Shown here: positions 1 through 45,041 of the stretch, piece after piece
How positions within the stretch are numbered: the stretch's first letter is position 1
Layout of the letters: every line of letters begins with the position of its first letter
Notes under the pieces: generated by a model
Databases searched by the model: none
Seen by the model: the letters and a program-made list of their open reading frames with translations, nothing else
What the model was told of the DNA's origin: nothing
Made by a program: the position numbers and the translations under genes
IMG/VR virus record: IMGVR_UViG_2802429245_000013
Direction: 5' to 3' (one strand)
DNA: 45,041 bases
DNA from: a virus
Lineage: Duplodnaviria; Heunggongvirae; Uroviricota; Caudoviricetes

Positions 1-834
1 CTCGCCCTGACCTTCACTGGTAGGGATAAGGTGCAGGCACTCTTCCGAACGACGAAAAATCAGACCAAAGGCTTCGTTGAAAATCCTCAGCGCATTAACA
101 CCACGGATTTTCAGTTCCCCGGTCATCAAATCACCAGATTTTTTTACATATCGCAGATCAAAATCTGAATAGATATTTCCAGGATTTATCACACTGAAAT
201 AGCTTTTCTCGCTATCAAGAAGGCAAATCAAAGGAATACCCTTAATGATATCATTCGCCACCAGCTCGGACTTGTTCCCCTTATAAAGTGGGAACGTACC
301 AAGAACCTTTCCGCCTAGTGTTAGTTGAAGTGTCGCCGCGTTGGTATTGTTCTGAACGGGGAAAACGATAATCGGGGTTCGTAGCGTCCAATCTGTACCC
401 TCATTAACAAAAAACGTCGAGGGAAGTTCCAGCGTCAGTGTGTTTGCAGTGCCACCAGCAACACCCGCAATATAATGACCGCTCTGAAGCTGCGCAATCT
501 GTACGAAATAGTTTTCCGATCCACGCGTGGCAAAGTTAGCCACAACGTCATTAAGGGACCAACCTTTCGCGGTTGTTCCTTCCTGCCCACGAATGACTTT
601 CAGCACATCACCGCTTACCGATACCAGGTGACAAATCTCAAATGCAGACTCTTTATTATCGGTAAGCGTAATTTTTGCATAGACGCGTTGCCCGTTCGAT
701 TTATTTTCAAAATCGGCAGAAAGCAATTTTGCAAATTTAGCTCCCGTGCCCGGCATCACCGGAATATCAGTCTGAATCGTCGTAATATCACCAGCCAGTG
801 CTGAAACAACGTTATTGCCGAATCCAAGAATCAT
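1..834 (-). CDS. Tail fibre protein, N-terminal 278 codons; gene continues beyond window start
   Basis: Minus-strand frame open from 834 to position 1 (hand-translated; not in ORF track because no stop in window). ATG at 834-832 overlaps stop of upstream gene (ATGA). Translation MILGFGNNVVSALAGD...DLRYVKKSGDLMTGELKIRG is tail-fibre-like; last gene of tail operon. Confidence 0.6.
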   Translation of the reverse strand, partial: MILGFGNNVVSALAGDITTIQTDIPVMPGTGAKFAKLLSADFENKSNGQRVYAKITLTDNKESAFEICHLVSVSGDVLKVIRGQEGTTAKGWSLNDVVANFATRGSENYFVQIAQLQSGHYIAGVAGGTANTLTLELPSTFFVNEGTDWTLRTPIIVFPVQNNTNAATLQLTLGGKVLGTFPLYKGNKSELVANDIIKGIPLICLLDSEKSYFSVINPGNIYSDFDLRYVKKSGDLMTGELKIRGVNALRIFNEAFGLIFRRSEECLHLIPTSEGQGE

Positions 835-1457
835 TTTTGAATCACCGTTGTTGCATAGGAATAAATAAAAGGGAGTTTTACATATTTCTGGTCAATGGCA
901 TCTTTCAGAAAATAGCCTATACCATCACCATATTCTGGTATCTGAATAGAAAAAACACTGTCCGATACAGTCACGCTCACATCAAAAGTGTGCTGCAACG
1001 GCGGGTCTATTCCGTTTTTCCCATGAATGAACCGCGCCACACGGCGCTTTAACCAGTCAATGCAGAAATGCGAACCGTCAGCCTTATAAAAATTCCACGT
1101 TAATATTCGTTTGAAATAATCATCAGGGACATACGATGCCTGCCCCGGAACGTAATTCCGCATTGCTGCGTACGGGATCGTATTGTATTCAATGGTATCG
1201 TATGCGCCGCGTGCAATAGCCTCCTCGGAAACCTGTAGTAAAGGCCTTTCAACGCCATAAATCCCGAGTGCAATCCAGTCCAGCAATTGCCCGGTTATTG
1301 ATTCCGATGTCCAGCATGGCAATGCCAGATTGTTGAGTGAATCGAGGTATTCCTGAGCAATTTCATTGTATGCATCAAAGAACGCAACAACATTCGGATC
1401 ATCTCTGTACTGCACAAATGGATAAGCAGGGAGAATTTTCTCAGTCAGATATTGCAT
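831..1457 (-). CDS. Baseplate protein (P2 gpI / Mu gp48-like position), about 208 aa
   Basis: ORF 831..1565 trimmed to first ATG after upstream stop (MQYLTEKILPAYPF...); lies between J-like gene and tail fibre. Confidence 0.45.
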   Translation of the reverse strand: MQYLTEKILPAYPFVQYRDDPNVVAFFDAYNEIAQEYLDSLNNLALPCWTSESITGQLLDWIALGIYGVERPLLQVSEEAIARGAYDTIEYNTIPYAAMRNYVPGQASYVPDDYFKRILTWNFYKADGSHFCIDWLKRRVARFIHGKNGIDPPLQHTFDVSVTVSDSVFSIQIPEYGDGIGYFLKDAIDQKYVKLPFIYSYATTVIQK

Positions 1458-2667
1458 ACTTGTTGACCTGAACCTGTGATGCCACCGTTGAAAAATAGGA
1501 ATAGGTATCGCCATAAACCAGGCTTGTGTCTTTTGCCGGAAGAACAATATGGCCGTTAATACCAATGCTCACACTGATTGTTGAGATCAACGTCGCATCA
1601 ACCAGCAATTTTACGGAGCTGGTAAAAATATCCTGGATTCGCAGCAGATTTATCGGGTGACCGACTTCAATAGAATTGATGTAATCAGCAACGTTTTGCT
1701 GCACAGCCATAGCAATACCCGCCGGATCAACATAATCATCAGACACCGTGTTCCAGGTGATTAGCACCATGACGTTTTGTGATGACGGGATAACGAACGG
1801 CACCTGATAAACGTCCGGCGAAACGGTTATTGAAACCGTGCGTTTTTCCACTGCCGCACCGGATGGATTGCTAACATCGTTGGTCAGTTTCGAAATATCC
1901 GGTACAGATTTGTAAATCGCATAAGCCACATCATACGGATCACCGCCACCAACAACCGCAACCCATTTCCCCAACGACGACTGCCGGAAAGAAATCAGGT
2001 TTTCTCGCACACCGCTTACTGATTTGAGCATCGCTTTAAAGCAATCCGGTGTTCCCTGCACACCAAACATGCCGGACTCCATGACTTCGGCGCGGTATGA
2101 TGCCCACGTTTGCGCCTCCTGACCTGGCATCCCTGCGGTTAGGTTGGTGCATTTTACAGGCTGGTCTTTGGGTACTGATGTAATGACCTGCGTCACGGTC
2201 CCTTCCGGTACAGCCCATGAGCCTGACGTAGTGGCCACACAGTAGACTGGTTCAGTCTGCCCACTTTCCGGCACCACCGTATCGCGGGAAACCGCATACT
2301 GGTAGTTACCGTCTCCAACCACAAATCCTTTAGGGATACCAAACCCCGGCAACGCCTCAAACACCACGTATACCGCCGTATTTGTACTTAATCCCTTCTG
2401 TGCTCCATAAATGTTTCCGAGTTGCATCAGTAACGGAATATTTGCGCCGTATGGGCTTACGGAGTTAATAAGGTCCACCCGCGCCTGGTCTATTAATGCC
2501 AGCGCCCCGACAGCCGTGCTGGCAAGGTCTGTAATAAGTCCTGCCGGAAGGTTGGCTGTATATCCAGGTACTTTTTCAGCAACTCTGGTGATAAGATTCG
2601 CGAGCAAATCATTGGGTGGCGTAGGCTGCGCACCCGCACTGGTCATAGTAATTGGTATTTCAGACAT
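1441..2667 (-). CDS. Baseplate J-like protein (gp47/J family), 408 aa
   Basis: ORF track 1441..2667; size and position upstream of gpI-like and fibre genes in a contractile-tail baseplate cluster. Confidence 0.55.
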   Translation of the reverse strand: MSEIPITMTSAGAQPTPPNDLLANLITRVAEKVPGYTANLPAGLITDLASTAVGALALIDQARVDLINSVSPYGANIPLLMQLGNIYGAQKGLSTNTAVYVVFEALPGFGIPKGFVVGDGNYQYAVSRDTVVPESGQTEPVYCVATTSGSWAVPEGTVTQVITSVPKDQPVKCTNLTAGMPGQEAQTWASYRAEVMESGMFGVQGTPDCFKAMLKSVSGVRENLISFRQSSLGKWVAVVGGGDPYDVAYAIYKSVPDISKLTNDVSNPSGAAVEKRTVSITVSPDVYQVPFVIPSSQNVMVLITWNTVSDDYVDPAGIAMAVQQNVADYINSIEVGHPINLLRIQDIFTSSVKLLVDATLISTISVSIGINGHIVLPAKDTSLVYGDTYSYFSTVASQVQVNKYAISD

Positions 2668-2678
2668 ATCTACCCCAT

Positions 2679-2703
2679 AAAAAAACCGCCGAAGCGGTTT
2701 TAA
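2679..2703 (-). terminator. Rho-independent terminator of the moron gene (also usable on + strand)
   Basis: A-run then hairpin AACCGCCGAAGCGGTT then T-rich; on minus strand the hairpin is followed by TTTTTTT, immediately downstream of the 2710..3456 gene. Confidence 0.6.
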
Positions 2704-2709
2704 GTTAAC

Positions 2710-3456
2710 TTATTTTGCCTGTTTCATTTTTTCCACCCTCTCAAGCATTCTTTTTACATTTGATGGAGGATAGTTAAATTCATCGCCGTCTCCAAAAGAA
2801 ATTTTTATAGGCTTCATTTTCATAACCAATTCTTTCAGAACCGCTTTACCAATTTCAGTTTTTGGTACTATAAAACCATTTCCATACAAGCATGATTTAT
2901 AAGTTTTATAATATTCACCATTAATCAAAATTGGTGGATACTCTAATGGTCCATCAATTTGCACTGAATTATCGCAAAATCCATTGCCTTTAGATTTTGA
3001 AGCAATAAAAATAGCTATTGTCCCATCATCGCCATACATCAGGAATCTATTTTTACTAACACCTTCCAGTGGAGGTAATATTATCAGTGCACCATCAATA
3101 TACCATTCAGCGTAATTCTTTGATTCATTGATTATGTTCTCATTAATTTCATTTAAAGATGAATATTCCCTGAATGCATTAGAATACCATTGTCGAACAC
3201 ATGATTCTGTTTTGCACTTCTCTCTTTCATTCCACAAGTCTGAAACAATTTTTCTAAAAGCTTTCTTATCAGCGCTCTCTAACTTTACTTTTTGATATAA
3301 AGAATTTAATTTATCATCAAGTTCAGATAATTCACTGTTGCTGCAAATTAACTTTTCAGAATATGATTTAGCTTTCGAGCAATCAAAAGATACCGCATTC
3401 GCAGTTCCGATTTGTAATAAAAAAGCAAACACTACAAATAATTTAAACTTAATCAT
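2710..3456 (-). CDS. Secreted moron protein: signal peptide plus DUF1311/LprI-like Cys-containing N-terminal domain, unknown C-terminal domain
   Basis: ORF track 248 aa; N-terminal hydrophobic leader MIKFKLFVVFAFLLQIGTANA; motif CSKAKSYSEKLICSNSELSELDDKLNSLYQKV...C...C; strong RBS AAGGAG 7 nt before ATG; visibly AT-rich relative to flanks. Confidence 0.6.
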   Translation of the reverse strand: MIKFKLFVVFAFLLQIGTANAVSFDCSKAKSYSEKLICSNSELSELDDKLNSLYQKVKLESADKKAFRKIVSDLWNEREKCKTESCVRQWYSNAFREYSSLNEINENIINESKNYAEWYIDGALIILPPLEGVSKNRFLMYGDDGTIAIFIASKSKGNGFCDNSVQIDGPLEYPPILINGEYYKTYKSCLYGNGFIVPKTEIGKAVLKELVMKMKPIKISFGDGDEFNYPPSNVKRMLERVEKMKQAK

Positions 3457-3485
3457 CCGTAATCTCCTTAAAAACAGGAGATTAA

Positions 3486-3513
3486 ATTTTACCCATTCTT
3501 AATGTCCGTTCAA
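3486..3513 (-). promoter_or_regulatory. Candidate sigma70 promoter of the moron (TTGAAC-16-TAAAAT on minus strand)
   Basis: Minus-strand hexamers read from sequence: -35 TTGAAC (complement of 3508-3513), 16-nt spacer, -10 TAAAAT (complement of 3486-3491), about 25 nt upstream of the RBS. Confidence 0.4.
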
Positions 3514-3580
3514 GTTCATACTTTACAACCGCGCCCAGTTGAGTATGATTAAGCGCATGAGGCGTCGAAACCTCTTCTCA

Positions 3581-3659
3581 GTGCGGTCACAACCAACCCC
3601 GTTAGTGTTGGATTTTTTATGCCTGCTATTTAGTGATGGCACAATGTGCGGTCACATCC
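3581..3659. repeat. Two copies of a 14-bp direct repeat GTGCGGTCACA(A/T)CC, 65 bp apart, upstream of antA-like gene
   Basis: 3581-3594 gtgcggtcacaacc and 3646-3659 gtgcggtcacatcc; candidate regulator binding sites. Confidence 0.5.
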
Positions 3660-3788
3660 CCGAACAATGTCGGGAGGGCGACGAATACAACACCCGAAAG
3701 GGGAATAAGTCCGCGGCCTCACTGAGCCGTTTCGAACCTCCCGGCTCCACTCCGATAGTGGAAATTCGAAAAAATCAGTGAGGTCGTT

Positions 3789-4358
3789 ATGACAATACAA
3801 TTAATCCCCGTTTTCAACGGAACTATCTCAAACGAAACCGCCCTACTCTGTAATGCTCGTGATCTGCACGCTTTTCTTGGTGTAGGTAAGGTTTTCGCTG
3901 CCTGGATTACATCCCGCATCGCAGAATACGGATTTACAGAAAATCAAGATTACATTTTGCTTTCCAAAACAGGAAAGCAATCGTTAGGAGGCAGAGGAGG
4001 ACATAACCGCAAGGACTACCACCTCACCCTAGACACTGCCAAAGAGCTGGCAATGGTCGAGCGCAACGAAAAAGGACGCCAGATCCGCCGATACTTCATC
4101 GAGTGCGAGAAGAAGCTGCGCGAAGATACCACCAGCACACAATCCCCTCTGAATGTTGACATCATCATGCGCGTCAGAAACGGCTCGGTTACCCACATTG
4201 AGCACCACAAATCAGGCTCAGTTATCACCACAGAATGGGCAATTCACTTACTACGCAAAAGTGGATGGATTGTCATGCCACGCGATGAACTTCTTAACAC
4301 GCCACTGGCCCAACTGATGCCCGAAAATTTGACTCAAACCGGAACCTGCGTCCGGTAA
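3789..4358 (+). CDS. AntA/AntB-type phage antirepressor-like protein, 189 aa
   Basis: ORF track; N-terminal region ...ALLCNARDLHAFLGVGKVFAAWITSRIAEYGFTENQDYILL... resembles AntA antirepressor domain; opposite strand to surrounding tail genes; RBS GAGG 5 nt before ATG. Confidence 0.55.
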   Translation: MTIQLIPVFNGTISNETALLCNARDLHAFLGVGKVFAAWITSRIAEYGFTENQDYILLSKTGKQSLGGRGGHNRKDYHLTLDTAKELAMVERNEKGRQIRRYFIECEKKLREDTTSTQSPLNVDIIMRVRNGSVTHIEHHKSGSVITTEWAIHLLRKSGWIVMPRDELLNTPLAQLMPENLTQTGTCVR

Positions 4359-4681
4359 CTGGTCCCATTAAAAAACACAACATCAATGTTATAGGTGGGG
4401 TTCTCTGCCCCATCTACCTTTGAAATTGCCAGCGATGCAAAATACCCGGCAAACTGTTGCTGAACCATGTTCACATAGTAGTCCGGGTAAATTTGCTGCA
4501 CGATGCACTGCTGCGCTGGAATGCCGTAATTCGCGTAAAACGGCGACTCCCCCAACCCCAGCTTTAACGTCTGAATGAGCGTCGTCAGCCAGCCGTAGGA
4601 GAAATCACCGCTGGCGTCTGACTCTACTGCAACCCATTTTTTGTTGCCGTTCGCGTCGGTGACGCGGCCCCATGTTCTCAT
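4334..4681 (-). CDS. Phage tail/baseplate protein, 115 aa (occupies gp25/W-like wedge position)
   Basis: ORF track; size and position between spike (V-like) and J-like genes; sequence itself not recognisably gp25-like to me. Confidence 0.4.
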   Translation of the reverse strand: MRTWGRVTDANGNKKWVAVESDASGDFSYGWLTTLIQTLKLGLGESPFYANYGIPAQQCIVQQIYPDYYVNMVQQQFAGYFASLAISKVDGAENPTYNIDVVFFNGTSYRTQVPV

Positions 4682-4685
4682 GCGT

Positions 4686-4849
4686 CAACCTTTCAAGTAA
4701 ATTAGGGTACCGGTAACCAGAGCGGTGCAAATGATCCACGCTACTGGAGTCAGAATATGCCGAATCCCCCGACATACTGCGATTATTCTCGCAGCCTTAT
4801 CAGCCCCTTGTGGGGTTGTCTCAGCCTTAAGAATCAGTTCGCTATCCAT
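4686..4849 (-). CDS. Small membrane protein, 54 aa, C-terminal TM segment
   Basis: Hand-found ORF below track cutoff: MDSELILKAETTPQGADKAARIIAVCRGIRHILTPVAWIICTALVTGTLIYLKG; RBS AAAGG 6 nt before ATG; stop 5 nt before next gene start. Confidence 0.35.
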
Positions 4850-5009
4850 TTAGAACCTTTATGATCTCTGCGATTCCCGGAAGCGATTTAGCAACTGCAA
4901 ACCCTCCGATAACTATAAGAACTGCATAAAACATTCTTCTCAGAACCGGACTTCTTTCGAGCAATTTTAGAGCTTCCACAATCCAGTCTCCTCCGCTAAA
5001 ATTAATCAC
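4842..5009 (-). CDS. Small membrane protein, 55 aa, central TM segment, GTG start
   Basis: Hand-found ORF: VINFSGGDWIVEALKLLERSPVLRRMFYAVLIVIGGFAVAKSLPGIAEIIKVLNG; RBS GGAGG 6 nt before GTG; stop overlaps downstream ATG (ATGGATAG). Confidence 0.35.
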   Translation of the reverse strand: MINFSGGDWIVEALKLLERSPVLRRMFYAVLIVIGGFAVAKSLPGIAEIIKVLNG

Positions 5010-5064
5010 GGAAGACCTCCAAACATACGTAATTATCCCTTGCCTTATTCAAGGTCAGAAACAG

Positions 5065-5096
5065 AAAGCCCCGACTGTTTGCCCAGTCGGGGCTTT
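5065..5096 (-). terminator. Terminator-like hairpin just downstream of V-like gene
   Basis: Perfect 13-bp stem AAAGCCCCGACTG / CAGTCGGGGCTTT; on minus strand followed by CTGTTTCT (weak U-tract). Confidence 0.4.
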
Positions 5097-5134
5097 CGCT
5101 TTATGGATAGAATTTAAAGTGAAATGAACCGGTA

Positions 5135-5848
5135 TTAACCCGGATTTGGTTTCTTTGACGTGATCGTGCTGTTGCCGCTTTGAACCCCAGTCACATCGTG
5201 GCTGTGACCGCTGGCGCTGACACCTTTTATCATCGCGTCGTTTTGCACAGTAAGCGGGCCAATCAGCGAAGCAGTTGTATCCTTCATCTGGGCTTTGTCC
5301 TGGACGATCGGTCCGTTGAGGTGAATTTGACCGTTCATGAAGATATCTTCGGCCTCGAGGTAAACAGCTTTCGACTTTAGCCTGATTTCTTCCGGTGCCA
5401 CCGTTACCGAGCTACTGCCGTCCTCTGTTTTGAGGATCGCGCCATCCGGACCGTACAAAACGATTTTTTGCGGATCTTCGTCGGACCAGTCCTTGTTTGC
5501 CAGTGGCACGAAAAACAGTGGAGTGAGCGACATCGAGTAAGAAAGCGTCGCCATACCGGTTCCCAATCCGGACACACCGCGCAGGGATACATCAGCGGCA
5601 ATTGTTACTCCTCGATCGCCCGGCTGTATCGGGTAACGAATATACGGGAATGTGGCGACAGGGATTGTTATCTGCGGAAAGTTGATCCCCTCCGGCAGCA
5701 TATCAAACTGAACTGTCACTATCTGCCCGCTGACACCGACAACATGGCAGGGCAATTCACGGCCTTTAAGCTCGGCTTGCTGGTTGCCGGAAAAGGACAC
5801 CATTTCCGAAAAGCGTTGGAGAGGTAGTCGTTTTTGAGCGTTTGACAT
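5135..5848 (-). CDS. Baseplate spike / assembly protein V-like, 237 aa
   Basis: ORF track; position after hub gene; Gly/Ser-rich C-terminus typical of spike proteins. Confidence 0.5.
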   Translation of the reverse strand: MSNAQKRLPLQRFSEMVSFSGNQQAELKGRELPCHVVGVSGQIVTVQFDMLPEGINFPQITIPVATFPYIRYPIQPGDRGVTIAADVSLRGVSGLGTGMATLSYSMSLTPLFFVPLANKDWSDEDPQKIVLYGPDGAILKTEDGSSSVTVAPEEIRLKSKAVYLEAEDIFMNGQIHLNGPIVQDKAQMKDTTASLIGPLTVQNDAMIKGVSASGHSHDVTGVQSGNSTITSKKPNPG

Positions 5849-6855
5849 TACACCCTCACCCAGTTTTCAGCATACGCCTCGAACACTGTCACCCATGCAT
5901 CACCATCGGCCGTCAGATACGAGCCAATGTGTCTGACAGATTTAACCATAAATTTTCCGGTAAACGTGGTCGAGTTTTTGGAGATAACGCTAGGAGCCAT
6001 TGTATTAGCCATCACAATCGACGCTGCACCTGAATATAGCCCCTCCGGTAGTTTAACCACATCACCACATCTGATATCACCTCTCATTGGGCATTTGAAA
6101 CTGACAGTAAACGGCTCAATCCAAGTCGGCTGTCCAACCAGTTCATGGGCATGAATTGTTTTAGGTTCTCCCCACTTTGCCGACACGTTATCGTAAATTC
6201 GTATTCTGTCGGAAAGAATGCTGATGGCTATTCCGCTATATTTCGCATCACGCATCATCGCTATGGATGCGTTTTTTACGACCATCGCTAACGAGCCAAT
6301 ATTCTTATAGGACGCAGCCCATCTCTCAGGTAAAACAAGGCTGTCATTGACCAGACATTCAATCTTTTTTTTAGGAAAAGCTTCTTTCAGTGCACGTGCG
6401 ATAACATCCCCTACTTTCTCACCAGCTTCACCTTTACCCTCGATTGAGAAAGGGCTTCCATCTTCTTTTTTTCTGAGCGTTGGATTAATAACCAGATTCA
6501 ACGTCTGGTTGGTGCCAATCCAGTTAGCATAAGCCAGATAGACTTCACCGTAGATGATTTCCCCCTGCTGCTCAGGGTTGGCCAGAGGCAATCCTTCTGA
6601 AAACCCACCCCGCATTCTTACAATACACCCTTGCAAGTTAACGCTCTGTTTAAGCATATCGAGCGGTAAACCATATATCGCAAGCATGGTTCCCGAGTTC
6701 ACCACATCAAGTCCAGTCACCTGCACGTCAAATTCAATATGTAACCCACACCCGGGTGTTTTACTGGTATCAAAAGGCCCGATAGGTTTACCGTTGCAAT
6801 CCACTGGCGGCTTGCCTGTTTTAGGATTGATGATTTCCAGTCGGTAATAGCGCAT
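5848..6855 (-). CDS. Baseplate hub protein (Mu P / late control D-like position), 335 aa
   Basis: ORF track; start overlaps upstream stop; contractile-tail gene order. Confidence 0.45.
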   Translation of the reverse strand: MRYYRLEIINPKTGKPPVDCNGKPIGPFDTSKTPGCGLHIEFDVQVTGLDVVNSGTMLAIYGLPLDMLKQSVNLQGCIVRMRGGFSEGLPLANPEQQGEIIYGEVYLAYANWIGTNQTLNLVINPTLRKKEDGSPFSIEGKGEAGEKVGDVIARALKEAFPKKKIECLVNDSLVLPERWAASYKNIGSLAMVVKNASIAMMRDAKYSGIAISILSDRIRIYDNVSAKWGEPKTIHAHELVGQPTWIEPFTVSFKCPMRGDIRCGDVVKLPEGLYSGAASIVMANTMAPSVISKNSTTFTGKFMVKSVRHIGSYLTADGDAWVTVFEAYAENWVRV

Positions 6856-7121
6856 TACGAAACCTCAAACTGATTAGAACTTTCACGAAAAACGAGTTTC
6901 CCCGGCGAGCAAGGCAGCGCCAGATTGATGTCGTAATTGTCAGGTGACGCGATCAACGGTGTGTACACAATCACGTCGCCAGAACTGTCTTTCAGTTCCA
7001 GGTAGTAACGATTTGCATACAGATTAAACGGAACGCGGGCGAATGTTTCATATTCTCCGATTCTGGCCGTGAACTGAAACGGACCTCGCCCGTCCGGTTT
7101 GAAAGGAATTAACGTTGTCAT
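6855..7121 (-). CDS. Tail protein, 88 aa
   Basis: ORF track; translationally coupled within tail operon. Confidence 0.35.
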   Translation of the reverse strand: MTTLIPFKPDGRGPFQFTARIGEYETFARVPFNLYANRYYLELKDSSGDVIVYTPLIASPDNYDINLALPCSPGKLVFRESSNQFEVS

Positions 7122-7786
7122 AAGCCAATACCAAACTCCTGCACGACCTGGTTCTTAATACCTGACCACGATAGCGGACCGTCTGACGGCATCCCTTTAT
7201 CAAATTTATCCAGAACATTCGCCAGCGTCTTTACTGTTTGTTCGACAGACGACAATGGTTGCTCAAACTCAATCTGCCAGGTGTGCTGAACCTGCTTGTT
7301 CTGCTCAGAGAAACCGGATGTATCGATAAACGACCGCATCAGGCAGCGCGTGTAGATAAACGAGGGAGTCAGAACGGTGTAACAACCGCCATACTGGTTA
7401 TGCATATCAAGCGCCATTTTCAGCGCCGTGAACGTCATTCCCTTCGTGGTGTAGCCACCGTCCTCCGTTGATGCCGGACGGATCATCTGCATGGCTACCC
7501 GATTGGGCTTCCTGACGGTCGCATTCGCTGCCGTTACCTGGTTATAGAAATTCAGGTTACAAAGATCCTGCTGGACTAACGTTGTCCCCGCCATCGGGGT
7601 AAACGCCGCCATCGAACGTGTGCGTATCTCGCCATGCAGCAGACCGTTCGTGATGCTTAGCCCTTCAGTCAAAACAGCAATCGGCATCACCCCACCTGGA
7701 ATTTTCGACGCTATGCCGTCAACCAAAAGAATGGGCGAGACTTCAAACGCCAGTTTGAAAGCCTGTCCAAAGTAATTAAGTGACAT
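7118..7786 (-). CDS. Tail protein, 222 aa (between tape measure and hub)
   Basis: ORF track; operon context. Confidence 0.4.
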   Translation of the reverse strand: MSLNYFGQAFKLAFEVSPILLVDGIASKIPGGVMPIAVLTEGLSITNGLLHGEIRTRSMAAFTPMAGTTLVQQDLCNLNFYNQVTAANATVRKPNRVAMQMIRPASTEDGGYTTKGMTFTALKMALDMHNQYGGCYTVLTPSFIYTRCLMRSFIDTSGFSEQNKQVQHTWQIEFEQPLSSVEQTVKTLANVLDKFDKGMPSDGPLSWSGIKNQVVQEFGIGL

Positions 7787-7789
7787 GGT

Positions 7790-9907
7790 TTACCCCGGTA
7801 TTTGTTGCATTCCGGCGAGTTGTGCCAGTATATCTGAACCTGGTTTTTGTTGAACTTCGAGCCTGATTACCTGAGAAGCATTATTTGATGAATATACGTT
7901 CCCCCGGTTCATTGCCAGCGCCCGCATCACATCATCGCCACTTACAGCACGAGCGGCGGCCCCATTTTCATGGTTAATAATGCCCTGAATTAGCTTTCTC
8001 ATTAGCTCAAAATTAGAACCATCGATTTTCTCCTTAACACCTAATCCGGTGTACTGAGAGAGATAACTTTTATAGGACGATGTGTTATTTCCATCAGATG
8101 AAGGGGCATAAATATCAATAATCTGATCAATCGTATTTTTGCCGCGCTTCAGATATAGCATGACCTGTCGATCCAACGCAGCAATACCTTCCAGCATCGT
8201 CGGGAAGCTGGCAAAACGGGCATTTGGCCCCGATTCCAGGGTCGCCCCTTTTTGTCCTGCGAAATTAAGGTTTCCGGGATTGTTATTCCTGATCCCTCTG
8301 GATAAATATGCTGACCTGTTTACATTGTTTGAATATTCCTGCAATCCGTTTGCTGTCGCCACTCCCGGAATATCCATAGCAATTTCAGGCGTTCCCTGAA
8401 CGGTATTTTTACGCCCAAGATCGGTATCAATACCTATCCAGCGAAGCGCATCACCAACATTTCTCTTGGTGTAGTCCCATGATGAATTTGCCGAAGCGAT
8501 GATATTTTCGTGATCCTTATACGCATAAGCACCATAAGCCATTGCCGCAGAGATCAACGGATGCCTCATCATCGCAGTTACAACCGCACTCGCCACTCCA
8601 GTGAAAGCCCCGCTTCCTCCGGCAATAACCGCAGCCCCAAAAAGCCAGGGATGCTCAGCCGCAAAACCTACAAATCCGCCAAGAGCCTTAGTGACCTTTG
8701 CAACATTTCCGGCAAAATTATTCAGGTCGTTATTAAAATCCGGGCCATTTACGTACTTACCAAGCTTATCCAGCCCCGTTCCAACATCAGTCAGAATCCT
8801 TTTAAAGTTCTCACCATTCATGAAATTCAAGGCAGCATTCGTAGTACCATCAGAAATTCTGATTAAAGCGTCTGCATTCCCCGCCATAGCTCCTTGAAAT
8901 CCACTGGTCAGTCGATCCCAGTTATTTTCCAGGTTACTGGTAAGATTCTGATATTTACTTGTATGTGCAGATGTGAGCAACGAGTCATTCTGAGAAGCTC
9001 GCGATAAAAACTCTTTGTTGAGTTCAGGTATTTTGTCCTGATATTTGACTAACTGGTTAGCAAGACCAAAATTTACCCATCCAAGGCCACGGCCTCTGAG
9101 CATGCTCTGAGTAAGCCCGGAACCTTCATATTCCTTTGCAAGAGCAGCGACTCTTTCTAACAACACAGGGAGATTTTCTGCTGCCCCTTTTTTAGGATTT
9201 ATCCCTAACCCAATTAGCCCGTTGTAGGCAGGATGCTGAGTGTCATTCTGCGCGGCTGCCAGTGTATTGAGCAAATTACCAACACCGGAAAAATAAGGCG
9301 AATAGGTACTCTCTGCCGCCTTTAATTCTCCCGGCGTTGCCACAAGCTCATCTGCATTTTTCTGTTTTTCTACAACACTACGGGCCATCATGCCAAAGCC
9401 AAACGGCCCGGCAACGCCCATAACCGCAAGTTTTGTCCCCCACGATACGGTGGTTTTAAACAGGTTGTTTAATCTCGAAGTGGTCGTCCGTAGCGTAGAA
9501 TTGATCTGCTTGTAAGTTTTCAGCGTCTGTTTGGCGTTTTTCCCCAGCCCGCTGAGGTACTTATCAAACATCGTTTCGCCGCGACCTTTATAGTTGCTCA
9601 CCAGCGAATCCGCTGTTTTTCCGCTGCCAACAAAGCGCCCTTTTTCATCCCTTAAACGTCCATCACTGGACGCAGCCGGAACTGGCGCAGGTGAAGACGG
9701 TTTCCTGGGAGCCTGATTGGCTTCTCCGCCTGTGGTTGTCTGCCGGGCGCCACCTCCCTGACCTGTATTTGAAGGTATTTTAAGCGGCGTCCCGGCAGGA
9801 CCAATCATCAGCCCGTTGCGATACTTTTCAAATATCGCCTCAAGCCGCTTGAGGTGTTCTTCATTAACATCCAGCGTCAGAACTGGCATCTGGTTACCAG
9901 CCATCAC
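7790..9907 (-). CDS. Tail tape measure protein, 705 aa
   Basis: ORF track; large Gly/Ala-rich protein directly downstream of the frameshifted chaperone pair. Confidence 0.6.
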   Translation of the reverse strand: MMAGNQMPVLTLDVNEEHLKRLEAIFEKYRNGLMIGPAGTPLKIPSNTGQGGGARQTTTGGEANQAPRKPSSPAPVPAASSDGRLRDEKGRFVGSGKTADSLVSNYKGRGETMFDKYLSGLGKNAKQTLKTYKQINSTLRTTTSRLNNLFKTTVSWGTKLAVMGVAGPFGFGMMARSVVEKQKNADELVATPGELKAAESTYSPYFSGVGNLLNTLAAAQNDTQHPAYNGLIGLGINPKKGAAENLPVLLERVAALAKEYEGSGLTQSMLRGRGLGWVNFGLANQLVKYQDKIPELNKEFLSRASQNDSLLTSAHTSKYQNLTSNLENNWDRLTSGFQGAMAGNADALIRISDGTTNAALNFMNGENFKRILTDVGTGLDKLGKYVNGPDFNNDLNNFAGNVAKVTKALGGFVGFAAEHPWLFGAAVIAGGSGAFTGVASAVVTAMMRHPLISAAMAYGAYAYKDHENIIASANSSWDYTKRNVGDALRWIGIDTDLGRKNTVQGTPEIAMDIPGVATANGLQEYSNNVNRSAYLSRGIRNNNPGNLNFAGQKGATLESGPNARFASFPTMLEGIAALDRQVMLYLKRGKNTIDQIIDIYAPSSDGNNTSSYKSYLSQYTGLGVKEKIDGSNFELMRKLIQGIINHENGAAARAVSGDDVMRALAMNRGNVYSSNNASQVIRLEVQQKPGSDILAQLAGMQQIPG

Positions 9908-10197
9908 AATACTCCTGCGGGATTTTTGAATTTGAGCAGCTCACGAAACTGAGCTGCCGTTTTTACATTCAGACCGGAATCTGCACAGATGTCTCTGAAT
10001 CCGGCTCCGGCTGAGTAGTCGAGGATGTCGCTGATGACGTGTTCGCCGTCGCGCCAGAACTGGCGGCTGATTTCAATGTCGGCAATGAAACGATCCATTC
10101 CGTAAGATTCAATGACGAGCATTGAGTGCTCCATATTCCATTGACCACATCCATAGTCCCCTTCGCCTGCTCCGGTGAATTTATCGACGAGACGCAT
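9904..10197 (-). CDS. Tail assembly chaperone -1 frame extension (T-like part of G-T fusion)
   Basis: ORF in -1 frame relative to 9969..10598, opening right at the T8 run and ending 3 nt before tape measure start. Confidence 0.45.
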   Translation of the reverse strand: MRLVDKFTGAGEGDYGCGQWNMEHSMLVIESYGMDRFIADIEISRQFWRDGEHVISDILDYSAGAGFRDICADSGLNVKTAAQFRELLKFKNPAGVL

Positions 10198-10598
10198 GTA
10201 AAAAAAACGAGTTCACCCGCAACATCATCCAGCTCAACGATTTCACGCTCCAGCGCCATATCAAGAGGGATTGTGTCGTAACCTTTGCCCTCCACCGGAT
10301 AAACAAGGTTTGCCAGGCGAATTATTTCGTTCACCAGCGTATTACGAACTCCCTTATCATCGTCCCAGATACCGGAATCACGCGAGATCCGCTCCAGCAT
10401 CAGAAAAGCGATACGCGGACCCGCAACGACGCCAAGACCTTCAGAAAAAATGGCAGAAAAGGTTTTACTCAGAATGAAGAAATGCTCTTTAAACACCTCT
10501 TTGCTGATCGGCGTGGCATGGATCCAGCCATTACCCTTTTCTGTCCGGACAGGAATAATCAGATTCAGATTTCGGGAGATTTTCATACCAGATCCCAC
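9969..10598 (-). CDS. Tail assembly chaperone (G-like, zero frame)
   Basis: ORF track 209 aa; located between tube and tape measure genes; contains run of eight T on the coding strand. Confidence 0.5.
   Translation of the reverse strand: MGSGMKISRNLNLIIPVRTEKGNGWIHATPISKEVFKEHFFILSKTFSAIFSEGLGVVAGPRIAFLMLERISRDSGIWDDDKGVRNTLVNEIIRLANLVYPVEGKGYDTIPLDMALEREIVELDDVAGELVFFTCVSSINSPEQAKGTMDVVNGIWSTQCSSLNLTEWIVSLPTLKSAASSGATANTSSATSSTTQPEPDSETSVQIPV
10200..10207 (-). other. Candidate -1 ribosomal slippery site (eight consecutive T on coding strand)
   Basis: Plus strand aaaaaaaa at 10200-10207; zero frame reads GTT TTT TTT ACA, -1 frame continues into MRLVDKF... ORF. Confidence 0.45.
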
Positions 10599-11026
10599 AT
10601 TTCAGAGTTGATGTAATACGTACCGGTAATGGTGATGGCCACACCCGGCTCGCCCCCGGCGAAGGTCATATCCTGCACGTTGGTGATCGCCGTGTTATAG
10701 ATATCGAAGTCACCGAATACCGTGCTGTCGCTATACACTTTTGCGTCGCCGATCGTGGCGTTTTTTTCCCATTGCGCCTTGAATTGTTTTCCCAGCGCCT
10801 GGCTACGCAGCAGATGAACACGCGCCTGTAAAATCATGTATGGCTGCGGCGACTGCACAGCTCCCGTCATAGCGGGTAAAAACTCCGTGATATTGCCCTG
10901 AAAGGACAATTCGACGCCTTCTTTTGCCAGAAATGAGGCGGACACATTCAGTTCGGAATGAGAGGTGAATTTAACGCTGGCGCGAACCCGGTTAAGGGTG
11001 CCAACGGGAATCATTGGATTAGGCAC
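10583..11026 (-). CDS. Tail tube protein, 147 aa
   Basis: ORF track; small protein immediately after sheath gene. Confidence 0.55.
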   Translation of the reverse strand: MPNPMIPVGTLNRVRASVKFTSHSELNVSASFLAKEGVELSFQGNITEFLPAMTGAVQSPQPYMILQARVHLLRSQALGKQFKAQWEKNATIGDAKVYSDSTVFGDFDIYNTAITNVQDMTFAGGEPGVAITITGTYYINSEMWDLV

Positions 11027-11037
11027 GGTTCAGTCCC

Positions 11038-12375
11038 TCACGAAAGCTGCATTGTCACATTGATGTTAAAAATGATTTCGACAAATCCGCGCATCGGCGT
11101 ATAGGAGGCCGAAAGGCCTGCATAACGCCCGATACCGTAATCATTCGGATTAGTGTTGATATACTGGCGGAAAGGCACTGCATCGACGACAGGCTGGCCG
11201 TTGACCAGGCCGTAAGATACGCCCGTATTGAACACCGCCTGTGCGACCTGCTGTAGACGGTCGATCCCGTCCTGGTTGTAGTAAAGCGGGTTAATTGGGT
11301 TATTGCTGCCGTTGATCACCGTGTTGGCGAGCTGCATATCGACGTTAATCTGCACCCAGTCTACGGAATACCAGTACGTCATATCGTTACCGTCACTGGT
11401 AACGCCTTTCACCAGAATCGTGTTGGAAATTCCACCCTCAGCACCCGTATCGACGTAGTTAATATTCTGCTTTGTCATCGTGGCCAGAATGGAATTTTTG
11501 CCCTTGTGGGCGTTTACCGCCTGCAGATAGCGAAATGCCATCGGCGGCACCTTGTTGATTTCTGAAGGTGATGCGGAAACATAGTTCCACATTACGGCTG
11601 CTGCCGCGTTTGTCGCCGGGTACGTATCATCCGCCGTTGCAATAACCGACTTAATACCGGCATAAGGCGAAACGTAATTCGTGTCGTCCGGCGTTTTCGT
11701 CAGCACGAAGAAATACTGCATCGCTTCGTTGGCGGTGTGGAGTTTTGCCAGACTGATAAACTCTGCGTCACCATCCCACGGCTGCGGCACCAGATACGCA
11801 TAAAAACGCAGGAGCGGATCTTCCATATAAGCTTTCAGTGCAGCGATTTCCTTACTGATCCCGCCTTTCTGTACTCCCAGCTCCAGCAGGTAAATCCCAA
11901 CTGAATTTCCCTGGGCAAAAAACGTGTTTACTGCCGTCACCAGATTTTCACTGCCGACAATGGAAAACTGCCCCAGTGTCACTGGCGAACCGGAAAGCTG
12001 AGAATCAGCAATCGTCCAGGTCAGTGTTTTTTCATCCGTGACGGTAGCAGTATATTCGCCATTCCACGCGTCGGGCGAACACCCGGAAACAACAATTTTC
12101 ACCTCAGAACTGTTTTCGCGTCGGATGTTGCTCCCTTCCGGAAGCGTCATCGTAACGGTGACGTTTGCCGCAGATTTTCCTGCGGCAGCCGCCGACAACG
12201 CAGCAATCGGATTTTTAACCAGATCGTTAATATCCTGATTGCTGGTGAGTAATACAGGCTTCCCCGGCTCATGAGTCGTGGAGCCAAACGAGAGAACCGC
12301 AGACATCTGCTGCAAATTCGAGGGTATAGCCCCGATGGTCTGGGACACATTCACCGTGACGATATTAAATCCCAT
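11038..12375 (-). CDS. Tail sheath protein, 445 aa
   Basis: ORF track; size and order sheath-tube-chaperone-tape measure. Confidence 0.55.
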   Translation of the reverse strand: MGFNIVTVNVSQTIGAIPSNLQQMSAVLSFGSTTHEPGKPVLLTSNQDINDLVKNPIAALSAAAAGKSAANVTVTMTLPEGSNIRRENSSEVKIVVSGCSPDAWNGEYTATVTDEKTLTWTIADSQLSGSPVTLGQFSIVGSENLVTAVNTFFAQGNSVGIYLLELGVQKGGISKEIAALKAYMEDPLLRFYAYLVPQPWDGDAEFISLAKLHTANEAMQYFFVLTKTPDDTNYVSPYAGIKSVIATADDTYPATNAAAAVMWNYVSASPSEINKVPPMAFRYLQAVNAHKGKNSILATMTKQNINYVDTGAEGGISNTILVKGVTSDGNDMTYWYSVDWVQINVDMQLANTVINGSNNPINPLYYNQDGIDRLQQVAQAVFNTGVSYGLVNGQPVVDAVPFRQYINTNPNDYGIGRYAGLSASYTPMRGFVEIIFNINVTMQLS

Positions 12376-13319
12376 TATTTAACCTCATATTTACAAATAA
12401 CTTTTTCAATCAACTGCCGGGATATTTCCCGGGCGGTGCTCTGGTAGTAATTCACGTCAAAATCGACAATTTTTTTCTTCGCCAGAGCGTTGATTTCAAC
12501 CTGTCCCGACTTTGCGTCCTGAACCACCGGAATATTAGTTACACCAAACCTTTCCTCCTCCAGCGCCCTGTTCACCACCGAGTCGACAAGATCCAGCGCC
12601 ATTTTGTTGCTGAATCCGTAAAGCGTCAGGCGAACCGAATCCTGGACTAGCTGGAACCGCTCACCGCCGAAAACAACGGGAGCCACCTGCAACGGAATAC
12701 TGTTGCGAACATCCACCGCGATATACGGAGGGCGAAGGTTCTGCGGTACCAGGTAAGACGGATACACGGTCGCGGCATCTTTCATTTGCAGCCAGATCGG
12801 GATGCTGTTGGAGATGATCTGCTCGTCGCTGATATCCTTCTCGCAGTCAATAATCTGAGAACGCATGGTTGGTAAAATCGCCATGCCGCGATAATGAAAA
12901 ATACCCGACTGCTGATAACGGCTCTCCATTCGTGAAAAAGCGAACTGGACGCCTCCGTACTCACCGAGATAGATCGCATCGGGATTTTCCACATTAAAAT
13001 CATCAACCTGCTGAACAGGCGTGAAAATAATGTTGTTCACATCCTTCGAGACAGACTCGTCCTGAATCGCAATAACCTGACGATGCAGGCTGCCTTTGAT
13101 TTTCAGACGAGTTGGTGACTCAATATTCAGGCGACACAGTTCATCGCAACTGATGATTTCCGCATTAACCCAATAGACAAAGCCATCCAGCGGCAGAACC
13201 TGCCGGACATAGAGCCTGAACGTGATTTCCTGGTCTGACGAGATGGTTTCAACTGCGGATTTAAGAACGGACGAGAGCTGCGAACTGTGCTGTTCGGCTA
13301 ATTCCTCAAGACTCGGCAT
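12375..13319 (-). CDS. Phage structural protein, 314 aa (neck/tail completion region)
   Basis: ORF track; operon context only. Confidence 0.35.
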   Translation of the reverse strand: MPSLEELAEQHSSQLSSVLKSAVETISSDQEITFRLYVRQVLPLDGFVYWVNAEIISCDELCRLNIESPTRLKIKGSLHRQVIAIQDESVSKDVNNIIFTPVQQVDDFNVENPDAIYLGEYGGVQFAFSRMESRYQQSGIFHYRGMAILPTMRSQIIDCEKDISDEQIISNSIPIWLQMKDAATVYPSYLVPQNLRPPYIAVDVRNSIPLQVAPVVFGGERFQLVQDSVRLTLYGFSNKMALDLVDSVVNRALEEERFGVTNIPVVQDAKSGQVEINALAKKKIVDFDVNYYQSTAREISRQLIEKVICKYEVK

Positions 13320-13761
13320 TATTATCTATCCACGCTATAAAGCTGCCCTTAAACAGGCCGCCGTCTATGAATGACGGACGCCGCTCTCCGGTATATTTGT
13401 CCTTAAGCCTGGAGTTAACGCCCAGTAGCGCGGCCTGAGTTGGCACAGGGTTTCCGTTAATCGTCATCCCGGCCATTTCTTCAGTTTCAAGAAAAATATG
13501 GAAAATCTTCCCGGTCCCTTCCAGAAAATGCTCGCCAGGTAGCGGAGCCTTATACTTGAAGTGATTGACCAACTGGTACGCCAGTTCAGTACCTGCCTCC
13601 TGGATAATCTCGTCCTTATGCATTTCCCAGAAGTGCGTAAAAATTTCGTATCGCTCCTCGAGGTCACAGGCTACGTCAAACGTGGTTTTTCCCGGCTCGT
13701 CGCCGTAGTCATACGGCTGGTCGATAACCCCAAAACAAAGTTTCATGGCGTGTAACCCCAT
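13306..13761 (-). CDS. Head-tail joining protein, 151 aa
   Basis: ORF track; operon context only. Confidence 0.3.
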   Translation of the reverse strand: MGLHAMKLCFGVIDQPYDYGDEPGKTTFDVACDLEERYEIFTHFWEMHKDEIIQEAGTELAYQLVNHFKYKAPLPGEHFLEGTGKIFHIFLETEEMAGMTINGNPVPTQAALLGVNSRLKDKYTGERRPSFIDGGLFKGSFIAWIDNNAES

Positions 13762-14183
13762 ACCGTGCCCATCTGCATCAGCACCGCAACAACCTGTCGT
13801 CCATACGGATCCTGTAACATCTGCAAATCCAGCAAAGACAGATTACTCAGCGCATCGCTGATGGTGATCGAACCCGATGTCCCCTGGTCTGCTGCCGCAC
13901 TGACAAGCCCAGTAGCCAGTTTCCCAAGGTTGAGTTTTTTTCTCAGGTCGGCAAACCACGAGCCTGGAGCGAAATTCAGGAGAAATGAGGCGGCAGCGTT
14001 ATAAACCGTTCGCACATAGATGATGGGTAAACGCTCCAGCCCCTGATCGTGAGGGATTAGCTCCATCGCAGACTGAAAGCAACATTCCAGCGTCGGATCA
14101 TCGTCAGCAATAGCGTGAACCGGTACTTTCATGTCGTCACGAACAAAGCGAATAAACCCCTCCAGTGACGGACGCAGGGTCAT
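13743..14183 (-). CDS. Head-tail connector/adaptor protein, 146 aa
   Basis: ORF track; operon context only. Confidence 0.3.
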   Translation of the reverse strand: MTLRPSLEGFIRFVRDDMKVPVHAIADDDPTLECCFQSAMELIPHDQGLERLPIIYVRTVYNAAASFLLNFAPGSWFADLRKKLNLGKLATGLVSAAADQGTSGSITISDALSNLSLLDLQMLQDPYGRQVVAVLMQMGTVWGYTP

Positions 14184-14668
14184 TATTTTTTAACCTTAAT
14201 ATTTCGCTTTGTGCTGGGCGGATTTTCCTGTTCGGTGTTAACCGCTTCCCCGGTGATTTCCATTTCAATACCACCTGGTTGAGGTTTTTCGCCACTCTGA
14301 ATCACCGCCTGATCCACTGCGTTATTCAGCGATACAGCGCTGGCTGCGAGAATTTCTTCTGACAGGGATTCCAGATTTTCCGTTTTCTGCTCCGCGCAAT
14401 CCTCAATGCGACCAACGCTCACAGGTTTATCGATGGAATAGCAGATACCAGAAAAATTCTTGTCCACCTTGTCACAACGCTGGAATCCGTAAGGCTCATG
14501 CTGTCGGATGATGTGGTCGATAATATCGGACTGATTTTCGATCATATGCTGACGTCCGGACGGAATTGTCACACCGAACGACTGCATTTTTTCGGGGAGT
14601 TTGTAGTTGAACGTGTGCGGCTGACGTGAGCAGTTAGCGATGTAGAGTTTCATAAATTTTTCCCACAA
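14183..14668 (-). CDS. Head completion protein, 161 aa
   Basis: ORF track; operon context only. Confidence 0.3.
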   Translation of the reverse strand: MWEKFMKLYIANCSRQPHTFNYKLPEKMQSFGVTIPSGRQHMIENQSDIIDHIIRQHEPYGFQRCDKVDKNFSGICYSIDKPVSVGRIEDCAEQKTENLESLSEEILAASAVSLNNAVDQAVIQSGEKPQPGGIEMEITGEAVNTEQENPPSTKRNIKVKK

Positions 14669-14710
14669 AAAAGGGGAGCATTTAGCTCCCCGCGTTATCA
14701 GGTTGAACGT

Positions 14711-15739
14711 TTATGCGTATTTGGCAGACAACAGGGTGATCCCCTCAGGGCGGAAGTTCCAGCCCGGCGTCGCGCGCATGGTATACAACGTGGTCAGGCC
14801 ACCATCCGGCATAGGGGATGGTATTTCCGTCGGCGCTGCCATATCACAGAACATCACGTTGACGGCCTGCTGGTTAGGAACCAGCGTGGAGAAAATATTG
14901 GTGTTAATGGTATGACGCGCTTCCGGAACCTCAATCGTCGGGTTCGTAACGATGATCAGGTCATTACCACCAGCGCCTTTACCGATCAGCGTGTCGTCCT
15001 GGCAGAAAATGATGTCGTCGCCTGTCGCCTTATCGGCGACATCTTTAACCATCGTTCCCACCGTTCCGGTACCACCACCAGGACGCTGATAACTGGTCAG
15101 CTCAACAATTCCTGTCCACTCCAGCGCCTTCATGAATCGCTGTGGGCTCAGAATAACAGTCGTTAATGGCTGCCCCAGCAGCAACATGCGGGTTTTCTGG
15201 TCAGCAATCAGGCCAAGCATAAATTTAGCCATCTCGCCGGAATCCCAGGTGGTGTATGAATCGTTACCTTTGCTGTCGTTGCCCAGATTCAGTGTCACTG
15301 CATTCGGGGAGTTGGTGATCCCTTCGTTATTCTTCGCTTCAACACCGTACAGCAGCATATTACGCAACATTTGAGCGTGTCCCTGGCGGTTAGCCAGGCG
15401 CAGGCCTTCAATCAGAGAATAGCCCCAGCGATCTGCTGCATCAGTATCGAGATAGCTGTATTGCGAGCGGGAAGAAATTCGGTAAGTCATCATCCCGTCA
15501 TAGCCGCCAGAGATACTGGAAGACGGTAACTGGCCCGGCAGAGACTGGCTGACCTGAGCCTGCGAGGTCATGCGCAGATATTTCTGATAGACCATCAAAT
15601 CACTGGAACTGATTTTTACTGCCGGAGCACCACCAGCCAGGACTTCAAACGCCCCGGAAGCCATGCTCTGTTGCACGATCATTTCCGGCAGCACCATTGA
15701 CGGCGACACAATAGTAGTCGCAGGAGTAAATGCGCTCAT
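14711..15739 (-). CDS. Putative major capsid protein, 342 aa
   Basis: ORF track; largest head protein downstream of scaffold gene. Confidence 0.5.
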   Translation of the reverse strand: MSAFTPATTIVSPSMVLPEMIVQQSMASGAFEVLAGGAPAVKISSSDLMVYQKYLRMTSQAQVSQSLPGQLPSSSISGGYDGMMTYRISSRSQYSYLDTDAADRWGYSLIEGLRLANRQGHAQMLRNMLLYGVEAKNNEGITNSPNAVTLNLGNDSKGNDSYTTWDSGEMAKFMLGLIADQKTRMLLLGQPLTTVILSPQRFMKALEWTGIVELTSYQRPGGGTGTVGTMVKDVADKATGDDIIFCQDDTLIGKGAGGNDLIIVTNPTIEVPEARHTINTNIFSTLVPNQQAVNVMFCDMAAPTEIPSPMPDGGLTTLYTMRATPGWNFRPEGITLLSAKYA

Positions 15740-15753
15740 TAATTAATATCCCC

Positions 15754-16371
15754 TTAAATTAAAAACAGGCCGCACGGTTTGCCGATTTCCCAGACAACGT
15801 TACCGCCATCCTCTTTTTTCACCGTCAGGTTTCCGTCAACTGAAACCATCAGCAACTTAATATCCACTTTCGGATTAGCTCCGGGTGATCCCGAATAAAC
15901 ATCAACCATGTTTTTCGTCAGATCCCACACAAAACCACTGGCAGCAACGGTGTTATTTCCATCAGCCAGCGCAACAACTTCTGCACTGACAGGGAGAGGA
16001 ATGCGGGCACCTGAGCCAACGCGGTAATAGTGAACAAAGCCACCCGCGAGATATAACGGCACCGGATTATCCGGCGTGGTAATGCCATGAAATGCCTGAT
16101 TAAAGACAGTAAAGGCGTTACAGGCGTCCTTCGTGGCTTGTTTAATTACCGCGCCGTTAACGCTGTCTTTCGCGGGAGCAATGCACTCCATAACTCCAAC
16201 GCCACCCCATACCGGTTCAGTGATTTTGCTGTCCAGTCGACCGGAGCAAAGTTGCAGACGAATTGCCGGATCATCCTGCGCATCCCCCTGCATCAGCCCA
16301 CGGGATTCGACGTTAAAAAGGCCACCAAATGCTCCACGGTTTTTAAACGGATGAAAGTTAATATCAGCCAT
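15754..16371 (-). CDS. Head protein, 205 aa (decoration or minor capsid protein)
   Basis: ORF track; between scaffold and capsid genes. Confidence 0.3.
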   Translation of the reverse strand: MADINFHPFKNRGAFGGLFNVESRGLMQGDAQDDPAIRLQLCSGRLDSKITEPVWGGVGVMECIAPAKDSVNGAVIKQATKDACNAFTVFNQAFHGITTPDNPVPLYLAGGFVHYYRVGSGARIPLPVSAEVVALADGNNTVAASGFVWDLTKNMVDVYSGSPGANPKVDIKLLMVSVDGNLTVKKEDGGNVVWEIGKPCGLFLI

Positions 16372-17686
16372 TGTTCAGGCTCCCTTGAGTGTTAATTTTT
16401 GCCAGACGACGCCCCGGAATTTTGAAGGCACTCAGCCAGACGTTCGGATCGCCCTGATATTCAGTAATGCGACGCCCGGCTTCATCGTTGCGGATACGTT
16501 TATGCAGTTGCCCCTGGGTACTCATCATTTCTTTTTCGATGGACTGACGGGCGGCACTGAAAATTGCGTCCTCAAGCACAGCCAGCGTTGCAGAATCCGC
16601 AATCGCGCGAATATTGACGTCCTTATGTGCCGGAGAGTGTTTCTGCATAGCGATTAGCGCACGCTTGCGGTAGTCCAGCGCATTTTCACCAGAAAACGGT
16701 GCTGGCGCGTTTTTACCGCAGGCACTGAATGCGGAGTCGGCTTTTGCCTGCGCTTCTGCCAGGGCAGAATCATTGCGTTCTTTTTCTGCCTCCTCGTCGG
16801 CCTTACGCTGTTCTTCTGCTTCGGAATCAGCCTTTGCTTTCTCCTCAGCATCTTTAGCTGCTGCCTCGTCAGCTTTGGCTTTTTCTTCCGCCTCCTTTGC
16901 CGCAGCTTCATCAGCTTTACGCTGTTCCTCTGCGGCTTCATCGGCTTTGGCCTTTTCTTCGGCCTCTTTTTTCGCCTGTTCTTCGGCATCCGCCCGCGCT
17001 TTGTCCCGCTGTTCCAGTGAGTCCATGCGCGTAACGACACCATCGATTTTCTGATTAATGCCTTGCAGGGCATCGCTCACAACCCCCTGTAACAGGGCCT
17101 GGAGTTCTTCTTTTTCCATCTCGATTTCACCTGTGTTTGTCACTTCAACCCCTGCGGGGATCCGGTCTTTATCCCACACGCCCAGCGAGCCGTGGGCTTT
17201 CGTCACCAGGGCGATGTGATCAACCAGGAAAGGAACGCCCTCGATTAAAAAATTGGTGTCACCTTCCTGTACTTCCACATTTCCTGATGTGCTGTTGAAC
17301 ACCACCGACGGACTTGTCGAAACATCCCCCTCAGTGATTTCTTCAACAATGCTCTGGAGGTAAACGCGGCACACCGCCCATACCTCATCACCCCGGATAT
17401 ACGGCAGCATGACGCTACCGACGATCCGCGATTTAAAATCCTCCTCCGTCAGAACTGCGTCGTCAGGATGGTTTGTGATAACCGGAAGGCCATTGCATCG
17501 CCTTAAAAACTCCTCGTTCAGATAGAGCTTTGGATCACGCCAGACGTGCTCTTTCAGCCCGGCGCGATAGGCAAGCCCGGTTCCGGTTATGCGCAAATTC
17601 ACCAACCACATGTTGGAGAATTTCACCGGAGACGGTACGGTTCCGTCCCTGATGCGTTCTGCCACTTCAAGCTCGGTTAAACTCAC
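16364..17686 (-). CDS. Head scaffolding / prohead protease-like protein with Ala-Glu-Lys repeat region, 440 aa
   Basis: ORF track; C-terminal half contains coiled-coil-like repeats EEKAKADEAAEEQRKADEAAAKEAEEKAKADEAAAK... Confidence 0.45.
   Translation of the reverse strand: MSLTELEVAERIRDGTVPSPVKFSNMWLVNLRITGTGLAYRAGLKEHVWRDPKLYLNEEFLRRCNGLPVITNHPDDAVLTEEDFKSRIVGSVMLPYIRGDEVWAVCRVYLQSIVEEITEGDVSTSPSVVFNSTSGNVEVQEGDTNFLIEGVPFLVDHIALVTKAHGSLGVWDKDRIPAGVEVTNTGEIEMEKEELQALLQGVVSDALQGINQKIDGVVTRMDSLEQRDKARADAEEQAKKEAEEKAKADEAAEEQRKADEAAAKEAEEKAKADEAAAKDAEEKAKADSEAEEQRKADEEAEKERNDSALAEAQAKADSAFSACGKNAPAPFSGENALDYRKRALIAMQKHSPAHKDVNIRAIADSATLAVLEDAIFSAARQSIEKEMMSTQGQLHKRIRNDEAGRRITEYQGDPNVWLSAFKIPGRRLAKINTQGSLNNG
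16780..16990 (-). repeat. Imperfect tandem DNA repeats (about 72 nt units) encoding the Ala-Glu-Lys repeats of the scaffold protein
   Basis: Recurring units such as CTTTACGCTGTTC(C/T)TCTGC and GGCTTTGGC(C/T)TTTTCTTC seen directly in sequence. Confidence 0.5.
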
Positions 17687-18500
17687 GTTTGCCCTTCTCC
17701 GTTAAAAATTCGTCGGGTAGTTTCTGAGGGGCGTAGATCGGCAGAGCATCGCAACTGCAATAAACCTCCTCCCCGGCAGCAGTGATTTCGTCATAAAAAC
17801 CATATACGGGCTTAATAAGCCCCTGCTCCAGCGCCCACGAATCGCGGAGGAGATAAATTTTCTCGTCGCGCTCTTTGTGGTCCTGTCGGTATTTGTAGCC
17901 CGGACGCCGCCAGTTAGAATGCCAGCGCAGAGCAATCGCACCACTCTGAACAGCCAGCAGATACTTAACGTTGCTCGCCAGCTTATGTCCCTGGTCAATT
18001 GCCACCCGGCGACTGATAAAATCCATATCCTTCACGGACTTCTGAAAACCGGACTTCACTTCCCGGCGATCAATTTCGCTCACCCCGTCAGGCGGAATGG
18101 ACGTAACCCATCCCTGAAAACGCTGTATAGTTTTCTCGATAGCCTGTTCGCGGTTGAGTTTTATCAGGTTGGCACTGGCGAAAATTCGCCTGTCGAGTTC
18201 CTTGCGAAACTCAGGTTTCAGTTTTTCAACAGTGATTTTTTTAGGGCCGTCAGGAGGCTGATCCCGTAATGCCCCGCCGTCGATGACAAGACGGCTGTAG
18301 ATAGCGGTGAGGTGTTTTCTGGCTACGGTATCATCAGGGGTTTCTCGCTGAGCGGCTACACGGAGTTTCCGGCACCATTCGAGCAATGATTTTTCGCTAT
18401 CCCACCCGTGATTTACGTAGTAGTTAACGGCATCCGTCAGAACCTCATATAGCGTCCTGATCCGTTTCTTCTTCCTCACCGCCCGGCTGGAAATTGCCAT
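17667..18500 (-). CDS. Head morphogenesis protein (Mu F / SPP1 gp7-like), about 277 aa
   Basis: ORF 17667..18638 trimmed to ATG at 18500 with RBS AGGAG 7 nt upstream; follows portal gene. Confidence 0.45.
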   Translation of the reverse strand: MAISSRAVRKKKRIRTLYEVLTDAVNYYVNHGWDSEKSLLEWCRKLRVAAQRETPDDTVARKHLTAIYSRLVIDGGALRDQPPDGPKKITVEKLKPEFRKELDRRIFASANLIKLNREQAIEKTIQRFQGWVTSIPPDGVSEIDRREVKSGFQKSVKDMDFISRRVAIDQGHKLASNVKYLLAVQSGAIALRWHSNWRRPGYKYRQDHKERDEKIYLLRDSWALEQGLIKPVYGFYDEITAAGEEVYCSCDALPIYAPQKLPDEFLTEKGKREFNRA

Positions 18501-19881
18501 CAGGCGTCTCCTGCTTCGGTGGTTCATAATTCGCCAGCGCGTCCACATCAATGATGAGTGGAGCTTCGCCATAGGTTTGCGTGGCATTAACAAGGCTTGC
18601 CAGCCATTCAGTGACGGCGGCACGGTTTTCAGGATCAACCTGTGGCGACACGGCAGAGAAAAGTGCTATCGCCTGTTGAATCACTTTACTGTCGCTTTCC
18701 CGGCGTTTGTCCGGCGACTCCTCCACCAGCTCCTGCCATGTCGCGGTAAATTCACGTCGCCACTGGTAAAACGTGGTTTTATAGTCATCAGTTATGATGT
18801 CCGGGTAATCATTTTTCAGCGACTGATAAAATTCCTCGTTCCAGGCGATGTACTGCACCAGGCGTTCGAAATAATCCATCACGGGTTCAATCTGCTGGCG
18901 TACACCATCGATATACTGGCTGATGGCTTTCGAATCTTCGGTCCCCTCACCGAAACCATTCGAAAAGGCTTCCTCTTTGATGAGGATCGCCGGAACGTCA
19001 CTCCCTGACGCAATATCGGAAATAATATTGTCGCGTGCAGCGTTTAGCGCACCATCGATGTTTTGTAGATTTAGCGAGGTAACGTCCTCATCCTTCCCGA
19101 TACTAAGCACACCTTTATTTTTTGCCTCTTTGACGTTTTCCCTTTTTCGTCCCGTGGCGGCAGCCATGAGCCCGTCAAGTTTCGAACCGTACTGCACAAC
19201 TTTAGCTACCAGTACGCCCGCCTTCTGGCTGACGAGATCATTCGCCTCCATCGTGTTGATATAGGATTTCAGGGAATAAAGAACGCGCTGAAACACACTT
19301 CGTCCGGTGAATCCGAACGATGAACTCTGAAACTCCAGATAAATCGGTGTGCCGTTGAAGATTTTCAGTGTGCGTGACGGATGCCAGTCTTTTCCGCCAA
19401 TCTTCAGTTTTTTATTGGCTTCCTGGAAAAACGGGCTGTTGGGGTTCTGGTCAGTCACCATCGAACCGGAAGCGTTCAACGGGTCCCACGCGTTGATATA
19501 CACGTCATCTTCTGTCAGTCCGAACGTCGGAAGCGGTTCACGACATGAAACACTGTCGGTGCCCACGCCGATCGCTGCGGCACCGTAGCAACGAGACAGA
19601 AAAAACAGATTTTTAATCTTCTCGTTAACCTTCATACGTTCCCATACCTCCTGGAAACGCCGCACAACCCGCTCGTCAGGGTCTGTCTCCACGTTGTACT
19701 GGCGCGGCTTACACATCGCCATAAGTATGGGTTTTTCGACAAGTTTCCCGCCCAGCGGGTGGTACTGCCACAGCAGTTTACACAGTTCATAGCCAATGTC
19801 GGTTCCCGGCTGAATTTCTTCAGCCTCAAGAATGCGCATCAACGAAGAACTGAGATTTACAGAAATCTCGATCTCAGCCAT
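18445..19881 (-). CDS. Portal protein, 478 aa
   Basis: ORF track; size and position directly after terminase large subunit; acidic C-terminus. Confidence 0.6.
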   Translation of the reverse strand: MAEIEISVNLSSSLMRILEAEEIQPGTDIGYELCKLLWQYHPLGGKLVEKPILMAMCKPRQYNVETDPDERVVRRFQEVWERMKVNEKIKNLFFLSRCYGAAAIGVGTDSVSCREPLPTFGLTEDDVYINAWDPLNASGSMVTDQNPNSPFFQEANKKLKIGGKDWHPSRTLKIFNGTPIYLEFQSSSFGFTGRSVFQRVLYSLKSYINTMEANDLVSQKAGVLVAKVVQYGSKLDGLMAAATGRKRENVKEAKNKGVLSIGKDEDVTSLNLQNIDGALNAARDNIISDIASGSDVPAILIKEEAFSNGFGEGTEDSKAISQYIDGVRQQIEPVMDYFERLVQYIAWNEEFYQSLKNDYPDIITDDYKTTFYQWRREFTATWQELVEESPDKRRESDSKVIQQAIALFSAVSPQVDPENRAAVTEWLASLVNATQTYGEAPLIIDVDALANYEPPKQETPDGNFQPGGEEEETDQDAI

Positions 19882-19900
19882 CAGAAAAAAATCCAGATTT

Positions 19901-21229
19901 TTACAATTCCGCGTAATTACCGTGCGCGATGATCAATCCATAGGTGTAACAATCGAAAAGGTCATCAGCACGTTTATGCGCATCTTTGTCTGCCAGGTGG
20001 AACCCGGCGATTTGTTTTATGAGGTGGTTTGCGGTGGTGCGTTTGAATGAAACGGTCTTGTCGTAAGCCTCCCGGACGATTTTGCACATCCCCTGATAGT
20101 GGTAGCTGGATGCCATCACCGCCCGTTCGTCTTTGCCCTTGCTGGTTAGTGCCGATTTAATCGGCGTCATATCCCAGCCTTCGGTTTCCGCCTTCTGGTT
20201 GAGGATTGCCCCCATCGCGGCGTCTTCCATAAAAATACCCTGGCTGCCCAGACGCGGACGGCATAATTTCGCGAGGCGCTCGAGGTTGTCATAAACGCCG
20301 GGGATATACTCAGGAAGCAATGACGCTTTAATTTGCGTCACATCCCAGTCAATAATCGTCAGTTTTGGATCGTCCGAATACGTTGACTCATAAGAGAAAT
20401 ACACCACGCCAGTACCATCATTTTCGGTCCCGCCTTTCAGCGCCGTATCCATCACTGCGAAAATCATGTCGCAGTACGGCGGCATCTCAATTGGTTGACC
20501 GTCCACCAGCAGCTTATCGACATCGAGTAACGCGTCTTTGGACCAGTCTACGAACTCTGCAAGATATTCCTGCTGCCAGACGCGCGGATCGGATTTCTTC
20601 TCCGTTTCCTCCAGTTCTTCTTTCGGAATATACGGATTCGATGAAGTTGGCGCATGGTGCATAACAAATCCCAGGGATTCATCGTGGCATATCGCGTAGA
20701 AAAAATTGCTCTCGTCGATACCGTTTGGTGTGGAAAATACCCACGCACAGCCGCGGTAATCGACAAGCGTCGGGCGTATCGCTCGGGGCCAGATTTCCTC
20801 GAGCATTTCCGGCGATTTAGTGAATGCGGCCTCATCAATCAGCACAGCGTGATATTTACGCCCACGCCCGGCCAGTTTGTTATTGTCCGTTACCCAAAAG
20901 TCGATGCGCCCCCCATTACGGAGAATGATGCGCTTTTCATTTTTTGACTGACTGAGGATCAGCGGTTGCAGAACGGCGCTAATTTCATCCCAGATTTCCT
21001 GGTACTGGCGGTATTGCGCGGTAAAAATCCCCACCCTACCCGCGATAAGTTGCCCGGTGGTAGGAACGGCAAATTTCCGCGTAGCGAAACTGGTAGCGAT
21101 GTTCACCAGCATCACCGTTTTACCCCAGCGACGACCACAGCATACCGCGTGGAAGCGTTCCTCTATTGCCGCCGTCCATGCAGCTATTTGCCCCTCATGA
21201 GGTTTTGGGAGGTAGATTTCAATCGACAT
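19901..21229 (-). CDS. Terminase large subunit, 442 aa
   Basis: Walker A-like CCGRRWGKT and Walker B-like VLIDEAA motifs in ORF translation; followed by portal. Confidence 0.75.
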   Translation of the reverse strand: MSIEIYLPKPHEGQIAAWTAAIEERFHAVCCGRRWGKTVMLVNIATSFATRKFAVPTTGQLIAGRVGIFTAQYRQYQEIWDEISAVLQPLILSQSKNEKRIILRNGGRIDFWVTDNNKLAGRGRKYHAVLIDEAAFTKSPEMLEEIWPRAIRPTLVDYRGCAWVFSTPNGIDESNFFYAICHDESLGFVMHHAPTSSNPYIPKEELEETEKKSDPRVWQQEYLAEFVDWSKDALLDVDKLLVDGQPIEMPPYCDMIFAVMDTALKGGTENDGTGVVYFSYESTYSDDPKLTIIDWDVTQIKASLLPEYIPGVYDNLERLAKLCRPRLGSQGIFMEDAAMGAILNQKAETEGWDMTPIKSALTSKGKDERAVMASSYHYQGMCKIVREAYDKTVSFKRTTANHLIKQIAGFHLADKDAHKRADDLFDCYTYGLIIAHGNYAEL

Positions 21230-22310
21230 TATCCACTCCCGGCATCGGCAGAGAGTTGTGGATAATTATTTCGTTATTCTCACCACCCACGCCTTTTTTG
21301 AGGTTTTCAATCTCAGTGCGCAGCTTTTCGTTGCGAAGCCTCAGTCCTTCAAGCTCCAGATCATTGCGACTGTCAGTTGCACCACCAGCAGAACTTCCTT
21401 TCGTCGCCATTATCAGCTTGATAAGTTCACGCCGGGCGGCAGCCTTATCCTCCAGCAGGATCTCAACACCAAATTTCCCGAGCTTTGCCCCTGCATATAA
21501 TTGCCGCGCATCCCCATCAAGCAGAGTGGTATCAGCCATATAAAGCTGCCCCGTTCCCTCACCGCAGCACTTCGGGCAGTCCGGATTGGGTATGGCGTTA
21601 TCAACAAAGCCGAGGCCTCCATATTCCGGCTCGGGTTTGCCATCTCTGGAGGCCTGTGCCGCTGCCTTATCGAATTCTGCAATATCACGCCACTGGTAGA
21701 GATGATTCTCGCCCCAGCAATAACGGCAGTTAACACGGCGAAATTGTGCCAACTGATTGGGGTCGGCCTGGACAATGGCCATCAACTGACTCACCAGTAA
21801 ATCCAGGTCTGCGGTATAGCGTTTCTGGTACTGATTGCGGAAGTAGCTGATAGCGCGAAAAACCTTAGGATTTCTTAGGAGCTGGCTGGCGGTTACGTAG
21901 GCCGCATTCCCCTCTGACTCGTATCCTGCCAGGCGATATGCCTCAACGAGTTTTTTCCCCTGGGCAACCAGCATTGCGAATTTCGCCTGCTGGTCTGAAA
22001 TACCGAATTCATCGGGACAGAATGAAATTTCCTCCGCGTCGCCCTCATTCAGGCACGCATCGGATACTGACTTTTTTTTCTGAGATTTTCCGTTCCGCTT
22101 TTGCGCAGTCTGCGCAAATTTTTTCTGCGCACTTTTTTGCGCAGTTTTGCGCACTTCTGTCTGCGCATTTTTCGGAGGTTTTTTGATGTAACGACGGGCT
22201 GTTGCGTAATTCAGTCCCCTTGCTTCACACCATGCCACCGGAGATATACCGGAGCGGGTGTATTCAGCAATATACTCCTGCTGCAACGCCCCCCAGTCCG
22301 GTCTGCTCAT
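21219..22310 (-). CDS. Terminase small subunit-like DNA-binding protein (N-terminal HTH, Cys4 motif), 363 aa
   Basis: ORF track; N-terminus ISPVAWCEARGLNYATARRYIKK is HTH-like; CxxC...CxxCC cluster; start overlaps terminase large subunit region by 11 nt. Confidence 0.45.
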   Translation of the reverse strand: MSRPDWGALQQEYIAEYTRSGISPVAWCEARGLNYATARRYIKKPPKNAQTEVRKTAQKSAQKKFAQTAQKRNGKSQKKKSVSDACLNEGDAEEISFCPDEFGISDQQAKFAMLVAQGKKLVEAYRLAGYESEGNAAYVTASQLLRNPKVFRAISYFRNQYQKRYTADLDLLVSQLMAIVQADPNQLAQFRRVNCRYCWGENHLYQWRDIAEFDKAAAQASRDGKPEPEYGGLGFVDNAIPNPDCPKCCGEGTGQLYMADTTLLDGDARQLYAGAKLGKFGVEILLEDKAAARRELIKLIMATKGSSAGGATDSRNDLELEGLRLRNEKLRTEIENLKKGVGGENNEIIIHNSLPMPGVDNVD

Positions 22311-22313
22311 CAG

Positions 22314-22523
22314 TTAGTCCTGATTTTTATCCACCCTGAGTAGTTCGCGCAGGGCAAAGGCATCCCCTTTTCTGGCAAGCTTAAACAATGCCGCCCGTAG
22401 CTCGGCTTCACCTTTCGCTCTGCCCTTACGGATGGACGCATAAAAATTTGTCATTGCTTCCCGATTTTCTTTCAGTCGGTTCAGATCAACATCCAGAACG
22501 TCAGCTATTTGTTGTGCAGTCAT
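22314..22523 (-). CDS. Hypothetical small protein, about 69 aa
   Basis: ORF track 22314..22565 trimmed to internal Met; start uncertain. Confidence 0.3.
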   Translation of the reverse strand: MTAQQIADVLDVDLNRLKENREAMTNFYASIRKGRAKGEAELRAALFKLARKGDAFALRELLRVDKNQD

Positions 22524-23433
22524 CCGGCACGCTGCCAGAGACTCGACTTTCGAATACGGAATCATTTGTCACCCCCATTGATATGCAGGGTGTCTTCTTC
22601 CTGTATTTTTCGTGAAGGATTTTTACTGCAGCGTTGTTCCAGGTGACCTGATGGTGAATGCGTTTATGGCTGGCACCCATCAGTGAGATTTTTACGCACG
22701 ACGGCGCATACATGACGGAGTAAAAACTTTTAACGTAGGTTCCGGAATCCAGATACAGCTCGGTCATTCCGCCGCTGTTTTTCTGCGTCTGTTTCTGCCC
22801 TAACTGGACAGCACCGATCGTCATAAACAATTCACCACGGCGACCGAGATTCGTGTACGTATTCACATCCTCGTTAATGCGCCCCATGAATGAGAACGGT
22901 CGCTCGACCGAACAGATAAAGCTGTTCATTGCCTTGCGTTTCACCCATGAAGCATGGCCGCCATTGTCACCAAGAAAATCCCCGCCCTGCGACATAGCGA
23001 TGGAAAGAGCAGGTATTGATTCGTAATACGCCAGCATTTCAGAAAGGATCGCATCCAGTTTCCTTATCGGAAAATAGGCCTGGTCATAGTTGCGATCCAC
23101 CCGAAACTGAAACTCGTGATAATCATCATCGAGCTGAATGAAGTATTTACACCCGACCTTTTTTGCCAGGTCAAAACTGGCATTACGGGCGTAAAAAATT
23201 GAGCGACGATCACCGAAATTATCGGCTTCGTCAAAACGACTGGCGATATCGGCTTTGGAAAACACCAGCACCTGTTCACCAAATTCTGCTATGTACTGAT
23301 GCCGGGTTTTATCTTCATCATCAACGACGATAAAAATTTTCCCGGTATAGCCAGCACGACGCAAAGTCCGGTAAGTCAGAACTTTGTCCGGTCGCCCGTG
23401 AGTCAGAATAAAGGCGCAAAAATCATCACGCAT
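22501..23433 (-). CDS. Unknown enzyme-like protein, about 310 aa, possible GT-A-fold DxD-type transferase
   Basis: ORF 22501..23451 trimmed to ATG at 23433 with RBS GGGAGG; strand-DxD-like YFIQLDDDYHEF and N-terminal CAFILTHGRP...KIFIVVDDED suggest a Rossmann-like nucleotide-dependent transferase; start overlaps ParB-like stop by 8 nt. Confidence 0.35.
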   Translation of the reverse strand: MRDDFCAFILTHGRPDKVLTYRTLRRAGYTGKIFIVVDDEDKTRHQYIAEFGEQVLVFSKADIASRFDEADNFGDRRSIFYARNASFDLAKKVGCKYFIQLDDDYHEFQFRVDRNYDQAYFPIRKLDAILSEMLAYYESIPALSIAMSQGGDFLGDNGGHASWVKRKAMNSFICSVERPFSFMGRINEDVNTYTNLGRRGELFMTIGAVQLGQKQTQKNSGGMTELYLDSGTYVKSFYSVMYAPSCVKISLMGASHKRIHHQVTWNNAAVKILHEKYRKKTPCISMGVTNDSVFESRVSGSVPDDCTTNS

Positions 23434-24214
23434 ATTCCTCCTCCCCGCCATGCATGATCTCCACCATGCACTGCGTCATCCGGACAAAACCATTTTCGAT
23501 GGCTTGCTGATAATCAATGATCACCAGCGCCGACTCTTCGAAAAGCGCCTGAACTTCAGCGGGCGCATGGGCGTAATAGTCCGCAATTCTGCTGAAATTA
23601 AACACTGTGTGGCGTTCTGCCGCACACAGGAGGAATTTTTCGATATCAGGATCAAGGGACGCCGAACGTATCCGGCTGACCAGCTCCTGAGTTTTCGTAT
23701 CGTCGTACAGTTCGCCGATATCCGGTTTATCGCCTGACGGCTCATAAACAGGTGTATCAATTTTCGTCGTGTACTGCTCCTCCTCATTTCCGGTACCTGG
23801 CAAAACATCCGTCAACAGTTCATCAATTTCTGTTGGGCTGAATCCTGTCAGGGAGATATCAAAATCAGCATTGATTAGCTCCGACAGTTCCACCCGTAAC
23901 AGTTCTTCATCCCAGCCAGCGTTGAGCGGCAGGCGATTATCTGCCAGGCGGTACGCCTTTTTCTGATCATCCGTCAGGCCAGACAGAACAATGACCGGAA
24001 CCGAATCCATTTTGAGCATTTCAGCCGCCATCACGCGACCGTGACCAGCAATAATTTCGCCCTTTTCGTCAATCAGCACCGGATTGGTCCAGCCGAATTG
24101 CTTAATGCTTTCTACCAGTTGTGCCACCTGCTCAGGGCTGTGTGTCCTGGCGTTGTGCGCATACGGAGACAGTTTTTGCAACGGGCGATAGACGATCTTT
24201 AATTTCTCGCTCAT
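23426..24214 (-). CDS. ParB N-terminal domain (ParB/sulfiredoxin-like) protein, 262 aa
   Basis: ORF translation has ParB-N hallmark ...NPVLIDEKGEIIAGHGRVMAA... near N-terminus. Confidence 0.6.
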   Translation of the reverse strand: MSEKLKIVYRPLQKLSPYAHNARTHSPEQVAQLVESIKQFGWTNPVLIDEKGEIIAGHGRVMAAEMLKMDSVPVIVLSGLTDDQKKAYRLADNRLPLNAGWDEELLRVELSELINADFDISLTGFSPTEIDELLTDVLPGTGNEEEQYTTKIDTPVYEPSGDKPDIGELYDDTKTQELVSRIRSASLDPDIEKFLLCAAERHTVFNFSRIADYYAHAPAEVQALFEESALVIIDYQQAIENGFVRMTQCMVEIMHGGEEEYA

Positions 24215-24332
24215 ACAGCCTCGCTTGATGAATAAAAAAGCTCACTAACAGCCAGTGCGCTGGGTGCGCGGCGGGTGCTGTTGGTGAGCCTGGCATTATC
24301 GCAGCCCCTCACTGAAGGGCTGCTGTAATGCC

Positions 24333-24521
24333 TTAACCCAGTTTCGCTCGCACCAGAGCATCTTTTGCTTCAAGCAATTTACGTAACCCAGCCGACTTTT
24401 CCGGACCGTCTGGCAAAGATTCATCCATTACTCTTGCCAGATCACCAATTGGCTTACTCACTTCCTTTAACGAAGTCGGAAGATGCTCATAATTGAAATA
24501 TTTCATAATTGGCGATTCCAT
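24333..24521 (-). CDS. Hypothetical protein, 62 aa
   Basis: ORF track; RBS AAGGAG favours second Met. Confidence 0.3.
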   Translation of the reverse strand: MESPIMKYFNYEHLPTSLKEVSKPIGDLARVMDESLPDGPEKSAGLRKLLEAKDALVRAKLG

Positions 24522-24553
24522 CATTTCTCCTTAGTAAAACAATTATCAGGCGA

Positions 24554-24736
24554 TCAGTTCTGCATACACTGCCGGACACCGTCGACAATTTCACAGACCT
24601 GAGAAGCTGTATCGAAAAGCTGGCGCGCCTTATCCAGGCTGACGCATCCCACCAATAAAAAAGGCACCAGTATCGCTACCAGTGCCCATTTCGCTGCCGT
24701 TCGCGGCATTCTGTGTGTCCAGTGTTTTCGACTCAT
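24554..24736 (-). CDS. Lysis-associated lipoprotein (lipobox LLVGC), about 60 aa; o-spanin-like position
   Basis: ORF 24554..24808 trimmed to Met after endolysin stop: MSRKHWTHRMPRTAAKWALVAILVPFLLVGCVSL... Confidence 0.4.
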   Translation of the reverse strand: MSRKHWTHRMPRTAAKWALVAILVPFLLVGCVSLDKARQLFDTASQVCEIVDGVRQCMQN

Positions 24737-24750
24737 AACTCGCCCGGCTA

Positions 24751-25128
24751 TCAGCGTTTCAATTGGAAGTGCGGCCCGTCCTTCAGCGTTTTCCAGTCCC
24801 CGCCCCATTCGATGGCGACTCCCAGCTCTGCGGCAGCCTGCTTAAATGCCTGTGCGATTTTCTCGTACAGAGGCCAGTCCCATGACACCTGGCTGCCAAC
24901 ATAAGCCACAACATCCACAGCATCACCGGTCAGGTGGCGGCTGTTCATGGTCTGGCTTTTCCCTTCCGCGACCAGCTGTTTCTGGCGTTCTTTCGTGCGC
25001 AGCCCTTCCGTAATACCGAAATCAACCTCCGTCAATTCCAGCGCACGGCGAACGACAGCAACCAGCTGTGGTTTGACGCCCTCCAGATTTTTTTCACTGC
25101 GACGACTGAATCTGAATTTACCCGACAT
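24751..25128 (-). CDS. Endolysin, L-alanyl-D-glutamate peptidase (peptidase M15 / VanY-like)
   Basis: Motifs ...SRHLTGDAVDVVAYVG...W...DGPHFQL typical of M15 phage endopeptidases; ATG at 25128 with RBS GGAGG 5 nt upstream (ORF-track first codon is GTG). Confidence 0.75.
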   Translation of the reverse strand: MSGKFRFSRRSEKNLEGVKPQLVAVVRRALELTEVDFGITEGLRTKERQKQLVAEGKSQTMNSRHLTGDAVDVVAYVGSQVSWDWPLYEKIAQAFKQAAAELGVAIEWGGDWKTLKDGPHFQLKR

Positions 25129-25130
25129 GC

Positions 25131-25406
25131 TCACCTCCGGAATGAAAGGATTTTTGAAACGTTCCCGCGTGCACGTATCACCAGCACGCAGAACAGCAGA
25201 TTAAGCCCCACCGCCAGCCAGTTCGCCGCTAACGGGCGACCGCACAGATAGCTGAGGGGTGCAAAGGCATACAGCAGCATCAGCAGCCAGGCCAGCCATG
25301 ACATCAGCGGTTTGTGTCTGGAATCACGGCGACGATAAAAAAAGAGCGTCAGCACGATAACCGTGCATAACGCCACATTCAGCAATCCGGAAAGGTTACT
25401 TAACAT
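25131..25406 (-). CDS. Small membrane protein (holin/antiholin-like), about 91 aa
   Basis: ORF 25131..25460 trimmed to Met with RBS GGAGG; two to three hydrophobic segments; stop overlaps endolysin start. Confidence 0.45.
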   Translation of the reverse strand: MLSNLSGLLNVALCTVIVLTLFFYRRRDSRHKPLMSWLAWLLMLLYAFAPLSYLCGRPLAANWLAVGLNLLFCVLVIRARGNVSKILSFRR

Positions 25407-25788
25407 TGCCGCCTCCTCCGCCCCGCAGGCGGGAGAACAGGCCGGACACCAGCGATGCAATATCCTGCTGGTGGATGAACGAGAGAATCTTCACCGACAC
25501 CACTGACACCAGTACTGCACACAATGCGTCGACAGGCGCGCTGTCAAATCCTGTGTGCTTTACCAGCCAGGCAGCCAGAACCTCTGCGCCCAGCACGCCA
25601 ATAATGAACGACACCAGAAAATGCGCCGCCACACGCCAGGCTGAAAGCGCCTGCGGCATCGTTGCCACAAATAACGCCCCGGCGAACGCACCAAACACAA
25701 TCCCGAAATCCGTTCCGGTAAACAGCCCGTACACCGTCGCCCCACCGAGCGCCGCAGCCGTGCCGGAACCGGATAAGGGTTCAGACAT
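25396..25788 (-). CDS. Holin-like multi-TM protein, about 131 aa
   Basis: ORF 25396..25860 trimmed to Met with RBS AGGAG; Gly/Ala-rich transmembrane segments; first gene of lysis cassette. Confidence 0.5.
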   Translation of the reverse strand: MSEPLSGSGTAAALGGATVYGLFTGTDFGIVFGAFAGALFVATMPQALSAWRVAAHFLVSFIIGVLGAEVLAAWLVKHTGFDSAPVDALCAVLVSVVSVKILSFIHQQDIASLVSGLFSRLRGGGGGNVK

Positions 25789-25802
25789 ACTTTTTTCTCC
25801 TG

Positions 25803-25829
25803 TAAATAAAAAAGGGCCACCAGCGGCCC
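25803..25829 (-). terminator. Hairpin plus U-tract immediately upstream of holin RBS (minus strand)
   Basis: Stem GGGCC/GGCCC with 6-nt loop; on minus strand followed by TTTTTTATTT. Confidence 0.45.
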
Positions 25830-26107
25830 GTAAAAAACACCCCGTCAAAAGCACCGGCATCCGCAGATGCCCTTTGCGTGGCGTTATTTGATGCGCGCCA
25901 GATGTGGCGCAAAGAAATGAAATAAGACTTATCGGAAATTAAGGTTAATTTGAGGATTTAAACCACTTCTGAAGCTTAGTAGTATGAACATGTCCCCGGA
26001 AGGGGGCCAATACTTATTATTCTTCATGGACTTTGTCCCGCGGTCTTAATCCGACGACCGCGCTACTTTTCACCCTCTCGCAAATTGCTATCCAAAGGAC
26101 GTTGTCC

Positions 26108-26140
26108 CACGAGTATTCCTGGATGCTCGTGTCTTTTTTC
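26108..26140 (+). terminator. Plus-strand terminator-like hairpin (CACGAG...CTCGTG then TCTTTTTTC)
   Basis: Read from sequence; convergent with minus-strand terminator 20 nt away. Confidence 0.35.
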
Positions 26141-26154
26141 GTCCTGAGAAAGGA

Positions 26155-26180
26155 ATAAAAAAAACCGCCAGATATGGCGG
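26155..26180 (-). terminator. Rho-independent terminator downstream of the tRNA pair (minus strand)
   Basis: Hairpin CCGCCAGATATGGCGG; on minus strand followed by TTTTTTTT. Confidence 0.55.
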
Positions 26181-26546
26181 TTGGTCAATGCAAGGGATGA
26201 ATTTTTTTAATTGTTATTAAACCGAGGCGTCGGGTGCCTCCCGAAGTATTCCGTGCTGTATGGATACTGTGGTTTCCCGCTAAACCGACTCTTTAAACCA
26301 CCCTCGCACTGAGGTGCGCCTCTTTGGTGCGATTTACAACACCAGAATGATGCATCACCGACCCTGCCAGGAAATACAAAATCTCCACCGATAATGCACC
26401 ATTCTGCTGTCGTAAAAAAATCAGCACTGAGGCTACACCTGGCCTCAAATCATAGCCAGAGAACAGAATGCTTTTTCAAAACAACCTGCTCCCACGTAAT
26501 AAAAAATACGCCAGTGCCGCAATACAATAAGGCTTGTTTCAAATGC

Positions 26547-26621
<75 letters not shown>

Positions 26622-26624
26622 ATA

Positions 26625-26700
<76 letters not shown>

Positions 26701-26937
26701 ATTGGTTCTTCAGGGGAGCGATATCACCGAGCAAAGAAGAGTTCCCCCCTCAGAACCGTTTTCGATGATACGATTTAATATTCCAATCGCAACAACACTT
26801 TACGTCAAGTTATGTAAATTAATTTATATGTTTTTATTTTATGTGAATAATTCACTTTCATTTAAAATATACATGACAATATATAAACAAATTTATTTTG
26901 AAGGCGATTATTAAATGTCGTTTCTTATATCACACCA

Positions 26938-26966
26938 TAGAAACAACAAAACCCGCTCGATGGCGG
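26938..26966 (-). terminator. tR-prime-like terminator about 100 nt downstream of Q-like gene
   Basis: Hairpin CCCGCTCGATGGCGGG; on minus strand followed by TTTTGTTGTT. Confidence 0.5.
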
Positions 26967-27066
26967 GTTCTATTAAAGTTCAATTGCGCTTGGTTCGCCT
27001 CGCGATACAGCTTTGCGAAGCATAGCTGAATTGAAGCAGTTTATTGGCAAAAATGCAATAACTTTT

Positions 27067-27522
27067 TTATTGGCTTTCTCCGCATAACGCCAATTTCATT
27101 GGTATATACAGAATGTGTTCAGCAACACCCAACCATGCATCAATGCGATTTCTGCAAGTTTTCAAGCTCCAGCCAGGGCGATACTTATTTAACTGTTGTG
27201 CCATTTTCAGCTTACTCATCCCCCGCCCTTCATATCTTTGTCGGAGGATAAAAATCAATCCAGGATGCTCTGCCATCACTTCACTAATTACCCGGTCAAT
27301 ACATAACGCCTCGGCATCAGTGCAATGGGACAGCCAGCTTTTTTGCTTACTGTCGATCATCTCACGCAAAAATGCTTCCAGCTCTGGCTTCTCTATTCCC
27401 GCTTTTTTCATTCTGCGCAGAGCTTCATTGATGGCTGTTTTCGTCAATTTTTTGGATGCCAGCAACTGGTTGAACATATTCCCCGTCTTACCGCCACCAA
27501 TATACGACCAGCGCCCCCACAT
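27067..27522 (-). CDS. Late-gene antiterminator Q-like protein, about 151 aa
   Basis: Position (last early gene before late terminator and lysis genes); ORF 27067..27729 trimmed because its 5-prime part overlaps the upstream gene; assignment is positional plus weak sequence impression. Confidence 0.45.
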   Translation of the reverse strand: MWGRWSYIGGGKTGNMFNQLLASKKLTKTAINEALRRMKKAGIEKPELEAFLREMIDSKQKSWLSHCTDAEALCIDRVISEVMAEHPGLIFILRQRYEGRGMSKLKMAQQLNKYRPGWSLKTCRNRIDAWLGVAEHILYIPMKLALCGESQ

Positions 27523-27605
27523 ACGCAGTTTTCCCTGAATCCAGACACTTTCCAGCGTGGTGAGACGAAGGTGTTCTCCGCTTTTTCCTGTATTCGTTGG
27601 GTAAA

Positions 27606-27896
27606 TCACAAATATCCCTCCTTTCTCCAGATTTCTTGTGTGCGAAAAACACCTTCTGCATGCATCAGGCGTAATTCTTCTTTGGTGTAATCGCTGGTTT
27701 TTACCCGCCCGTCGATTAAATCGTGGCACGAGCTACAGGCAATCGCGGCCTGCATATCGTGTGGCTTTATCGCTGTTCCGCACGTTCCCGCCAGTCGGTA
27801 ATGCGCCAGCACAGACGTTTCGGGATTGTGATTGCAGTAGCCAGGAATTCTGACCTGGCACATCTGGCCCCGCGCCGCTTTACGTAAATCCACCAT
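27606..27896 (-). CDS. YbcO-like Cys-rich nin-region protein, 96 aa
   Basis: ORF track; Cys pattern C..C....C...CSSCH; nin-region position upstream of Q. Confidence 0.5.
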   Translation of the reverse strand: MVDLRKAARGQMCQVRIPGYCNHNPETSVLAHYRLAGTCGTAIKPHDMQAAIACSSCHDLIDGRVKTSDYTKEELRLMHAEGVFRTQEIWRKEGYL

Positions 27897-28507
27897 TACG
27901 CAAACTCCAGCAGCTGCACGGCCACATTTTCGACTTGTTCCGGAGAGGAAAATTTACGGAACAGAATCCAGTTCCACAGCACATTCAGTACAGATTTATA
28001 AACCTGCTGAAACTCGGTTTCGTCCATATTCGCAAACGAGATGGATTTCGCCCTGCGCCCACGGCTACCGTCCGGATAAATATGCTCGGTGTAAAATCCG
28101 GCCTGAATGGTTACCCACTCGCGGAAAGCCTCAAACGACTTTAGCAATGCTGTATCTCGGGTTCTGCGTGTCGCAACTGTATTCAGATATTGCTCTGCGG
28201 CTTCGCTCAGAGCTGGCGTATGTTCCCGGCCTACTGATTCGCACAGATAATCAACGAAACCGGACACCAGTTTTCGCTCGCGAGGAGTGATCGCCCCACC
28301 GACCGGAGTCCAGTAATCGAATCCGAGTTGCAGAAGTTTGAAAAAACGCTTATGGAATGCGTAGTTACGAACGCGCTTAAAATCAGCGTGTATCCACTCG
28401 CCTATTTTGATTTGATGCAGAAAATCACAACTCTCCGGCGTCGCCGGGAGAAGTAATCCGGAAGAGGTTTGTTTGACCAGTTGTATATGCGCCATTGCTG
28501 TCTCCAA
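27896..28507 (-). CDS. YbcN-like nin-region protein, 203 aa
   Basis: ORF track; stop overlaps start of YbcO-like gene. Confidence 0.5.
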   Translation of the reverse strand: METAMAHIQLVKQTSSGLLLPATPESCDFLHQIKIGEWIHADFKRVRNYAFHKRFFKLLQLGFDYWTPVGGAITPRERKLVSGFVDYLCESVGREHTPALSEAAEQYLNTVATRRTRDTALLKSFEAFREWVTIQAGFYTEHIYPDGSRGRRAKSISFANMDETEFQQVYKSVLNVLWNWILFRKFSSPEQVENVAVQLLEFA

Positions 28508-28554
28508 TGGCGCTGTAGGTTGCCAGTTGTTCAGGCTGGCTTACGAATTATAAC

Positions 28555-28731
28555 TCATTCCCGAACCACCTTGAAACCGAGCCTTTCCAGGTATTCAATG
28601 AATGCCTCGATAGATAAAATCACATGATCATCAGGAATTAACGTTGTGTAGATAACGTCTCCATTCTCAACGCGCACAGCATAGAGGCCATTTTCACTAA
28701 AAATTTCACCCAATTCTTCGATTTTCATCAT
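28555..28731 (-). CDS. Hypothetical protein, 58 aa
   Basis: Hand-found ORF below track cutoff: MMKIEELGEIFSENGLYAVRVENGDVIYTTLIPDDHVILSIEAFIEYLERLGFKVVRE; RBS AAGGA upstream. Confidence 0.35.
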   Translation of the reverse strand: MMKIEELGEIFSENGLYAVRVENGDVIYTTLIPDDHVILSIEAFIEYLERLGFKVVRE

Positions 28732-28914
28732 CAGAATCCTTCCAGATAAATAGCTCTCCCCTTCGGGGTCCGTCCTTCTTATCCTTGCGCGCTATTTAAG
28801 AGCCCACGATTCTAGCCGTGAAGACACACCAATCAACAGCAACAAGCCACCGAAATAACAAAATTAGTCACCCACATCAGTACAACCAGATGCATCATGC
28901 TCACCGAAAATAAA

Positions 28915-28939
28915 CAACAAAAAACCCGCCGAAGCGGGT
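28915..28939 (-). terminator. Rho-independent terminator at 3-prime end of hok transcript
   Basis: Hairpin ACCCGCCGAAGCGGGT; on minus strand followed by TTTTTTGTTGTTT; about 70 nt after hok stop. Confidence 0.6.
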
Positions 28940-29008
28940 TAAATGCGGGTGCGTTGAGGATGTCTGGCACATCAGAGGTGGCGAGGGATTTCTCCCCCGC
29001 CTGGTCTC

Positions 29009-29164
29009 TTACTCCTCAGGTTCGTAAGCTGTGAAGACAGCGACCTCCGTCTGGCCGGTTCGGATTCGTACCTCGCAGAGGTCTTTCCTCGTTACCAGTG
29101 CCGTCACTATGACGGTTAAACAGATGACGATCAAGGCGATTAACATCGCCTTTTGCTGCTTCAT
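29009..29164 (-). CDS. hok: Hok/Gef family type I toxin (HokD/RelF-like), 51 aa
   Basis: Translation MKQQKAMLIALIVICLTVIVTALVTRKDLCEVRIRTGQTEVAVFTAYEPEE is a canonical Hok-family sequence (single TM, conserved C-terminal periplasmic part). Confidence 0.85.
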   Translation of the reverse strand: MKQQKAMLIALIVICLTVIVTALVTRKDLCEVRIRTGQTEVAVFTAYEPEE

Positions 29165-29222
29165 AGCCTGCTTCTCCTTGCCTTTCGGCACGCAAGAGGC
29201 TAATCTTCAGTTGTCGAGACAT
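29016..29222 (-). CDS. mok: Mok-like overlapping reading frame (translation coupled to hok)
   Basis: ORF 29016..29312 in a different frame overlapping hok almost completely and ending 7 nt from hok stop, as in hok/mok/sok loci; start uncertain. Confidence 0.4.
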   Translation of the reverse strand: MSRQLKISLLRAERQGEAGYEAAKGDVNRLDRHLFNRHSDGTGNEERPLRGTNPNRPDGGRCLHSLRT

Positions 29223-29435
29223 AAGACTGGCCTCACTTCGATTTATAGTCGGGTGGGGCTTTTCTCTATCTGCCTTTTGGTGTTCATGCCCGAGGCAGAT
29301 AGCCTCAAGCACCCGCAGTAATTCTACTTAACTCTCCTTTTCCCGCAAACCGTTTTTATCCCCATCGGCAAATCGAATACACAACCAGCGCCACCGCCAG
29401 TGCAATTCCTACCGTTGTGAATGCTTCAGGCCAGG

Positions 29436-30032
29436 TCATCGTAAAATATCCTCCGCGCTTATCAGTCCGTTTCGCTTCAGGTAGACCATCGCCTTCTCCG
29501 GTAATTTGCAGTCCGGCTTCGCTTTCCTCAATTGGCTAACCAGTTGTTTAATCAGCATTGTTAATTCCCGTACCTGAACGTCCCCTTTGGTATCCTCATT
29601 GGTGAGGATACCATCGTCTTTCCCCTGAAGCATGGCGGCGCAGCAGGCGTTCCATGAAATTTCCTGAAGGGAACGACGAATCTGTGTGCTGCATATACTC
29701 CTCCCTGACTCCTGGCTGTTAAACCATGTTTCAAATTCCGGCACTACCGTCGCTGGCGGGGCGGTGTAAAGTGGAACAACTCGCCCTCCCCATTGCTTAA
29801 CACTACTCTCCGCGAACACTAAATGCTCAGTCCGATAATACCCGGGGGCATCAATATCTTTTCTTTCGCTATCCCACATGTAAACCACCGGCTCTGCTTC
29901 CAGCGATGCCAGTGCGATACGAAACACATTAGTAAGCAGGCTGTTTGAAGATTGGTTATCGTGCGCCGGATCGCTCAGGAAACCAGTGATGAATGATTTA
30001 ATTTCCGCGTTTTCTCTGGTAATAGTGGTCAT
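29436..30032 (-). CDS. Hypothetical protein, about 198 aa
   Basis: ORF 29436..30122 trimmed to Met whose ATG lies 1 nt after upstream stop (TGATATG). Confidence 0.4.
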   Translation of the reverse strand: MTTITRENAEIKSFITGFLSDPAHDNQSSNSLLTNVFRIALASLEAEPVVYMWDSERKDIDAPGYYRTEHLVFAESSVKQWGGRVVPLYTAPPATVVPEFETWFNSQESGRSICSTQIRRSLQEISWNACCAAMLQGKDDGILTNEDTKGDVQVRELTMLIKQLVSQLRKAKPDCKLPEKAMVYLKRNGLISAEDILR

Positions 30033-30033
30033 A

Positions 30034-30252
30034 TCAGTTTTCCTTATACGGATTAATTTTATTGTGTAGTGTGTTGAACGGCGCCCATACCACGTCGTTA
30101 TACAATTCAATAACTGGCTCAATTATTTTCCCGATTGCCCAGACAAAAATTAGAGGGGATATCGGTATCATCAACACGATAAACAGAATGAGAAACAAAA
30201 ATTCTGTCGCTCTACTTTTTCGCAGATATTCTTTTCTGAATAATGTAGGCAC
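30034..30252 (-). CDS. Small membrane protein, 72 aa
   Basis: ORF track; hydrophobic core FLFLILFIVLMIPISPLIFVWAIG. Confidence 0.35.
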   Translation of the reverse strand: MPTLFRKEYLRKSRATEFLFLILFIVLMIPISPLIFVWAIGKIIEPVIELYNDVVWAPFNTLHNKINPYKEN

Positions 30253-30253
30253 A

Positions 30254-30469
30254 TCACTCTCCTTTGTTGCTCCTCAAAATTTTATGCCCTGGCGCAAAAG
30301 CACGCGTTTTGTCGGCGCTTATTCGCCACCCATCTTTACGTGCCTCTTTTGCACAGCCAGCCCATGACGTACCGATATACTCACCGAAGTCTGGTGACTG
30401 ATATTTACCATTTGTACACTGGCGACAATCACAGTAGAGATGCATGGTGTAACTTGCGGCAATAGCCAT
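30254..30469 (-). CDS. Cys-rich small protein, 71 aa
   Basis: ORF 30254..30577 trimmed to Met with RBS AAGGAG 7 nt upstream; motif CDCRQC...C. Confidence 0.4.
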   Translation of the reverse strand: MAIAASYTMHLYCDCRQCTNGKYQSPDFGEYIGTSWAGCAKEARKDGWRISADKTRAFAPGHKILRSNKGE

Positions 30470-30470
30470 A

Positions 30471-30662
30471 TCAGGCTCCTTTAGTGCGCAAGTGGTTTTT
30501 CCAGCGGTTTTGCGCCGCGCTGCGCTTATCTTTGATTCCCTCTCTGGCAATTCCAGAATATAAGTACAACACCACACGGCGATTGCTAACTCTCAACCAC
30601 TGGCTGGGATAGCAACGTCTGTATACACGGGAAATAAGCATCTTTGCTTTACGGTTTTTCAT
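30471..30662 (-). CDS. Basic small protein, 63 aa (doubtful)
   Basis: ORF track; stop overlaps downstream RBS/start. Confidence 0.25.
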   Translation of the reverse strand: MKNRKAKMLISRVYRRCYPSQWLRVSNRRVVLYLYSGIAREGIKDKRSAAQNRWKNHLRTKGA

Positions 30663-30992
30663 CGTTTTGCTCTCCTGCGTCTCTTTGCTGCACGTCGCGC
30701 CGCTGCAATACCGGTATGGCGCTTTGGTGCCGGGATAATATTGTCAGCCATCATGACATGTGGAATAACTGTTAATGACGACGCCCCAAACCGCACCAGA
30801 TACGGCAATAAACAATTTTCCATCCGCATTTCTCACCTCAATTGATCTGAATATCAGTAATTGTTTGTTGCAACCATTCTTTAGTTAGTTCTGCCATTTT
30901 TATTACCGCCCTTTCGGGCGGCCTCCGGATGATTTGAGGGTGCAGGAATCCCTCCGGTTAAGGATTAAAATTATTTACAGTGCTAAATTTAA

Positions 30993-31349
30993 TTATTCAG
31001 TTCTGTTTTTTTTCGCCCTGCGTATCCGCGCTTTCGCGTTACGCTCAATCTGAATTAACTTTTCTATATTTTTCCGCCTTTCCTGTTCCTCCTGGCGCAA
31101 TAGCCTTACATCATCTGCCAGTCTGGTTTCTCTTTTCGCCACAGAGAGCATCCAGTCAAACGGCTCCACAACTGCACCGCAGATTTTACAGCGGACCTGA
31201 CGCTCTTTTTCGTCAACCCGAACAGAGGCGTGATGACAATATGGTCTTTCCGATGACTCATAAAGAAAATTAACCTGATTACGTGGGTCATCCTCTTTTA
31301 CCGGAAATAAAACAATATTACTTAACTCATCTTCTGGTTTTATTTCCAC
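30993..31349 (-). CDS. Hypothetical protein with CxxC motif, about 118 aa, GTG start
   Basis: ORF 30993..31430 trimmed to GTG 1 nt after upstream stop with RBS AAGGAG; C-terminal basic stretch. Confidence 0.4.
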   Translation of the reverse strand: MEIKPEDELSNIVLFPVKEDDPRNQVNFLYESSERPYCHHASVRVDEKERQVRCKICGAVVEPFDWMLSVAKRETRLADDVRLLRQEEQERRKNIEKLIQIERNAKARIRRAKKNRTE

Positions 31350-31350
31350 G

Positions 31351-31881
31351 TCACTCTCCTTTGATGCGAATGCCAGCGACGCGTGGCACATTAACTTCCA
31401 CGATGCGCACATTTGGTTTGTACATCTCAATCGCTGTCAGCCAGTCAGCGCCGGTCATACGCTTTTCTGCATCGCCATTAGTCCATTGAACCGGCGCACC
31501 AATAGCTTTCATCGCAATTTCTATTTCCCCGGCAATGGCGCTTTTCCCGCAACCAGTAAAACCAGATACAACGACAAGAACTTCACCTTTGGCTGGTTTT
31601 ATTTCCCGTGCTTCCAGTTCTGCAATGCGCTTTTTGGCTGCTTCCAGTTCATCCAGTAGTGCCTGCACTACTGCTGGGTTGAAAGCTGCGATATAACGAG
31701 CGTTGTTCTCTGCGTTTTTCTGTCCGTCAAAGCCGGGCCATTTGATAACGTCTTCACATCGTTTATCACCGGGCGTATGCACCGCATACGTACCAGTACC
31801 CGACGAAATAAATGCGCACCATTCGCCCTGCGTGGCCTGTTTTGCTATCTTACGCAGTACCTTATATTCAATTTTGCCCAC
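31351..31881 (-). CDS. Ead/Ea22-like protein, 176 aa
   Basis: N-terminal region ...ATQGEWC...[28 protein letters not shown]... shared with paralog at 32131..32778; GTG start with RBS GGAGG. Confidence 0.5.
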   Translation of the reverse strand: MGKIEYKVLRKIAKQATQGEWCAFISSGTGTYAVHTPGDKRCEDVIKWPGFDGQKNAENNARYIAAFNPAVVQALLDELEAAKKRIAELEAREIKPAKGEVLVVVSGFTGCGKSAIAGEIEIAMKAIGAPVQWTNGDAEKRMTGADWLTAIEMYKPNVRIVEVNVPRVAGIRIKGE

Positions 31882-32134
31882 TGGTCGCCTCCGCTTCCCA
31901 CGTTTTCAGACTTTCACCACAGAACGGGCAAAATGAAACCCGAACTGGTGATTTAGAAAATTCACCGGAACGCAACATCACCAAATCAGGGCCGCGAGTT
32001 AAACTCTCATTCCAGATTTTGTATATCAGCAGACCTTTTCGCGTCGTGTATTCAGCATCATGCTCAAGGGATTTTGCCAGAGCCGTACACGGTTCTATCT
32101 TGTTGCCATTAATTTGGCATTTTGACTCACTCAC
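31868..32134 (-). CDS. Small Cys4 zinc-ribbon-like protein, about 88 aa
   Basis: ORF 31868..32167 trimmed to GTG overlapping upstream stop (GTGA) with RBS AAGGAG; Cys pattern C-x10-C ... CPFC. Confidence 0.4.
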   Translation of the reverse strand: MSESKCQINGNKIEPCTALAKSLEHDAEYTTRKGLLIYKIWNESLTRGPDLVMLRSGEFSKSPVRVSFCPFCGESLKTWEAEATSGQN

Positions 32135-32778
32135 TGGTTGTCTCCTTTGCGAATCTGTTCCACCCATTCTTCAAGGGATTTCTCCGCATATTCACCGGAC
32201 AGGCCATCAATCGGGTGCGGTTCATTAGCCAACTCTTCTTTCGCTGACAGAATCATGCGCGTAACGTCGAAAACTTCACGTAAAGACTTATTGATAAATC
32301 CGTGGTTGAAAGCAGCAGCAAGACGGCTGGCGGTATAGTTAATCCCCTCGTTGCGAGCCTCCGCACGTACTTCAGCCAGGAAAGCATCGGTGGCTGGGGT
32401 TTGCGGCATCCTTCCGTCTATTGCGCAGATATACGCATCAGATAGTTCATCCTGCTCGCCATCAAACACGTAGCAACTCTGTACGATAAATTTATTCAGC
32501 CCCGCATTCTCCGCCGCCAGCGCCACAAGATTAGCTTCCAGCTCTGCAATGCGTTTGCTTTGGGCTTCCCGTTCATCAAGCACTGCCAGCACGGTAGCCG
32601 GATTGGCTGCCGCTATGAATCGCTTATTGGCGCGATTATCTGGTCCTGAGCATGATGCTATGTAGTAATTTGCGTTCAGTCCGGCATCGGCAATTACCCC
32701 ATAATCATCAGAACACCATTCGCCAGGGGTTGCATTTTCTGCCGCCATTCGCAGTGCCTGGTAATTAATGTTGCTCAC
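32131..32778 (-). CDS. Ead/Ea22-like protein (paralog), about 215 aa
   Basis: ORF 32131..32808 trimmed to GTG with RBS AGGAGG; N-terminal ...ATPGEWC...[28 protein letters not shown]... Confidence 0.5.
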
Positions 32779-33508
32779 TGGTTTCCTCCTGGCAAAGCTG
32801 GGCGACAATATCGCGATATTTATTCAGCTCCCGCAGCGCGGCGCAGACTCGCTCCCATTTCCGGATATCACTTTTCGCCCGACGCAGTTCGCGGTTTGCC
32901 TGTCGCAGCGATGGCAGAACCAGATTATCCACTCGCTTCTCAAGCGGCTGCACAATGTCCGCCACAGTTTCTGTTTTAATATCTTCCTGTGTTGCAGCTT
33001 CCTGTACTGGTAACGCAACATATGCAGGCTGAGGAAAGGCTTTACCATCAGTTTCCGCTACCGATGCCGCTTTCGGCTCTGCTGGTAAATTACCGCCCGG
33101 CATGCAGTAACGAAATTTACCGTTCTGATTAACACGAATCAGACGACCTTTGCTGATTGCCATTGCCAGCGTTGAAGCCACTTTGCGGGATGTTGTACCG
33201 AACAGAGTAGCCAGTTCATCCGCCGTTTGTGGTCCGCGTTGTTCAATCGTCGCGGTTAAATCGCACTCTGAGATTTTCGCTACTGTCGCCGTGGTGGTTT
33301 CTTCCGGCTGTTCTTCTGGCGCTGGCTGTTCCTGCTGAACGTTGTTATCAGCCACACGCCAGGTGTATACGCTTTTATCAACGAAGCCAGCCTTTTTCAG
33401 TTCCCACAGCTCGTTCAGTACTTCTTCACGACTGATATCAAGTCGCGCAGCCAGCTCTACCGACGTGGCTTTTCCCATCGCTTTCAGTGCGTCAAAAACA
33501 GTCTCCAT
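32765..33508 (-). CDS. Winged-helix DNA-binding protein of early region, 247 aa
   Basis: ORF track; N-terminal HTH-like [30 protein letters not shown]; RBS GGAGG. Confidence 0.45.
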
Positions 33509-33528
33509 AAATTTCCTCCCGGTAAAAA

Positions 33529-34275
33529 TTACTTTTCAATACCTGGCTGACCAACATTCGGGCGCCAGCTCTCCCAGTTAAAATTCACCCAGCGCCCGCC
33601 GTTCATGGTCATGCGATCCATAATCCGCTCGCCGAGCAATGTTTTCATGGCCTCATAGTTCAGGTTTGTCAGCATTCCCACGCTACGCATCGACGCTGTC
33701 CGTCGATCAATAATCTGGTGCAGTACCACCTGCTCGTTTTTCGTCTCGCGCTGAATGCCAATTTCATCAAGAACCAGCAGATCCACTTCGCACAGTTCCC
33801 GCAAAAATTTTTCGCCTGACTGCCCGTCGTCATAGCTGGCGTGCAGGGCGCTCATAACATCAGCCACGGTAACCACAATCACTGTCTGACCGTCTTTCAG
33901 CAGGCGATTCCCGATAGCTGCCGCTAAGTGATTCTTCCCGGTACCAGGTTTTCCGCTGAACGCAAAATTTGTACACCCGGTCATCAGTTCATCGGCGATG
34001 GATTTCGCCTGGCTTAACGCGTATCGCTGGTCGTCGTTCTGCACCTGGTAATTCGCAAACGAGCATTTACGGTGCAACGGCTGGATGCCTGAGCGATTCA
34101 GAATTTTTTCCACCCGCAACTGGCGATTCAGGCGGTTGATCTCCTCGCTACGTTTCTGGCCTTCAGCAAGTTGCCACTCGCGCCACTCCGCAACCGTTCT
34201 GAATGGGGCGGTTACATGTGGTGGGGCCAGTCTGCGGATACGCTCCAGAACGCCTCCTGTCGCAATATTTTTCAT
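33529..34275 (-). CDS. DnaC-like replication helicase loader (IstB-like AAA+ ATPase), 248 aa
   Basis: Walker [18 protein letters not shown] and Walker [10 protein letters not shown] in ORF translation; follows O-like gene. Confidence 0.75.
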
Positions 34276-34281
34276 GGTCTG

Positions 34282-35070
34282 TTACCCCCTGAAGCCTGGC
34301 GGGATCGCACTGTCCGGCAACGAGACGGTGTTAACCTGTCGGAGCAACGTCTCAGGCCGAACGCCTTTCGGCGCGAACAAGCCCTGGTATTCATTGGCGA
34401 TGCTGTGTCTAATCACCTGCTCAGGGGTAAAACCCTGCTGGCGGAATTTTTCCAGCTCCCGTATCGCCCCGTTAGCGCCCTGCTCCGTTCGAATCGGTTT
34501 TCGTAATGCCTGTCTGAACCGGACCCACTCATGCCAGAGTGTTTCCGGCAACCAATCGGGCAACTCAATAGCCTCCGGCTCGAATTTTTTAGATGCTCGT
34601 TTTTGGCGAGGGGGATTTAGGGGGAGATCAGTATTTATATCTTCCTCTTCCTCTTCCTCTGGTAACGCTTTTTGATCCGTTTGTGTAACGCTGCCAGCGT
34701 TACCTTTTCGTTTCAGCTCGCGTAATTTTGTAACCCTCTCGTTTGTAATCGCCCGTTTTTTAGAGCTTTTTCCGTTATGGCGTTCAAAGTTAGGTAGAGA
34801 AAGCCCAACGTCATTTTCGACCAGCCATCCAACCTGAATTAACGCATCAGCAAAACCAGCCATAAAAGTGATGCGATCTATTGCACTTTTTGTAACGCCG
34901 CGAGCGTTACAATCTGCATTACCGTCTATCATTTGTTGATCCGCCCATGCCCAGAAGCGAATAACCTTCCCTAATGCGGCATCTGGATCAATATTCAGAA
35001 TCTCAGCAAGCCTGAATATTTCCGGCTTATCCGGCGTAATAACCTCGAGCTTTATCCAGTTTGAAGCCAT
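34282..35070 (-). CDS. Replication initiation protein (O-like / YdaU-like), 262 aa
   Basis: ORF track; position between CII-like and DnaC-like genes; acidic linker EEEEEED; contains two 19-bp palindromes. Confidence 0.5.
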   Translation of the reverse strand: MASNWIKLEVITPDKPEIFRLAEILNIDPDAALGKVIRFWAWADQQMIDGNADCNARGVTKSAIDRITFMAGFADALIQVGWLVENDVGLSLPNFERHNGKSSKKRAITNERVTKLRELKRKGNAGSVTQTDQKALPEEEEEEDINTDLPLNPPRQKRASKKFEPEAIELPDWLPETLWHEWVRFRQALRKPIRTEQGANGAIRELEKFRQQGFTPEQVIRHSIANEYQGLFAPKGVRPETLLRQVNTVSLPDSAIPPGFRG

Positions 35071-35102
35071 TTGTTTTCACCTTGTAACGCTCGCAGCGTT
35101 AC
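34685..35102. repeat. Three 19-bp palindromes GTAACGC-N5-GCGTTAC at 34685-34703, 34892-34910 and 35084-35102
   Basis: Read directly: gtaacgctgccagcgttac, gtaacgccgcgagcgttac, gtaacgctcgcagcgttac; two inside the O-like gene, one just upstream of its RBS. Confidence 0.6.
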
Positions 35103-35147
35103 ATTTAACTGATACCGAACAAAACAATCCGGCACGATTAATTTCAA

Positions 35148-35570
35148 TCAATGCACTACGACAGAATCACCGGGCGACCCACCACCGCTGAAATGTGCTT
35201 TCCGGTAAACGGCCTGGACTGCATCATCATGCGCATCAATTGCCGTACTCAACGCTTCCTGCGCCGCCAGTAATGCACGGCGTTCCAGGGTATCGAAGAT
35301 GCAGAGTCGGTGACGCAGCTCGCGCGGAAGAATTGCCAGAACCGCAGGGATCAGTGTCTGAATTTTTTCCCTTTGCGCTTTCGTTTCACCTTTTAACCAA
35401 CGGTGATAGATGTTCTGCTGATTATTCCAGTCCTTGCCTGGTACCAGGGGCAATTCGCCGCCCCCCTGGCGCAGATATTCTTCAGTAATTGCATTGGCTA
35501 CCCATGCCTGCCCTTTTTCAGCGGCCAGGGCTAACAGCACTGATTCGATGTGCTCATGCCTGATTTTCAT
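35148..35570 (-). CDS. CII-like / YdaT-like regulatory protein, 140 aa
   Basis: ORF track; second gene of the Cro-side operon. Confidence 0.45.
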   Translation of the reverse strand: MKIRHEHIESVLLALAAEKGQAWVANAITEEYLRQGGGELPLVPGKDWNNQQNIYHRWLKGETKAQREKIQTLIPAVLAILPRELRHRLCIFDTLERRALLAAQEALSTAIDAHDDAVQAVYRKAHFSGGGSPGDSVVVH

Positions 35571-35829
35571 GAATCAACTCCTGTGCATTTTGTGTGTTAG
35601 CCTTACATCCAACAGGTAAACCATCGGTCGGATTCGGGTAGATATCAGGCCGGAGTTCATGAGGTGTAACCTCGAAATTCGTTACTTCAGCAACACGTAA
35701 TGCTTTTTCAGGGCTGAATCTTTCATAGCCCCCCAGCACTCGACTTACATGCACCTGAGATAAACCCGTTAGCTTCCCAAACTGTAACTGGGTGATATGT
35801 TTCTCTTTTAAATAGTCTCTTAAGTTCAT
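35554..35829 (-). CDS. Cro-like HTH regulator (YdaS-like), about 91 aa
   Basis: ORF trimmed to ATG at 35829 with RBS GAAGGT; HTH QLQFGKLTGLSQVHVSRVLGG; divergent from repressor gene. Confidence 0.55.
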   Translation of the reverse strand: MNLRDYLKEKHITQLQFGKLTGLSQVHVSRVLGGYERFSPEKALRVAEVTNFEVTPHELRPDIYPNPTDGLPVGCKANTQNAQELIHENQA

Positions 35830-35859
35830 AGCCAACCTTCTACGTTATGCCTCGAACAA

Positions 35860-35888
35860 ATATTAGCTCCACTAATTTTAAAGATCAA
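35860..35888 (-). promoter_or_regulatory. Candidate Cro-side promoter (TTGATC-17-TAATAT on minus strand)
   Basis: Hexamers read from sequence in the 100-bp divergent intergenic region. Confidence 0.45.
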
Positions 35889-35904
35889 CAGTCAGACTAT
35901 CTTT
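35880..35904. promoter_or_regulatory. Operator-like inverted repeat AAAGAT-N13-ATCTTT in the immunity intergenic region
   Basis: Read from sequence; overlaps both candidate divergent promoters. Confidence 0.3.
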
Positions 35905-35930
35905 GATAATATTGGTAAAACAAATAAACT
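35903..35930 (+). promoter_or_regulatory. Candidate repressor promoter (TTGATA-16-TAAACT) giving a leaderless or near-leaderless transcript
   Basis: -10 hexamer ends 6 nt before the repressor ATG and no Shine-Dalgarno is present. Confidence 0.4.
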
Positions 35931-35936
35931 CTATGT

Positions 35937-36398
35937 ATGAAAAAAACACGCGAAGTGATTGCAACTCCAGAAGCGAGCAAGAATTTAAAAGCCGCATGGA
36001 ATGCAAGAAAAAAAGAGCTGAAGCTGACTCAAGAGCTGGCGGCTGAGTTGTTGGGATTCGAATCTCAAGGCACCGTTAGCCAGTATCTGAACGGCAAGAT
36101 ACCGGTAAATACCGACGCTGCGCTAAAATTTGCGGCTCTATTAAAGGTAAAACCAGAGGACATTCGAGAAGACCTTAAAGACTTAATGAATTATGTAAGA
36201 TCATCAGATACTTATGATGATAGCTTTTCAGGCAAAGGATGGAGGCTGGTCAATGAAGAACAGGCTGAGTTACTTAACCTCTTCGAGATTCTACCTGCGT
36301 CAGAAAAAGCCAAACTCCTTAACCAGCTACGTGGACTAAACAAGCTCTACGAGGAAGCCTTCGAGAACATGCTGGCACTAAAGAAACGTAACCAGTAG
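35937..36398 (+). CDS. CI/RacR-like prophage repressor (XRE-type HTH), 153 aa
   Basis: HTH LTQELAAELLGFESQGTVSQYLNGK; divergent from Cro-like gene; own terminator downstream. Confidence 0.6.
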   Translation: MKKTREVIATPEASKNLKAAWNARKKELKLTQELAAELLGFESQGTVSQYLNGKIPVNTDAALKFAALLKVKPEDIREDLKDLMNYVRSSDTYDDSFSGKGWRLVNEEQAELLNLFEILPASEKAKLLNQLRGLNKLYEEAFENMLALKKRNQ

Positions 36399-36413
36399 CC
36401 ACCACTCACTACC

Positions 36414-36447
36414 CCCTCCACAACAAAAAAACCGACGTCTTAGTCGG
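36414..36447 (+). terminator. Rho-independent terminator after repressor gene (bidirectional shape)
   Basis: AAAAAAA-AACCGAC-GTCTTA-GTCGGTT-TTTTTT. Confidence 0.6.
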
Positions 36448-36551
36448 TTTTTTTGTGCCATAACTTCTGCAAATCAGCTGTATAACTAATATTTTTCCCT
36501 TGAAAAAACATTTACATAGTTACTAAATCAAAAATATCATACGCCATACTG

Positions 36552-36580
36552 TTGACTTAAAATATCCGTGTTACTAATAT
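36552..36580 (+). promoter_or_regulatory. pL-like early-left promoter (TTGACT-17-TAATAT)
   Basis: Near-consensus hexamers 70 nt upstream of ydaG RBS; flanked by repeated GTTACTAA motif. Confidence 0.5.
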
Positions 36581-36647
36581 TTCTATCAAGAACAGCACGG
36601 CGCTGTAGGTTTTAGTTCCGCCACCCGGCGTTAAGGGGAGAGATAAG

Positions 36648-36782
36648 ATGGTGCATTACGAAGTAGTTCAGTATTTGATGGATTGTTGCGGTATCACTTA
36701 CAACCAGGCTGTGCAGGCTTTACGCAGCAACGACTGGGATCTCTGGCAGGCAGAAGCCTCTATCCGCAACAACAAGATGTGA
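36648..36782 (+). CDS. ydaG: YdaG-like small protein, 44 aa
   Basis: Hand-found ORF MVHYEVVQYLMDCCGITYNQAVQALRSNDWDLWQAEASIRNNKM; RBS AAGGGGAG; Rac gene order. Confidence 0.55.
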   Translation: MVHYEVVQYLMDCCGITYNQAVQALRSNDWDLWQAEASIRNNKM

Positions 36783-36793
36783 GGGTTCCCAAA

Positions 36794-36946
36794 ATGCAAA
36801 AAATCGACCTCGGCAACAACGAATCCCTAGTTTGTGGCGTGTTCCCCAACCAGGATGGAACGTTCACTGCCATGACTTATACCAAAAGCAAGACATTCAA
36901 AACGGAAACGGGCGCACGTCGCTGGCTTGCCAAAAATACCAGCTAA
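36794..36946 (+). CDS. ydaF: YdaF-like small protein, 50 aa
   Basis: ORF 36683..36946 trimmed to MQKIDLGNNESLVCGVFPNQDGTFTAMTYTKSKTFKTETGARRWLAKNTS. Confidence 0.55.
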   Translation: MQKIDLGNNESLVCGVFPNQDGTFTAMTYTKSKTFKTETGARRWLAKNTS

Positions 36947-37366
36947 TCCATTTATTGGATTAATTCAATATTCTCGCTGTAGGGGTATAGCCGAGGCCAC
37001 CAAAGCCCGGAGGTGGTGAAATAAAACCGGGCACAACACGAAGGCGCATTTCCGATATCCATAAAGAGTCGGTCTTGTCTGTTAAATTTAAATGGTGGGA
37101 ATGCGCCTCCGGTTGTGAATAACAACACCGCTGTGTGTAGTCTTGGTGGCATCAGTTTTTTCTTGAAGTTCGACTGATGTCCGCCCTTTTTAAAGTGAAT
37201 TTTGTGATGCGGTGAATGCGGCTAAGCGCACGCGGCACAGTTAAAAGTCATGTTAGTCCTTATTGGTTTGGGTGGGAAAGCCGACTGTAATTGTTAACTG
37301 GTTGCAGTCACCTGGAGGCACCAGGCACCGCATCAACAAAGTTCATTTGTAAAAATGGAGATAATT

Positions 37367-37588
37367 ATGATTGCACATCACTTCGGAACTGATGAAATAC
37401 CACGTCAGTGTGTGACTCCTGGTGATTATGTTCTTCATGAAGGCCGGACATATATCGCCTCGGCAAACAATATTAAAAAGCGAAAACTTTATATTCGTAA
37501 CCTGACTACAAAAACATGCATTTCTGACTGCATGATTAAAGTCTTCCTCGGTCGTGATGGTTTACCTGTAAAGGCGGAGTCATGGTGA
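37367..37588 (+). CDS. kilR: KilR, prophage-encoded cell division (FtsZ) inhibitor, 73 aa
   Basis: Translation [49 protein letters not shown]... recognised as Rac KilR; RBS GGAG. Confidence 0.8.
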
Positions 37589-37758
37589 TGACTAAGAAAA
37601 TAAAATGTGCTTACCACCTTTGCAATAAAGAAATTGAAGAAAGCAAAAGTATTAAAAGACCTCTTCATTTCATGCGTGGAGTTATCCCAATGACGGAAAT
37701 GAAAAAATATTGTAGTGAAAGTTGTGCCGAAAAAGACCAGATGGCACACGAACTTTAA
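37588..37758 (+). CDS. ydaE: YdaE-like zinc-binding small protein, 56 aa
   Basis: Hand-found [59 protein letters not shown]; ATG overlaps kilR stop (TGATG). Confidence 0.65.
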   Translation: MTKKIKCAYHLCNKEIEESKSIKRPLHFMRGVIPMTEMKKYCSESCAEKDQMAHEL

Positions 37759-37832
37759 TTAACTGACTATTCGAAACTGAATTTATGCCAGCAATGGCAG
37801 GGATTCGCTCAACCTTAATTAAGGAGAAAAAC

Positions 37833-38108
37833 ATGATTACCAATTATGAAGCCACTGTTGTAACGACCGATGACATTGTTCACGAGGTTAATCTGGAAGG
37901 AAAGCGTATTGGCTACGTGATTAAAACAGAAAATAAAGAAACCCCATTCACTGTGGTTGATATCGACGGTCCATCAGGCAACGTAAAAACACTTGATGAA
38001 GGTGTCACAAAAATGTGCCTGGTTCACATCGGAAAGAATCTGCCCGCAGAAAAAAAAGCCGGATTTCTGGCAACTCTGATTGCAATGAAATTAGGCGGTG
38101 AAATCTGA
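37833..38108 (+). CDS. racC: RacC, 91 aa
   Basis: ORF 37785..38108 trimmed to MITNYEATVVTTDDIVHEVNLEGKRIGYVIKTENKETPF... with RBS AAGGAG. Confidence 0.7.
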   Translation: MITNYEATVVTTDDIVHEVNLEGKRIGYVIKTENKETPFTVVDIDGPSGNVKTLDEGVTKMCLVHIGKNLPAEKKAGFLATLIAMKLGGEI

Positions 38109-38209
38109 AAGAAATAGCCTGCGCCATACGCAGGCTATGAACAGTGTGTATCCGGCAAGATCATTCACTGAACAAAACGAATTTTAATCTGAGTTGAGGT
38201 TAAAAAACA

Positions 38210-41200
38210 ATGAGCACAAAACCACTCTTCCTGTTACGGAAAGCGAAAAAATCATCCGGTGAACCTGACGTCGTCCTGTGGGCAAGCGACGATTTTGAAT
38301 CGACCTGTGCCACTCTGGACTACCTGCTCGTTAAGTCAGGTAAAAAACTGAGCAACTATTTTAAAGCTGTTGCCACAAATTTTCCTGTCGTTAATGACCT
38401 TCCCCCTGAAGGTGAGATCGATTTTACCTGGAGTGAACGCTATCAACTCAACAAAGACTCCATGACCTGGGAACTAAAACCGGGAGCAGCGCCAGACGAC
38501 GTTCACCATCAGGAGGATGCACCGGAAACCGAAGAACCGACGGGAGGCCAGGAAGAAAACGCGCAGGCAGACGCCCACGAGGATTGCCAGGATTGCGAAG
38601 TCTCTGTAGCCACTTTGCGGTTCACACAGCGTCTTCTGCACATTTTTACGTATGCAGCCGGGGATCGAAAATACCTGCATCATGCCACCCGTGAACAACG
38701 CAAACACATTACTGCTCTTGAGATGGATCAGGAAAACAGCTATGTCCAGAATCTGCTGTTGGCCATACGCAGCATGGCAGAACCGACAACTCTGGATAAT
38801 GCCGCCCTGCTCCGCCTGACTGATGCAATTAAGGCAGTGTTCTCTATCACGAAAAAACATCAGCCCTATGAATTTAAGAATTTCATTTCAGCCTGGCTGG
38901 ATACCGAACACATTGATCGCGGTCTTCTGACAAAAGAATGGCGAAAAGGGAATCGTGTTTCACGCATCACTCGCACGGCTTCCGGTGCTAATGCTGGCGG
39001 CGGGAACCTCACCGATCGCGGCGAAGGTTTCGTCCACGATCTGACGTCACTGGCGCGCGATGTAGCCACTGGCGTACTGGCCCGTTCAATGGACGTGGAC
39101 ATCTATAACCTTCATCCGGCACACGCTAAACGCATTGAGGAAATTATCGCTGAAAATAAACCGCCCTTTTCTGTTTTCCGCGACAAATTCATCACCATGC
39201 CTGGCGGGCTGGATTATTCCCGCGCCATCGTGGTTGCGTCCGTGAAAGAAGCACCAATTGGGATCGAGGTCATCCCCGCACACGTCACTGAATATCTGAA
39301 CAAAGTACTGACTGAAACCGATCATGCCAACCCTGATCCGGAAATCGTGGATATTGCCTGCGGTCGCTCCTCGGCCCCGATGCCGCAGCGAGTAACAGAA
39401 GAAGGAAAACAGGACGATGAAGAAAAACCACAACCATCTGGCGCAATGGCAGATGAACAGGCAACGGCTGAAACAGTGGAACCGAATGCAACTGAACATC
39501 ATCAGAACACGCAGCCGCTGGATGCTCAGTCACAGGTAAATTCTGTTGATGCGAAATATCAGGAACTGCGGGCAGAACTCCATGAAGCCCGGAAAAACAT
39601 TCCATCAAAAAATCCTGTCGATGCCGATAAATTGCTTGCTGCATCACGTGGTGAATTTGTTGACGGAATTAGCGACCCGAACGATCCGAAATGGGTTAAG
39701 GGGATCCAGACTCGCGATTCTGTGTACCAGAACCAGCCAGAAACGGAAAAAATCAGCCCGGATGCGAAACAACCTGAGCCAGTAGTGCAACAGGAACCGG
39801 AAATAGTCTGCAATGCCTGCGGTCAGACTGGCGGGGATAACTGCCCTGACTGTGGTGCGGTGATGGGCGACGCAACGTATCAGAAAACCTTTAATGAAGA
39901 AAATCAGAATGAATATCAGGAAAAAGGTCTGGAGGAAATGGAAGGCGCTGAACATCCGCACAATGAGAATGCTGGCAGCGATCCGCATCGCGATTGCAGT
40001 GATGAAACTGGCGAAGCGTCAGCTCCTGTAGCAACTGAAATCATGTGGCCGTCATATTTCGAGCCAGGCCGCTATGAAAACCTCCCGAACGAGGTTTATC
40101 ACTCCGCCAACGGAATAAGCAGCACGATGCTGAAGGATGCCCGTATCAGCCTGATGTATTACCACGGGAGGCACATTGCCGGAACTATTCCGAACGAGGA
40201 AAGTGATGCACTGCTGCGTGGGCGGATCATTCACAGCTATGTTCTGGAAACGGATAAATTCGCTGATGAATATGCCATTCCGGTACCGGTTCCTGAATAT
40301 GTGGTTACTACTTCTAACGAACTGATCGCCATCATTAAAAAACACAATGCCAGTCTGCCAGCACTGATGACACCAGAGCAGATGAAAGAGTGGATCGAAA
40401 GCTACAACAGCACTCTTATACAGCCACTGTCTGTAAGTGCTGGGGCCGAAGAAACAGGCATCCTTTACGGTTCACTTCCGGTGGAATTTCGGCGTATTCC
40501 TGAGGGGGAAAAACACACAGCATCAGCAATGAAAGCCTGTATTAAAGAATACAACGCAAGCCTCCCTCCTCTGTTGAAAACCAGTGGAGCACGGGAGCAG
40601 CTTCTGGATCAAATTGAAACTGTAGACCCAGAACTGGCAAAAAAAGAACGTGCTAAATCGTTGCCTTACAACATCAGTGGCACAAAAGAGCAATTAACCG
40701 AAATCGCACGGAAAATTCGCCCGGAACTGGTGACACTGGAGGACTGGCAAAAACGCCAGCAAGAAGAAAACGCCGGGAAAACGTTTATCAGTCCGGATAT
40801 GTATGAACAGGCAAAAAATATTCACGCGGCACTGCAAAACAATACCGATGCAGCAAGGCTACTCAACCACCCGGATCGCAAATCTGAAATCAGCTATTTC
40901 GGGTTTGATGAAGAAACCGGGCTGGAAATCAGGGTCCGCCCTGATATCGAAATCCGGCTGCCATACGAAAGCATTTGCGCTGACGTGAAGTCAGTCAGCC
41001 TCGGTTATGTGCGGCAGGAACGACTTAAAGATCGCCTGCACCTTGAAATTATTGAGCGTGATTATCACCTCAGCGCCGCAATGTATTGCGATGTGGCAAA
41101 CCTGGACAAATTTTTCTGGATCTTCGTCAACAAAGATGTTGGCTATCACTGGGTGGCAGTCGTGGAAGCCTCGCAGGAACTCCTGGAGCTTGGTCGACAG

Positions 41201-41335
41201 GAATATCGCCGGACGCTACGCCAGATAAACGAAGCCCTAGAGACAAACAACTGGCCAGCACCTATTACCGAAAGTTACACCGACGAATTAAACGACTTTG
41301 ATCTTCGTCGTCTTGAAGCACTGCATCTGGCTTAA
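38210..41335 (+). CDS. recE: RecE-like exonuclease VIII, 1041 aa, with C-terminal PD-(D/E)XK (YqaJ/lambda-exo-type) nuclease domain
   Basis: N-terminus [26 protein letters not shown]... and central ...[30 protein letters not shown]... recognised as RecE; C-terminal ...RPDIEIRL...ADVKS... nuclease-like. Confidence 0.75.
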
Positions 41336-42438
41336 TGGAGAACCTGACCATGCAAAATACCAATATCATCACGACAGAGCAGACACCAAATACCATTTCT
41401 GCCAGTAACACTATTTTTAACGTTCAGGCGTTGACGCAACTTCAGGAAGTAGCCGGGTTGATGTCACAGGCCACCGTCACAGTTCCCGATCACCTTCGCG
41501 GAAAACCTGCCGACTGCATGGCAATTATCATGCAAGCCATGCAATGGGGCATGAACCCCTACGCTGTGGCTCAGAAAACACACCTGGTAAACGGAGTTCT
41601 GGGTTATGAAGCACAACTGGTTAACGCTGTGATCTCTAGCTCAAGTGCAATTGTAGGCCGCTTCCATTACAAGTACGAGGGAGACTGGGAGAAATGCTCT
41701 CGCACCCGAGTGGAGACCGTTAAGAAAACGGCCAAAGGAGGCGGAATCTATGAGAAAAAAGAAACGATCCCATGTTGGACCAGTGAAGATGAGTATGGTC
41801 TATCAGTTCGAGTGGGTGCAGTTCTTCGCAGTGAAAGTGAGATTACCTGGGGAGAACCGGTGTTTCTTTCCAGCGTGATTACGCGTAATTCTCCTTTATG
41901 GACCTCAAACCCGAAACAACAGCTCGCCTATCTGGCGTTGAAATACTGGGCTCGCCTTTATTGTCCTGACGTCATCCTGGGCGTGTATACCCCCGACGAA
42001 CTGGAAGAGCCACAGGAAAAAATCATCAATCCTGTGCCGGTACAGAATTATAGCGAGGTAAGCGAGCAGCGAACAGAAACCATCGAACAGCGTATTGACG
42101 AAGCGTGGATTGATGAATTCCGGCAGCGCGTCGAAAGCGCGGCCACGACTGAGGAAACCACTGCATTACGCCAAGAGATAGAGGATCAGAAAAACCAGAT
42201 CGGCGAATTCTTTGCCGAGCTTAAAGGAAAAGTGGTTCGGCGCCATCACCGTCTCAATGCTATTGCCAGTATCGAGAAGATGATAAATGACCTGCCTTCA
42301 TCAGGTGATCCAGAAGCAGAACAAAAATTTACTGCTCTGGAAAATACGCTGAATGCTGCACGACCACATCTGGGTGAATTATATGAGGCGTATAAAACGA
42401 CACTGACAGATATAAAACCAGAATATATCAGCTCCTAA
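41335..42438 (+). CDS. RecT/Redbeta-type single-strand annealing protein, 367 aa
   Basis: Immediately downstream of recE with overlapping stop/start (TAATG); recombinase partner position; N-terminus does not match the K-12 RecT sequence as I remember it. Confidence 0.55.
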   Translation: MENLTMQNTNIITTEQTPNTISASNTIFNVQALTQLQEVAGLMSQATVTVPDHLRGKPADCMAIIMQAMQWGMNPYAVAQKTHLVNGVLGYEAQLVNAVISSSSAIVGRFHYKYEGDWEKCSRTRVETVKKTAKGGGIYEKKETIPCWTSEDEYGLSVRVGAVLRSESEITWGEPVFLSSVITRNSPLWTSNPKQQLAYLALKYWARLYCPDVILGVYTPDELEEPQEKIINPVPVQNYSEVSEQRTETIEQRIDEAWIDEFRQRVESAATTEETTALRQEIEDQKNQIGEFFAELKGKVVRRHHRLNAIASIEKMINDLPSSGDPEAEQKFTALENTLNAARPHLGELYEAYKTTLTDIKPEYISS

Positions 42439-42501
42439 TATTGACTTTGGCGGTGTAGCCTCACCGCCATCACAAAATTTTATTATATGAGAGAAAAGAC
42501 A

Positions 42502-42696
42502 ATGCGGTATGAAAAAGTCAAACCATGTCCGTTTTGTGGTTGTCCATCAGTAACGGTGAAAGCCATTTCAGGATATTACCGCGCAAAGTGTAACGGATGC
42601 GAATCCCGAACCGGTTATGGTGGAAGTGAAAAAGAAGCACTCGAAAGATGGAATAAACGAACCACTGGAAATAATAATGGAGGTGTTCATGTATAA
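42502..42696 (+). CDS. ralR: RalR (Lar) restriction-alleviation protein / type I toxin, 64 aa
   Basis: Translation MRYEKVKPCPFCGCPSVTVKAISGYYRAKCNGCESRTGYGGSEKEALERWNKRTTGNNNGGVHV recognised as RalR. Confidence 0.8.
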   Translation: MRYEKVKPCPFCGCPSVTVKAISGYYRAKCNGCESRTGYGGSEKEALERWNKRTTGNNNGGVHV

Positions 42697-42877
42697 AATT
42701 ACCGCCACTATTGAAAAGGAAGGTGGCACTCCTACTAACTGGACAAGATATTCAAAATCTAAACTAACGAAATCAGAATGCGAAAAAATGCTCTCAGGGA
42801 AAAAAGAAGCAGGCGTTTCCAGAGAGCAGAAAGCAAAACTGATAAATTTTAATTGCGAGAAACTTCTGTCATCGTGA
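42689..42877 (+). CDS. ydaC: YdaC-like protein, 62 aa
   Basis: ORF 42617..42877 trimmed to MYKITATIEKEGGTPTNWTRYSK... with RBS GGAGG 5 nt upstream; overlaps ralR end. Confidence 0.55.
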   Translation: MYKITATIEKEGGTPTNWTRYSKSKLTKSECEKMLSGKKEAGVSREQKAKLINFNCEKLLSS

Positions 42878-42983
42878 GTTGCATTATATCCAAACTAGAA
42901 CTTCATAGGTGATTATTAAAAATCAACCACGCCCGCCAGTATTCTGTATATTTACTGGCGGTCATATCGTAAGAGGTATGGCA

Positions 42984-43265
42984 ATGAATCTTGTGACACT
43001 CAAAACGTGGGGAAAACTCAGATATCCGGATAACCCACCATCAATATCAACGCTGAGACGATGGGCAAGGAATGGAAACATTTATCCTGCACCTGAACTA
43101 CACGGGAGGAGTTACAGGGTGGTTCCGGAGGCTTTCTATATCAACCCAAATAAGGTTGATACCGATATAACACACCATCAACCTAATGGGCGACAAGGGA
43201 GAGACAGTCCGTTACTGGAGAAGTTAAAACATGCAGCGGAAAAAATACGATCCCAATTTGCCTAA
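42984..43265 (+). CDS. xis: Excisionase (Xis), about 93 aa
   Basis: ORF 42909..43265 trimmed to Met with RBS AAGAGG; ...TLKTWGKLRYPDNPPSISTLRRWARNGNIYPAPEL... resembles lambda Xis; overlaps int start by 35 nt. Confidence 0.6.
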   Translation: MNLVTLKTWGKLRYPDNPPSISTLRRWARNGNIYPAPELHGRSYRVVPEAFYINPNKVDTDITHHQPNGRQGRDSPLLEKLKHAAEKIRSQFA

Positions 43266-44307
43266 AAACTTAACATATCGAAGGAGGGACAAAGCATATT
43301 ACTGGCGCAACCCTCTGACGAAAGAAGAATTTACACTAGGTAAAATTTCAAGGAGAGATGCAGTAGCGCAGGCAATTGAAGCAAATCATTATATATACAA
43401 AAACTACTCTCCTGCAGCCTTAATTGAAAAGCTTAAAGGGTTCGACTCATTTACTATGGCAGACTGGATTGAACGTTACAAAACGATTCTTATAAGGAGA
43501 AAAGTGTCCAGAAATACTTATAAAATTCGGATAAATCAACTGGAGACAATAAAAGAAAAATTGGGAGGAATTTTACTGACAGAAATAACCACTCGCCATA
43601 TTGCCGAGTTTCTTGATTTGTGGATTGAAGGAGGGAAAAACACAATGGCAGGATCAATGCGTTCTGTGTTGTCTGATATGTTTCGCGAGGCCATTGTTGA
43701 AGGACGTATATCTCAAAATCCAGTAACGCCAACAAGAGCACCGAAAATAGTAGTTACAAGAGAACGACTGAAACTAAAGACATACAACTGCATCAGGGAG
43801 GCAGCAGATCAACTTCCGGCATGGTTCCCATTAGCTATGGATTTAGCCCTTGTAACAGGACAACGTCGCGAAGACATAACGAATATGCGGTTCAGTGATA
43901 TTTATGATGATCGTCTCCACATCAGGCAAATTAAGACAGGAATGATGATTGCTATCCCCCTGTCACTCAGCCTTCCTGTCGCTGGTCTACGGCTTGGTAC
44001 AGTAGTTGAACGGTGCCGCCTGGTAAGCCGGGGAGATTATCTAATCAGTGCCGGGATTAGAAAAAACAGCCCTGACGGCAGCATTCACCCGGATGGCCTG
44101 ACAAAAAAATTTGTCGCAGCCAGAAAATTAACAGGTATCCAGTTCAGTGAAAACCCACCAACTTTTCACGAGATCAGAAGTCTGGCTGGACGATTGTACA
44201 AAGAAACATGTGGAGAAGAATTTGCCCAGCGCCTACTTGGTCACACATCGGAGAAGACAACAAAAATGTATCTTGATGAGCGAGAAAAAACGTACTTACT
44301 GCTCTGA
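43231..44307 (+). CDS. int: Integrase, lambda-family tyrosine recombinase, 358 aa
   Basis: N-terminus aligns with lambda Int by eye ([38 protein letters not shown] versus MGRRRSHERRDLPPNLYIRNNGYYCYRDPRTGKEFGLG); C-terminal [11 protein letters not shown]...[13 protein letters not shown] catalytic region. Confidence 0.85.
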
Positions 44308-44354
44308 TTTTAACGTAAATGGATTGTTAAATGTATATTGGTTGTGATATAACC

Positions 44355-44472
44355 AAAAAAGACCGGAATACAGAAATTCGAGTAAATTTCGGGGGATTTC
44401 GGGGAGATGCTTGCAACTAATTGATTTTAAATACAATTAAAAAGAGACCGAATACGATTCCTGTATTCGGTC
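44355..44472. repeat. att-region repeats: three copies of GACCGAATAC(A/G) (one inverted, forming a 10-bp-stem palindrome) plus tandem TTTCGGGG(G/A)
   Basis: 44361-44373 gaccggaatacag; 44446-44472 gaccgaatacgattcctgtattcggtc; 44386-44406 atttcgggggatttcggggag. Confidence 0.4.
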
Positions 44473-44616
44473 CAGGGAAATGGCTCTTGGGAGAGAGCCG
44501 TGCGCTAAAAGTTGGCATTAATGCAGGCTTAGTTGCCTTGCCTTTTAAGAATAGATGACGACGCCAGGTTTTCCAGTCCGCGCGTAAAGTGGTCAGAAAA
44601 AAAGCGCGTTTATCAT

Positions 44617-44660
44617 CCTCTAAAATGTTAAAAACCGCCCGTTCTGGTGAAAGCACCCGG
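44617..44660. terminator. Bidirectional rho-independent terminator ending the host gene
   Basis: AAAAA-CCGCCCG...CGGGCGG-TTTTTTATTT; downstream of minus-strand host ORF. Confidence 0.5.
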
Positions 44661-44699
44661 GCGGTTTTTTATTTAAAATCAAAAAATTACTATAGATAA

Positions 44700-45041
44700 T
44701 TAACAGAGTCTCTCAGCTCTTTCAATAAACGGTGCCAGACTCACTTTTTCACCTGGTTTATTGGGATCATCAATCTGGATCACCGAAATGGGCTGGGCTT
44801 TAGTCTTCCCGCTGGCTACTTCCTTTTGTGCGATATCGTTTAAAGGATACTGTACCAGGGTACTTGGGTTAATGACATACAAAGCATTGCCCGGACGACA
44901 GGTCAGCATCACCTCTTCGCGATTAAACGCCCATTTGTCTTTACCCATTTCAAAACGGCTGACGGTAATCACCTGCGGAGCCGCCAACGCCGCTGCCGAA
45001 CTGGTGAGTAACAGAAACGCCAGAATACTTTTTTTCATCAT
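44700..45041 (-). CDS. Host small secreted protein with signal peptide, 113 aa (possibly YebY/DUF2511-like)
   Basis: ORF track; signal peptide [22 protein letters not shown]; lies outside prophage beyond the int-proximal att region; family name is recollection only. Confidence 0.45.

Follow-up and report, generated by a model that had tools for sequence, protein, structure and literature searches.

A ParB-like protein and a GT-A glycosyltransferase encoded beside phage packaging genes form an obligate pair and a candidate DNA glycosylation module

Two overlapping minus-strand genes that lie between the lysis and terminase genes of a tailed-phage prophage raise the question of what a ParB-like protein and the enzyme encoded directly behind it do together at this position. 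The window in which they occur is the whole 45,041-nt stretch of DNA analysed (IMG/VR record IMGVR_UViG_2802429245_000013). A sequence-only reading had described a 262-aa ParB-like gene and a gene of about 310 aa joined by an 8-nt overlap and a strong ribosome-binding site (RBS). Both were present in the ORF list on the minus strand, and their coordinates, the overlap and the RBS (GGAGGAGG) were confirmed (Table 1). The ATG of the downstream gene is located at 23431-23433 and the TGA stop of the ParB-like gene at 23426-23428, so that the overlap spans 23426-23433, and a 3-nt spacer separates the RBS from the ATG by reading of the sequence. The proposed translational coupling is supported, and the RBS lies inside the 3' end of the ParB-like gene. 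The longest ORF for the downstream gene starts at 23451 and encodes 316 aa; the ATG at 23433 gives 310 aa, which is also the start used by PGAP in a 98.5%-identical genome. Because homologues of 40-60% identity span bacterial phyla and a haloarchaeal virus, both ORFs can be regarded as real genes and not chance ORFs.

Table 1. Coordinates of the gene pair, its predicted domains and motifs, and the downstream packaging genes within the window
Feature	Position	Strand	Remarks
ParB-like partner gene, 262 aa	23426-24214	-	ORF; PGAP gene name ynaK; pI 4.5, acidic
N-terminal ParB/Srx NTP-binding-type domain and helix pair, residues 1-135	23810-24214	-	pLDDT 75-92 (AF2)
Linear motif YTTKIDTPVYEP, residues 148-159 (YTxKIxxPxYEP)	23738-23773	-	Inside predicted disordered linker
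C-terminal helical domain, residues 165-255, acidic tail	23450-23722	-	Invariant partner of the glycosyltransferase
RBS GGAGGAGG of glycosyltransferase gene	23437-23444	-	Within 3' end of ParB-like gene; read from sequence
TAGT / GREB1-related GT-A glycosyltransferase, 310 aa	22501-23433	-	Basic, pI ~8.7
DDD, D102-D104, DxD metal and NDP-sugar binding motif	23122-23130	-	Invariant family-wide
N187-E188-D189-V190, second catalytic motif ('ED')	22864-22875	-	Invariant in family alignment
Conserved C-terminal region of glycosyltransferase, residues 216-280	22594-22788	-	Beyond Pfam TAGT model; pLDDT <55
Small HTH ORF, resembles small-terminase N-terminus	22314-22565	-	phrog_309, 2.5e-22; overlaps 3' end of glycosyltransferase gene
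terS, small terminase subunit	21219-22310	-	Terminase_2 and phrog_51
terL, large terminase subunit	19901-21229	-	ORF and PGAP; overlaps terS by 11 nt

The suggested slot between lysis and terminase genes was borne out by the gene order, in which holin and M15 endolysin genes (24751-25860) are followed by the pair, the small HTH ORF, terS and terL. The small HTH ORF has a maximal length of 83 aa, or of 69 aa if the start chosen by PGAP at 22523 is used, and was confined to enterobacterial loci when neighbouring genes were clustered. No convincing promoter of its own was detected for the pair (1 promoter-like site versus 2.8 expected), and expression in the lysogen is therefore unlikely for genes placed in a late operon behind the lysis genes; we infer late timing.

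The 310-aa protein, which had not been assignable to a family by eye, is a clear member of PF20691 (TAGT, TET-associated glycosyltransferase / GREB1-related), matching the Pfam profile with 123.7 bits (cutoff 27.5, E=1.3e-35) over residues 8-222. It has a GT-A fold with intact R...DDD...ED catalytic motifs, and R14, D102-104 and E188-D189 are invariant in the family alignment. The hydrophobic-strand-DDD motif noticed earlier (YFIQLDDDYHEF) is genuine and holds the invariant D102-D104. The same R...DDD...ED arrangement has been described as the active-site motif of GT-A DNA glycosyltransferases from phages and of the trypanosome enzyme JGT (Pyle et al. 2023/2024). Further invariant positions (T216, Q217, G222, T224, Y227, K235, S236, F237, Y238, R258, H260, H261, and W265) were found in the C-terminal region. 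Sequence and profile searches of the PDB returned no meaningful match, and none of the PADLOC defence-system protein models matched the enzyme. In the preferred reading, the enzyme is a basic GT-A transferase that depends on metal and takes its sugar from an NDP donor.

The ParB-like protein matched Pfam ParB_N (PF02195) with 29.1 bits (cutoff 26.3, E=1.1e-6) and phrog_620 with E=1.9e-88; against TIGR00180 it scored 37 bits, below the cutoff of 58. Conserved columns of its N-terminal domain include N21, GHGR (57-60), and D92-N93, of which N21, G57, G59, R60, D92, and N93 are invariant and H58 is present in at least 90% of sequences. The GHGR aligns with the GERR of Spo0J (phmmer, 4e-5), and the nucleotide-phosphate binding residues, i.e. 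the GxxR arginine and the box III Asn, are kept. In Foldseek comparisons the AF2 model matched Noc, ParB-CDP, PadC, KorB, and Srx, with E values of 6e-7 to 1e-5 for segregation-type folds. Residues 3-142 matched the N-terminus of ParB-methyltransferase fusions (phrog_498, 3e-52; PADLOC MTase_II, 1e-38). The linker that follows (residues 137-161) had a pLDDT below 50 in the AF2 model; within the motif that it carries, Y148, P155, and Y157 were invariant among 23 diverse partners, and this motif is kept in partners reduced to the C-terminal domain. The C-terminal domain itself is 36-54% identical from E. coli to the haloarchaeal virus, with a mean column identity of 49%, and neither a Pfam family nor a PDB relative was found for it by sequence and profile searches. 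It was also considered as a hidden oxygenase, which is unlikely for a small helical domain with only one near-invariant His and no structural or profile match. The partner is acidic and its AF2 model has no recognisable DNA-binding domain, and the median pI values of enzyme (8.85) and partner (4.63) show that the two carry complementary charges.

The pair proved to be strongly co-conserved in loci far outside this prophage, so that what the sequence-only reading had named as refuting it did not occur. Of 156 TAGT loci, drawn from bacteria, phages, and viruses of archaea, 149 have a ParB-like gene that abuts the TAGT gene on its upstream side. When loci were retrieved through the C-terminal domain of the partner, a TAGT gene was found within 1 kb in all 79 (adjacent in 76, with one inserted gene in 3), and the partner was the sole neighbour family common to all 101 diverse loci where the enzyme clustered. 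In at least nine loci, the C-terminal domain and the YTxKIxxPxYEP motif are encoded upstream of TAGT without a ParB domain. The pair is thus an obligate module, and the invariant part of the partner is the C-terminal domain together with this motif. No third recurrent gene emerged from clustering of 1874 neighbour ORFs, among which the terminase and portal families alone recur. In approximately 69 of 82 loci the module lies just 5' of a large terminase gene, and the TerL proteins concerned fall into four families; it directly follows cos in Lactobacillus phage c5, immediately precedes TerL in Nocardia phage NTR1 with no annotated terS between, and is located between DNA polymerase A and beta-clamp genes in some other phages.

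In total, 1331 clusters of the module were counted at 50% identity, with hosts among Enterobacteria, Bacteroidota, Firmicutes, Actinobacteria, and CPR bacteria as well as one haloarchaeal virus. Among 5426 complete E. coli genomes, 867 (about one in six) carry an intact copy, in Rac-like prophages. The Rac prophage of K-12 has lost it, ynaK of K-12 corresponding to no more than codons 1-86 of the ParB-like gene, and in some L. delbrueckii phages it is decayed. The module is accessory and not core. The K-12 gene ydaY was evaluated as a possible TAGT remnant and showed no homology.

The closest characterised relative by family is the beta-glucosyl-HMC-alpha-glucosyltransferase of T2/T6, a phage enzyme that adds sugar to a DNA-linked acceptor and that is included in PF20691 and shares phrog_842 with the enzyme described here. 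A tblastn search at E<=1e-5 did not recover it, and it is therefore a distant relative; in addition, its acceptor is the glucose on 5hmC from a dedicated pre-replicative pathway that this prophage does not have, and the descriptions of it that were consulted mention no ParB-like partner. The GT-A DNA glycosyltransferases of metavirome C5-MT/5mYOX clusters and JGT share the fold and R...DDD...ED, and the metavirome-cluster enzymes are sometimes encoded next to ParB and terminase genes (Pyle et al. 2023/2024). They differ in using 5hmC or 5hmU supplied by a neighbouring dioxygenase or ThyS, none of which is present here. GREB1, the animal O-GlcNAc transferase of ER-alpha, belongs to the same Pfam family, and PGAP names the E. 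coli protein 'GREB1-related'; it differs in that it acts on a protein, in a eukaryotic setting, and is not accompanied by a ParB partner.

The sequence-only reading had regarded the pair as the best candidate for an undescribed two-component system. That novelty does not hold, since enzymes of DNA modification in phages were predicted in 2013 to have ParB-like partners, and experiments in 2026 demonstrated this for thymine dioxygenases. ParB176 is required by 5mYOX176 only when the substrate is dsDNA, and both of its domains are needed (O'Toole et al. 2026). A comparison of the AF2 model with the published description of ParB176/5mYOX176 revealed the same order of nucleotide-binding domain, helix pair, disordered linker, and C-terminal domain, likewise with no DNA-binding domain (O'Toole et al. 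2026), and both proteins are adjacent cognate partners of a post-replicative DNA-modifying enzyme, the DNA modification being putative in the present case. In contrast to ParB176, the client here is a glycosyltransferase and not a dioxygenase, no adjacent 5mYOX was found, and GHGR takes the place of GERR. The N-terminal 140 residues match the ParB-DNA methyltransferase fusions of phages and prophages very strongly, whereas here the domain is encoded separately from its client, a sugar transferase, and is followed by a C-terminal domain of its own. Segregation ParB, Noc, and KorB, which are CTP-gated DNA clamps, share the N-terminal fold with its phosphate-binding Arg and Asn, but the partner is acidic, has His in place of the catalytic Glu, and carries a C-terminal domain unrelated by sequence.

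Association with TET/JBP is a context feature behind the name of the TAGT family and not a sequence criterion. Neither a TET/JBP enzyme, a ThyA-like (thymidylate-synthase-type) hydroxymethylase, nor a DNA methyltransferase was found in the complete prophage, using Pfam on 20 further ORFs and PGAP of a 98.5%-identical prophage, or in the 31.8-kb genome of phage c5, and these enzymes were not recurrent near the module in more than 100 diverse loci. Tet_JBP was also absent among the 25 families listed of the 57 matched in a Pfam scan of 122 upstream neighbours. To our knowledge, the characterised DNA-acting members of this glycosyltransferase family all need 5hmC, 5hmU, or a DNA-borne sugar, and in all enzymatic glycosylation of viral DNA known so far, a dedicated enzyme first makes the hydroxylated or hydroxymethylated pyrimidine from which it starts. 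We know of no NDP-sugar transferase that glycosylates unmodified DNA directly and of no report of glycosylated DNA in lambdoid coliphages. With no source of hydroxymethyl-pyrimidine, the sugar could only be accepted by a canonical base, by the backbone, or by the DNA ends. Glycosyltransferases without a precursor enzyme were explicitly left unexplained in published surveys, and this module belongs among them, the majority.

Action on DNA, raised earlier as a possibility, is the best-supported reading, and the pair is most likely a two-protein glycosylation module with the phage's own DNA as its target. Supporting observations are the PF20691 match with the invariant R14, D102-104, and E188-D189 as in DNA glycosyltransferases, the DNA-linked acceptors of characterised phage members of the family (the T2/T6 enzyme), a ParB domain closest to the N-terminus of ParB-DNA-methyltransferase fusions, a partner architecture like that of the ParB activators of 5mYOX dioxygenases, the position of the module beside TerL, cos, or replication genes, the obligate pairing with complementary charges, the accessory character of the module, and its diversification by the fusions and inserted enzymes described below. 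Against it stand the lack of a 5hmC- or 5hmU-making enzyme in the prophage, in phage c5, or recurrently near the module, the strongly acidic partner with no recognisable DNA-binding domain, and the glycosylation of protein by the animal family member GREB1. In the corresponding mechanism, both genes would be translated as a coupled unit heading the packaging operon, the YTxKIxxPxYEP motif and C-terminal domain would bind and activate the transferase, and the ParB domain would supply nucleotide-gated dimerisation and engagement of dsDNA, as has been demonstrated for ParB176 and its thymine dioxygenase. Replicated phage DNA would receive the sugar just before or during packaging, and the glycosylated genome, once injected, would resist nuclease-based immunity in the next host. 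We infer that partner and enzyme interact physically, that DNA accepts the sugar, and that the phage gains protection. A late glycosylation of phage DNA, assisted by the ParB-like protein and preceding packaging, is given roughly an even chance of being correct. More tentatively, and with a chance clearly below even, the module may represent a second route to glycosylated phage DNA that needs no precursor. A partner-activated GT-A transferase would in this case attach sugar to unmodified DNA, at a canonical base, in the backbone, or at the genome ends, shortly before the DNA is packaged, and would do so in thousands of temperate phages that infect bacteria or archaea, Rac-like prophages among them. 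The activator would then be the motif with the helical domain, to which a ParB nucleotide switch is usually fused.

The absence of a DNA precursor pathway also suits an enzyme that glycosylates protein, either its own partner at Tyr or Thr of YTxKIxxPxYEP or the terminase, the portal, or some other protein involved in packaging or replication. The most specific version has the disordered motif of the partner, with its invariant Y148, P155, and Y157, as acceptor; motif and C-terminal domain are the sole element that always accompanies the enzyme, and GREB1 is a precedent for protein O-GlcNAc transfer in the same Pfam family. Docking or activation accounts for the motif equally well, however, and the characterised phage PF20691 members work on DNA, the ParB domain is of the type fused to DNA methyltransferases, and the replication and packaging contexts suit DNA, which makes a protein acceptor unlikely. 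Alternatively, the classical acceptor (5hmC, 5hmU, or a glycosylated base) may have been kept and be met on DNA that is already modified, in a co-infecting hypermodified phage or at rare oxidised bases, for inter-phage competition or repair-like marking and not for self-protection. Catalytic motifs identical to those of the 5hmC/5hmU-using enzymes, in a prophage that provides no precursor-forming enzyme, are in agreement with this idea, but it is improbable, given that a late-operon position with no convincing promoter makes lysogen expression unlikely, that no PADLOC defence-system model matched, that such substrates are unexpected in a haloarchaeal virus, Lactobacillus, and Nocardia, and that strict coupling with packaging or replication genes favours action on the phage's own genome.

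Least probable is that the pair serves the packaging or partition of DNA mechanically, with the ParB-like protein as a nuclease, a pac/cos-site accessory, or a segregation factor and the association with the transferase as secondary. The conserved place directly 5' of terS/terL and next to cos, the arrangement in phage NTR1 noted above, and long-standing database annotations of the partner as 'partition protein' or 'ParB nuclease' point in that direction. Neither an HTH or parS-binding domain (AF2 model of the partner), a ParA (PGAP annotation of the prophage), nor parS-like palindromes around the pair were found, however; the ParB domain is dispensable in the at least nine loci described above, whereas the transferase is always present, and the module accompanies four unrelated TerL families as well as replication modules. 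Its absence or decay in close relatives shows that it is not a core packaging function. A search for known anti-phage defence systems with PADLOC identified none, the ParB domain alone resembling the N-terminus of MTase_II.

The module combines a transferase and a dedicated helper without a precursor enzyme and yet is among the most conserved and widespread accessory pairs of temperate phages. Identification of the acceptor would uncover either a new kind of DNA chemistry, with a bearing on how phages evade restriction and CRISPR, on sequencing artefacts, and on phage therapy, or a previously unseen class of protein glycosylation in phages. Both outcomes would extend the recent finding that ParB-fold proteins activate enzymes of DNA modification. 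An inducible prophage in E. coli makes the system directly accessible to experiment.

Variation at the module loci was also recorded. No natural ParB-TAGT fusion was found in the best 150 representatives, and an apparent 560-aa fusion (L226) was in fact a ParB domain joined to a phosphatase/cytidylyltransferase. Tandem duplications of partner-enzyme pairs occur, and fusions at module loci involve a SAM methyltransferase, a sulfotransferase, a P-loop kinase-like domain, or a second GT. Some loci contain an inserted histidine-phosphatase and cytidylyltransferase-like enzyme, presumably for donor synthesis, and the fusions and inserted enzymes are in the style of an arms-race diversification.

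The 310-aa protein was assigned to Pfam family PF20691 (TET-associated glycosyltransferase, TAGT) at 123.7 bits against a cutoff of 27.5, which overturns the sequence-only reading of it as an unassignable enzyme. It also matches phrog_842 (7e-102), and its newer PGAP name is 'GREB1-related protein'. An AlphaFold2 model (56 homologues) was confident over residues 1-215. R14, D102-D103-D104, and N187-E188-D189 are invariant in homologues down to 41% identity and correspond to R...DDD...ED, a motif reported for the GT-A DNA glycosyltransferases of phages and for trypanosome JGT. Residues 216-280, beyond the Pfam model and modelled poorly, are also conserved. The E. coli and Shigella transferases carry a C-terminal extension of ~25-30 aa, which is not present in other genera (283-297 aa).

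The window holds a Rac-like lambdoid prophage with an integrase, RecE/RecT, YdaS/YdaT, a Q-like DUF1133 protein, tRNA-Thr, and tRNA-Gly. Its late genes all lie on the minus strand, with holins and an M15 endolysin followed by packaging and morphogenesis genes. The gene pair is real and both genes are intact; the earlier description was accurate in protein lengths (262 and ~310 aa), 8-nt overlap, and ribosome-binding site, and omitted only the strand (minus). The transferase frame is open from 23451, and the ATG at 23433, which is also PGAP's choice, gives 310 aa, produces that overlap with the TGA stop of the ParB-like gene, and directly follows GGAGGAGG-AAT. The junction between the transferase gene and the small HTH ORF overlaps as well, a 3-nt gap separates this ORF from terS, and terS and terL overlap by 11 nt. 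Late antiterminated transcription presumably reads through the hairpin preceding the module. The 478-aa protein following terL was labelled 'anti-CBASS protein Acb1 family protein' by PGAP and matches a phage portal in Pfam (Phage_portal_3, 1.9e-13); the Acb1 label is likely a misleading annotation.

Features of the window prophage and of compared loci (L) and homologous proteins (P)
Feature	Coordinates	Strand	Remarks
Integrase	43231-44307		prophage landmark
tRNA-Gly(TCC), tRNA-Thr(TGT)	26547-26700	minus	between Q-like gene and holin genes
Strong terminator-like hairpin	24662-24687	minus	11-bp stem and T run; between lysis genes and small ORF upstream of ParB-like gene
ParB-like ORF	23426-24214	minus	262 aa
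Transferase	22501-23433	minus	310 aa
Transferase C-terminal extension	22501-22593		overlaps start of small HTH ORF
Small HTH ORF	22314-22565	minus	downstream of transferase; resembles small-terminase N-terminus (phrog_309)
TGCGCA-containing direct and inverted repeats	22099-22170		5' part of terS; 36-nt unit, twice; TTTGCGCAGTCTGCGCAAA; encode repetitive AQK-rich stretch; candidate pac site
terS	21219-22310	minus	downstream of small HTH ORF
terL	19901-21229	minus	downstream of terS
478-aa protein	18445-19881; L001:16132-17568	minus (window)	portal by Pfam match
Modules with C-terminal-domain-only partner	L116:2970-5117; L125:7607-8858; L142:6460-8906		partner 131-134 aa; DNA polymerase A/beta-clamp context
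Inserted bifunctional gene	L221:1419-2387; L222:2942-3895; L234:4326-5321		~320 aa; between ParB-like gene and transferase
Same type of enzyme, fused in frame to partner C-terminus	L226:3578-5260
Natural transferase fusions (P0248, P0253, P0282, P0275, P0266, P0272, P0277, P0297, P0311)			kinase-like domain N-terminal
QueD/PTPS gene	L088:9669-10768		~1.5 kb downstream of module
Radical-SAM gene	L149:8840-9799		overlaps transferase gene 3' end
Rac, E. coli K-12 MG1655	L238:1425377-1425980		module deleted beside trkG insertion

Conservation of the pair beyond this prophage was checked in both directions. Scored with our own profiles, 149 of 156 transferase loci have a ParB-like gene immediately upstream in the same orientation that overlaps or abuts the transferase gene; the 7 exceptions comprise truncated contigs, pseudogenes, L009 (where one ORF call is over-extended), and two loci showing a gap. 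The reverse search from the partner C-terminal domain recovered a transferase in 79/79 viral loci (76 adjacent, 3 with one inserted gene). The pairing is thus obligate, and clustering of 1874 neighbouring ORFs revealed no other universal family, the next commonest being small and large terminases and portals.

The partner begins with a genuine ParB/Srx domain (Pfam 29.1 bits; Foldseek matches to Noc, ParB-CDP, PadC, KorB, and sulfiredoxin), with GHGR where ParB has GERR. A helix pair, a disordered linker (137-161), and a helical, acidic-tailed C-terminal domain are predicted to follow. Residues 1-140 are closest to the N-terminus of ParB-DNA-methyltransferase fusions (phrog_498 3e-52; PADLOC MTase_II 1e-38). 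At least nine loci have an upstream gene coding only for the last 130-150 residues, which hold the linker's Y-T/S-x-K-I-x-x-P-x-Y-E-P motif and the helical domain. This segment, for which no Pfam family or PDB relative was found, shows 36-54% identity (mean per column 49%) among its E. coli, Gram-positive, Bacteroidales, and haloviral versions, with Y148, P155, Y157, F194, L195, R201, Q222, E226, and D234 invariant (window numbering). The invariant element of the pairing is therefore the motif plus C-terminal domain and not the ParB domain. We infer that this element binds and activates the transferase, the ParB domain being an added, usually kept module that would act nucleotide-dependently. 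Family-wide, median pI is 8.85 for the transferase and 4.63 for the partner (net charge ~-20). Extra copies also occur: L116 has an additional TAGT paralogue, and in L142 a C-terminal-domain-like protein and a TAGT paralogue precede the pair, making two tandem sets.

Among the members of PF20691 is the T2/T6 enzyme, which attaches a second glucose to alpha-glucosyl-5hmC. Metavirome C5-MT/5mYOX clusters encode related GT-A enzymes that act on 5hmC in DNA as glycosyltransferases; in the study of these clusters ~65% of GT contigs had no 5mYOX or ThyS neighbour, which was left unexplained. In outline, a 2013 proposal had ParB-like proteins direct modification enzymes during packaging. In 2026 one subclass of phage thymine dioxygenases was shown to be activated by cognate ParB-like proteins, which are required on dsDNA only and need both their nucleotide-binding and C-terminal domains. 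Pairs of ParB with a modification enzyme are thus of a known kind, and the suggestion of an undescribed two-component system was not borne out; our literature search found no paper on a dioxygenase-less ParB-TAGT pair.

The reading we favour, at about an even chance, is that a late, translationally coupled module carries out partner-guided glycosylation of phage DNA. The partner would activate the GT-A transferase and position it on replicated phage DNA, glycosylation would occur before or during packaging, and the virion DNA would then evade nuclease-based immunity. The analysis shows the enzyme's family, fold, and catalytic motifs, the obligate pairing, the position in the genome, and the accessory distribution; the timing, contact between the two proteins, DNA as acceptor, and the benefit are inferred. 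The main weakness of this mechanism is that we know of no acceptor on unmodified DNA. We consider it doubtful that unmodified DNA is glycosylated directly, which would be of high interest if true. Neither a TET/JBP dioxygenase, a thymidylate-synthase-type hydroxymethylase, nor a DNA methyltransferase was found in the complete window prophage or the genome of phage c5 (31.8 kb). In a set of 122 upstream neighbours, taken from ~60 diverse loci, even the most frequent families occurred only 2-4 times each (N6/N4 methylase 4, C5 methylase 2, PAPS reductase 2), and Tet_JBP was not among the families listed. With these precursor-forming enzymes not found, 'TET-associated' misdescribes this clade. 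A rival reading, action on DNA already modified from other sources, seems quite improbable.

That the acceptor is instead a protein, possibly the partner's own Tyr/Thr motif, is unlikely. A mechanical role in packaging or partition would agree with the position of many modules, which fits DNA as the target as well: the first large downstream ORF is a large terminase in ~69 of the 82 loci with enough downstream sequence, spread over four Pfam ATPase families (Terminase_6N 46, Terminase_3 17, GpA 3, TerL_ATPase 3), and phage c5, a cos phage, has the pair directly after cos as ORF1-ORF2. In another phage group (some of Bacteroidales/Clostridia type) the module is flanked by the genes for DNA polymerase A and the beta sliding clamp, no HTH domain was found in the partner and no ParA in the prophage, and we regard such a role as very improbable.

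Additions to the module resemble the glycan-tailoring and donor-supply functions seen in DNA hypermodification clusters. Fusion of some TAGT-clade members to a class I SAM methyltransferase, sulfotransferase, P-loop kinase-like domain, or second TAGT-like domain suggests tailoring of the transferred glycan. The inserted gene combines a histidine-phosphatase (His_Phos_1) with a cytidylyltransferase-like domain resembling TagD/HldE, and probably supplies a special activated donor. Because of the QueD/PTPS gene in L088 and the radical-SAM gene in L149, the module may share DNA-modification islands; the gene preceding QueD/PTPS, without a Pfam match, is suspected to be DpdA-like, and the two together hint at a 7-deazaguanine pathway.

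The distribution of the module is accessory. Of 5426 complete E. coli genomes, 1568 match its 2-kb segment, and in 867 of these the match covers at least 80% of the segment; ten induced-prophage phage records match as well. Grouped at 50% identity, the homologues from an exhaustive search form 1331 clusters at E<=1e-3 and 497 at E<=1e-30. Proteobacteria, Bacteroidota, Firmicutes, Acidobacteriota, Spirochaetes, Saccharibacteria, and an archaeal MAG carry homologues at 42-60% identity; those of Lactobacillus phages phi jlb1 and c5, Nocardia phage NTR1, Vibrio jumbo phages, and haloarchaeal virus HHTV-2 are 39-47% identical. This precursor-less, partner-dependent TAGT clade is thus far-flung across hosts and lends itself to experiments in E. 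coli. The K-12 gene ydaY was considered as a TAGT remnant and rejected as unrelated to the transferase; all that K-12 Rac retains of the ParB-like gene is its first 86 codons, as ynaK (95% identity).

Follow-up and report, generated by a model that had tools for sequence, protein, structure and literature searches.

Of the steps of phage lysis, disruption of the outer membrane is understood least, and the systems described for it comprise two-component spanins such as Rz/Rz1 of lambda, unimolecular spanins such as gp11 of T1, and the disruptin gp28 of phage phiKT. The mature part of the o-spanin Rz1 of lambda is an unstructured, Pro-rich stretch with 10 prolines in 41 residues. A disruptin, on the other hand, is a small cationic amphipathic peptide with a net charge of at least about +4 and no export signal. 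In phiKT, the cationic gp28, a non-lipoprotein synthesised in the cytosol, performs the outer-membrane step as one small peptide and complements lambda Rz/Rz1 mutants. Small lipoproteins acting on the envelope are also known from the colicin operons, where the lysis proteins (BRP) are encoded by the last gene of the induced operon and act via the outer-membrane phospholipase PldA. In addition, the small disulfide-containing outer-membrane lipoproteins Llp of phage T5 and Cor of phi80 and N15, which block FhuA, are encoded beside receptor-binding or tail genes. [quoted passage not shown]

The locus described here is part of a window of 45,041 nt, which is the whole stretch of DNA analysed and represents an stx-free phiP27-like lambdoid prophage. 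As the preliminary description had stated, its lysis cassette contains the genes for a holin-like protein, a small membrane protein, an endolysin and a lipoprotein in this order, all on the minus strand, and the protein types are borne out by Pfam and PHROG matches. The holin candidate (25396..25788, 130 aa) has about four hydrophobic segments, matches Phage_holin_8 (PF16931, E=2.2e-22) and the holin family phrog_198 (E=1.2e-42), and its Shine-Dalgarno (SD) sequence AGGAG is located 8 nt 5' of the ATG. The start of the second holin-like gene (25131..25406), which encodes a membrane protein of 91 aa with three transmembrane domains (PF05449 Phage_holin_3_7, E=1.8e-21; phrog_217, holin, E=4.7e-37), overlaps the 3' end of the first. 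The VanY-like M15 endolysin of the L-Ala-D-Glu peptidase type (24751..25134; PF13539 Peptidase_M15_4, E=9.4e-13; phrog_465, endolysin, E=1.7e-76) possesses neither a signal nor a transmembrane domain, and the motif SxHxxGxAxD and a C-terminal His can be read by eye. Its ORF opens at GTG 25134; the true start is probably the ATG at 25128, 6 nt after GGAGG, giving 125 aa, which is also the length of its relatives, annotated as 378-nt endolysin, M15 metallopeptidase or L-alanyl-D-glutamate endopeptidase genes. The fourth gene (24554..24736), which begins 14 nt past the stop of the endolysin gene in the same orientation, encodes a 60-aa prolipoprotein with the lipobox LVG-C31 that matches phrog_7528 over positions 1-60 of 60 (E=7.1e-39). 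Upstream of the tRNAs and the cassette, 27067..27729 on the minus strand encodes a candidate for a Q-type late antiterminator (PF06576 DUF1133, E=5e-101; PF06530 Phage_antitermQ, E=4.7e-6), and no sigma-70-like promoter was found in 24100-26600.

The signal region of the lipoprotein precursor, MSRKHWTHRMPRTAAKWALVAILVPFLLVG, directly precedes the lipidated Cys and contains a basic n-region, an h-region and the lipobox LVGC, which match the consensus [LVI][ASTVI][GAS]C. According to the +2 rule of the Lol system, the residue after the lipidated Cys governs membrane sorting, and the Val at this position predicts sorting to the outer membrane. With every nested start tried, the lipoprotein is the sole credible lipobox ORF in the whole 45 kb; the one other match to the lipobox pattern (29109-29321, plus strand) has an n-region charge of only +1. 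The family phrog_7528 comprises 160 clusters at 90% identity; M1, L27, L28, G30, C31, C48 and C57 are invariant, and the lipobox and both mature Cys are unchanged down to about 50% identity. The pN/pS ratio of 53 distinct alleles is 0.19 overall; with values of 0.25 in the signal and 0.14 in the mature peptide among these close alleles, the stronger conservation of the signal peptide that a divergent alignment had suggested does not hold at the protein level. The gene is genuine and under purifying selection. Its SD sequence is weak, and truncation or a frameshift is seen in several cluster representatives (P0123, P0126, P0129, P0134), so that cryptic prophages, at least, tolerate its loss.

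The 30-aa mature peptide, CVSLDKARQLFDTASQVCEIVDGVRQCMQN, contains no proline, and in contrast to lambda Rz1 it is helical and amphipathic, which agrees with the earlier remark that the lipoprotein is not Pro-rich. The hydrophobic moment (muH) is 0.53 here and 0.5-0.6 across all subfamilies, the Cys residues are located on the hydrophobic face, and the net charge is -1 with a family range of -2 to +3. Jpred assigns 25 of the 30 residues in the mature part of the phiP27 orthologue to a helix, and the AF2 model of the lipoprotein is a single long helix of low confidence (pLDDT 64); a PDB sequence search with the lipoprotein returned nothing meaningful. Polar positions conserved in the family are E/D5, K6, R8 and K/R25, which suggests that a particular protein is bound, not that the peptide inserts unspecifically into the membrane. 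The only hydrophobic segment spans residues 13-37, and the C-terminus ...VRQCMQN is polar.

The lipoprotein resembles the o-spanin Rz1 of lambda in its lipobox, its precursor of about 60 aa, its periplasmic Cys, and its position as the last cassette gene in the same slot. However, an embedded, overlapped or separated i-spanin gene is lacking, and homology to the mature domain of lambda Rz1 was not detected, as hhalign aligned only the signal peptide with a probability of 12% and no Pfam match was obtained. The homologue from Lelliottia, a 68-aa form that matches phrog_7528 at 3.6e-16, also matches an "Rz-like spanin" family of PHROG with its residues 21-61, which comprise the signal peptide and the greater part of the mature peptide, but at E=0.008 this match was rejected as too weak for homology. 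With the unimolecular spanin gp11 of T1, it has in common the single gene adjoining the endolysin gene and the N-terminal lipoprotein signal, but there is no C-terminal transmembrane domain, and the 30 residues contrast with the need to span the periplasm. As for gp28 of phiKT, a single small peptide predicted to be amphipathic and helical is found in a cassette without a spanin; the lipoprotein, however, is predicted to be exported, lipid-anchored and near neutral and thus lacks the positive charge and the signal-free synthesis of a disruptin, and phiKT has no lipobox ORF at all. Kil of ColE1, the BRP of pCloDF13 and entericidin B are likewise very small lipoproteins, with mature parts of about 27-35 residues, that permeabilise or lyse the E. 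coli envelope, whereas the context here is a phage late operon and the mature part, helical and with Cys residues, does not resemble that of the BRPs. Llp and Cor are also small phage outer-membrane lipoproteins with conserved Cys, but their mature form is about twice as long, and the gene described here is linked to endolysin genes in all loci and excludes Rz/Rz1. A Pfam scan at E<=0.1 yielded no match, including Lysis_col and Entericidin, and no similarity to any family of known function was found in Pfam, NCBIfam and PHROG; given the lack of Pfam/NCBIfam matches, Rz1, the colicin lysis proteins, entericidin, Llp and Cor were rejected as homologues.

The preliminary description had seen no i-spanin gene embedding or preceding the lipoprotein gene, and the counter-example it had named, a conventional Rz-like ORF overlapping this gene, was looked for and not found. 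Frames +1 and +2 across the lipoprotein gene contain stops in 53 of 53 alleles, leaving no embedded or overlapping i-spanin. A topology scan revealed no credible type-II membrane ORF anywhere in the window, only alternative-frame junk within other genes, and none is conserved within -1600..+900 nt in 94 related loci. Moreover, tblastn with lambda-type Rz/Rz1 found no homologue in the window, and none was present in 136 lipoprotein loci. With a mature part of 30 residues and no i-spanin, the lipoprotein does not span the periplasm as a two-component spanin has to, and it cannot help to bridge it. In SpaninDB, the phiP27 orthologue is filed as an o-spanin in the 'separated' class and as a singleton family, paired with a 64-aa "i-spanin", and phiP27 is the shortest of 528 systems with 62 residues including its 32-residue i-spanin part (Kongari et al., 2018). 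This "i-spanin" ORF (record positions 20348-20542) has a TTG start and no PHROG match and runs antisense to a conserved 90-aa gene (phrog_36812, E=5e-20) in an insert that is missing from the window. It is cut to 36 aa in the related locus L049 and contains two stops in L093, while the 90-aa gene remains intact with 67% identity. In view of the insert missing here, the conserved gene on the opposite strand and the disruption in relatives, this ORF, the only i-spanin published for an orthologue, is probably an artefact and was discarded as a partner. Three small membrane proteins, TA57, TB60 and TB44, whose genes precede that of the lipoprotein in about 40% of the relatives, were likewise rejected as non-canonical partners, because they are not found in the window and equally precede normal Rz/Rz1.

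The family is confined to Enterobacterales. Of 5426 complete E. coli genomes, 316 carry the gene, and a single genome can harbour as many as 7 copies. The locus survey covered mainly IMG/VR contigs of close relatives, to which distant members were added by profile search; a scan of genome contigs gave only 3 loci. In every surveyed locus with enough upstream sequence, the lipoprotein gene is located downstream of an M15 or GH108 endolysin gene, directly in about half of them, and in all relatives examined the lysis module ends with it. Among 89 close loci, it immediately follows an M15 endolysin in 45 and a GH108 endolysin in 2, and the others contain variable inserts. In cassettes of the GH108 type, the endolysin and lipoprotein genes share 4 nt (ATGA) or about 20 nt. 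Five distant members with at most about 50% identity (P0135, P0140, P0125, P0130, P0138) also directly follow an M15 or GH108 endolysin, which for P0130 is only presumed, the 131-aa upstream gene having no Pfam match. These are paired with Phage_holin_3_1 or with holin_8 and holin_3_7 in lambdoid and Mu-like (GemA/Mor) contexts, and three holin layouts accompany the gene across lambdoid and Mu-like phages. Functional phages are among the carriers: phiP27, phiSTEC1575-Stx2k and vB_Apl-pPE4 have been deposited as phage genome records, two of which are called complete genomes. The relationship to Rz/Rz1 is visible in 80 loci seeded with TB60: 42 contain the lipoprotein without Rz/Rz1, 35 contain Rz(/Rz1) without the lipoprotein, and none contains both. 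The TB60 block, mostly accompanied by TB44, is followed by either Rz/Rz1 or the lipoprotein, and the DNA homology stops 30-40 nt before this next gene. The lipoprotein and Rz/Rz1 are mutually exclusive in one slot. The earlier suggestion that the outer membrane may be disrupted differently here gains strength from this exclusivity and from the apparently artefactual phiP27 i-spanin.

The signal-peptide coding part of the lipoprotein gene also contains an intrinsic-terminator-like hairpin (24652..24687, minus strand; codons 17-28), which consists of an 11-bp stem and a GCGA loop followed by TTTTTTATT and is the top-ranked terminator-like site of the region. Of 26 distinct variants, 25 retain it, those of Lelliottia and L095 among them, whereas a hairpin with a T-run appears in 1% of synonymous recodings. 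Synonymous diversity drops from 0.20 in the flanking codons to an unusual 0.09 in those of the hairpin, where the rare codons ATA and GTA do not vary. Due to the weak SD sequence and the terminator-like hairpin within the gene, expression of the lipoprotein could be low. With the Q-type candidate, late transcription would read through such terminator-like sites.

On the basis of these comparisons, we consider it more likely than not that the 60-aa lipoprotein performs the third, outer-membrane step of lysis as a single-gene replacement of Rz/Rz1 without a phage-encoded inner-membrane partner. Q-antiterminated late transcription would give rise to a precursor that is exported, lipidated at C31 and cleaved, and the Lol system would sort the mature lipoprotein, with its Val at +2, to the inner leaflet of the outer membrane. 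The 30-residue mature part would fold there as an amphipathic helix with the two invariant Cys on the hydrophobic face, which probably form intermolecular disulfides and so link the peptides covalently into dimers or oligomers, as is the case for Rz1. The lipoprotein would build up harmlessly while the peptidoglycan is intact, and once the wall has been removed by holin and endolysin, the lipid-anchored helices could locally destabilise the outer membrane, either directly in the manner of a tethered disruptin or by perturbing the lipid asymmetry, which would activate the host phospholipase PldA as is the case for the colicin-release lipoproteins. Membrane fusion of the spanin type is excluded, since 30 residues cannot reach the inner membrane. 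The substitution of a spanin by a single small helical peptide has a precedent in gp28 of phiKT. Counted against a single-component function are the charge of the lipoprotein, which is near neutral (-2 to +3) and not cationic as in disruptin, the conserved polar residues, the low confidence of the AF2 model, the possibly low expression, the tolerated loss of the gene, and the fact that phages in shaken laboratory culture can do without spanins when Mg2+ is not added; furthermore, we know of no precedent for direct disruption of the outer membrane by a lipoprotein. More tentatively, the lipoprotein may represent a further class of outer-membrane disruption beside two-component spanins, unimolecular spanins and disruptin, in which a single lipid-anchored, amphipathic, disulfide-bonded helix of 30 residues would breach the membrane from the inner leaflet with no inner-membrane partner, and in which the intrinsic terminator embedded in the gene would allow the full-length toxic product to be made only from Q-antiterminated late transcripts.

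There is a small but real chance that the lipoprotein is instead the true o-spanin of a two-component bridge, whose unrecognised partner would be a host envelope protein of long reach or the periplasmic part of a holin. It carries the hallmarks of an o-spanin in its size, lipobox, periplasmic Cys and position, its conserved polar surface and restriction to Enterobacterales fit a specific partner, the phiP27 orthologue is filed as such in SpaninDB, and Kongari et al. admit non-canonical i-spanin topologies. However, no single phage membrane protein co-occurs with it, as holin_8 and holin_3_7 (at 30-100% identity) or Phage_holin_3_1 alone are present, with or without TA57/TB60/TB44, which are also found upstream of ordinary Rz/Rz1, and the published phiP27 i-spanin ORF is missing here, runs antisense to phrog_36812 and is broken by stop codons in both L049 and L093. 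The mature part of only 30 residues also argues against a bridge.

We regard it as quite unlikely that the protein is a late envelope lipoprotein with another task, be it the masking of receptors in the manner of T5 Llp or phi80 Cor, against progeny loss on debris or for superinfection exclusion, or the tuning of lysis timing. The blocking of FhuA by Llp and Cor would be a model for this, the conserved polar face suggests specific binding, and lipoprotein genes without a linked i-spanin are known from 31 phage genomes (Kongari et al., 2018). Yet on lambdoid, phiP27-like and Mu-like backbones alike, the gene accompanies that of the endolysin instead of those for tail or receptor-binding proteins, resembles no Pfam, NCBIfam or PHROG family of known function, and has no sigma-70-like promoter in 24100-26600; with Rz/Rz1 excluded from the slot, these phages would then have no outer-membrane disruptor. 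A vestigial or selfish small ORF without a role in the phage life cycle would be compatible with the truncated or frameshifted alleles and with the many carriers that are prophages of uncertain viability, but is highly improbable in view of the low pN/pS, in particular of the mature part, the lipobox and both Cys being invariant to about 50% identity, the conserved position in unrelated cassettes, and the abundance of the gene in complete E. coli genomes.

The lipoprotein cassette is a clean example, in the best model host, of a gene-for-gene replacement of Rz/Rz1 and can be tested with the existing lambda Rz/Rz1 complementation assay. If the lipoprotein works alone, it would be a new minimal membrane-disrupting lipopeptide, and the pipelines for finding spanins as well as SpaninDB would need correction. 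It would also have a bearing on toxin release, because phiP27-type Stx2e and Stx2k phages carry the lipoprotein cassette beside stx.

The window is a lambdoid prophage with an integrase (43231-44307), RecE/RecT (38210-42438), a repressor region (about 35.5-36.4 kb), a Q-like antiterminator (27067-27729, minus strand) and the tRNA-Gly(TCC) and tRNA-Thr(TGT) genes (26547-26700), past which follow the lysis genes, a ParB-like protein, terminase, head and tail. The lysis region shows 92.8% identity to the Stx2e phage phiP27 across 75% of a 1.8-kb query, and all six cassette-region proteins tested are 100% identical in another IMG/VR contig (L010). No stx genes were found between the tRNAs and the holin gene in the window; after the tRNAs, 25789-26546 comprises approximately 750 bp without a sizeable ORF and with two terminator-like sites (26182-26163 and 25829-25814). 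This cargo slot, which holds stx2e in phiP27 and TerB and DUF3927, Stx2k or LT-IIb genes in other relatives, is empty here. The Actinobacillus phage vB_Apl-pPE4 (PP818812.1) shows 88% identity across its E. coli-type lysis cassette and carries an unannotated lipoprotein gene behind a KilA-N insertion; its deposited host is Actinobacillus pleuropneumoniae, an assignment that looks doubtful.

The lysis cassette (24554-25788) consists of four genes in the same orientation on the minus strand: a multi-TM holin candidate of 130 aa (25396-25788; Pfam Phage_holin_8, E=2e-22; phrog_198, holin), a 3-TM holin-like protein of 91 aa (25131-25406; Phage_holin_3_7, E=2e-21; phrog_217, holin), an M15 peptidase endolysin (24751-25134 as ORF; Peptidase_M15_4, E=9e-13; phrog_465, endolysin, E=2e-76) and a lipoprotein of 60 aa (MSRKHWTHRMPRTAAKWALVAILVPFLLVGCVSLDKARQLFDTASQVCEIVDGVRQCMQN; 24554-24736), which starts 14 nt past the endolysin stop. 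Gene order and protein types in the preliminary description agree exactly with these matches and coordinates. The endolysin likely starts at the ATG at 25128 behind GGAGG, giving 125 aa as annotated in relatives. Directly 3' of the lipoprotein gene, a gene with a strong SD (24333-24524, minus strand; phrog_1761/5120) encodes a soluble protein of 63 aa; only some relatives carry it, so it does not belong to the conserved lysis module. A ParB/Srx N-terminal-domain protein (23426-24214, minus strand; phrog_620) is located between this module and the terminase genes.

The lipoprotein gene is genuine. The 60-aa lipoprotein of the preliminary description was confirmed: a basic n-region precedes a hydrophobic core that leads into the lipobox LVG↓C31, the ORF matches phrog_7528 end to end (E=7e-39), and 20 diverse members, when aligned, all share M1, the lipobox, C48 and C57. 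The Val at +2 predicts outer-membrane sorting by the Lol rule. All 69 alleles have ATG as codon 1 (M1), whereas only 58 have it at codon 10, from which the 51-aa models of SpaninDB and of some PGAP records start, so the 60-aa form is correct. Across 53 distinct alleles, pN/pS is 0.19 overall, 0.25 in the signal and 0.14 in the mature part. The n-region (codons 1-16, 24691-24736) is unusually long with 16 residues and very basic, shows the conserved pattern M-x-R-K-H-W-T-H-R-x-P-R, and is under purifying selection (pN 0.054 versus pS 0.197). When every nested start was tried, this was the sole credible lipobox ORF in 45 kb; a second pattern match (29109-29321, plus strand) has a weak n-region with a charge of +1. 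Clustered at 90% identity, the family falls into 160 groups, found in Escherichia, Salmonella, Citrobacter, Cronobacter and Yersinia; every one is called either hypothetical or simply "lipoprotein". It is a small family, since a profile search over 1.84 billion representatives gave only 23 matches. Those of full length are lipoproteins with 54-71 aa that share the mature pattern C-x16-C-x8/9-C plus a conserved E-K-A-R...V-C...C motif, while matches outside this length are truncated, frameshifted or fused. Of 5426 complete E. coli genomes, 316 carry the 183-nt gene, at 496 sites in total and as many as 7 in a single genome; it is always hypothetical or unannotated.

An inner-membrane partner, which the preliminary description had reported missing, was not found by any of four approaches. 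The search for an embedded alternative-frame ORF covered 53 alleles, in all of which both other same-strand frames carry stops across the lipoprotein gene, so that nothing embeds it. A topology scan of the whole window returned only alternative-frame junk, tblastn with lambda-type Rz and Rz1 queries from related cassettes gave no homologue in the window, and across 94 related loci the interval from -1600 to +900 nt contains no conserved type-II membrane ORF.

A published assignment exists for phiP27, which is listed in the "separated" class of two-component spanins, forms a singleton in both families and has, with 62 residues, the lowest combined periplasmic length of all systems (Kongari et al., 2018). 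Its o-spanin (record 20706-20861, 51 aa, periplasmic part of 30 residues, 25 predicted helical) is the orthologue of the lipoprotein in the window; in the GenBank record this gene is unannotated and overlapped by L32 in another, wrong frame. The i-spanin (record 20348-20542, 64 aa, periplasmic part of 32 residues; Kongari et al., 2018) is a TTG-start ORF (NC_003356, 3334-3528 of the fetched locus, minus strand) in an insert of approximately 470 bp between the endolysin and lipoprotein genes, which is absent from the window and most relatives. It runs antisense to a 90-aa ORF of phrog_36812 (E=5e-20) and matches no PHROG or Pfam family. In two relatives the 64-aa frame is broken, being shortened to 36 aa in L049 and carrying two stops within the supposed TMD in L093, while the 90-aa gene is intact in both (67% identity in L093). 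We rejected this i-spanin, which is probably an antisense annotation artefact.

The lipoprotein gene lies directly 3' of an M15 endolysin in 45 of 89 loci and of a GH108/PG_binding_3 endolysin in 2; in the others, variable material intervenes, including TB60 (phrog_1115) and the 44-aa TM protein TB44 (phrog_4906), a KilA-N gene, an HNH gene or the phiP27-type insert. The upstream holins are 30% to 100% identical to those of the window. Five distant members could be placed on contigs, each directly 3' of the gene following the holin (Phage_holin_3_1 alone, or holin_8 and holin_3_7). In four of them this gene encodes an M15 or GH108 endolysin; for P0130 it is a 131-aa gene without a Pfam match. 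One member, in a Mu-like phage, adjoins GemA and Mor. An i-spanin was found with none of the five.

The small membrane proteins TA57 (phrog_4493), TB60 and TB44 are found in many lambdoid cassettes (L024 3826-3999; L036 3504-3996; L142 1468-1829; L137 1468-1781) between the endolysin and the spanin slot, before either Rz/Rz1 or the lone lipoprotein. The window has none of the three. As partners of the lipoprotein they were ruled out, because they also precede Rz in lipoprotein-free loci. Among 80 loci fetched with TB60 as seed, the lipoprotein occurs without Rz/Rz1 in 42 and Rz without the lipoprotein in 35, nearly always with an embedded Rz1; both together occur in none. Neither was found in 3; in those checked, the flank as fetched contains no lipoprotein gene, and in four of the loci without the lipoprotein the downstream sequence is shorter than 450 nt. 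DNA homology between the two cassette types extends through TB60 and most of TB44 and stops 30-40 nt before the Rz or lipoprotein gene. A sequence of 25-60 nt after the SAR-endolysin gene in Rz-type cassettes (L142 1344-1403) recurs just after the lipoprotein gene (L097 2034-2093) and may be a recombination linker for module exchange. In a census of Stx phages, Rz was present in 277 of 279 genomes and a metallopeptidase endolysin pham in only two; we infer that these are the two Rz-less phages, which the census paper does not state.

Within the lipoprotein gene, on its coding strand, is the region's best terminator-like site (24652-24687, minus strand), where an 11-bp stem with a GCGA loop at 24687-24662, followed by UUUUUUAUU (U-tract), covers signal-peptide codons 17-28. 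Of 26 distinct variants, distant ones included, 25 retain the hairpin, and an equally stable hairpin with a T-run arises in only 1% of synonymous recodings. Synonymous diversity drops to 0.09 here from 0.20 on either side, and ATA and GTA, both rare codons, are fixed. Together with the upstream Q-type antiterminator, the hairpin may restrict the full-length lipoprotein and downstream late genes to antiterminated transcripts.

The strongest argument for assigning the outer-membrane step to the lipoprotein is its gene-for-gene, mutually exclusive replacement of Rz/Rz1, and we propose this protein as a functional stand-in for the spanin; slot exclusivity and the absence of an i-spanin support the earlier suggestion that outer-membrane disruption works differently here. 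Masking of a receptor, another envelope role, agrees poorly with a gene that is linked to endolysin genes and excludes Rz/Rz1. It is possible that the lipoprotein is a true o-spanin with a host partner, for which its conserved polar residues speak. However, its 30 mature residues (about 4.5 nm as a helix) fall short of the inner membrane, so that spanin-type fusion is unavailable.

The mature part contains no Pro, in line with the preliminary statement that it is not Pro-rich like Rz1, and has a net charge of -1 (family range -2 to +3). Its predicted helix is strongly amphipathic in all subfamilies (muH 0.5-0.6), with an a/d/g heptad pattern on the hydrophobic face, which bears both invariant Cys. 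As their spacing of 9-10 residues is too far for an intrahelical bond in a continuous helix, the Cys probably form disulfides between molecules, in a parallel dimer or oligomer. The AF2 model is a single helix of low confidence (pLDDT 64), and no relative was found in the PDB. Since the inner membrane is out of reach, we propose that the stand-in would act lipid-anchored from the inner leaflet of the outer membrane, in a disruptin-like or release-protein-like manner, unleashed after wall removal. The lipoprotein falls outside the two-component spanins, the unimolecular spanins, the disruptin and the colicin-release proteins, and it may tentatively be regarded, at somewhat under an even chance, as a new class of outer-membrane disruptor.

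Follow-up and report, generated by a model that had tools for sequence, protein, structure and literature searches.

In this phage, the interval between the tRNA genes and the holin gene probably forms a modular, non-coding leader to a late operon of lambdoid type, in which two non-coding units converge and have their 3′ ends at the facing terminators. In the window (the whole 45,041-nucleotide stretch of viral DNA that was analysed), the late genes occupy the minus strand in the order Q-like antiterminator gene (phrog_753, PF06576/PF06530), tRNA-Thr, tRNA-Gly, the segment considered here (25830-26546) and holin, and annotated homologues follow the same order. The original prediction described this segment as free of open reading frames, and an ORF listing with a 20-aa minimum bears this out. 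No ORF of 60 aa or more lies inside it, the largest being of 54 aa (26394-26558, +) and 51 aa (26293-26448, -). Only two ORFs reach its left edge: the holin ORF lengthened upstream in frame (25396-25860, -) and the shadow ORF of that extension (25406-25891, +).

Terminators are the most conspicuous feature of the region. A consensus scan found 10 terminator-like sites in 25300-27800, an enrichment over the 2.7 +/- 1.6 found in shuffles, and three to five terminators on the sense strand separate Q from holin. The facing terminators noticed earlier were recovered at matching coordinates. The scan delimits the minus-strand site, t2, at 26182-26163 (8 pairs, tail TTTTTTTT) and the plus-strand site at 26108-26131 (10 pairs, tail TCTTTTTTCG), with hairpin energies of -12.4 kcal/mol (z -4.5) and -12.7 kcal/mol (z -3.9), respectively. 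Because the phage late genes lie on the minus strand, the strong minus-strand terminator acts in the sense of late transcription and the plus-strand terminator is antisense to it. Both sites, together with t3, combine a G+C-rich hairpin with a U-run and class as intrinsic terminators. The CCGCC/GGCGG stem and T-run of t2 are kept in 40/40 variants while its loop varies, and the plus-strand stem occurs in the compensatory forms CACGAG/CUCGUG, CACGGAC/GUCCGUG and CACGGG/CCCGUG. The further hairpins that had been reported are also present, the scan placing additional minus-strand sites at 26448-26427, 25871-25856 and 25829-25814. All features are collected in Table 1.

Table 1. Coordinates of the features in and around the tRNA-to-holin interval (window positions; minus-strand features are given 5′ to 3′ where the order is reversed).
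Feature	Position	Strand	Description or basis
tRNA-Thr(UGU)	26625-26700	-	ARAGORN; Rfam tRNA
tRNA-Gly(UCC)	26547-26621	-	ARAGORN; Rfam tRNA
Predicted structured trailer RNA of tRNA operon (unit 1)	26546-26155	-	fold and consensus pairs
Trailer D1, four-way junction	26519-26422	-	closed by CGGCACUG/CAGUGCUG, then A+U7
Terminator t1	26421-26414	-	A+U7 directly after D1
Trailer D2, long irregular hairpin	26416-26333	-	
Trailer D3, branched domain, then AU-rich linker	26322-26224	-	
Intrinsic terminator t2	26182-26155	-	stem AACCGCCA/UGGCGGUU, loop UAUC, U8
Backup terminator of plus-strand unit	26108-26141	+	CACGAGUAUUCCUGGAUGCUCGUG + UCUUUUUUCG
Predicted sigma-70 promoter (unit 2)	25923-25985	+	AT-rich upstream 25923-25956; -35 25957-25962; -10 25980-25985
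Candidate small RNA, ~79 nt	25992-26071	+	comparative fold
SL1	25992-26007	+	GUCCCC-GGAA-GGGGGC
Conserved single-stranded stretch, U-rich	26008-26027	+	CAAUACUUAUUAUUCUUCAU
SL2	26028-26038	+	GGAC-UUU-GUCC
SL3 terminator stem	26039-26062	+	then tail CUACUUUUC
32-aa ORF	26027-25929	- (late-sense)	MKNNKYWPPSGDMFILLSFRSGLNPQINLNFR; 5′ part antisense to candidate small RNA
Empty moron slot	25887/25888		blastn breakpoints in many loci
Last block before holin	25790-25886	-	hairpin, t3, holin ribosome-binding site
Hairpin	25871-25856	-	GGCAUCUGCGGAUGCC
Terminator t3	25829-25808	-	GGGCCGCUGGUGGCCC+U6
Holin	start 25788	-	Phage_holin_8/phrog_198

The first unit would be the trailer of the tRNA operon, read on the sense strand of late transcription. 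It begins at 26546, one base past tRNA-Gly, and reaches t1 at 26414 and t2 at 26155. Comparison shows this predicted RNA to be highly structured and strand-specific. Its minimum free energy is -145.8 kcal/mol on the minus strand (z -6.25) and -105.5 kcal/mol on the plus strand (z -2.97). Scored on the very alignment from which the structure was derived, the consensus of 93 pairs has 99.4% of cells paired, against 40-51% in slid controls, with nine pairs (54 cells) altered on both sides and a score that none of 500 shuffles reached. Read on the plus strand, the same pairs are only 81.7% paired, and G.U cells outnumber A.C cells by 665 to 9. A divergent homologue (L008) folded on its own recovers the trailer architecture, with a z of -8.8. 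The four-way junction of D1 was also considered as a pseudo-tRNA and rejected: ARAGORN at default and 80% thresholds returned just the two true tRNAs, at 60% it yielded only implausible intron-containing calls, and the Rfam tRNA model matched only 26550-26700 (the tRNA-Thr/tRNA-Gly pair, 73.8 and 65.6 bits), with no match at D1.

The second unit, a predicted transcript that we infer from its anatomy, looks like a small-RNA gene on the plus strand. Its putative promoter comprises a -35 hexamer TTTAAA, a 17-nt spacer and a -10 hexamer TAGTAT, placed 7 nt upstream of SL1. The consensus scan passed it over because it matches 8 of 12 consensus positions, below the threshold of 9/12. Among 57 variants, the -35 is TTTAAA in 56, the spacer is 17 nt in all 57 while its sequence varies, and the -10 is TAGTAT (28), TAATAT (28) or TAGAAT (1). 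The candidate small RNA that would follow has a folding z of -2.7, and a 151-nt form extending to the second terminator has a z of -3.9. Across 39 variants of the candidate RNA, 94.8% of cells are paired (41-53% in slid controls); four pairs (41 cells), in SL1 and SL3, are altered on both sides, and 0/500 shuffles do as well. In the single-stranded stretch between SL1 and SL2, 15 of the 20 columns are invariant. The window's own tail at the first terminator, SL3, is weak (CUACUUUUC), whereas other variants have 6-8 T, and a T-rich tail follows SL3 in 36/39 variants. A second plus-strand terminator lies at most 115 nt from SL3 in 105 of the 119 core-bearing loci, and a tail, a second terminator or both are present in 116/119. 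A covariance model of the candidate RNA finds one copy in the window, at 111.6 bits. The cassette is gained and lost as a block with sharp boundaries at ~25922 and ~26074-26157, and the predicted unit as a whole (25957-26141, +) lies ~170-350 nt ahead of holin, which begins at 25788 (-).

It is possible, though unlikely, that the region is an insulator and nothing more: a battery of terminators with incidentally structured RNA that silences the lysis genes until Q acts, no plus-strand small RNA being made and the plus-strand terminator merely blocking stray antisense transcription. The enrichment of terminator-like sites and the series of sense-strand terminators between Q and holin fit this account, as does the finding that cassette-free relatives still hold t2 and another sense terminator. 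Wobble counts, which are strand-specific, likewise give no clear plus-strand preference for the core. The hairpins of unit 2 are 94.8% paired on the plus strand and 92.1% on the minus strand, a difference that barely discriminates, and the strand assignment of this unit thus rests on the promoter and T-tails. Insulation alone, however, fails to explain why the -35 and -10 hexamers stay near-invariant, 7 nt ahead of SL1 and always 17 nt apart, why an A-run is conserved on the sense strand (the plus-strand T-tail), why plus-strand terminators occur in tandem, or why the core is present or absent block-wise.

Neither candidate RNA was found in Rfam or in the literature searched, and a search with the small-RNA sequence (as DNA and RNA, both strands) returned no paper. 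At the gathering threshold, Rfam 15 places nothing in 25790-26546, its families including STnc100/PasD-like, AgvB, AsxR, Esr41, tRNA-like elements, GOLLD and ROOL. Membership of a known RNA family was rejected, as at E values up to 10 just weak terminator-type matches appear at 26153-26226 (-), namely STnc240 (23.6 bits, threshold 55) and STnc100 (14.6 bits, threshold 47). Possible targets in trans were sought with RNAduplex among the translation-start regions of the window itself; there was no outlier, the best value being -14.8 kcal/mol at a doubtful ORF.

The conserved core also overlaps a 32-aa ORF in the late-sense direction, and it might instead encode a very small protein, perhaps paired with an antisense RNA in the manner of a type I toxin-antitoxin system. 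Of 123 loci, 95 have the ORF undisrupted, its length and stop codon unchanged; it starts with ATG or GTG, and its last Arg codon varies synonymously among CGA, AGA, AGG and CGG. Its pN/pS of 0.39 is the lowest of the six frames, a weak signal since the next-lowest frame stands at 0.49 (range of the other five, 0.49-0.98). The RNA predicted from 25992-26071 (+) would span its 5′ UTR and codons 1-12, both partners of such a pair being predictions. We nevertheless consider the protein reading quite unlikely. The remaining 28/123 loci are frameshifted while the nucleotides downstream are still conserved, and many amino-acid replacements are radical. The only ribosome-binding site is a weak GGGA, 8 nt upstream of the ATG and buried in hairpins. 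Inspection by eye and the consensus scan revealed no convincing promoter for a sense-strand small RNA upstream of t2 or for the ORF, and the stretch from t2 to the ORF contains no conserved sense promoter. Scans of Pfam and PHROG assign the peptide to no family, and its hydrophobic run of just 6 residues sets it apart from most type I toxins. The overlapping ORF could still account for part of the conservation of the cassette.

Conservation was assessed with 25790-26546 of the window, which lengthens the segment as far as the holin start and gives a query of 757 nt. In 215 of 5426 complete E. coli genomes (~4-5%), at least 80% of this query is present, at 78-99.7% identity. E. coli M8, JNEC-KY178 and LY180 are among the strains whose copies are 98.5-100% identical. 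Homology with related prophages starts ~5-15 nt upstream of tRNA-Thr (boundaries 26705-26715), and the two tRNAs form the 5′ part of the conserved module, which adjoins differing Q types and differing holin types. The last block before holin, which carries the ribosome-binding site AGGAGA ahead of the ATG at 25788, precedes two unrelated holin types (essD/lambda-S and Phage_holin_8) and is shared by phiP27 (83-91% identity) and other phages. On these sequence comparisons, the segment is built of what appear to be exchangeable modules, and the boundaries of the module blocks coincide with those of the structural domains. To look for homologues beyond Escherichia, the core pattern was run against 185,579 species genomes; the one true match was in Escherichia ruysiae, and five other matches were judged to be chance because they lie in unrelated MAGs. 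All homologues come from Escherichia prophages and are closely related (effective sequence number of the covariance model, 1.55), so that common descent in the recent past, together with recombination, may explain part of the conservation and of the few compensatory events.

It had been proposed that this is the position taken by stx or other morons in related phages, and two observations agree. phiP27, which has the same lysis cassette, carries stx2e in its tRNA-to-holin interval, and ~20 related loci carry a 677-bp insert at 25887/25888. The insert encodes, in the late-sense direction, a TerB-like protein of 141 aa and a DUF3927 protein of 50 aa (matching phrog_632/PF05099 and phrog_1470/PF13064), and is flanked by the imperfect direct repeat GCGCA.ATC..AA.AAC.CCAC. 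The window itself holds no protein-coding cargo between tRNAs and holin, where some relatives do.

Such inserts bear on the idea that the segment is a decayed scar, a set of functionless remnants of lost cargo or genes conserved merely through recent kinship. The flanking repeat could mediate deletion, the element is confined to Escherichia with many copies more than 90% identical, and PGAP and phage annotators place scattered 'hypothetical proteins' here. We find this account very unlikely for the segment as a whole. A decayed protein gene was looked for and rejected: the CDSs called 'hypothetical protein' in two homologues, L007 (137 aa) and L009 (106 aa), align in three different frames with stops, and the ORFs annotated in homologues generally shift frame along the alignment. 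Copies down to 78% identity keep 99.4% of the 93 trailer pairs, through one- and two-sided changes and on one strand only, and the cargo-free form is the majority (~90/124 loci), with block boundaries at structural-domain boundaries. The earlier suggestion of exchangeable cargo or its scar thus stands for the single point 25887/25888, where relatives carry the 677-bp moron, and fails for most of the segment, which is conserved with compensatory changes and whose homologous ORFs lack frame conservation.

The comparison with homologous prophages and the analysis of RNA structure and covariation, both proposed with the original prediction, accordingly found a conserved segment with cargo at one slot in relatives, and compensatory changes in both predicted units. 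The idea that a small RNA might be encoded here is supported by the same comparison, apparently with two candidates: the trailer on the minus strand and the promoter-to-terminator cassette on the plus strand.

We propose that the leader would work as follows. In a lysogen, unit 1 would permit synthesis of the tRNAs, with t1, t2 and t3 halting transcription short of the lysis genes. Once the prophage is induced, RNA polymerase modified by Q would pass through all three, and the long trailer hairpins could then act as processing or stabilising sites, setting the late mRNA apart from the tRNAs. Unit 2 would be a self-contained cassette of ~150-235 bp with its own sigma-70 promoter, a ~79-nt transcript and a backup terminator, and its product would act like other prophage small RNAs. 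As this RNA would be complementary over its whole length to the leader of the late operon, late or read-through transcripts could be its targets in cis. In trans, its single-stranded stretch could base-pair with mRNAs of the host or the phage, which would be complementary to CUUAUUAUUCUUCAU. Between unit 2 and holin lie the empty TerB+DUF3927 moron slot and the last terminator.

More speculatively, and with low confidence, the units may represent new kinds of functional RNA. Unit 1 might be a large (~300-390 nt), strand-specific structured RNA tied to phage tRNA genes whose role goes beyond termination, as a decoy or as a processing platform or protective element for the phage tRNAs and late mRNA. 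Unit 2 might be an inverted 'RNA moron' whose small RNA, alone or with the 32-aa ORF, both acts as a cis-antisense catch on the lysis cassette and regulates host genes in trans.

The Q-to-lysis interval of lambdoid prophages is the site of Shiga toxin and other virulence cargo, and is also home to host-regulating small RNAs in EHEC and EPEC (PasA/C/D, StxS and EcOnc RNAs). The widespread 'empty' version of this interval appears to consist of conserved RNA modules, a picture that extends to commensal, ETEC and other lineages, and its two candidate RNAs are reported by no annotation pipeline. Mapping the cargo slot and module boundaries aids the reading of prophage mosaicism and helps to judge if several terminators shield against leaky lysis or toxin expression.

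Several known systems share parts of this organisation. The 3′ETS-leuZ of E. coli is an RNA of ~50 nt derived from the 3′ external transcribed spacer of a tRNA transcript. The predicted trailer has the position that characterises RNAs of this type, directly 3′ of the last tRNA of its operon and ending at an intrinsic terminator with a U-tail. Unlike 3′ETS-leuZ, a name present in the tables of PMC8550237, the trailer would be ~130 nt (to t1) or ~390 nt (to t2) long with three conserved structured domains, and it is phage-borne within a Q-controlled late operon. StxS and the lambda 6S RNA are short sense transcripts from the always-active pR′ that stop at tR′ in lysogens (PMC7547250). The trailer resembles them as a sense non-coding RNA in the leader between Q and the lysis genes, with a 3′ terminator that Q-modified polymerase would override. 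It matches neither in Rfam or in sequence. StxS is located downstream of pR′ and ahead of the tRNAs or stx; the trailer follows the tRNAs and far exceeds it in size and degree of structure.

By analogy, and without homology, the closest counterparts of the candidate RNAs may be PasA and PasC (EcOnc51/52), Northern-validated small RNAs that depend on Hfq and are encoded by lambdoid prophages of EPEC and EHEC (PMC8550237). These lie on the opposite strand between an esterase gene and the lysis region (PMC8550237 table S6; bioRxiv 10.64898/2026.05.13.724894). Unit 2 likewise neighbours the lysis genes in a lambdoid late region and runs against the direction of the late genes, and its predicted product is also of ~80 nt and ends at an intrinsic terminator. 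As with PasA, the next downstream gene is a holin, in a '> < >' arrangement (synteny in bioRxiv 10.64898/2026.05.13.724894). PasA occurs in a major form of 85 nt and a minor form of 236 nt that runs to a second terminator (PMC8550237 table S6), comparable to the 79-nt and ~150-nt forms predicted here. Identity with PasA, PasC or PasD was rejected, as blastn-short against the E2348/69 loci gave only chance-level matches of ~7-14 nt and the covariance model (R1) had no match at the Pas loci (L124-L126). The neighbours differ too, theirs being a sialate esterase gene and here the tRNA trailer. Finally, the candidate cassette occupies the same interval as the Q-to-S morons (stx in Stx phages, TerB+DUF3927 in many E. 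coli prophages) and, like them, would bring its own promoter and terminator and is present or absent as a block; it differs from them in being apparently non-coding and inverted.

Comparison of related loci points to two conserved RNA-level units within the ORF-free segment between tRNA-Gly and the holin (25830-26546). A minus-strand trailer RNA of the tRNA operon (unit 1, 26546-26155) and a candidate plus-strand small-RNA cassette (unit 2, 25923-26141) would run towards each other and end at back-to-back terminators (26155 and 26141) separated by 15 nt. The late genes lie on the minus strand in the order Q-like antiterminator, tRNA-Thr, tRNA-Gly, segment, holin, second holin and M15 endolysin, an order that recurs in an annotated genome 99.7% identical over the segment. 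An ORF list with a 20-aa minimum on both strands bears out the original prediction that the segment is free of ORFs of 60 aa or longer; its left edge is touched only by the holin ORF's in-frame upstream extension (25396-25860, minus strand) and its antisense shadow ORF. A consensus scan likewise recovered the predicted plus-strand hairpin (-12.7 kcal/mol, z -3.9) facing a strong minus-strand terminator, t2 (-12.4 kcal/mol, z -4.5). Several further hairpins had also been claimed, and the scan places three additional minus-strand terminator-like sites within the segment. The observation is real and exceeds chance expectation, with ten terminator-like sites observed in 25300-27800 against 2.7 +/- 1.6 in shuffles. 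Since late transcription follows the minus strand, t2 is in its sense direction and the plus-strand terminator is antisense to it. Between Q and tRNA-Thr, the minus strand carries a site resembling a promoter (TTGCGA-16-TATCAT) and a strong hairpin of terminator type (13 pairs, -18.1 kcal/mol, z -4.5), at 26765-26792 and 26944-26975, which could be a tRNA promoter and tR′.

Features and mosaic blocks of the tRNA-to-holin region (window positions; blocks from blastn breakpoints)
Feature	Position	Strand	Remarks
Q-like antiterminator	27609-27070	-	phrog_753, PF06576/PF06530
tRNA-Thr	26700-26625	-	
tRNA-Gly	26621-26547	-	
D1, four-way junction	26519-26422	-	8-bp closing stem
t1, terminator-like arrangement	26421-26414	-	A+U7 after D1 closing stem; U-run read from sequence
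D2, irregular hairpin	26416-26333	-	about 34 bp
D3, branched domain	26322-26224	-	
AU-rich linker	between D3 and t2	-	
t2, terminator hairpin	26182-26163	-	then U8, read from sequence; consensus scan, tail TTTTTTTT
Terminator-like hairpin	26108-26131	+	consensus scan, tail TCTTTTTTCG
AT-rich stretch	upstream of -35	+	predicted promoter
-35 TTTAAA	25957-25962	+	kept in 56/57 variants
Promoter spacer		+	exactly 17 nt in 57/57 variants; sequence varies
-10 TAGTAT	25980-25985	+	TAGTAT 28, TAATAT 28, TAGAAT 1
SL1	25992-26007	+	seven bases past -10
Single-stranded stretch CAAUACUUAUUAUUCUUCAU	26008-26027	+	15/20 columns invariant
SL2	26028-26038	+	
SL3, terminator stem	26039-26062	+	T-rich tail
32-aa ORF	26027-25929	-	late-sense; encodes MKNNKYWPPSGDMFILLSFRSGLNPQINLNFR
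t3	25829-25808	-	last terminator, directly before holin ribosome-binding site; shown by comparison
Holin	start 25788	-	phrog_198, PF16931
Block: tRNAs			
Block: D1+D2	to about 26333		trailer domains
Block: D3 + t2	26333-26155		
Block with plus-strand hairpin	26157-26075		
Block: core	26074-25888		about 150-190 nt; cassette boundary near 25922
Cargo point	between 25887 and 25888		
Pre-holin block	25886-25790		

Of 5426 complete E. coli genomes, 450 contain the 757-nt query interval (window 25790-26546), which continues the segment as far as the start of the holin; in 215 of the 5426, coverage is at least 80% (identity 78-99.7%). PGAP annotation is absent from the interval in nearly all genomes, and the ORFs called by some annotators in homologues were rejected as genes, their reading frame not being conserved. 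The interval travels with both tRNAs while the flanking genes vary: a DUF1133-type Q, a lambda-type Q or a DNA methylase lies upstream, and lambda-S/essD-type or Phage_holin_8-type holins lie downstream. Homologous loci were gathered by three pattern scans, two of IMG/VR viral contigs (114 stretches matching the core pattern, 115 the domain-2 pattern) and one of species genomes, where the sole true match beyond E. coli was Escherichia ruysiae and the other five were judged, by their unrelated taxa, to be chance matches. The interval consists of blocks gained and lost independently. In L002, the locus from phage SerU-LTIIb (KU052038; 3853-5909), the tRNAs, non-coding segment and first holin are partly duplicated in tandem; the LT-IIb toxin genes of this prophage lie after the endolysin, outside the tRNA-to-holin interval. 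The pre-holin block (hairpin plus t3, 25790-25888) shows an 86% match over 99 nt to Actinobacillus phage vB_Apl-pPE4, an unexpected cross-genus match for a non-coding block.

When both strands were scanned by sliding-window consensus folding, a marked strand asymmetry emerged downstream of tRNA-Gly. The 397-nt RNA of the window folds with -145.8 kcal/mol (z -6.25) on the minus strand versus -105.5 kcal/mol (z -2.97) on the plus strand. RNAalifold yielded a trailer consensus of 93 pairs from 40 distinct variants. Scored on the alignment of closely related sequences from which it was derived, this consensus has 99.4% of 3715 cells paired, compared with 40-51% if the pairing partners are shifted by 1-3 columns; nine pairs (54 cells) are altered on both sides, and none of 500 shuffles reached the pairing percentage or the covariation score. 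Read on the plus strand, only 81.7% are paired because 665 cells are G.U and only nine A.C, which argues that the modelled structure belongs specifically to the sense RNA. Folded alone, L008, one of the more divergent variants, adopts the same three domains plus t2 (z -8.8). D1 was ruled out as a tRNA by ARAGORN and the Rfam tRNA model, and the trailer gave no significant Rfam match in a gathering-level scan or a scan at E up to 10.

The core is the best-conserved part of the whole interval, and on the plus strand it appears to have the anatomy of a small-RNA gene. The 83-nt candidate RNA folds precisely into the SL1/SL2/SL3 layout (z -2.7), and a 151-nt form ending at the second hairpin gives z -3.9. 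In 39 variants 94.8% of cells are paired, versus 41-53% when slid, and four pairs (41 cells) are altered on both sides, matched by none of 500 shuffles. Wobble counts barely split the strands here (94.8% plus, 92.1% minus), and the predicted promoter, with 8 of 12 consensus positions, was missed by the consensus scan. The SL3 tail is weak in the window's variant (CUACUUUUC); the hairpin with UCUUUUUU follows 45 nt beyond it, and 116 of 119 loci have a strong SL3 tail, a second plus-strand terminator within 115 nt, or both. The plus-strand terminator first noticed is therefore best read as the backup terminator of unit 2. The cassette is absent as a block in loci recovered via the trailer pattern (types X, Y and Z), as an autonomous insert would behave. 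No trans target was identifiable among the window's own translation-start regions, and the candidate sequence was absent from the literature searched. A 45-nt piece matching SL3 and SL2 (26026-26070, about 89% identity) stands alone in O103:H2 STEC, in other genomes and in one 420-kb record, with no other part of the core present. In one class of relatives, 426 nt (L079, 1703-2128) substitute for window 26157-26063; this stretch holds a tRNA 3′-half-like fragment (GGGGTTCGAGTCCCC) and two more sense-strand terminators, and in this class SL3 itself bears a strong T-run.

A very small protein may be encoded by the 32-aa ORF, which is uninterrupted in 95 of 123 loci; the other 28 carry frameshifts, with the downstream DNA still conserved. 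The ORF's pN/pS of 0.39 is the lowest of the six frames (others 0.49-0.98). The ribosome-binding site is weak and structured, and the peptide, which is not hydrophobic, matched no family in Pfam and PHROG scans. A candidate antisense RNA over the start codon recalls type I toxin-antitoxin systems, but the peptide fails the defining toxin features.

In phiP27 (L177, NC_003356, 2099-4489), the holin/holin/M15 lysis cassette and the pre-holin block are as in the window, and the interval that lacks ORFs in the window is filled by tRNA-Ile, tRNA-Arg and stx2e, with stx2e lying between the tRNAs and the holin. The original prediction was therefore correct that the segment sits where stx or other morons ride in relatives. 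PhiP27 also has, between stxB and the holin, a small 'hypothetical' ORF on the minus strand, which might mark another antisense element. Further, about 20 of 124 core-bearing loci carry 677 additional bp exactly at the cargo point, encoding a TerB-like protein (141 aa; phrog_632, PF05099) and a DUF3927 protein (50 aa; phrog_1470, PF13064), both oriented with the late genes. An imperfect direct repeat flanks this insert, and the window junction reads like a hybrid of both repeat copies; the cargo-free form is the majority among core-bearing loci. This one point of the segment is indeed an empty slot for cargo.

Elsewhere in the window, gathering-level Rfam matches at 42695-42873(-), 29159-29314(-), 44435-44579(+), 44439-44538(-) and 3669-3753(+) are to RalA (the antitoxin RNA to RalR), sok, the SraC/RyeA and SdsR/RyeB pair, and sRNA-Xcc1. 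The sok match adjoins a Hok/Gef-type ORF, and the RyeA/RyeB pair at the window end suggests that the prophage abuts the ryeA/ryeB locus. L003 (1-3579), a locus 99.7% identical over the segment, has an anti-CBASS Acb1-family protein, a GREB1-related protein and a truncated ParB/Srx gene annotated past the lysis genes; the window has a 262-aa ParB-like ORF at 23426-24214(-).

As a whole, the first interpretation is partly supported: of its three readings, a small RNA gains comparative evidence, in two candidate units, and exchangeable cargo gains a slot. All of this support derives from Escherichia prophages that are close relatives. The elements would belong to kinds already described, namely small RNAs of prophages, trailer or leader RNAs of tRNA units, and moron slots; the two RNA candidates are unannotated, well delimited and located in a medically relevant phage region.

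In lambdoid phages, pR′ is constitutive and terminated in lysogens, and Q makes polymerase terminator-resistant (PMC7547250). By extension, the tRNAs and trailer could be made in the lysogen while t1, t2 and t3 would bar transcription from the lysis genes; upon induction, Q-modified polymerase would read through all terminators. In that state, the trailer's long hairpins could plausibly be sites of RNase III or RNase E processing, or of stabilisation, that would part the tRNAs from the late mRNA. The predicted plus-strand RNA is complementary to the late leader over its full length. It could work in cis, on transcripts that read through, and also in trans via its conserved single-stranded stretch, like the RNAs Pas, AgvB and AsxR.

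Unit 2 is most closely analogous to PasA and PasC, two validated small RNAs that depend on Hfq, measure about 80 nt and lie on the opposite strand of lambdoid prophages (PMC8550237; bioRxiv 10.64898/2026.05.13.724894), positioned between an esterase gene and the lysis region (bioRxiv 10.64898/2026.05.13.724894). PasA has a minor form of 236 nt that ends at a second terminator (PMC8550237). At its locus, the next gene downstream is a holin. Membership of unit 2 in the PasA/PasC family was rejected because there is no sequence or covariance-model similarity. Unit 1 may be likened to 3′ETS-type RNAs, which are tRNA 3′ trailer RNAs. It may equally be likened to StxS and lambda 6S RNA, being like them a sense-strand leader RNA that ends at a terminator (PMC7547250), although it is far larger than any of these.

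Follow-up and report, generated by a model that had tools for sequence, protein, structure and literature searches.

The minus strand between positions 28917 and 29348 of the window (the whole 45,041-nucleotide stretch analysed here, IMG/VR record IMGVR_UViG_2802429245_000013) very probably carries a complete canonical hok/mok/sok type I toxin module of the hokD/hokW subgroup, a moron that occupies the nin-equivalent part of a Rac-like lambdoid prophage in a non-coli Escherichia. A first-pass annotation of this DNA had called the locus a complete hok/mok-type type I locus, and we found every cis element of the plasmid R1 paradigm to be present and consistent with the others. The elements, their complementarity and their conservation are all present at the sequence level. 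The class of locus is already known, since PGAP annotates hokD and the related hokW-sokW has been characterised experimentally. The window adds to this class another intact hok/sok module from a lambdoid prophage.

Genes of the locus and their surroundings

The coding features, their ribosome-binding sites and the nearest upstream gene are as follows.

29009 to 29164, minus strand: hok toxin gene, 51 aa and a stop (open reading frame list; Pfam PF01848)
29174 to 29179, minus strand: hok Shine-Dalgarno sequence AAGGAG (read from the sequence; first stretch in common with K-12 hokD)
29024 to 29026, minus strand: Tyr47 codon UAC within CUUACGAA, a TadA A-to-I editing context (read from the sequence)
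29016 to 29222, minus strand: mok frame, 68 codons and a stop, overlapping hok in the +1 frame relative to it (open reading frame list)
29231 to 29234, minus strand: mok Shine-Dalgarno sequence GAGG, 8 nt upstream of the mok AUG
30032 to 29436, minus strand: 198-aa upstream neighbour (phrog_660, function not assigned in PHROGs; no Pfam family)

The Hok peptide, MKQQKAMLIALIVICLTVIVTALVTRKDLCEVRIRTGQTEVAVFTAYEPEE (window 29164 to 29009, minus strand), matches the Pfam family HOK_GEF (PF01848) with E=1.2e-23 and 82.9 bits against a cut-off of 22, and PHROG 251, "MokW-like host killing", with E=2.8e-33. Identity is 100% with K-12 HokD, 92% with HokW (phage 933W) and 42% with the Hok protein of plasmid R1. 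The Pfam match and the identity with K-12 HokD place it among the Hok/Gef-type toxins, which are about 50 aa long with an N-terminal transmembrane helix, and the description of the toxin as HokD/RelF-like in the first-pass annotation proved to be exact. K-12 HokD is described as toxic upon expression, where it served as a control (bioRxiv 10.1101/2025.08.07.668861), and editing of the hokD mRNA is described at the same Tyr-to-Cys position that is marked above (PMC12214031).

The mok frame runs from an ATG at 29222 to a stop at 29016, starting upstream of hok and overlapping it, which bears out the earlier suggestion of an overlapping mok-like frame. To place the locus among its relatives, we used an alignment of 61 distinct complete loci, drawn from the window, from E. 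coli chromosomes, from IMG/VR prophages and from two plasmids, one of them P1-like and the other IncFIB. The mok frame is open over 68-71 codons in 54 of these 61 loci. A weak match to DUF5431 begins at residue 31 of the longer mok ORF. By analogy with R1 and hokW-sokW, translation of hok is predicted to be coupled to that of mok.

The locus is flanked by replication genes on one side and a Q-like antiterminator on the other, and so the term "nin region" used in the first-pass annotation is correct. All of the neighbours named here are on the minus strand. Upstream of hok are a YdaS/cro-like gene, YdaT, an O-like gene, a DnaC-like loader, DUF1627 and two Ead/Ea22 genes, together with a Zn-ribbon gene, a 107-aa gene, the 198-aa gene and a 27-aa hydrophobic ORF. 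Downstream are a 58-aa gene, DUF1367, YbcO/DUF1364, a DUF1133/Q-like antiterminator, two tRNAs and a holin. The 198-aa gene is, as first noted, an unrelated upstream neighbour, and searches of Pfam and PHROGs found no function for it or for the 58-aa and 107-aa genes. The order 198-aa gene, hok, DUF1367, DUF1364 and DUF1133 recurs in E. coli JNEC-KY178. Among RefSeq neighbours nothing is annotated over the Sok region, and both mok and Sok are missing from the annotation.

The prophage itself has Rac-type features: RalA lies at 42695-42873, with RecT, Lar, Exc and Int adjoining, and the integration site is next to ryeA/sdsR-yebY. Identity of the yebY flank to each of 5426 complete E. coli genomes is only ~92%, which indicates that the host is an Escherichia outside E. 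coli proper. The integrase has exact matches in two NCBI assemblies.

The hok mRNA, its alternative folds and the Sok antisense RNA

The predicted hok transcript and its elements are listed below in the order of promoter, leader and 3' end.

29343 to 29348, minus strand: hok promoter -35 TTGCGG (read from the sequence; 16 nt upstream of the -10)
29321 to 29326, minus strand: hok promoter -10 TAGAAT (the conserved mRNA 5' end, GGGUGCUUGAGG, follows 6 nt downstream)
28917 to 29314, minus strand: predicted full-length hok mRNA, ~398 nt (5' end from the RF01794 start; 3' end from the intrinsic terminator)
29303 to 29314, minus strand: tac (translational activator element), mRNA nt 1-12, GGGUGCUUGAGG (folds, Rfam consensus, alignment)
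29255 to 29261, minus strand: ucb (upstream complementary box) AAGCCCC, mRNA nt 54-60 (folds)
29196 to 29200, minus strand: dcb (downstream complementary box) GCCUC (fold; Rfam consensus helix; invariant in 61 loci)
28980 to 29001, minus strand: 3'-UTR hairpin GGCGGGGGAGAAAUCCCUCGCC (minimum free energy fold)
28947 to 28959, minus strand: fbi (fold-back inhibition element) CCUCAACGCACCC, pairing with tac through 12 bp and one bulge
28917 to 28940, minus strand: intrinsic terminator, AACCCGCTTCGGCGGGTT and a T-run (terminator scan; 7-bp stem, GC-rich)

The Rfam family RF01794, which is named "sok", matches positions 29314 to 29159 on the minus strand over model positions 1-157, its full length, with 120.1 bits (E=2e-28) against a gathering threshold of 59 bits. 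Because the alignment stops at the hok AUG, this "sok" model represents the sense-strand hok leader. The conserved structured 5' leader of a hok mRNA is present in the window, and the start of the model sets the mRNA 5' end at 29314.

The hok promoter -35 block is conserved in 933W and STEC388 in the alignment. In unrelated upstream contexts, the place of the hok -10 is held at the same distance by TACAAT (locus L087) or TATAAT (the plasmid locus L088). A generic sigma-70 scan of 28700-29500 flagged neither the hok promoter nor the Sok promoter described below, only an unrelated site at 28836-28809, and the assignment of both promoters therefore rests on homology and on geometry and spacing. 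The hok promoter is predicted to be weak and constitutive, and it would yield the hok mRNA of ~398 nt. The elements lie at or very near the span of 28915-29330 first given for the locus, with the hok -35 falling just beyond its end.

At the other end of the transcript, the intrinsic terminator begins 68 nt past the hok stop, in good agreement with the terminator first placed about 70 nt after it. The 3'-UTR hairpin that precedes fbi shows compensatory changes within the alignment (columns 350-371). We also considered an IsrK-like identity for the 3' UTR. The model of the Hfq-binding sRNA IsrK (RF01394) scores 29.8 bits there, below its threshold of 50, and we found no Salmonella or Gifsy match to the hok 3' UTR; we read the region as a generic hairpin followed by a terminator.

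A 395-nt RNA (29314 to 28920) has a minimum free energy of -160.7 kcal/mol, with z=-6.9 relative to dinucleotide shuffles. Together with the full-length Rfam match, this fold argues that the locus is not a chance match. Metastable, closed and open conformations have been described for the hok mRNA of R1 (PMC9841398), and tac in the window would likewise have three alternative partners: a metastable hairpin of the nascent RNA, the 3' fbi in a closed form, and ucb in an open form from which fbi is absent. The first 45 nt fold into a metastable 5' hairpin of -19.1 kcal/mol in which tac pairs with nt 19-29. The minimum free energy structure of the full-length RNA is the closed fold, with tac paired to fbi and the mok Shine-Dalgarno sequence GAGG sequestered by ucb (the GCCCC box). 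When the leader is folded alone, tac is paired to ucb, as it is in the Rfam consensus. For RNA truncated before fbi, the unconstrained minimum free energy structure retains the metastable 5' hairpin and not the tac/ucb pairing, which can be forced at a cost of 2.6 kcal/mol over that minimum. With tac/ucb constrained, the truncated RNA forms a GAGGC/GCCUC stem between the mok Shine-Dalgarno region and dcb, and a small hairpin containing the mok AUG sits on top of it. We conclude that the long-range 5'-3' closure by tac and fbi and the alternative set of tac/ucb, SDmok/dcb and metastable hairpin are both represented in the predicted structures. The first-pass annotation had proposed folding the leader for tac-, ucb- and fbi-like elements, and all three were recovered.

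The consensus computed by RNAalifold from the 61 loci retains the tac/fbi helix and contains double changes at 18 of its 106 pairs, with the covariation support coming mostly from one or two distant loci. R1-type plasmid copies in the sample are damaged, one by IS150 in the leader (L085) and one by replacement of the leader (L086), and L088, a distant plasmid locus, was compared instead. There tac reads GGCGCUUGAGG and fbi reads CAAGCGCC, so that the U4-A pair becomes C-G. Among the near relatives sampled, tac, ucb and dcb are invariant. The tac/ucb and SDmok/dcb helices do not vary in the 61 loci and as a result give no covariation signal.

The elements assigned to the antisense RNA and to its target are the following.

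29178 to 29183, plus strand: Sok promoter -35 TTGCCT (read from the sequence; overlaps the hok Shine-Dalgarno sequence of the opposite strand)
29201 to 29206, plus strand: Sok promoter -10 TAATCT (same position as the sokW promoter; 17-nt spacer here)
~29213 to 29264, plus strand: predicted Sok antisense RNA, ~52 nt (homology with the annotated sokW of 933W; hairpin fold)
29207 to 29229, minus strand: Sok-recognition patch, the apex of the target hairpin including the mok AUG (complementary to the Sok 5' tail; entropy)

Sok had first been expected on the plus strand around 29200-29330. Homology with sokW upholds the strand and the placement but not the extent of 130 nt, as the predicted RNA covers only ~52 nt. 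Its predicted layout is a 17-nt single-stranded 5' tail, a terminator hairpin, GGCCUCACUUCGAUUUAUAGUCGGGUGGGGCU, with a stability of -19 to -23 kcal/mol, and then UUUUC; the terminator scan found a plus-strand terminator-like site overlapping Sok. The 5' tail is complementary to the mok start region, and the duplex of tail and target is calculated at 18 bp and -33.5 kcal/mol. The locus is therefore predicted to encode in cis a Sok RNA that has a promoter, a 5' tail and a terminator hairpin and lies over the mok start.

The Sok -35 is TTGCCT in 49 of the 61 aligned loci and TTGACC in 8, and the -10 is TAACCT in 47 and TAATCT, as in the window, in 10. The spacer is 17-18 nt in 57/61, and the arrangement of -35, spacer and -10 is conserved in the same number. 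TAATCT agrees with the -10 consensus at only three of six bases. For the sokW promoter, a mutation is reported to have abolished antitoxin activity, and sokW was detected on Northern blots (PMC8621323).

Prevalence, conservation and the recognition patch

In the Qin prophage of K-12 the gene order is relB-relE-hokD-rem-ydfU-Q gene, and the earlier statement that K-12 hokD sits beside relBE in a different prophage is accurate. K-12 hokD (relF, the third gene of relBEF) resembles the window in its identical Hok, in its position upstream of ydfU and a Q-type antiterminator, and in its 3' UTR, which including fbi and the terminator is 95.5% identical. In the alignment, homology between the two starts at the hok Shine-Dalgarno sequence (AGGAGAAGCAGGCTATG) and runs through the 3' UTR. 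In K-12 the 3' end of relE occupies all of the sequence upstream of the hok ribosome-binding site. The entire leader is thereby missing from K-12 hokD, and with it tac, ucb, the start of mok, and both the gene and the promoter -10 of Sok. In the account of PMC12214031, K-12 hokD lost canonical components through rearrangement and is deemed inactivated.

The relBEF arrangement, in which hok directly follows relE with no leader or Sok, is absent from the window, where no RelE homologue is adjacent and the leader is intact. Relatives of the locus are numerous. IMG/VR contains at least 576 relatives, and we took the best 80, each of which encodes a 100%-identical HokD. The leader is complete and includes tac in 76 of the 80; two are relE fusions, one has an interrupted leader and one could not be classified. 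Among the loci compared, the relE fusion was found only in K-12 and in those two (L036 and L040). Related DNA occurs in 4715 of the 5426 complete E. coli genomes, with a median of 2 copies per genome and a maximum of 10, and 3809 of the genomes contain at least 80% of the locus. Related loci are also found in 78 phage records, some of them annotated as hokW/mokW/sokW or as "phage maintenance protein". The prevalence of the complete stand-alone form (76/80; 3809/5426) indicates that detachment from relBE is the normal state. The first-pass annotation had described the window locus as "detached from relBE", which inverts the polarity: K-12 has a truncated relE fusion, whereas most relatives have the complete form. 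The textbook example, hokD of K-12, is a truncated derivative and not the reference state.

Although complete in sequence, the locus could be a hitch-hiking relic that is physiologically silent and makes no Hok under any natural condition, a proposal that has been made for chromosomal hok loci. Several observations are consistent with a relic. By consensus, the hok and Sok promoter hexamers are weak, and many copies are damaged, including the relE fusions of K-12, L036 and L040, an insertion in L081, IS150 in L085 and the replaced leader of L086. In addition, the chromosomal genes hokA, hokB and hokC are described as showing neither post-segregational killing nor a response to rifampicin (bioRxiv 10.1101/2025.08.07.668861). 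However, every regulatory element is intact in the window and conserved across 57-61 loci, and the CDS and 3' UTR are 98-99% identical in dozens of prophages, an identity that argues for purifying selection. Further, hokW-sokW, whose toxin is 92% identical, is reported to be active from its native prophage (PMC8621323). Because of the conservation, we consider a silent relic to be quite improbable and favor a functional module.

Variability in the locus is concentrated in mRNA nt 86-108 (29229-29207), whereas the hok CDS and 3' UTR keep the near-identity given above across loci. Mean column entropy is 0.6-0.8 in this patch and ~0-0.1 in the CDS and elsewhere, and the hypervariable 22 nt exist in 17-18 variants. 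Folding of the 17 variants one at a time gave, in almost every case, a small hairpin with the invariant mok AUG inside it. In the columns of the upper target stem, 72% of cells are paired across the 61 loci; column-wise covariation of this stem is uninformative because the hairpins of the variants sit in different registers. Next to the patch is a hairpin complementary to the Sok terminator. It has either a short form, as in the window, or a long form, as in 933W, and the two are linked by compensatory changes. The patch allele of the window is rare, occurring in 18 of the 5426 E. coli genomes, and another 590 genomes have the short hairpin with a different patch. Only two pairs of copies residing in the same genome were available, and one pair differs in the patch while the other is identical.

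Variability of the patch amid such near-identity is the pattern expected of a specificity determinant. The patch and the two types of Sok hairpin could, as a tentative reading of the sequences, form a specificity cassette under diversifying selection. If so, the hok/sok modules of co-resident prophages would be kept orthogonal, or a resident Sok would be unable to disarm the hok of an incoming phage. As the sole hypervariable part of the module, the patch could serve in tests of antisense specificity and of cross-talk between copies, of which a single E. coli genome may have up to 10.

Proposed role and comparison with known systems

By analogy with R1 and hokW-sokW, the full-length hok mRNA would be stable and inert. 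Slow trimming of its 3' end would strip fbi and allow the RNA to open. Abundant but unstable Sok would then use its 17-nt 5' tail to pair with the target hairpin, blocking translation of mok and of the coupled hok and triggering cleavage by RNase III. If Sok synthesis were halted, whether by transcription shut-off, by loss of the element or by prophage induction, the stored hok mRNA would be translated, and the 51-aa Hok would insert in the inner membrane and depolarise the cell.

The closest experimental precedent is hokW-sokW. HokW is described as toxic and as neutralised by sokW expressed from its own promoter, with both RNAs visible on Northern blots (PMC8621323). Upon RecA-dependent induction, sokW is reported to vanish and HokW to appear about 1 h before endolysin, and deletion of hokW-sokW to delay growth arrest by ~40 min and to halve phage yield (PMC8621323). 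On this analogy, the most likely role of the window module would be that Hok is made on prophage induction, advancing lysis and phage release. Prophage stabilisation and exclusion of other phages are possible as additional effects.

Each of these two effects could instead be the main function. Defence genes are frequent in prophage nin and moron regions, and the module might be mainly an abortive-infection or exclusion device, in which a virulent phage would stop transcription in the host, Sok would be lost by decay and Hok would kill the cell ahead of phage maturation. The R1 hok/sok locus on a multicopy plasmid is cited as lowering T4 plating by 42% and plaque size by ~85% (cited in PMC8621323), and hok was enriched in prophages in a recent survey (bioRxiv 10.1101/2025.08.07.668861). 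The R1 effect is weak, however, and was seen only at high copy number, and the same survey reports that hok is not enriched near defence systems (bioRxiv 10.1101/2025.08.07.668861). In the window, Pfam and PHROGs identified no defence gene among the neighbours, and the flanking genes are without assigned function. We think it unlikely that exclusion is the principal role.

Alternatively, the module could serve mainly for prophage addiction, such that cells from which the prophage has excised lose Sok first and are killed from stored hok mRNA. On plasmids, hok/sok classically serves this purpose (bioRxiv 10.1101/2025.08.07.668861), and "phage maintenance protein" is the name that GenBank annotators gave to the gene. 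All that addiction requires is an mRNA that is stable and a Sok that is not, and the sequence supports both. Nevertheless, the account in PMC8621323 describes no effect of the hokW-sokW deletion on growth when the prophage is not induced, and integrated prophages are rarely cured spontaneously, so selection for addiction would probably be weak. We doubt that addiction is the main function and retain the induction-linked role as the preferred reading.

The comparison with hokW/mokW/sokW of Stx2 phage 933W and Sakai prophage Sp5 (AF125520) also limits what can be carried over. The two loci share a 51-aa toxin, the mRNA 5' end, tac, ucb, dcb, fbi and the layout of the Sok promoter, and both are in lambdoid prophages. 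In contrast, the Sok terminator hairpin is of the long type in 933W (71-nt Sok) and of the short type in the window (~52 nt), the 22-nt Sok-recognition patch is completely different, and the downstream terminators differ. hokW also lies near the right end of the 933W genome, whereas the window copy is in the nin region, and because of this difference in position the induction-linked behavior of hokW may not transfer to the nin-region copy.

The hok/mok/sok (parB) locus of plasmid R1 has the same gene layout as the window, with Sok over the mok start, and matches the same Rfam family. The same alternative RNA conformations, metastable, closed through tac/fbi and open through tac/ucb, are described for R1 and predicted for the window locus. 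The two Hok proteins are only 42% identical. The tac sequence also differs, being GGGUGCUU in the window and GGCGCUU in loci of the R1 type, and fbi has changed to match. The R1 locus, which is the mechanistic paradigm, resides on a plasmid, whereas the window locus resides on a prophage.

Prophage boundary and other RNAs in the window

Apart from the hok locus, the window holds several RNA features, and its right-hand end runs into host sequence:

3669-3753, plus strand: Rfam match to sRNA-Xcc1 in the late region (score 72 bits, threshold 53)
26550-26700, minus strand: two tRNA genes, flanked by the Q-like gene and the holin gene
42695-42873, minus strand: RalA, another type I antitoxin RNA besides Sok (score 217.7 bits, threshold 170)
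44435-44579, both strands: host sRNAs RyeA/SraC and SdsR/RyeB
44700-45041: yebY flank

The RalR/RalA system is one of Rac-type prophages, and RalA is adjoined here by the RecT, Lar, Exc and Int genes. Exact matches to the integrase were found in GCA_002965265.1 and GCA_900195715.1. The prophage-chromosome junction is marked by RyeA/SraC, SdsR/RyeB and yebY. Because the flank carrying these host features shows only about 92% identity to every complete E. coli genome, the host is a non-coli Escherichia.

A small hydrophobic ORF between the 198-aa gene and hok

A 27-aa hydrophobic ORF lies between hok and its upstream neighbor, a 198-aa gene:

29356-29439, minus strand: 27-aa ORF, MTWPEAFTTVGIALAVALVVYSICRWG

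Its ATG overlaps the stop codon of the 198-aa gene in the sequence ATGA, and 8 nt separate its end from the hok -35 element. The ORF had no annotation in RefSeq neighbors and no PHROG match. By tblastn across 84 hok loci, it was found directly 5' of hok in 32, including that of the Stx2 phage 933W, and the genes preceding it differed between loci. Both start and stop were retained in 17 of the 20 distinct versions, and variable columns numbered 18/19/26 at codon positions one, two and three, a pattern that hints weakly at coding constraint.

The hok coding sequence and its 3' region

Three features were located in or just beyond the toxin gene:

29024-29026, minus strand: hok Tyr47 codon UAC, within CUUACGAA
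28919-29000, minus strand: hok 3' UTR, with a sub-threshold Rfam match to IsrK
28809-28836, minus strand: promoter-like site, TTGATT-16-TAGAAT, matching the consensus at 9 of 12 bases

IsrK is an sRNA of Salmonella Gifsy-1. We rejected this identity for the hok 3' UTR because the score fell below threshold (29.8 bits against 50, E=3.7e-4) and none of the Salmonella phages matched the UTR; the similarity probably reflects a generic hairpin plus terminator. The promoter-like site lies just 3' of the hok terminator and 5' of a 58-aa ORF (28555-28731). Within the coding sequence, the motif around Tyr47 was kept in all 61 aligned loci and corresponds to the tRNA-Arg-like setting where hokD mRNA was reported to undergo A-to-I editing by TadA (Tyr to Cys) at about 6% (PMC12214031).

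Variation in the recognition patch, the leader and mok

The Sok tail/mok AUG target hairpin contains a hypervariable patch:

29207-29229, minus strand: 22-nt patch (alignment A2, columns about 117-142)

At least 17 alleles of this patch occur among hokD loci that are otherwise near-identical, and 18 of 5426 E. coli genomes share the window's allele. Leader insertions inactivate hok loci in two examples. In L081 (IMGVR_UViG_2548876852_000004, 1731-3000), a 1.2-kb insert splits the 5' element tac from the remainder, and L085 (NZ_CP141206.1), which is of the R1 type, has IS150 directly next to the Sok target. A 1-nt insertion cuts mok to 19 codons (GGTCAAGG variant) in 7 of the 61 aligned loci (L006, L016, L025, L028, L042, L061 and L082). 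The UGA stop of the shortened frame shares bases with the hok AUG, as AUGA, a coupling geometry unlike that of the usual 68-70-codon mok.

Follow-up and report, generated by a model that had tools for sequence, protein, structure and literature searches.

Does the short sequence that recurs at the starts of consecutive genes in this locus reflect generic ribosome-binding composition, or does it mark module boundaries at which genes are shuffled by recombination? In the window (i.e., the whole 45,041-nt stretch of Caudoviricetes DNA analysed here), four tightly packed minus-strand genes encode an Ead/Ea22-like protein (Ea22a), a small Cys-rich protein, a second Ead/Ea22-like protein (Ea22b) and a zinc-ribbon-like protein, in this order after a DUF1627 gene, and each of the four begins with GTG (Table 1). 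Three GTG starts in a context of Shine-Dalgarno (SD) sequence, spacer and ACCAGTG had been predicted, and these were found for Ea22a (GTG at 32778, ccAGGAGGAAACCA-GTG), the small Cys gene (32134, aAAGGAGACAACCA-GTG) and Ea22b (31881, gcGGAGGCGACCA-GTG). The original prediction had placed both small Cys genes in this context, which holds for the first of them; the second, the zinc-ribbon-like gene (30993-31349), does start with GTG, at 31349, but in another context (AAAGGAGAGTGAC-GTG). It had also counted two starts that overlap the upstream stop, whereas in fact all three do: Ea22a overlaps DUF1627 by 14 nt (stop TAA at 32765-32767), the small Cys gene overlaps Ea22a by 4 nt (GTGA; stop at 32131-32133), and Ea22b overlaps the small Cys gene by 14 nt (stop at 31868-31870). 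The same GTG starts appear in the RefSeq/PGAP annotation of homologous loci, that of the zinc-ribbon homologue included, and, in practical terms, the shared junction sequence supports these GTG start calls. The small Cys proteins, assigned to phrog_4030 and phrog_1621, are not related, and the zinc-ribbon-like protein carries a CHH...CXXC arrangement followed by a basic helical tail, with a weak, below-cut-off match to PF08271.

Table 1. Genes, junctions and direct repeats of the gene block, in coordinates of the window.
Feature	Coordinates	Strand	Basis or remark
DUF1627 (YdaW-like) gene	32765-33508	-	Pfam PF07789, 288.7 bits; ORF and sequence
Ead/Ea22-like paralog a (Ea22a), 215 aa, GTG start	32131-32778	-	PF13935, 70.0 bits; phrog_368/614
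Small Cys-rich gene, 88 aa, GTG start, CX9C...CXXC	31868-32134	-	phrog_4030, E 5e-41
Ead/Ea22-like paralog b (Ea22b), 176 aa, GTG start	31351-31881	-	PF13935, 76.2 bits; phrog_250/11761
Zinc-ribbon-like gene, 118 aa, GTG start	30993-31349	-	phrog_1621, E 6e-56
J1, type II copy CCAGGAGGAAACCA-GTG-AG	32774-32792	-	17/20 match to family consensus
J2, type II copy AAAGGAGACAACCA-GTG-AG	32130-32148	-	17-nt direct repeat with J1, 88%
J3, diverged type II copy AGCGGAGGCGACCA-GTG-GG	31877-31895	-	Sequence, chance and consensus tests
J4, type I linker GCTGGCATTCGCATCAAAGGAGAGTGA-C-GTG	31347-31377	-	Encodes the Ea22 '+GE' tail and the next gene's SD
76-nt direct repeat, 72%	31817-31892 vs. 32714-32789	-	Linker and first ~62 nt of each Ea22 paralog
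83-nt direct repeat, 71%	31610-31692 vs. 32534-32616	-	Putative coiled-coil segment common to both paralogs

The three junctions in question (J1-J3) are copies of what we term the type II linker, with the consensus AAAGGAGGCAACCA-GTG-AGC, and their similarity exceeds that of generic ribosome-binding sites. Specifically, the pattern GGAG-N2-5-ACCAGTG occurs three times in the window against 0.06 expected, a number that none of 100 shuffles reached, and the bare ACCAGTG heptamer occurs 14 times against 3.6 expected, with these three as its only copies at gene starts. J1-J3 are pairwise identical at 14-15 of the 20 positions from -14 to +6, a level (14/20) attained by 1.2% of the 496 control pairs drawn from 32 other SD-led starts in the window, none of which reaches 15, and they match the family consensus at 16-18 of 20 positions compared to at most 11 of 20 for the control starts. 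Among 123 unique Ea22-type junctions, the majority base accounts for 65-98% at each of positions -12 to -1, conservation collapses upstream of -14, the spacer CAACCA and GTG-AG are conserved, and the start codon is GTG in 100 (81%).

Alternatively, such a junction might arise by convergent selection for translation, that is, as a coupled initiation site optimised independently each time, without shared descent or recombination. An SD of AAGGAGG, a 6-nt spacing and a GTGA overlap are textbook features of coupling, and a second, different stereotyped junction (type I, below) is present in the same operon, as this explanation might predict. However, the CAACCA spacer is 65-89% conserved per position even though it has no known role in initiation, the SD-led control starts of the same prophage stay far from the consensus, exact linker 16-mers are present in at least 120 viral contigs, and no conserved RNA structure was found at the junctions, which together make convergence quite improbable. 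Regarding the latter, when 80-nt segments spanning the four junctions were folded, their structures differed (z -0.2 to -1.7) and no fold was shared, and no Rfam family was matched at E<0.1 between 30700 and 33000; an explanation through RNA structure was rejected on these grounds. A search for tandem repeats returned none, and Chi, EcoKI and Dcm sites, compared by eye as possible identities of ACCAGTG, did not match it.

The linker is widespread among E. coli prophages of the lambdoid and Rac-like kinds. A 68-nt consensus junction was matched in 1420 of 5426 complete E. coli genomes, at up to 7 places per genome, which sets a lower bound of at least 26% on its prevalence. In ~280 fetched prophage loci, more than 40 unrelated contexts lie upstream of the type II linker, and the genes that follow it are Ea22-like or come from at least 12 unrelated families; it stands at nearly all of the 191 Ea22-like starts irrespective of the upstream content; these counts do not represent independent events since the loci were ascertained by homology to window proteins or by the motif itself and de-duplicated only by exact sequence. 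Where loci were found by an exact 16-mer alone, the linker is followed by an Ea22-like ORF in 86 occurrences and by a member of at least 12 unrelated families in 34, the non-Ea22 genes including a methyltransferase-like ORF, a PAPS-reductase-like ORF, a small Cys protein and a membrane protein. An exact 18-mer gave 36 matches in species-representative genomes, two of them in Escherichia, against ~17 expected by chance; the other 34 are scattered over unrelated phyla and the total is near chance, so that hardly more can be drawn from this result than that the exact linker is, as far as these sequences suggest, a feature of the Escherichia prophage pool.

Upstream genes run into the linker in either of two frames, about equally often, as ...RKGGNQ* (53 cases) or ...EATSEQx* (52 plus variants), and its conservation thus operates at the DNA rather than the peptide level. 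The window itself contains both frames: the stop/start overlap at J2 is read by Ea22a in the first (frame A, ...KGDNQ*), and the 14-nt overlaps at J1 and J3 are read in the second (frame B) by DUF1627, whose last 7 codons (...QEETSEQH*) consist of the linker plus the first 14 nt of Ea22a, and by the small Cys gene (...EAEATSGQN*), respectively. A C-terminal ...KGGNQ as a functional protein motif was rejected for type II junctions since one stretch of DNA serves both frames.

Comparison with other prophages revealed alternative cassettes at the same junctions, and the predicted role of the junction as a module boundary for recombinational shuffling is supported by four kinds of observation. First, 48 clusters of upstream sequence and 26 of downstream sequence are combined in 82 ways and yield 36 four-gamete quartets. 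Second, homology breakpoints between loci gather at the two edges of the linker: of 1222 pairs that agree downstream but differ upstream, 1096 cease to be homologous at -11 to -17, and pairs that agree upstream but differ downstream do so at +4/+5 (60 pairs) or at +21 to +33 (177 pairs). Third, the interval from DUF1627 to the zinc-ribbon gene is filled elsewhere by Ea22b alone, by DUF977, or by Ea22, DUF4752, a hypothetical gene and another Ea22; in locus L161, for instance, DUF977 stands in place of the whole block, and the two sequences cease to be homologous ~27 nt 5' of the J1 start codon and match again from where the type I linker begins. Fourth, in six filled/empty site pairs with flanks at least 90% identical, the cassette lies between 16-19-nt direct repeats of the linker. 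The family of the small Cys gene, which in the window has J2 on one side and J3 on the other, is among these linker-bounded, present/absent cassettes (L182 vs. L165). Compared to locus L001, the window has an extra Ea22a and small Cys gene between two copies of the linker plus Ea22 5' end, i.e., an indel bounded by the 76-nt repeat of Table 1, which stops exactly at the SD; J1 and J3 are only ~70% identical over these 76 nt and, accordingly, have not been recently homogenised.

Cassettes lying between direct repeats of a fixed ~19-nt sequence, with precise presence/absence polymorphisms, might also suggest a dedicated site-specific system in which the linker is a recombinase recognition site, similar to integron attC or shufflon sfx. 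We regard this as very improbable: the linker has neither palindromic nor attC-like structure and no shared fold, homology often reaches well past it, none of the neighbouring genes is a recombinase, and, apart from the prophage integrase Int (43231-44307), ~10 kb away, the window encodes no tyrosine recombinase. Searches of the four proteins against Pfam, NCBIfam and PADLOC gave no defence or recombinase family matches (NCBIfam and PADLOC gave no matches of any kind).

A further alternative is that the linker is the ancestral 5' leader of Ead/Ea22, duplicated together with the gene and not used as recombination homology, with unrelated genes having gained the leader by occasional illegitimate recombination into the first Ea22 codons and selection retaining only functional joints (a Hendrix-type model). 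J1 and J3 do precede true paralogs, with similarity that runs ~62 nt into the coding region, an Ea22-like ORF follows in 72% of the motif-ascertained occurrences that have an ORF, and the linker falls short of the minimal lengths known for pairing (below), all as expected for hitch-hiking of this kind. However, the at least 12 unrelated families begin exactly at GTG-A, with joints at +4/+5, whereas independent illegitimate events would scatter; cassettes whose neighbours are both non-Ea22 are still flanked by the linker on both sides, as in L182 vs. L165; and the linker is the only direct repeat in the filled/empty pairs. Hence, we view this scenario as unlikely.

We favor instead, at a probability of roughly 0.7, the hypothesis that the linker combines two roles, coupled initiation of translation and short homology for cassette exchange. 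As an initiation region, it has a GTG start that a 6-nt spacer separates from a 7-nt SD (AAGGAGG), and the upstream gene is terminated inside it or next to its start codon, in one frame by the TGA of GTGA and in the other by a TGA/TAA at +12 to +14 (from Ea22 codons 4-5) or at +6 to +8. This compact start and upstream stop pack the genes head-to-tail, with overlapping or abutting stops and starts and the SD inside the upstream gene (a 1-nt gap separates the Ea22b stop from the zinc-ribbon start at J4), and genes so arranged are presumably translationally coupled. As a seam, the same 16-19 nt stand between upstream and downstream genes of dozens of different kinds, and a cassette with a linker copy at either end is carried by some prophages and precisely missing from others. 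Recombination between linker copies, over short homology, would account for the gain, loss or swapping of cassettes; the adjoining conserved Ea22 N-terminal coding sequence and ...QLRK tail would lengthen the homology where present, and the likely catalyst would be the phage's own RecE/RecT pair, acting during replication. Both recE (38210-41335) and recT (41335-42438) lie inside the window, and both Rac RecT and Red-beta generate mosaics where homology is short and diverged (PMC3945230). The minimal efficient pairing segment has been given as 23-27 bp for Red-beta and 31-34 bp for RecA (PMC3945230); the bare linker, at 16-19 nt, is below this length, and exchange through the linker only would therefore be rare. 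That is, while we infer homology-driven exchange at the linker itself from the comparisons above, most exchange may proceed via the longer adjoining homology in the Ea22 N-domain, and part of the linker's conservation may be functional (coupled translation, with its SD, GTGA and fixed spacing) rather than recombinational.

The two Ea22-like paralogs share an N-terminal core and differ in their C-termini, as had been noticed from the sequence: their identity is 45% across 91 aa (E 1e-15; the alignment is limited to residues 1-91), the PF13935 (Ead_Ea22) matches cover residues 2-94 of Ea22a and 3-92 of Ea22b against a gathering cut-off of 27 bits, and the C-termini are unrelated. Both follow the three-part Ead/Ea22 architecture of conserved N-terminal domain, coiled coil (putative here) and variable C-terminal domain (PMC10834534, PMC7093339), in a family that is pro-lysogenic in lambda and Stx phages (PMC7093339, PMC10834534). 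In Ea22a, a short putative coiled-coil region is followed by a C-terminal domain ending ...EQIRKGDNQ*, and the C-terminal domain of Ea22b contains a GFTGCGKS motif and ends ...AGIRIKGE*. The 83-nt repeat constitutes, on sequence comparison, an intragenic boundary between N-domain and C-domain, with a hybrid Ea22 in locus L162. PDB sequence searches with both paralogs found nothing below E 0.6, and a single-sequence AlphaFold2 model of Ea22b had a pLDDT of 38.

The fourth junction, J4, represents a second linker type, AAAGGAGAGTGA-n-GTG (family form AAAGGAGAGTGA-n-ATG/GTG), which would work in the same way as type II. The ends of 135 unique Ea22-like ORFs include 53 that end in '+GE', such as the IKGE of Ea22b, and 24 that end in KGxxQ, such as the KGDNQ of Ea22a. 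The next ORF starts within -4 to +4 of the base after the stop for 50 of the 53 '+GE' ORFs, and a GTGA overlap is found in 24 of the 24 KGxxQ ORFs, the type I statistics being conditioned on the search pattern. Judging from these ORF ends, the (K/R)GE tail tracks junction type, not Ea22 family. A C-terminal (K/R)GE tripeptide had been reported for lambda and Stx-phage Ea22 as being of unknown significance (PMC7093339), and the end of lambda ea22 is identical to that at J4 (GGCATTCGCATCAAAGGAGAGTGA). The oddity is explained as the in-frame reading of the downstream SD (AAA GGA GAG TGA) in the type I linker, and it cautions that C-terminal 'motifs' in Ea22 genes are junction DNA rather than protein features.

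In conclusion, J1-J3 are a clean but expected example of phage mosaicism. Their broader value is as a very common test case, present in at least one quarter of the complete E. coli genomes, for the old debate on whether mosaicism results from homologous recombination at conserved linkers or from random illegitimate joining followed by selection. The linker here is short, sharply bounded and common to many unrelated genes, and it flanks precisely present/absent cassettes. A more far-reaching interpretation, which we consider speculative and unlikely, is that lambdoid prophages possess a plug-and-play cassette array built from the linkers and the portable Ea22 N-terminal segment, run by homologous recombination and integron-like in function. 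The adaptor would then supply the SD, the start and stops in both frames, any cassette could be captured, expressed and traded through the single-strand-annealing recombinase of the phage itself, and the array would be a hot spot for accessory, possibly anti-defence, genes. Integron cassettes and shufflons are similar in being promoterless cassette arrays split by a short conserved repeat and polymorphic for presence/absence; unlike these, the arrays described here have no dedicated recombinase or structured site, and their repeat lies within coding sequence and acts as a ribosome-binding site. A literature search on the I repeats of Stx2 phages yielded nothing useful.

Overlapping stop and start codons (ATGA/GTGA) couple translation in bacterial and phage operons. 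The junctions resemble such textbook pairs in their GTGA or 14-nt overlap, the SD in the last codons of the upstream gene and the weak GTG start, and differ in that one initiation region is common word-for-word to many unrelated gene pairs, with stops in two frames. With respect to lambda Ea22 and P22 Ead, both paralogs have the N-terminal Ead_Ea22 domain, a short putative coiled coil and unrelated C-domains, and the lambda gene shares the ...GIRIKGE* end of Ea22b as well as the GTG-AGC start; however, lambda and 933W-type ea22 genes have another leader (AGAGAGGTTCGAA-GTG), and the window genes come after the replication genes of a Rac-like prophage rather than in the exo-xis region, as two tandem copies with a cassette between. 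The relaxed recombination described for Red-beta, Rac RecT and Erf (De Paepe et al. 2014, PMC3945230) is similar in that the window encodes RecE/RecT, with short or diverged homology on either side of the exchanged segments, although the homology here goes down to 16-19 nt vs. the published minimum of 23-27 bp. Finally, the closest parallel is with the boundary or linker sequences at lambdoid module junctions (the modular theory of Susskind & Botstein 1978; Clark et al. 2001 on HK620; both as summarised in PMC3233612). In that summary, these are likewise short gene-boundary sequences kept between unrelated flanks, with coincident breakpoints, and a proposed target of homologous recombination; here, too, a short sequence at a gene boundary is conserved between otherwise unrelated flanking modules, and the mosaic breakpoints coincide with it (-11 to -17 and +4/+5; the window vs. 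L001, L161 and L162). The type II linker most probably belongs to this known kind of boundary sequence, and could be among those of HK620. Relative to the same summary, what the present linker adds is its use in two reading frames, filled/empty sites bounded by direct repeats, and its association with at least 12 unrelated gene families.

The window is a Rac-like lambdoid prophage in which the genes for DUF1627, the Ea22-like protein a, a small Cys-rich protein, the Ea22-like protein b and a zinc-ribbon-like protein lie, in this order, downstream of the integrase-to-DnaC-like set; the small Cys-rich and zinc-ribbon-like proteins are unrelated. GTG starts are found in five of the seven GTG/ATG-led genes of 30034-32778 (minus strand), namely those for Ea22-like a, the small Cys protein, Ea22-like b, the zinc-ribbon-like protein and DUF4014 (30252); the share over the whole window is ~11% by a crude gene call.

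Features of the prophage, with gene families and boundary elements where assigned
Feature	Coordinates	Strand
Integrase	43231-44307	
RecT	41335-42438	
RecE	38210-41335	
Repressor	35937-36398	
YdaT	35148-35570	
O-like protein	34282-35070	
DnaC-like protein	33529-34275	
DUF1627	32765-33508	minus
Ea22-like a	32131-32778	minus
Small Cys-rich protein, phrog_4030	31868-32134	minus
Ea22-like b	31351-31881	minus
Walker-A-like motif of Ea22-like b	31540-31563	
Zinc-ribbon-like protein, phrog_1621	30993-31349	minus
Type I junctions, AAAGGAGAGTGA-n-ATG/GTG, recurring along the operon	31347-31377, 30250-30270, 30467-30485	minus
Conserved non-coding element	30897-30992	minus
Second hairpin of this element	30906-30921	
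19-codon ORF	30838-30897	minus

All four genes from Ea22-like a to the zinc-ribbon gene start with GTG, and RefSeq annotates the same starts in homologous E. coli loci. The shared ACCAGTG context of the original prediction holds for the first three (junctions J1, J2 and J3, at the starts of Ea22-like a, the small Cys gene and Ea22-like b), whereas the fourth differs (AAAGGAGAGTGAC-GTG); overlap with the upstream gene, ascribed to two of them, is in fact found at all three ACCAGTG starts, by 14, 4 (GTGA) and 14 nt. The alternative that this likeness reflects only generic RBS composition fails, since the 45-kb window has three copies of GGAG-N2-5-ACCAGTG vs. 0.06 expected (no shuffle had three), and the three junctions match the family consensus at 16-18/20 positions vs. 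at most 11/20 for control SD-led starts. Pairwise identity of the three over -14..+6 is 14-15/20; among 496 pairs of other SD-led starts of the window, 1.2% reach 14/20 and none 15/20. An independent repeat search recovered a 76-nt direct repeat (31817-31892 / 32714-32789, 72%) ending exactly at the SD, and a 17-nt repeat shared by J1 and J2. Bare ACCAGTG is itself about four-fold over-represented in the window (14 vs. 3.6 expected from dinucleotide shuffles); 11 of the 14 copies lie away from gene starts, and codon or amino-acid usage may be behind these.

The same linker (that is, the short SD-spacer-GTG junction, here type II) recurs in other prophages. In 157 IMG/VR loci fetched through the two Ea22 N-terminal domains, aAGGAGGCAACCA-GTG-AGC precedes nearly all of 191 Ea22-like starts regardless of the sequence further upstream, and also heads non-Ea22-like ORFs. 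Among 123 unique junctions, 100 have GTG as the start, and the majority base reaches 65-98% at -12..-1 and falls to background level upstream of -14. Scanning IMG/VR for the exact 16-mer AGGAGGCAACCAGTGA, which avoids ascertainment through Ea22, matched at least 120 stretches; of 129 occurrences among the matches listed, 86 precede Ea22-like ORFs, 9 precede no ORF and 34 head at least 12 unrelated families, including methyltransferase-like, PAPS-reductase-like, small Cys and membrane proteins and several unknowns. A 68-nt consensus junction is present in 1420 of 5426 complete E. coli genomes, at up to seven places per genome, with 278 of the 2005 places on plasmids. The latter plasmids are about 93 kb long and carry tandem ead/Ea22-like genes; they are presumably phage-plasmids, and the linker pool would thus be common to integrated and plasmid prophages.

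The proposal that the junction marks a module boundary is supported across these loci. When 230 junctions were clustered by their flanks (120 nt on the upstream side, 180 nt on the downstream side), 48 upstream and 26 downstream clusters formed 82 combinations, with 36 four-gamete quartets, and breakpoints were concentrated at the linker edges. Where the downstream module is the same and the upstream one differs, homology stops between -11 and -17 for 1096 of the 1222 pairs; in the converse case it ends either at +4/+5, for non-Ea22 cassettes, or at +21 to +33, the latter class being differing Ea22 N-domain variants with VSKIDYQALRE in common. Further, upstream genes read the linker about equally in two frames: in one the upstream protein ends in RKGGNQ, with the TGA of GTGA as stop (J2), and in the other in EATSEQx, with a stop at +12..+14 (TGA or TAA) created by Ea22 codons 4-5, ATT GAC or ATT AAT (J1 and J3). 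Because J1 and J3 are read in the same frame, DUF1627 and the small Cys protein have similar C-termini (EETSEQH and EATSGQN) despite being unrelated. Since the linker is read in two frames, its conservation belongs to the DNA and not to a C-terminal peptide; an RNA explanation was also considered, and neither a conserved structure nor a known RNA family was found for the linker.

The suggested comparison with other prophages did reveal alternative cassettes. Relative to an E. coli locus (L001), the window has Ea22-like a and the small Cys gene in addition, and in L001 the two homology blocks overlap by 74 nt, made up of the linker and some 60 nt from the 5' end of the Ea22 ORF. In a second locus (L161), DUF977 replaces the whole block from Ea22-like a to Ea22-like b, with homology to the window ending ~27 nt upstream of the J1 start codon and restarting at 31378, the beginning of the linker at the Ea22-like b/zinc-ribbon junction (J4); a third (L162) has a hybrid Ea22 with a b-like N-domain and an a-like C-domain. 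A systematic search gave six filled/empty pairs with flanks at least 90% identical, and in the three inspected the cassette is bounded by a 16-19-nt repeat of the linker and by no other repeat; in one of these (L182 vs. L165) the cassette belongs to the small Cys gene family seen in the window and is placed between two non-Ea22 neighbours. Separately, the 19-codon ORF (MAELTKEWLQQTITDIQIN, then stop) looks like a truncated remnant of a 135-aa gene intact in L001 (4819-5226, MAELTKEQLIEEAK...).

The two Ea22-like proteins match Pfam PF13935 with 70 and 76 bits (cut-off 27) over the N-terminal ~93 residues and, as predicted, share an N-terminal core (45% identity over 91 residues) followed by unrelated C-terminal parts, which is the published family architecture of N-terminal domain, coiled coil and variable C-terminal domain (PMC10834534, PMC7093339). 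The C-terminal domain of Ea22-like b carries, after a hydrophobic strand (VLVVVS), a Walker-A-like motif, GFTGCGKS (residues 107-114), invariant in 10 homologues, where the domain is joined to differing N-terminal or coiled-coil parts; Pfam and PDB sequence searches with this domain of only ~80 residues gave no match.

J4 represents a second linker, type I. The Ea22-like b C-terminus, AGIRIKGE, is encoded by GCTGGCATTCGCATCAAAGGAGAGTGA, followed by C-GTG, and lambda ea22 ends in the identical 24 nt (GGCATTCGCATCAAAGGAGAGTGA). Of the 135 unique Ea22-like ORFs compared, 53 have (K/R)GE at the C-terminus, 50 of which have the next ORF start within -4..+4 of the post-stop base; 24 others end in KGxxQ, all with a GTGA overlap. 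The GIRIKGE tail is common to at least eight unrelated C-terminal domains, and in a set of sites selected by the pattern AAAGGAGAGTGA-n-ATG/GTG, and hence conditioned on it, 23 upstream clusters are linked to 20 downstream ones. Type I sites in the window lead from Ea22-like b to the zinc-ribbon gene and from a 71-aa Cys protein to DUF4014 (SNKGE, tGTG), with a variant reading TKGA, tATG; in L161 the same sequence is kept as a non-coding leader before the zinc-ribbon gene. Dydecka et al. described the +GE tripeptide in Ea22 proteins but could attach no significance to it (PMC7093339); it is most simply read as the in-frame translation of the SD (AAGGAG) that serves the downstream gene, within this second type of linker. 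After the zinc-ribbon gene lies a conserved non-coding element of ~95 nt (TAATTAAATTTAG..CTGTAAATAA...CCGGAGGGATTCCTGCACCCTC...GGAGG-CCGCCC-GAAA-GGGCGG-TAAT) containing two hairpins, of which the second has a 6-bp stem closed by a GAAA loop. The element is present at 21 places in the fetched loci, downstream of the zinc-ribbon gene or an Ea22 ending in RAPE and upstream of differing genes; it has no T-run, a terminator scan made no call and Rfam gave no match, and its role may be that of another, third type of boundary element, or else of a hairpin acting in RNA stability or in the manner of antitermination.

As read from sequence, the linker comprises an SD, a spacer, the GTG and built-in stops, and the population pattern is one of a common linker, sharp breakpoints, reassortment and precise indels. 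ATGA/GTGA overlaps are a textbook arrangement for translational coupling, and genes meeting at the linker would be coupled in this way. We infer that cassettes are exchanged by homology, most plausibly through the prophage's RecET. Red-beta and RecT of Rac form RecA-independent mosaics on short diverged homology, with 23-27 bp quoted as the minimal pairing segment of Red-beta (PMC3945230). The 16-19 nt of linker are shorter than this, so linker-only events must be rare; much exchange probably uses longer adjoining homology, such as the Ea22 N-domain, the ...CAGCTTCGC tail or the coiled-coil segment.

Parts of this picture have precedents. The Ea22 family and its variable C-termini are established, and so is the concept that lambdoid phages have conserved boundary sequences (PMC3233612, with reference to Susskind & Botstein 1978 and Clark et al. 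2001). In Stx2 converting phage I (AP004402.1, 2372-2951) and in NC_004913.3, intragenomic repeats spanning the leader and 5' end of an Ea22-like gene were annotated on deposition ("arrangement c, d, e; region II/IV"); that this segment is repeated in Stx phages has thus long been noticed. The leader there is of lambda type (AGAGAGGTTCGAA-GTG-AGC) and differs from the ACCA type. What seems to be added here is the specific, sharply delimited linker, the fact that it serves many unrelated cassettes and is read in two frames, filled and empty sites bounded by direct repeats, and the explanation of the +GE motif.
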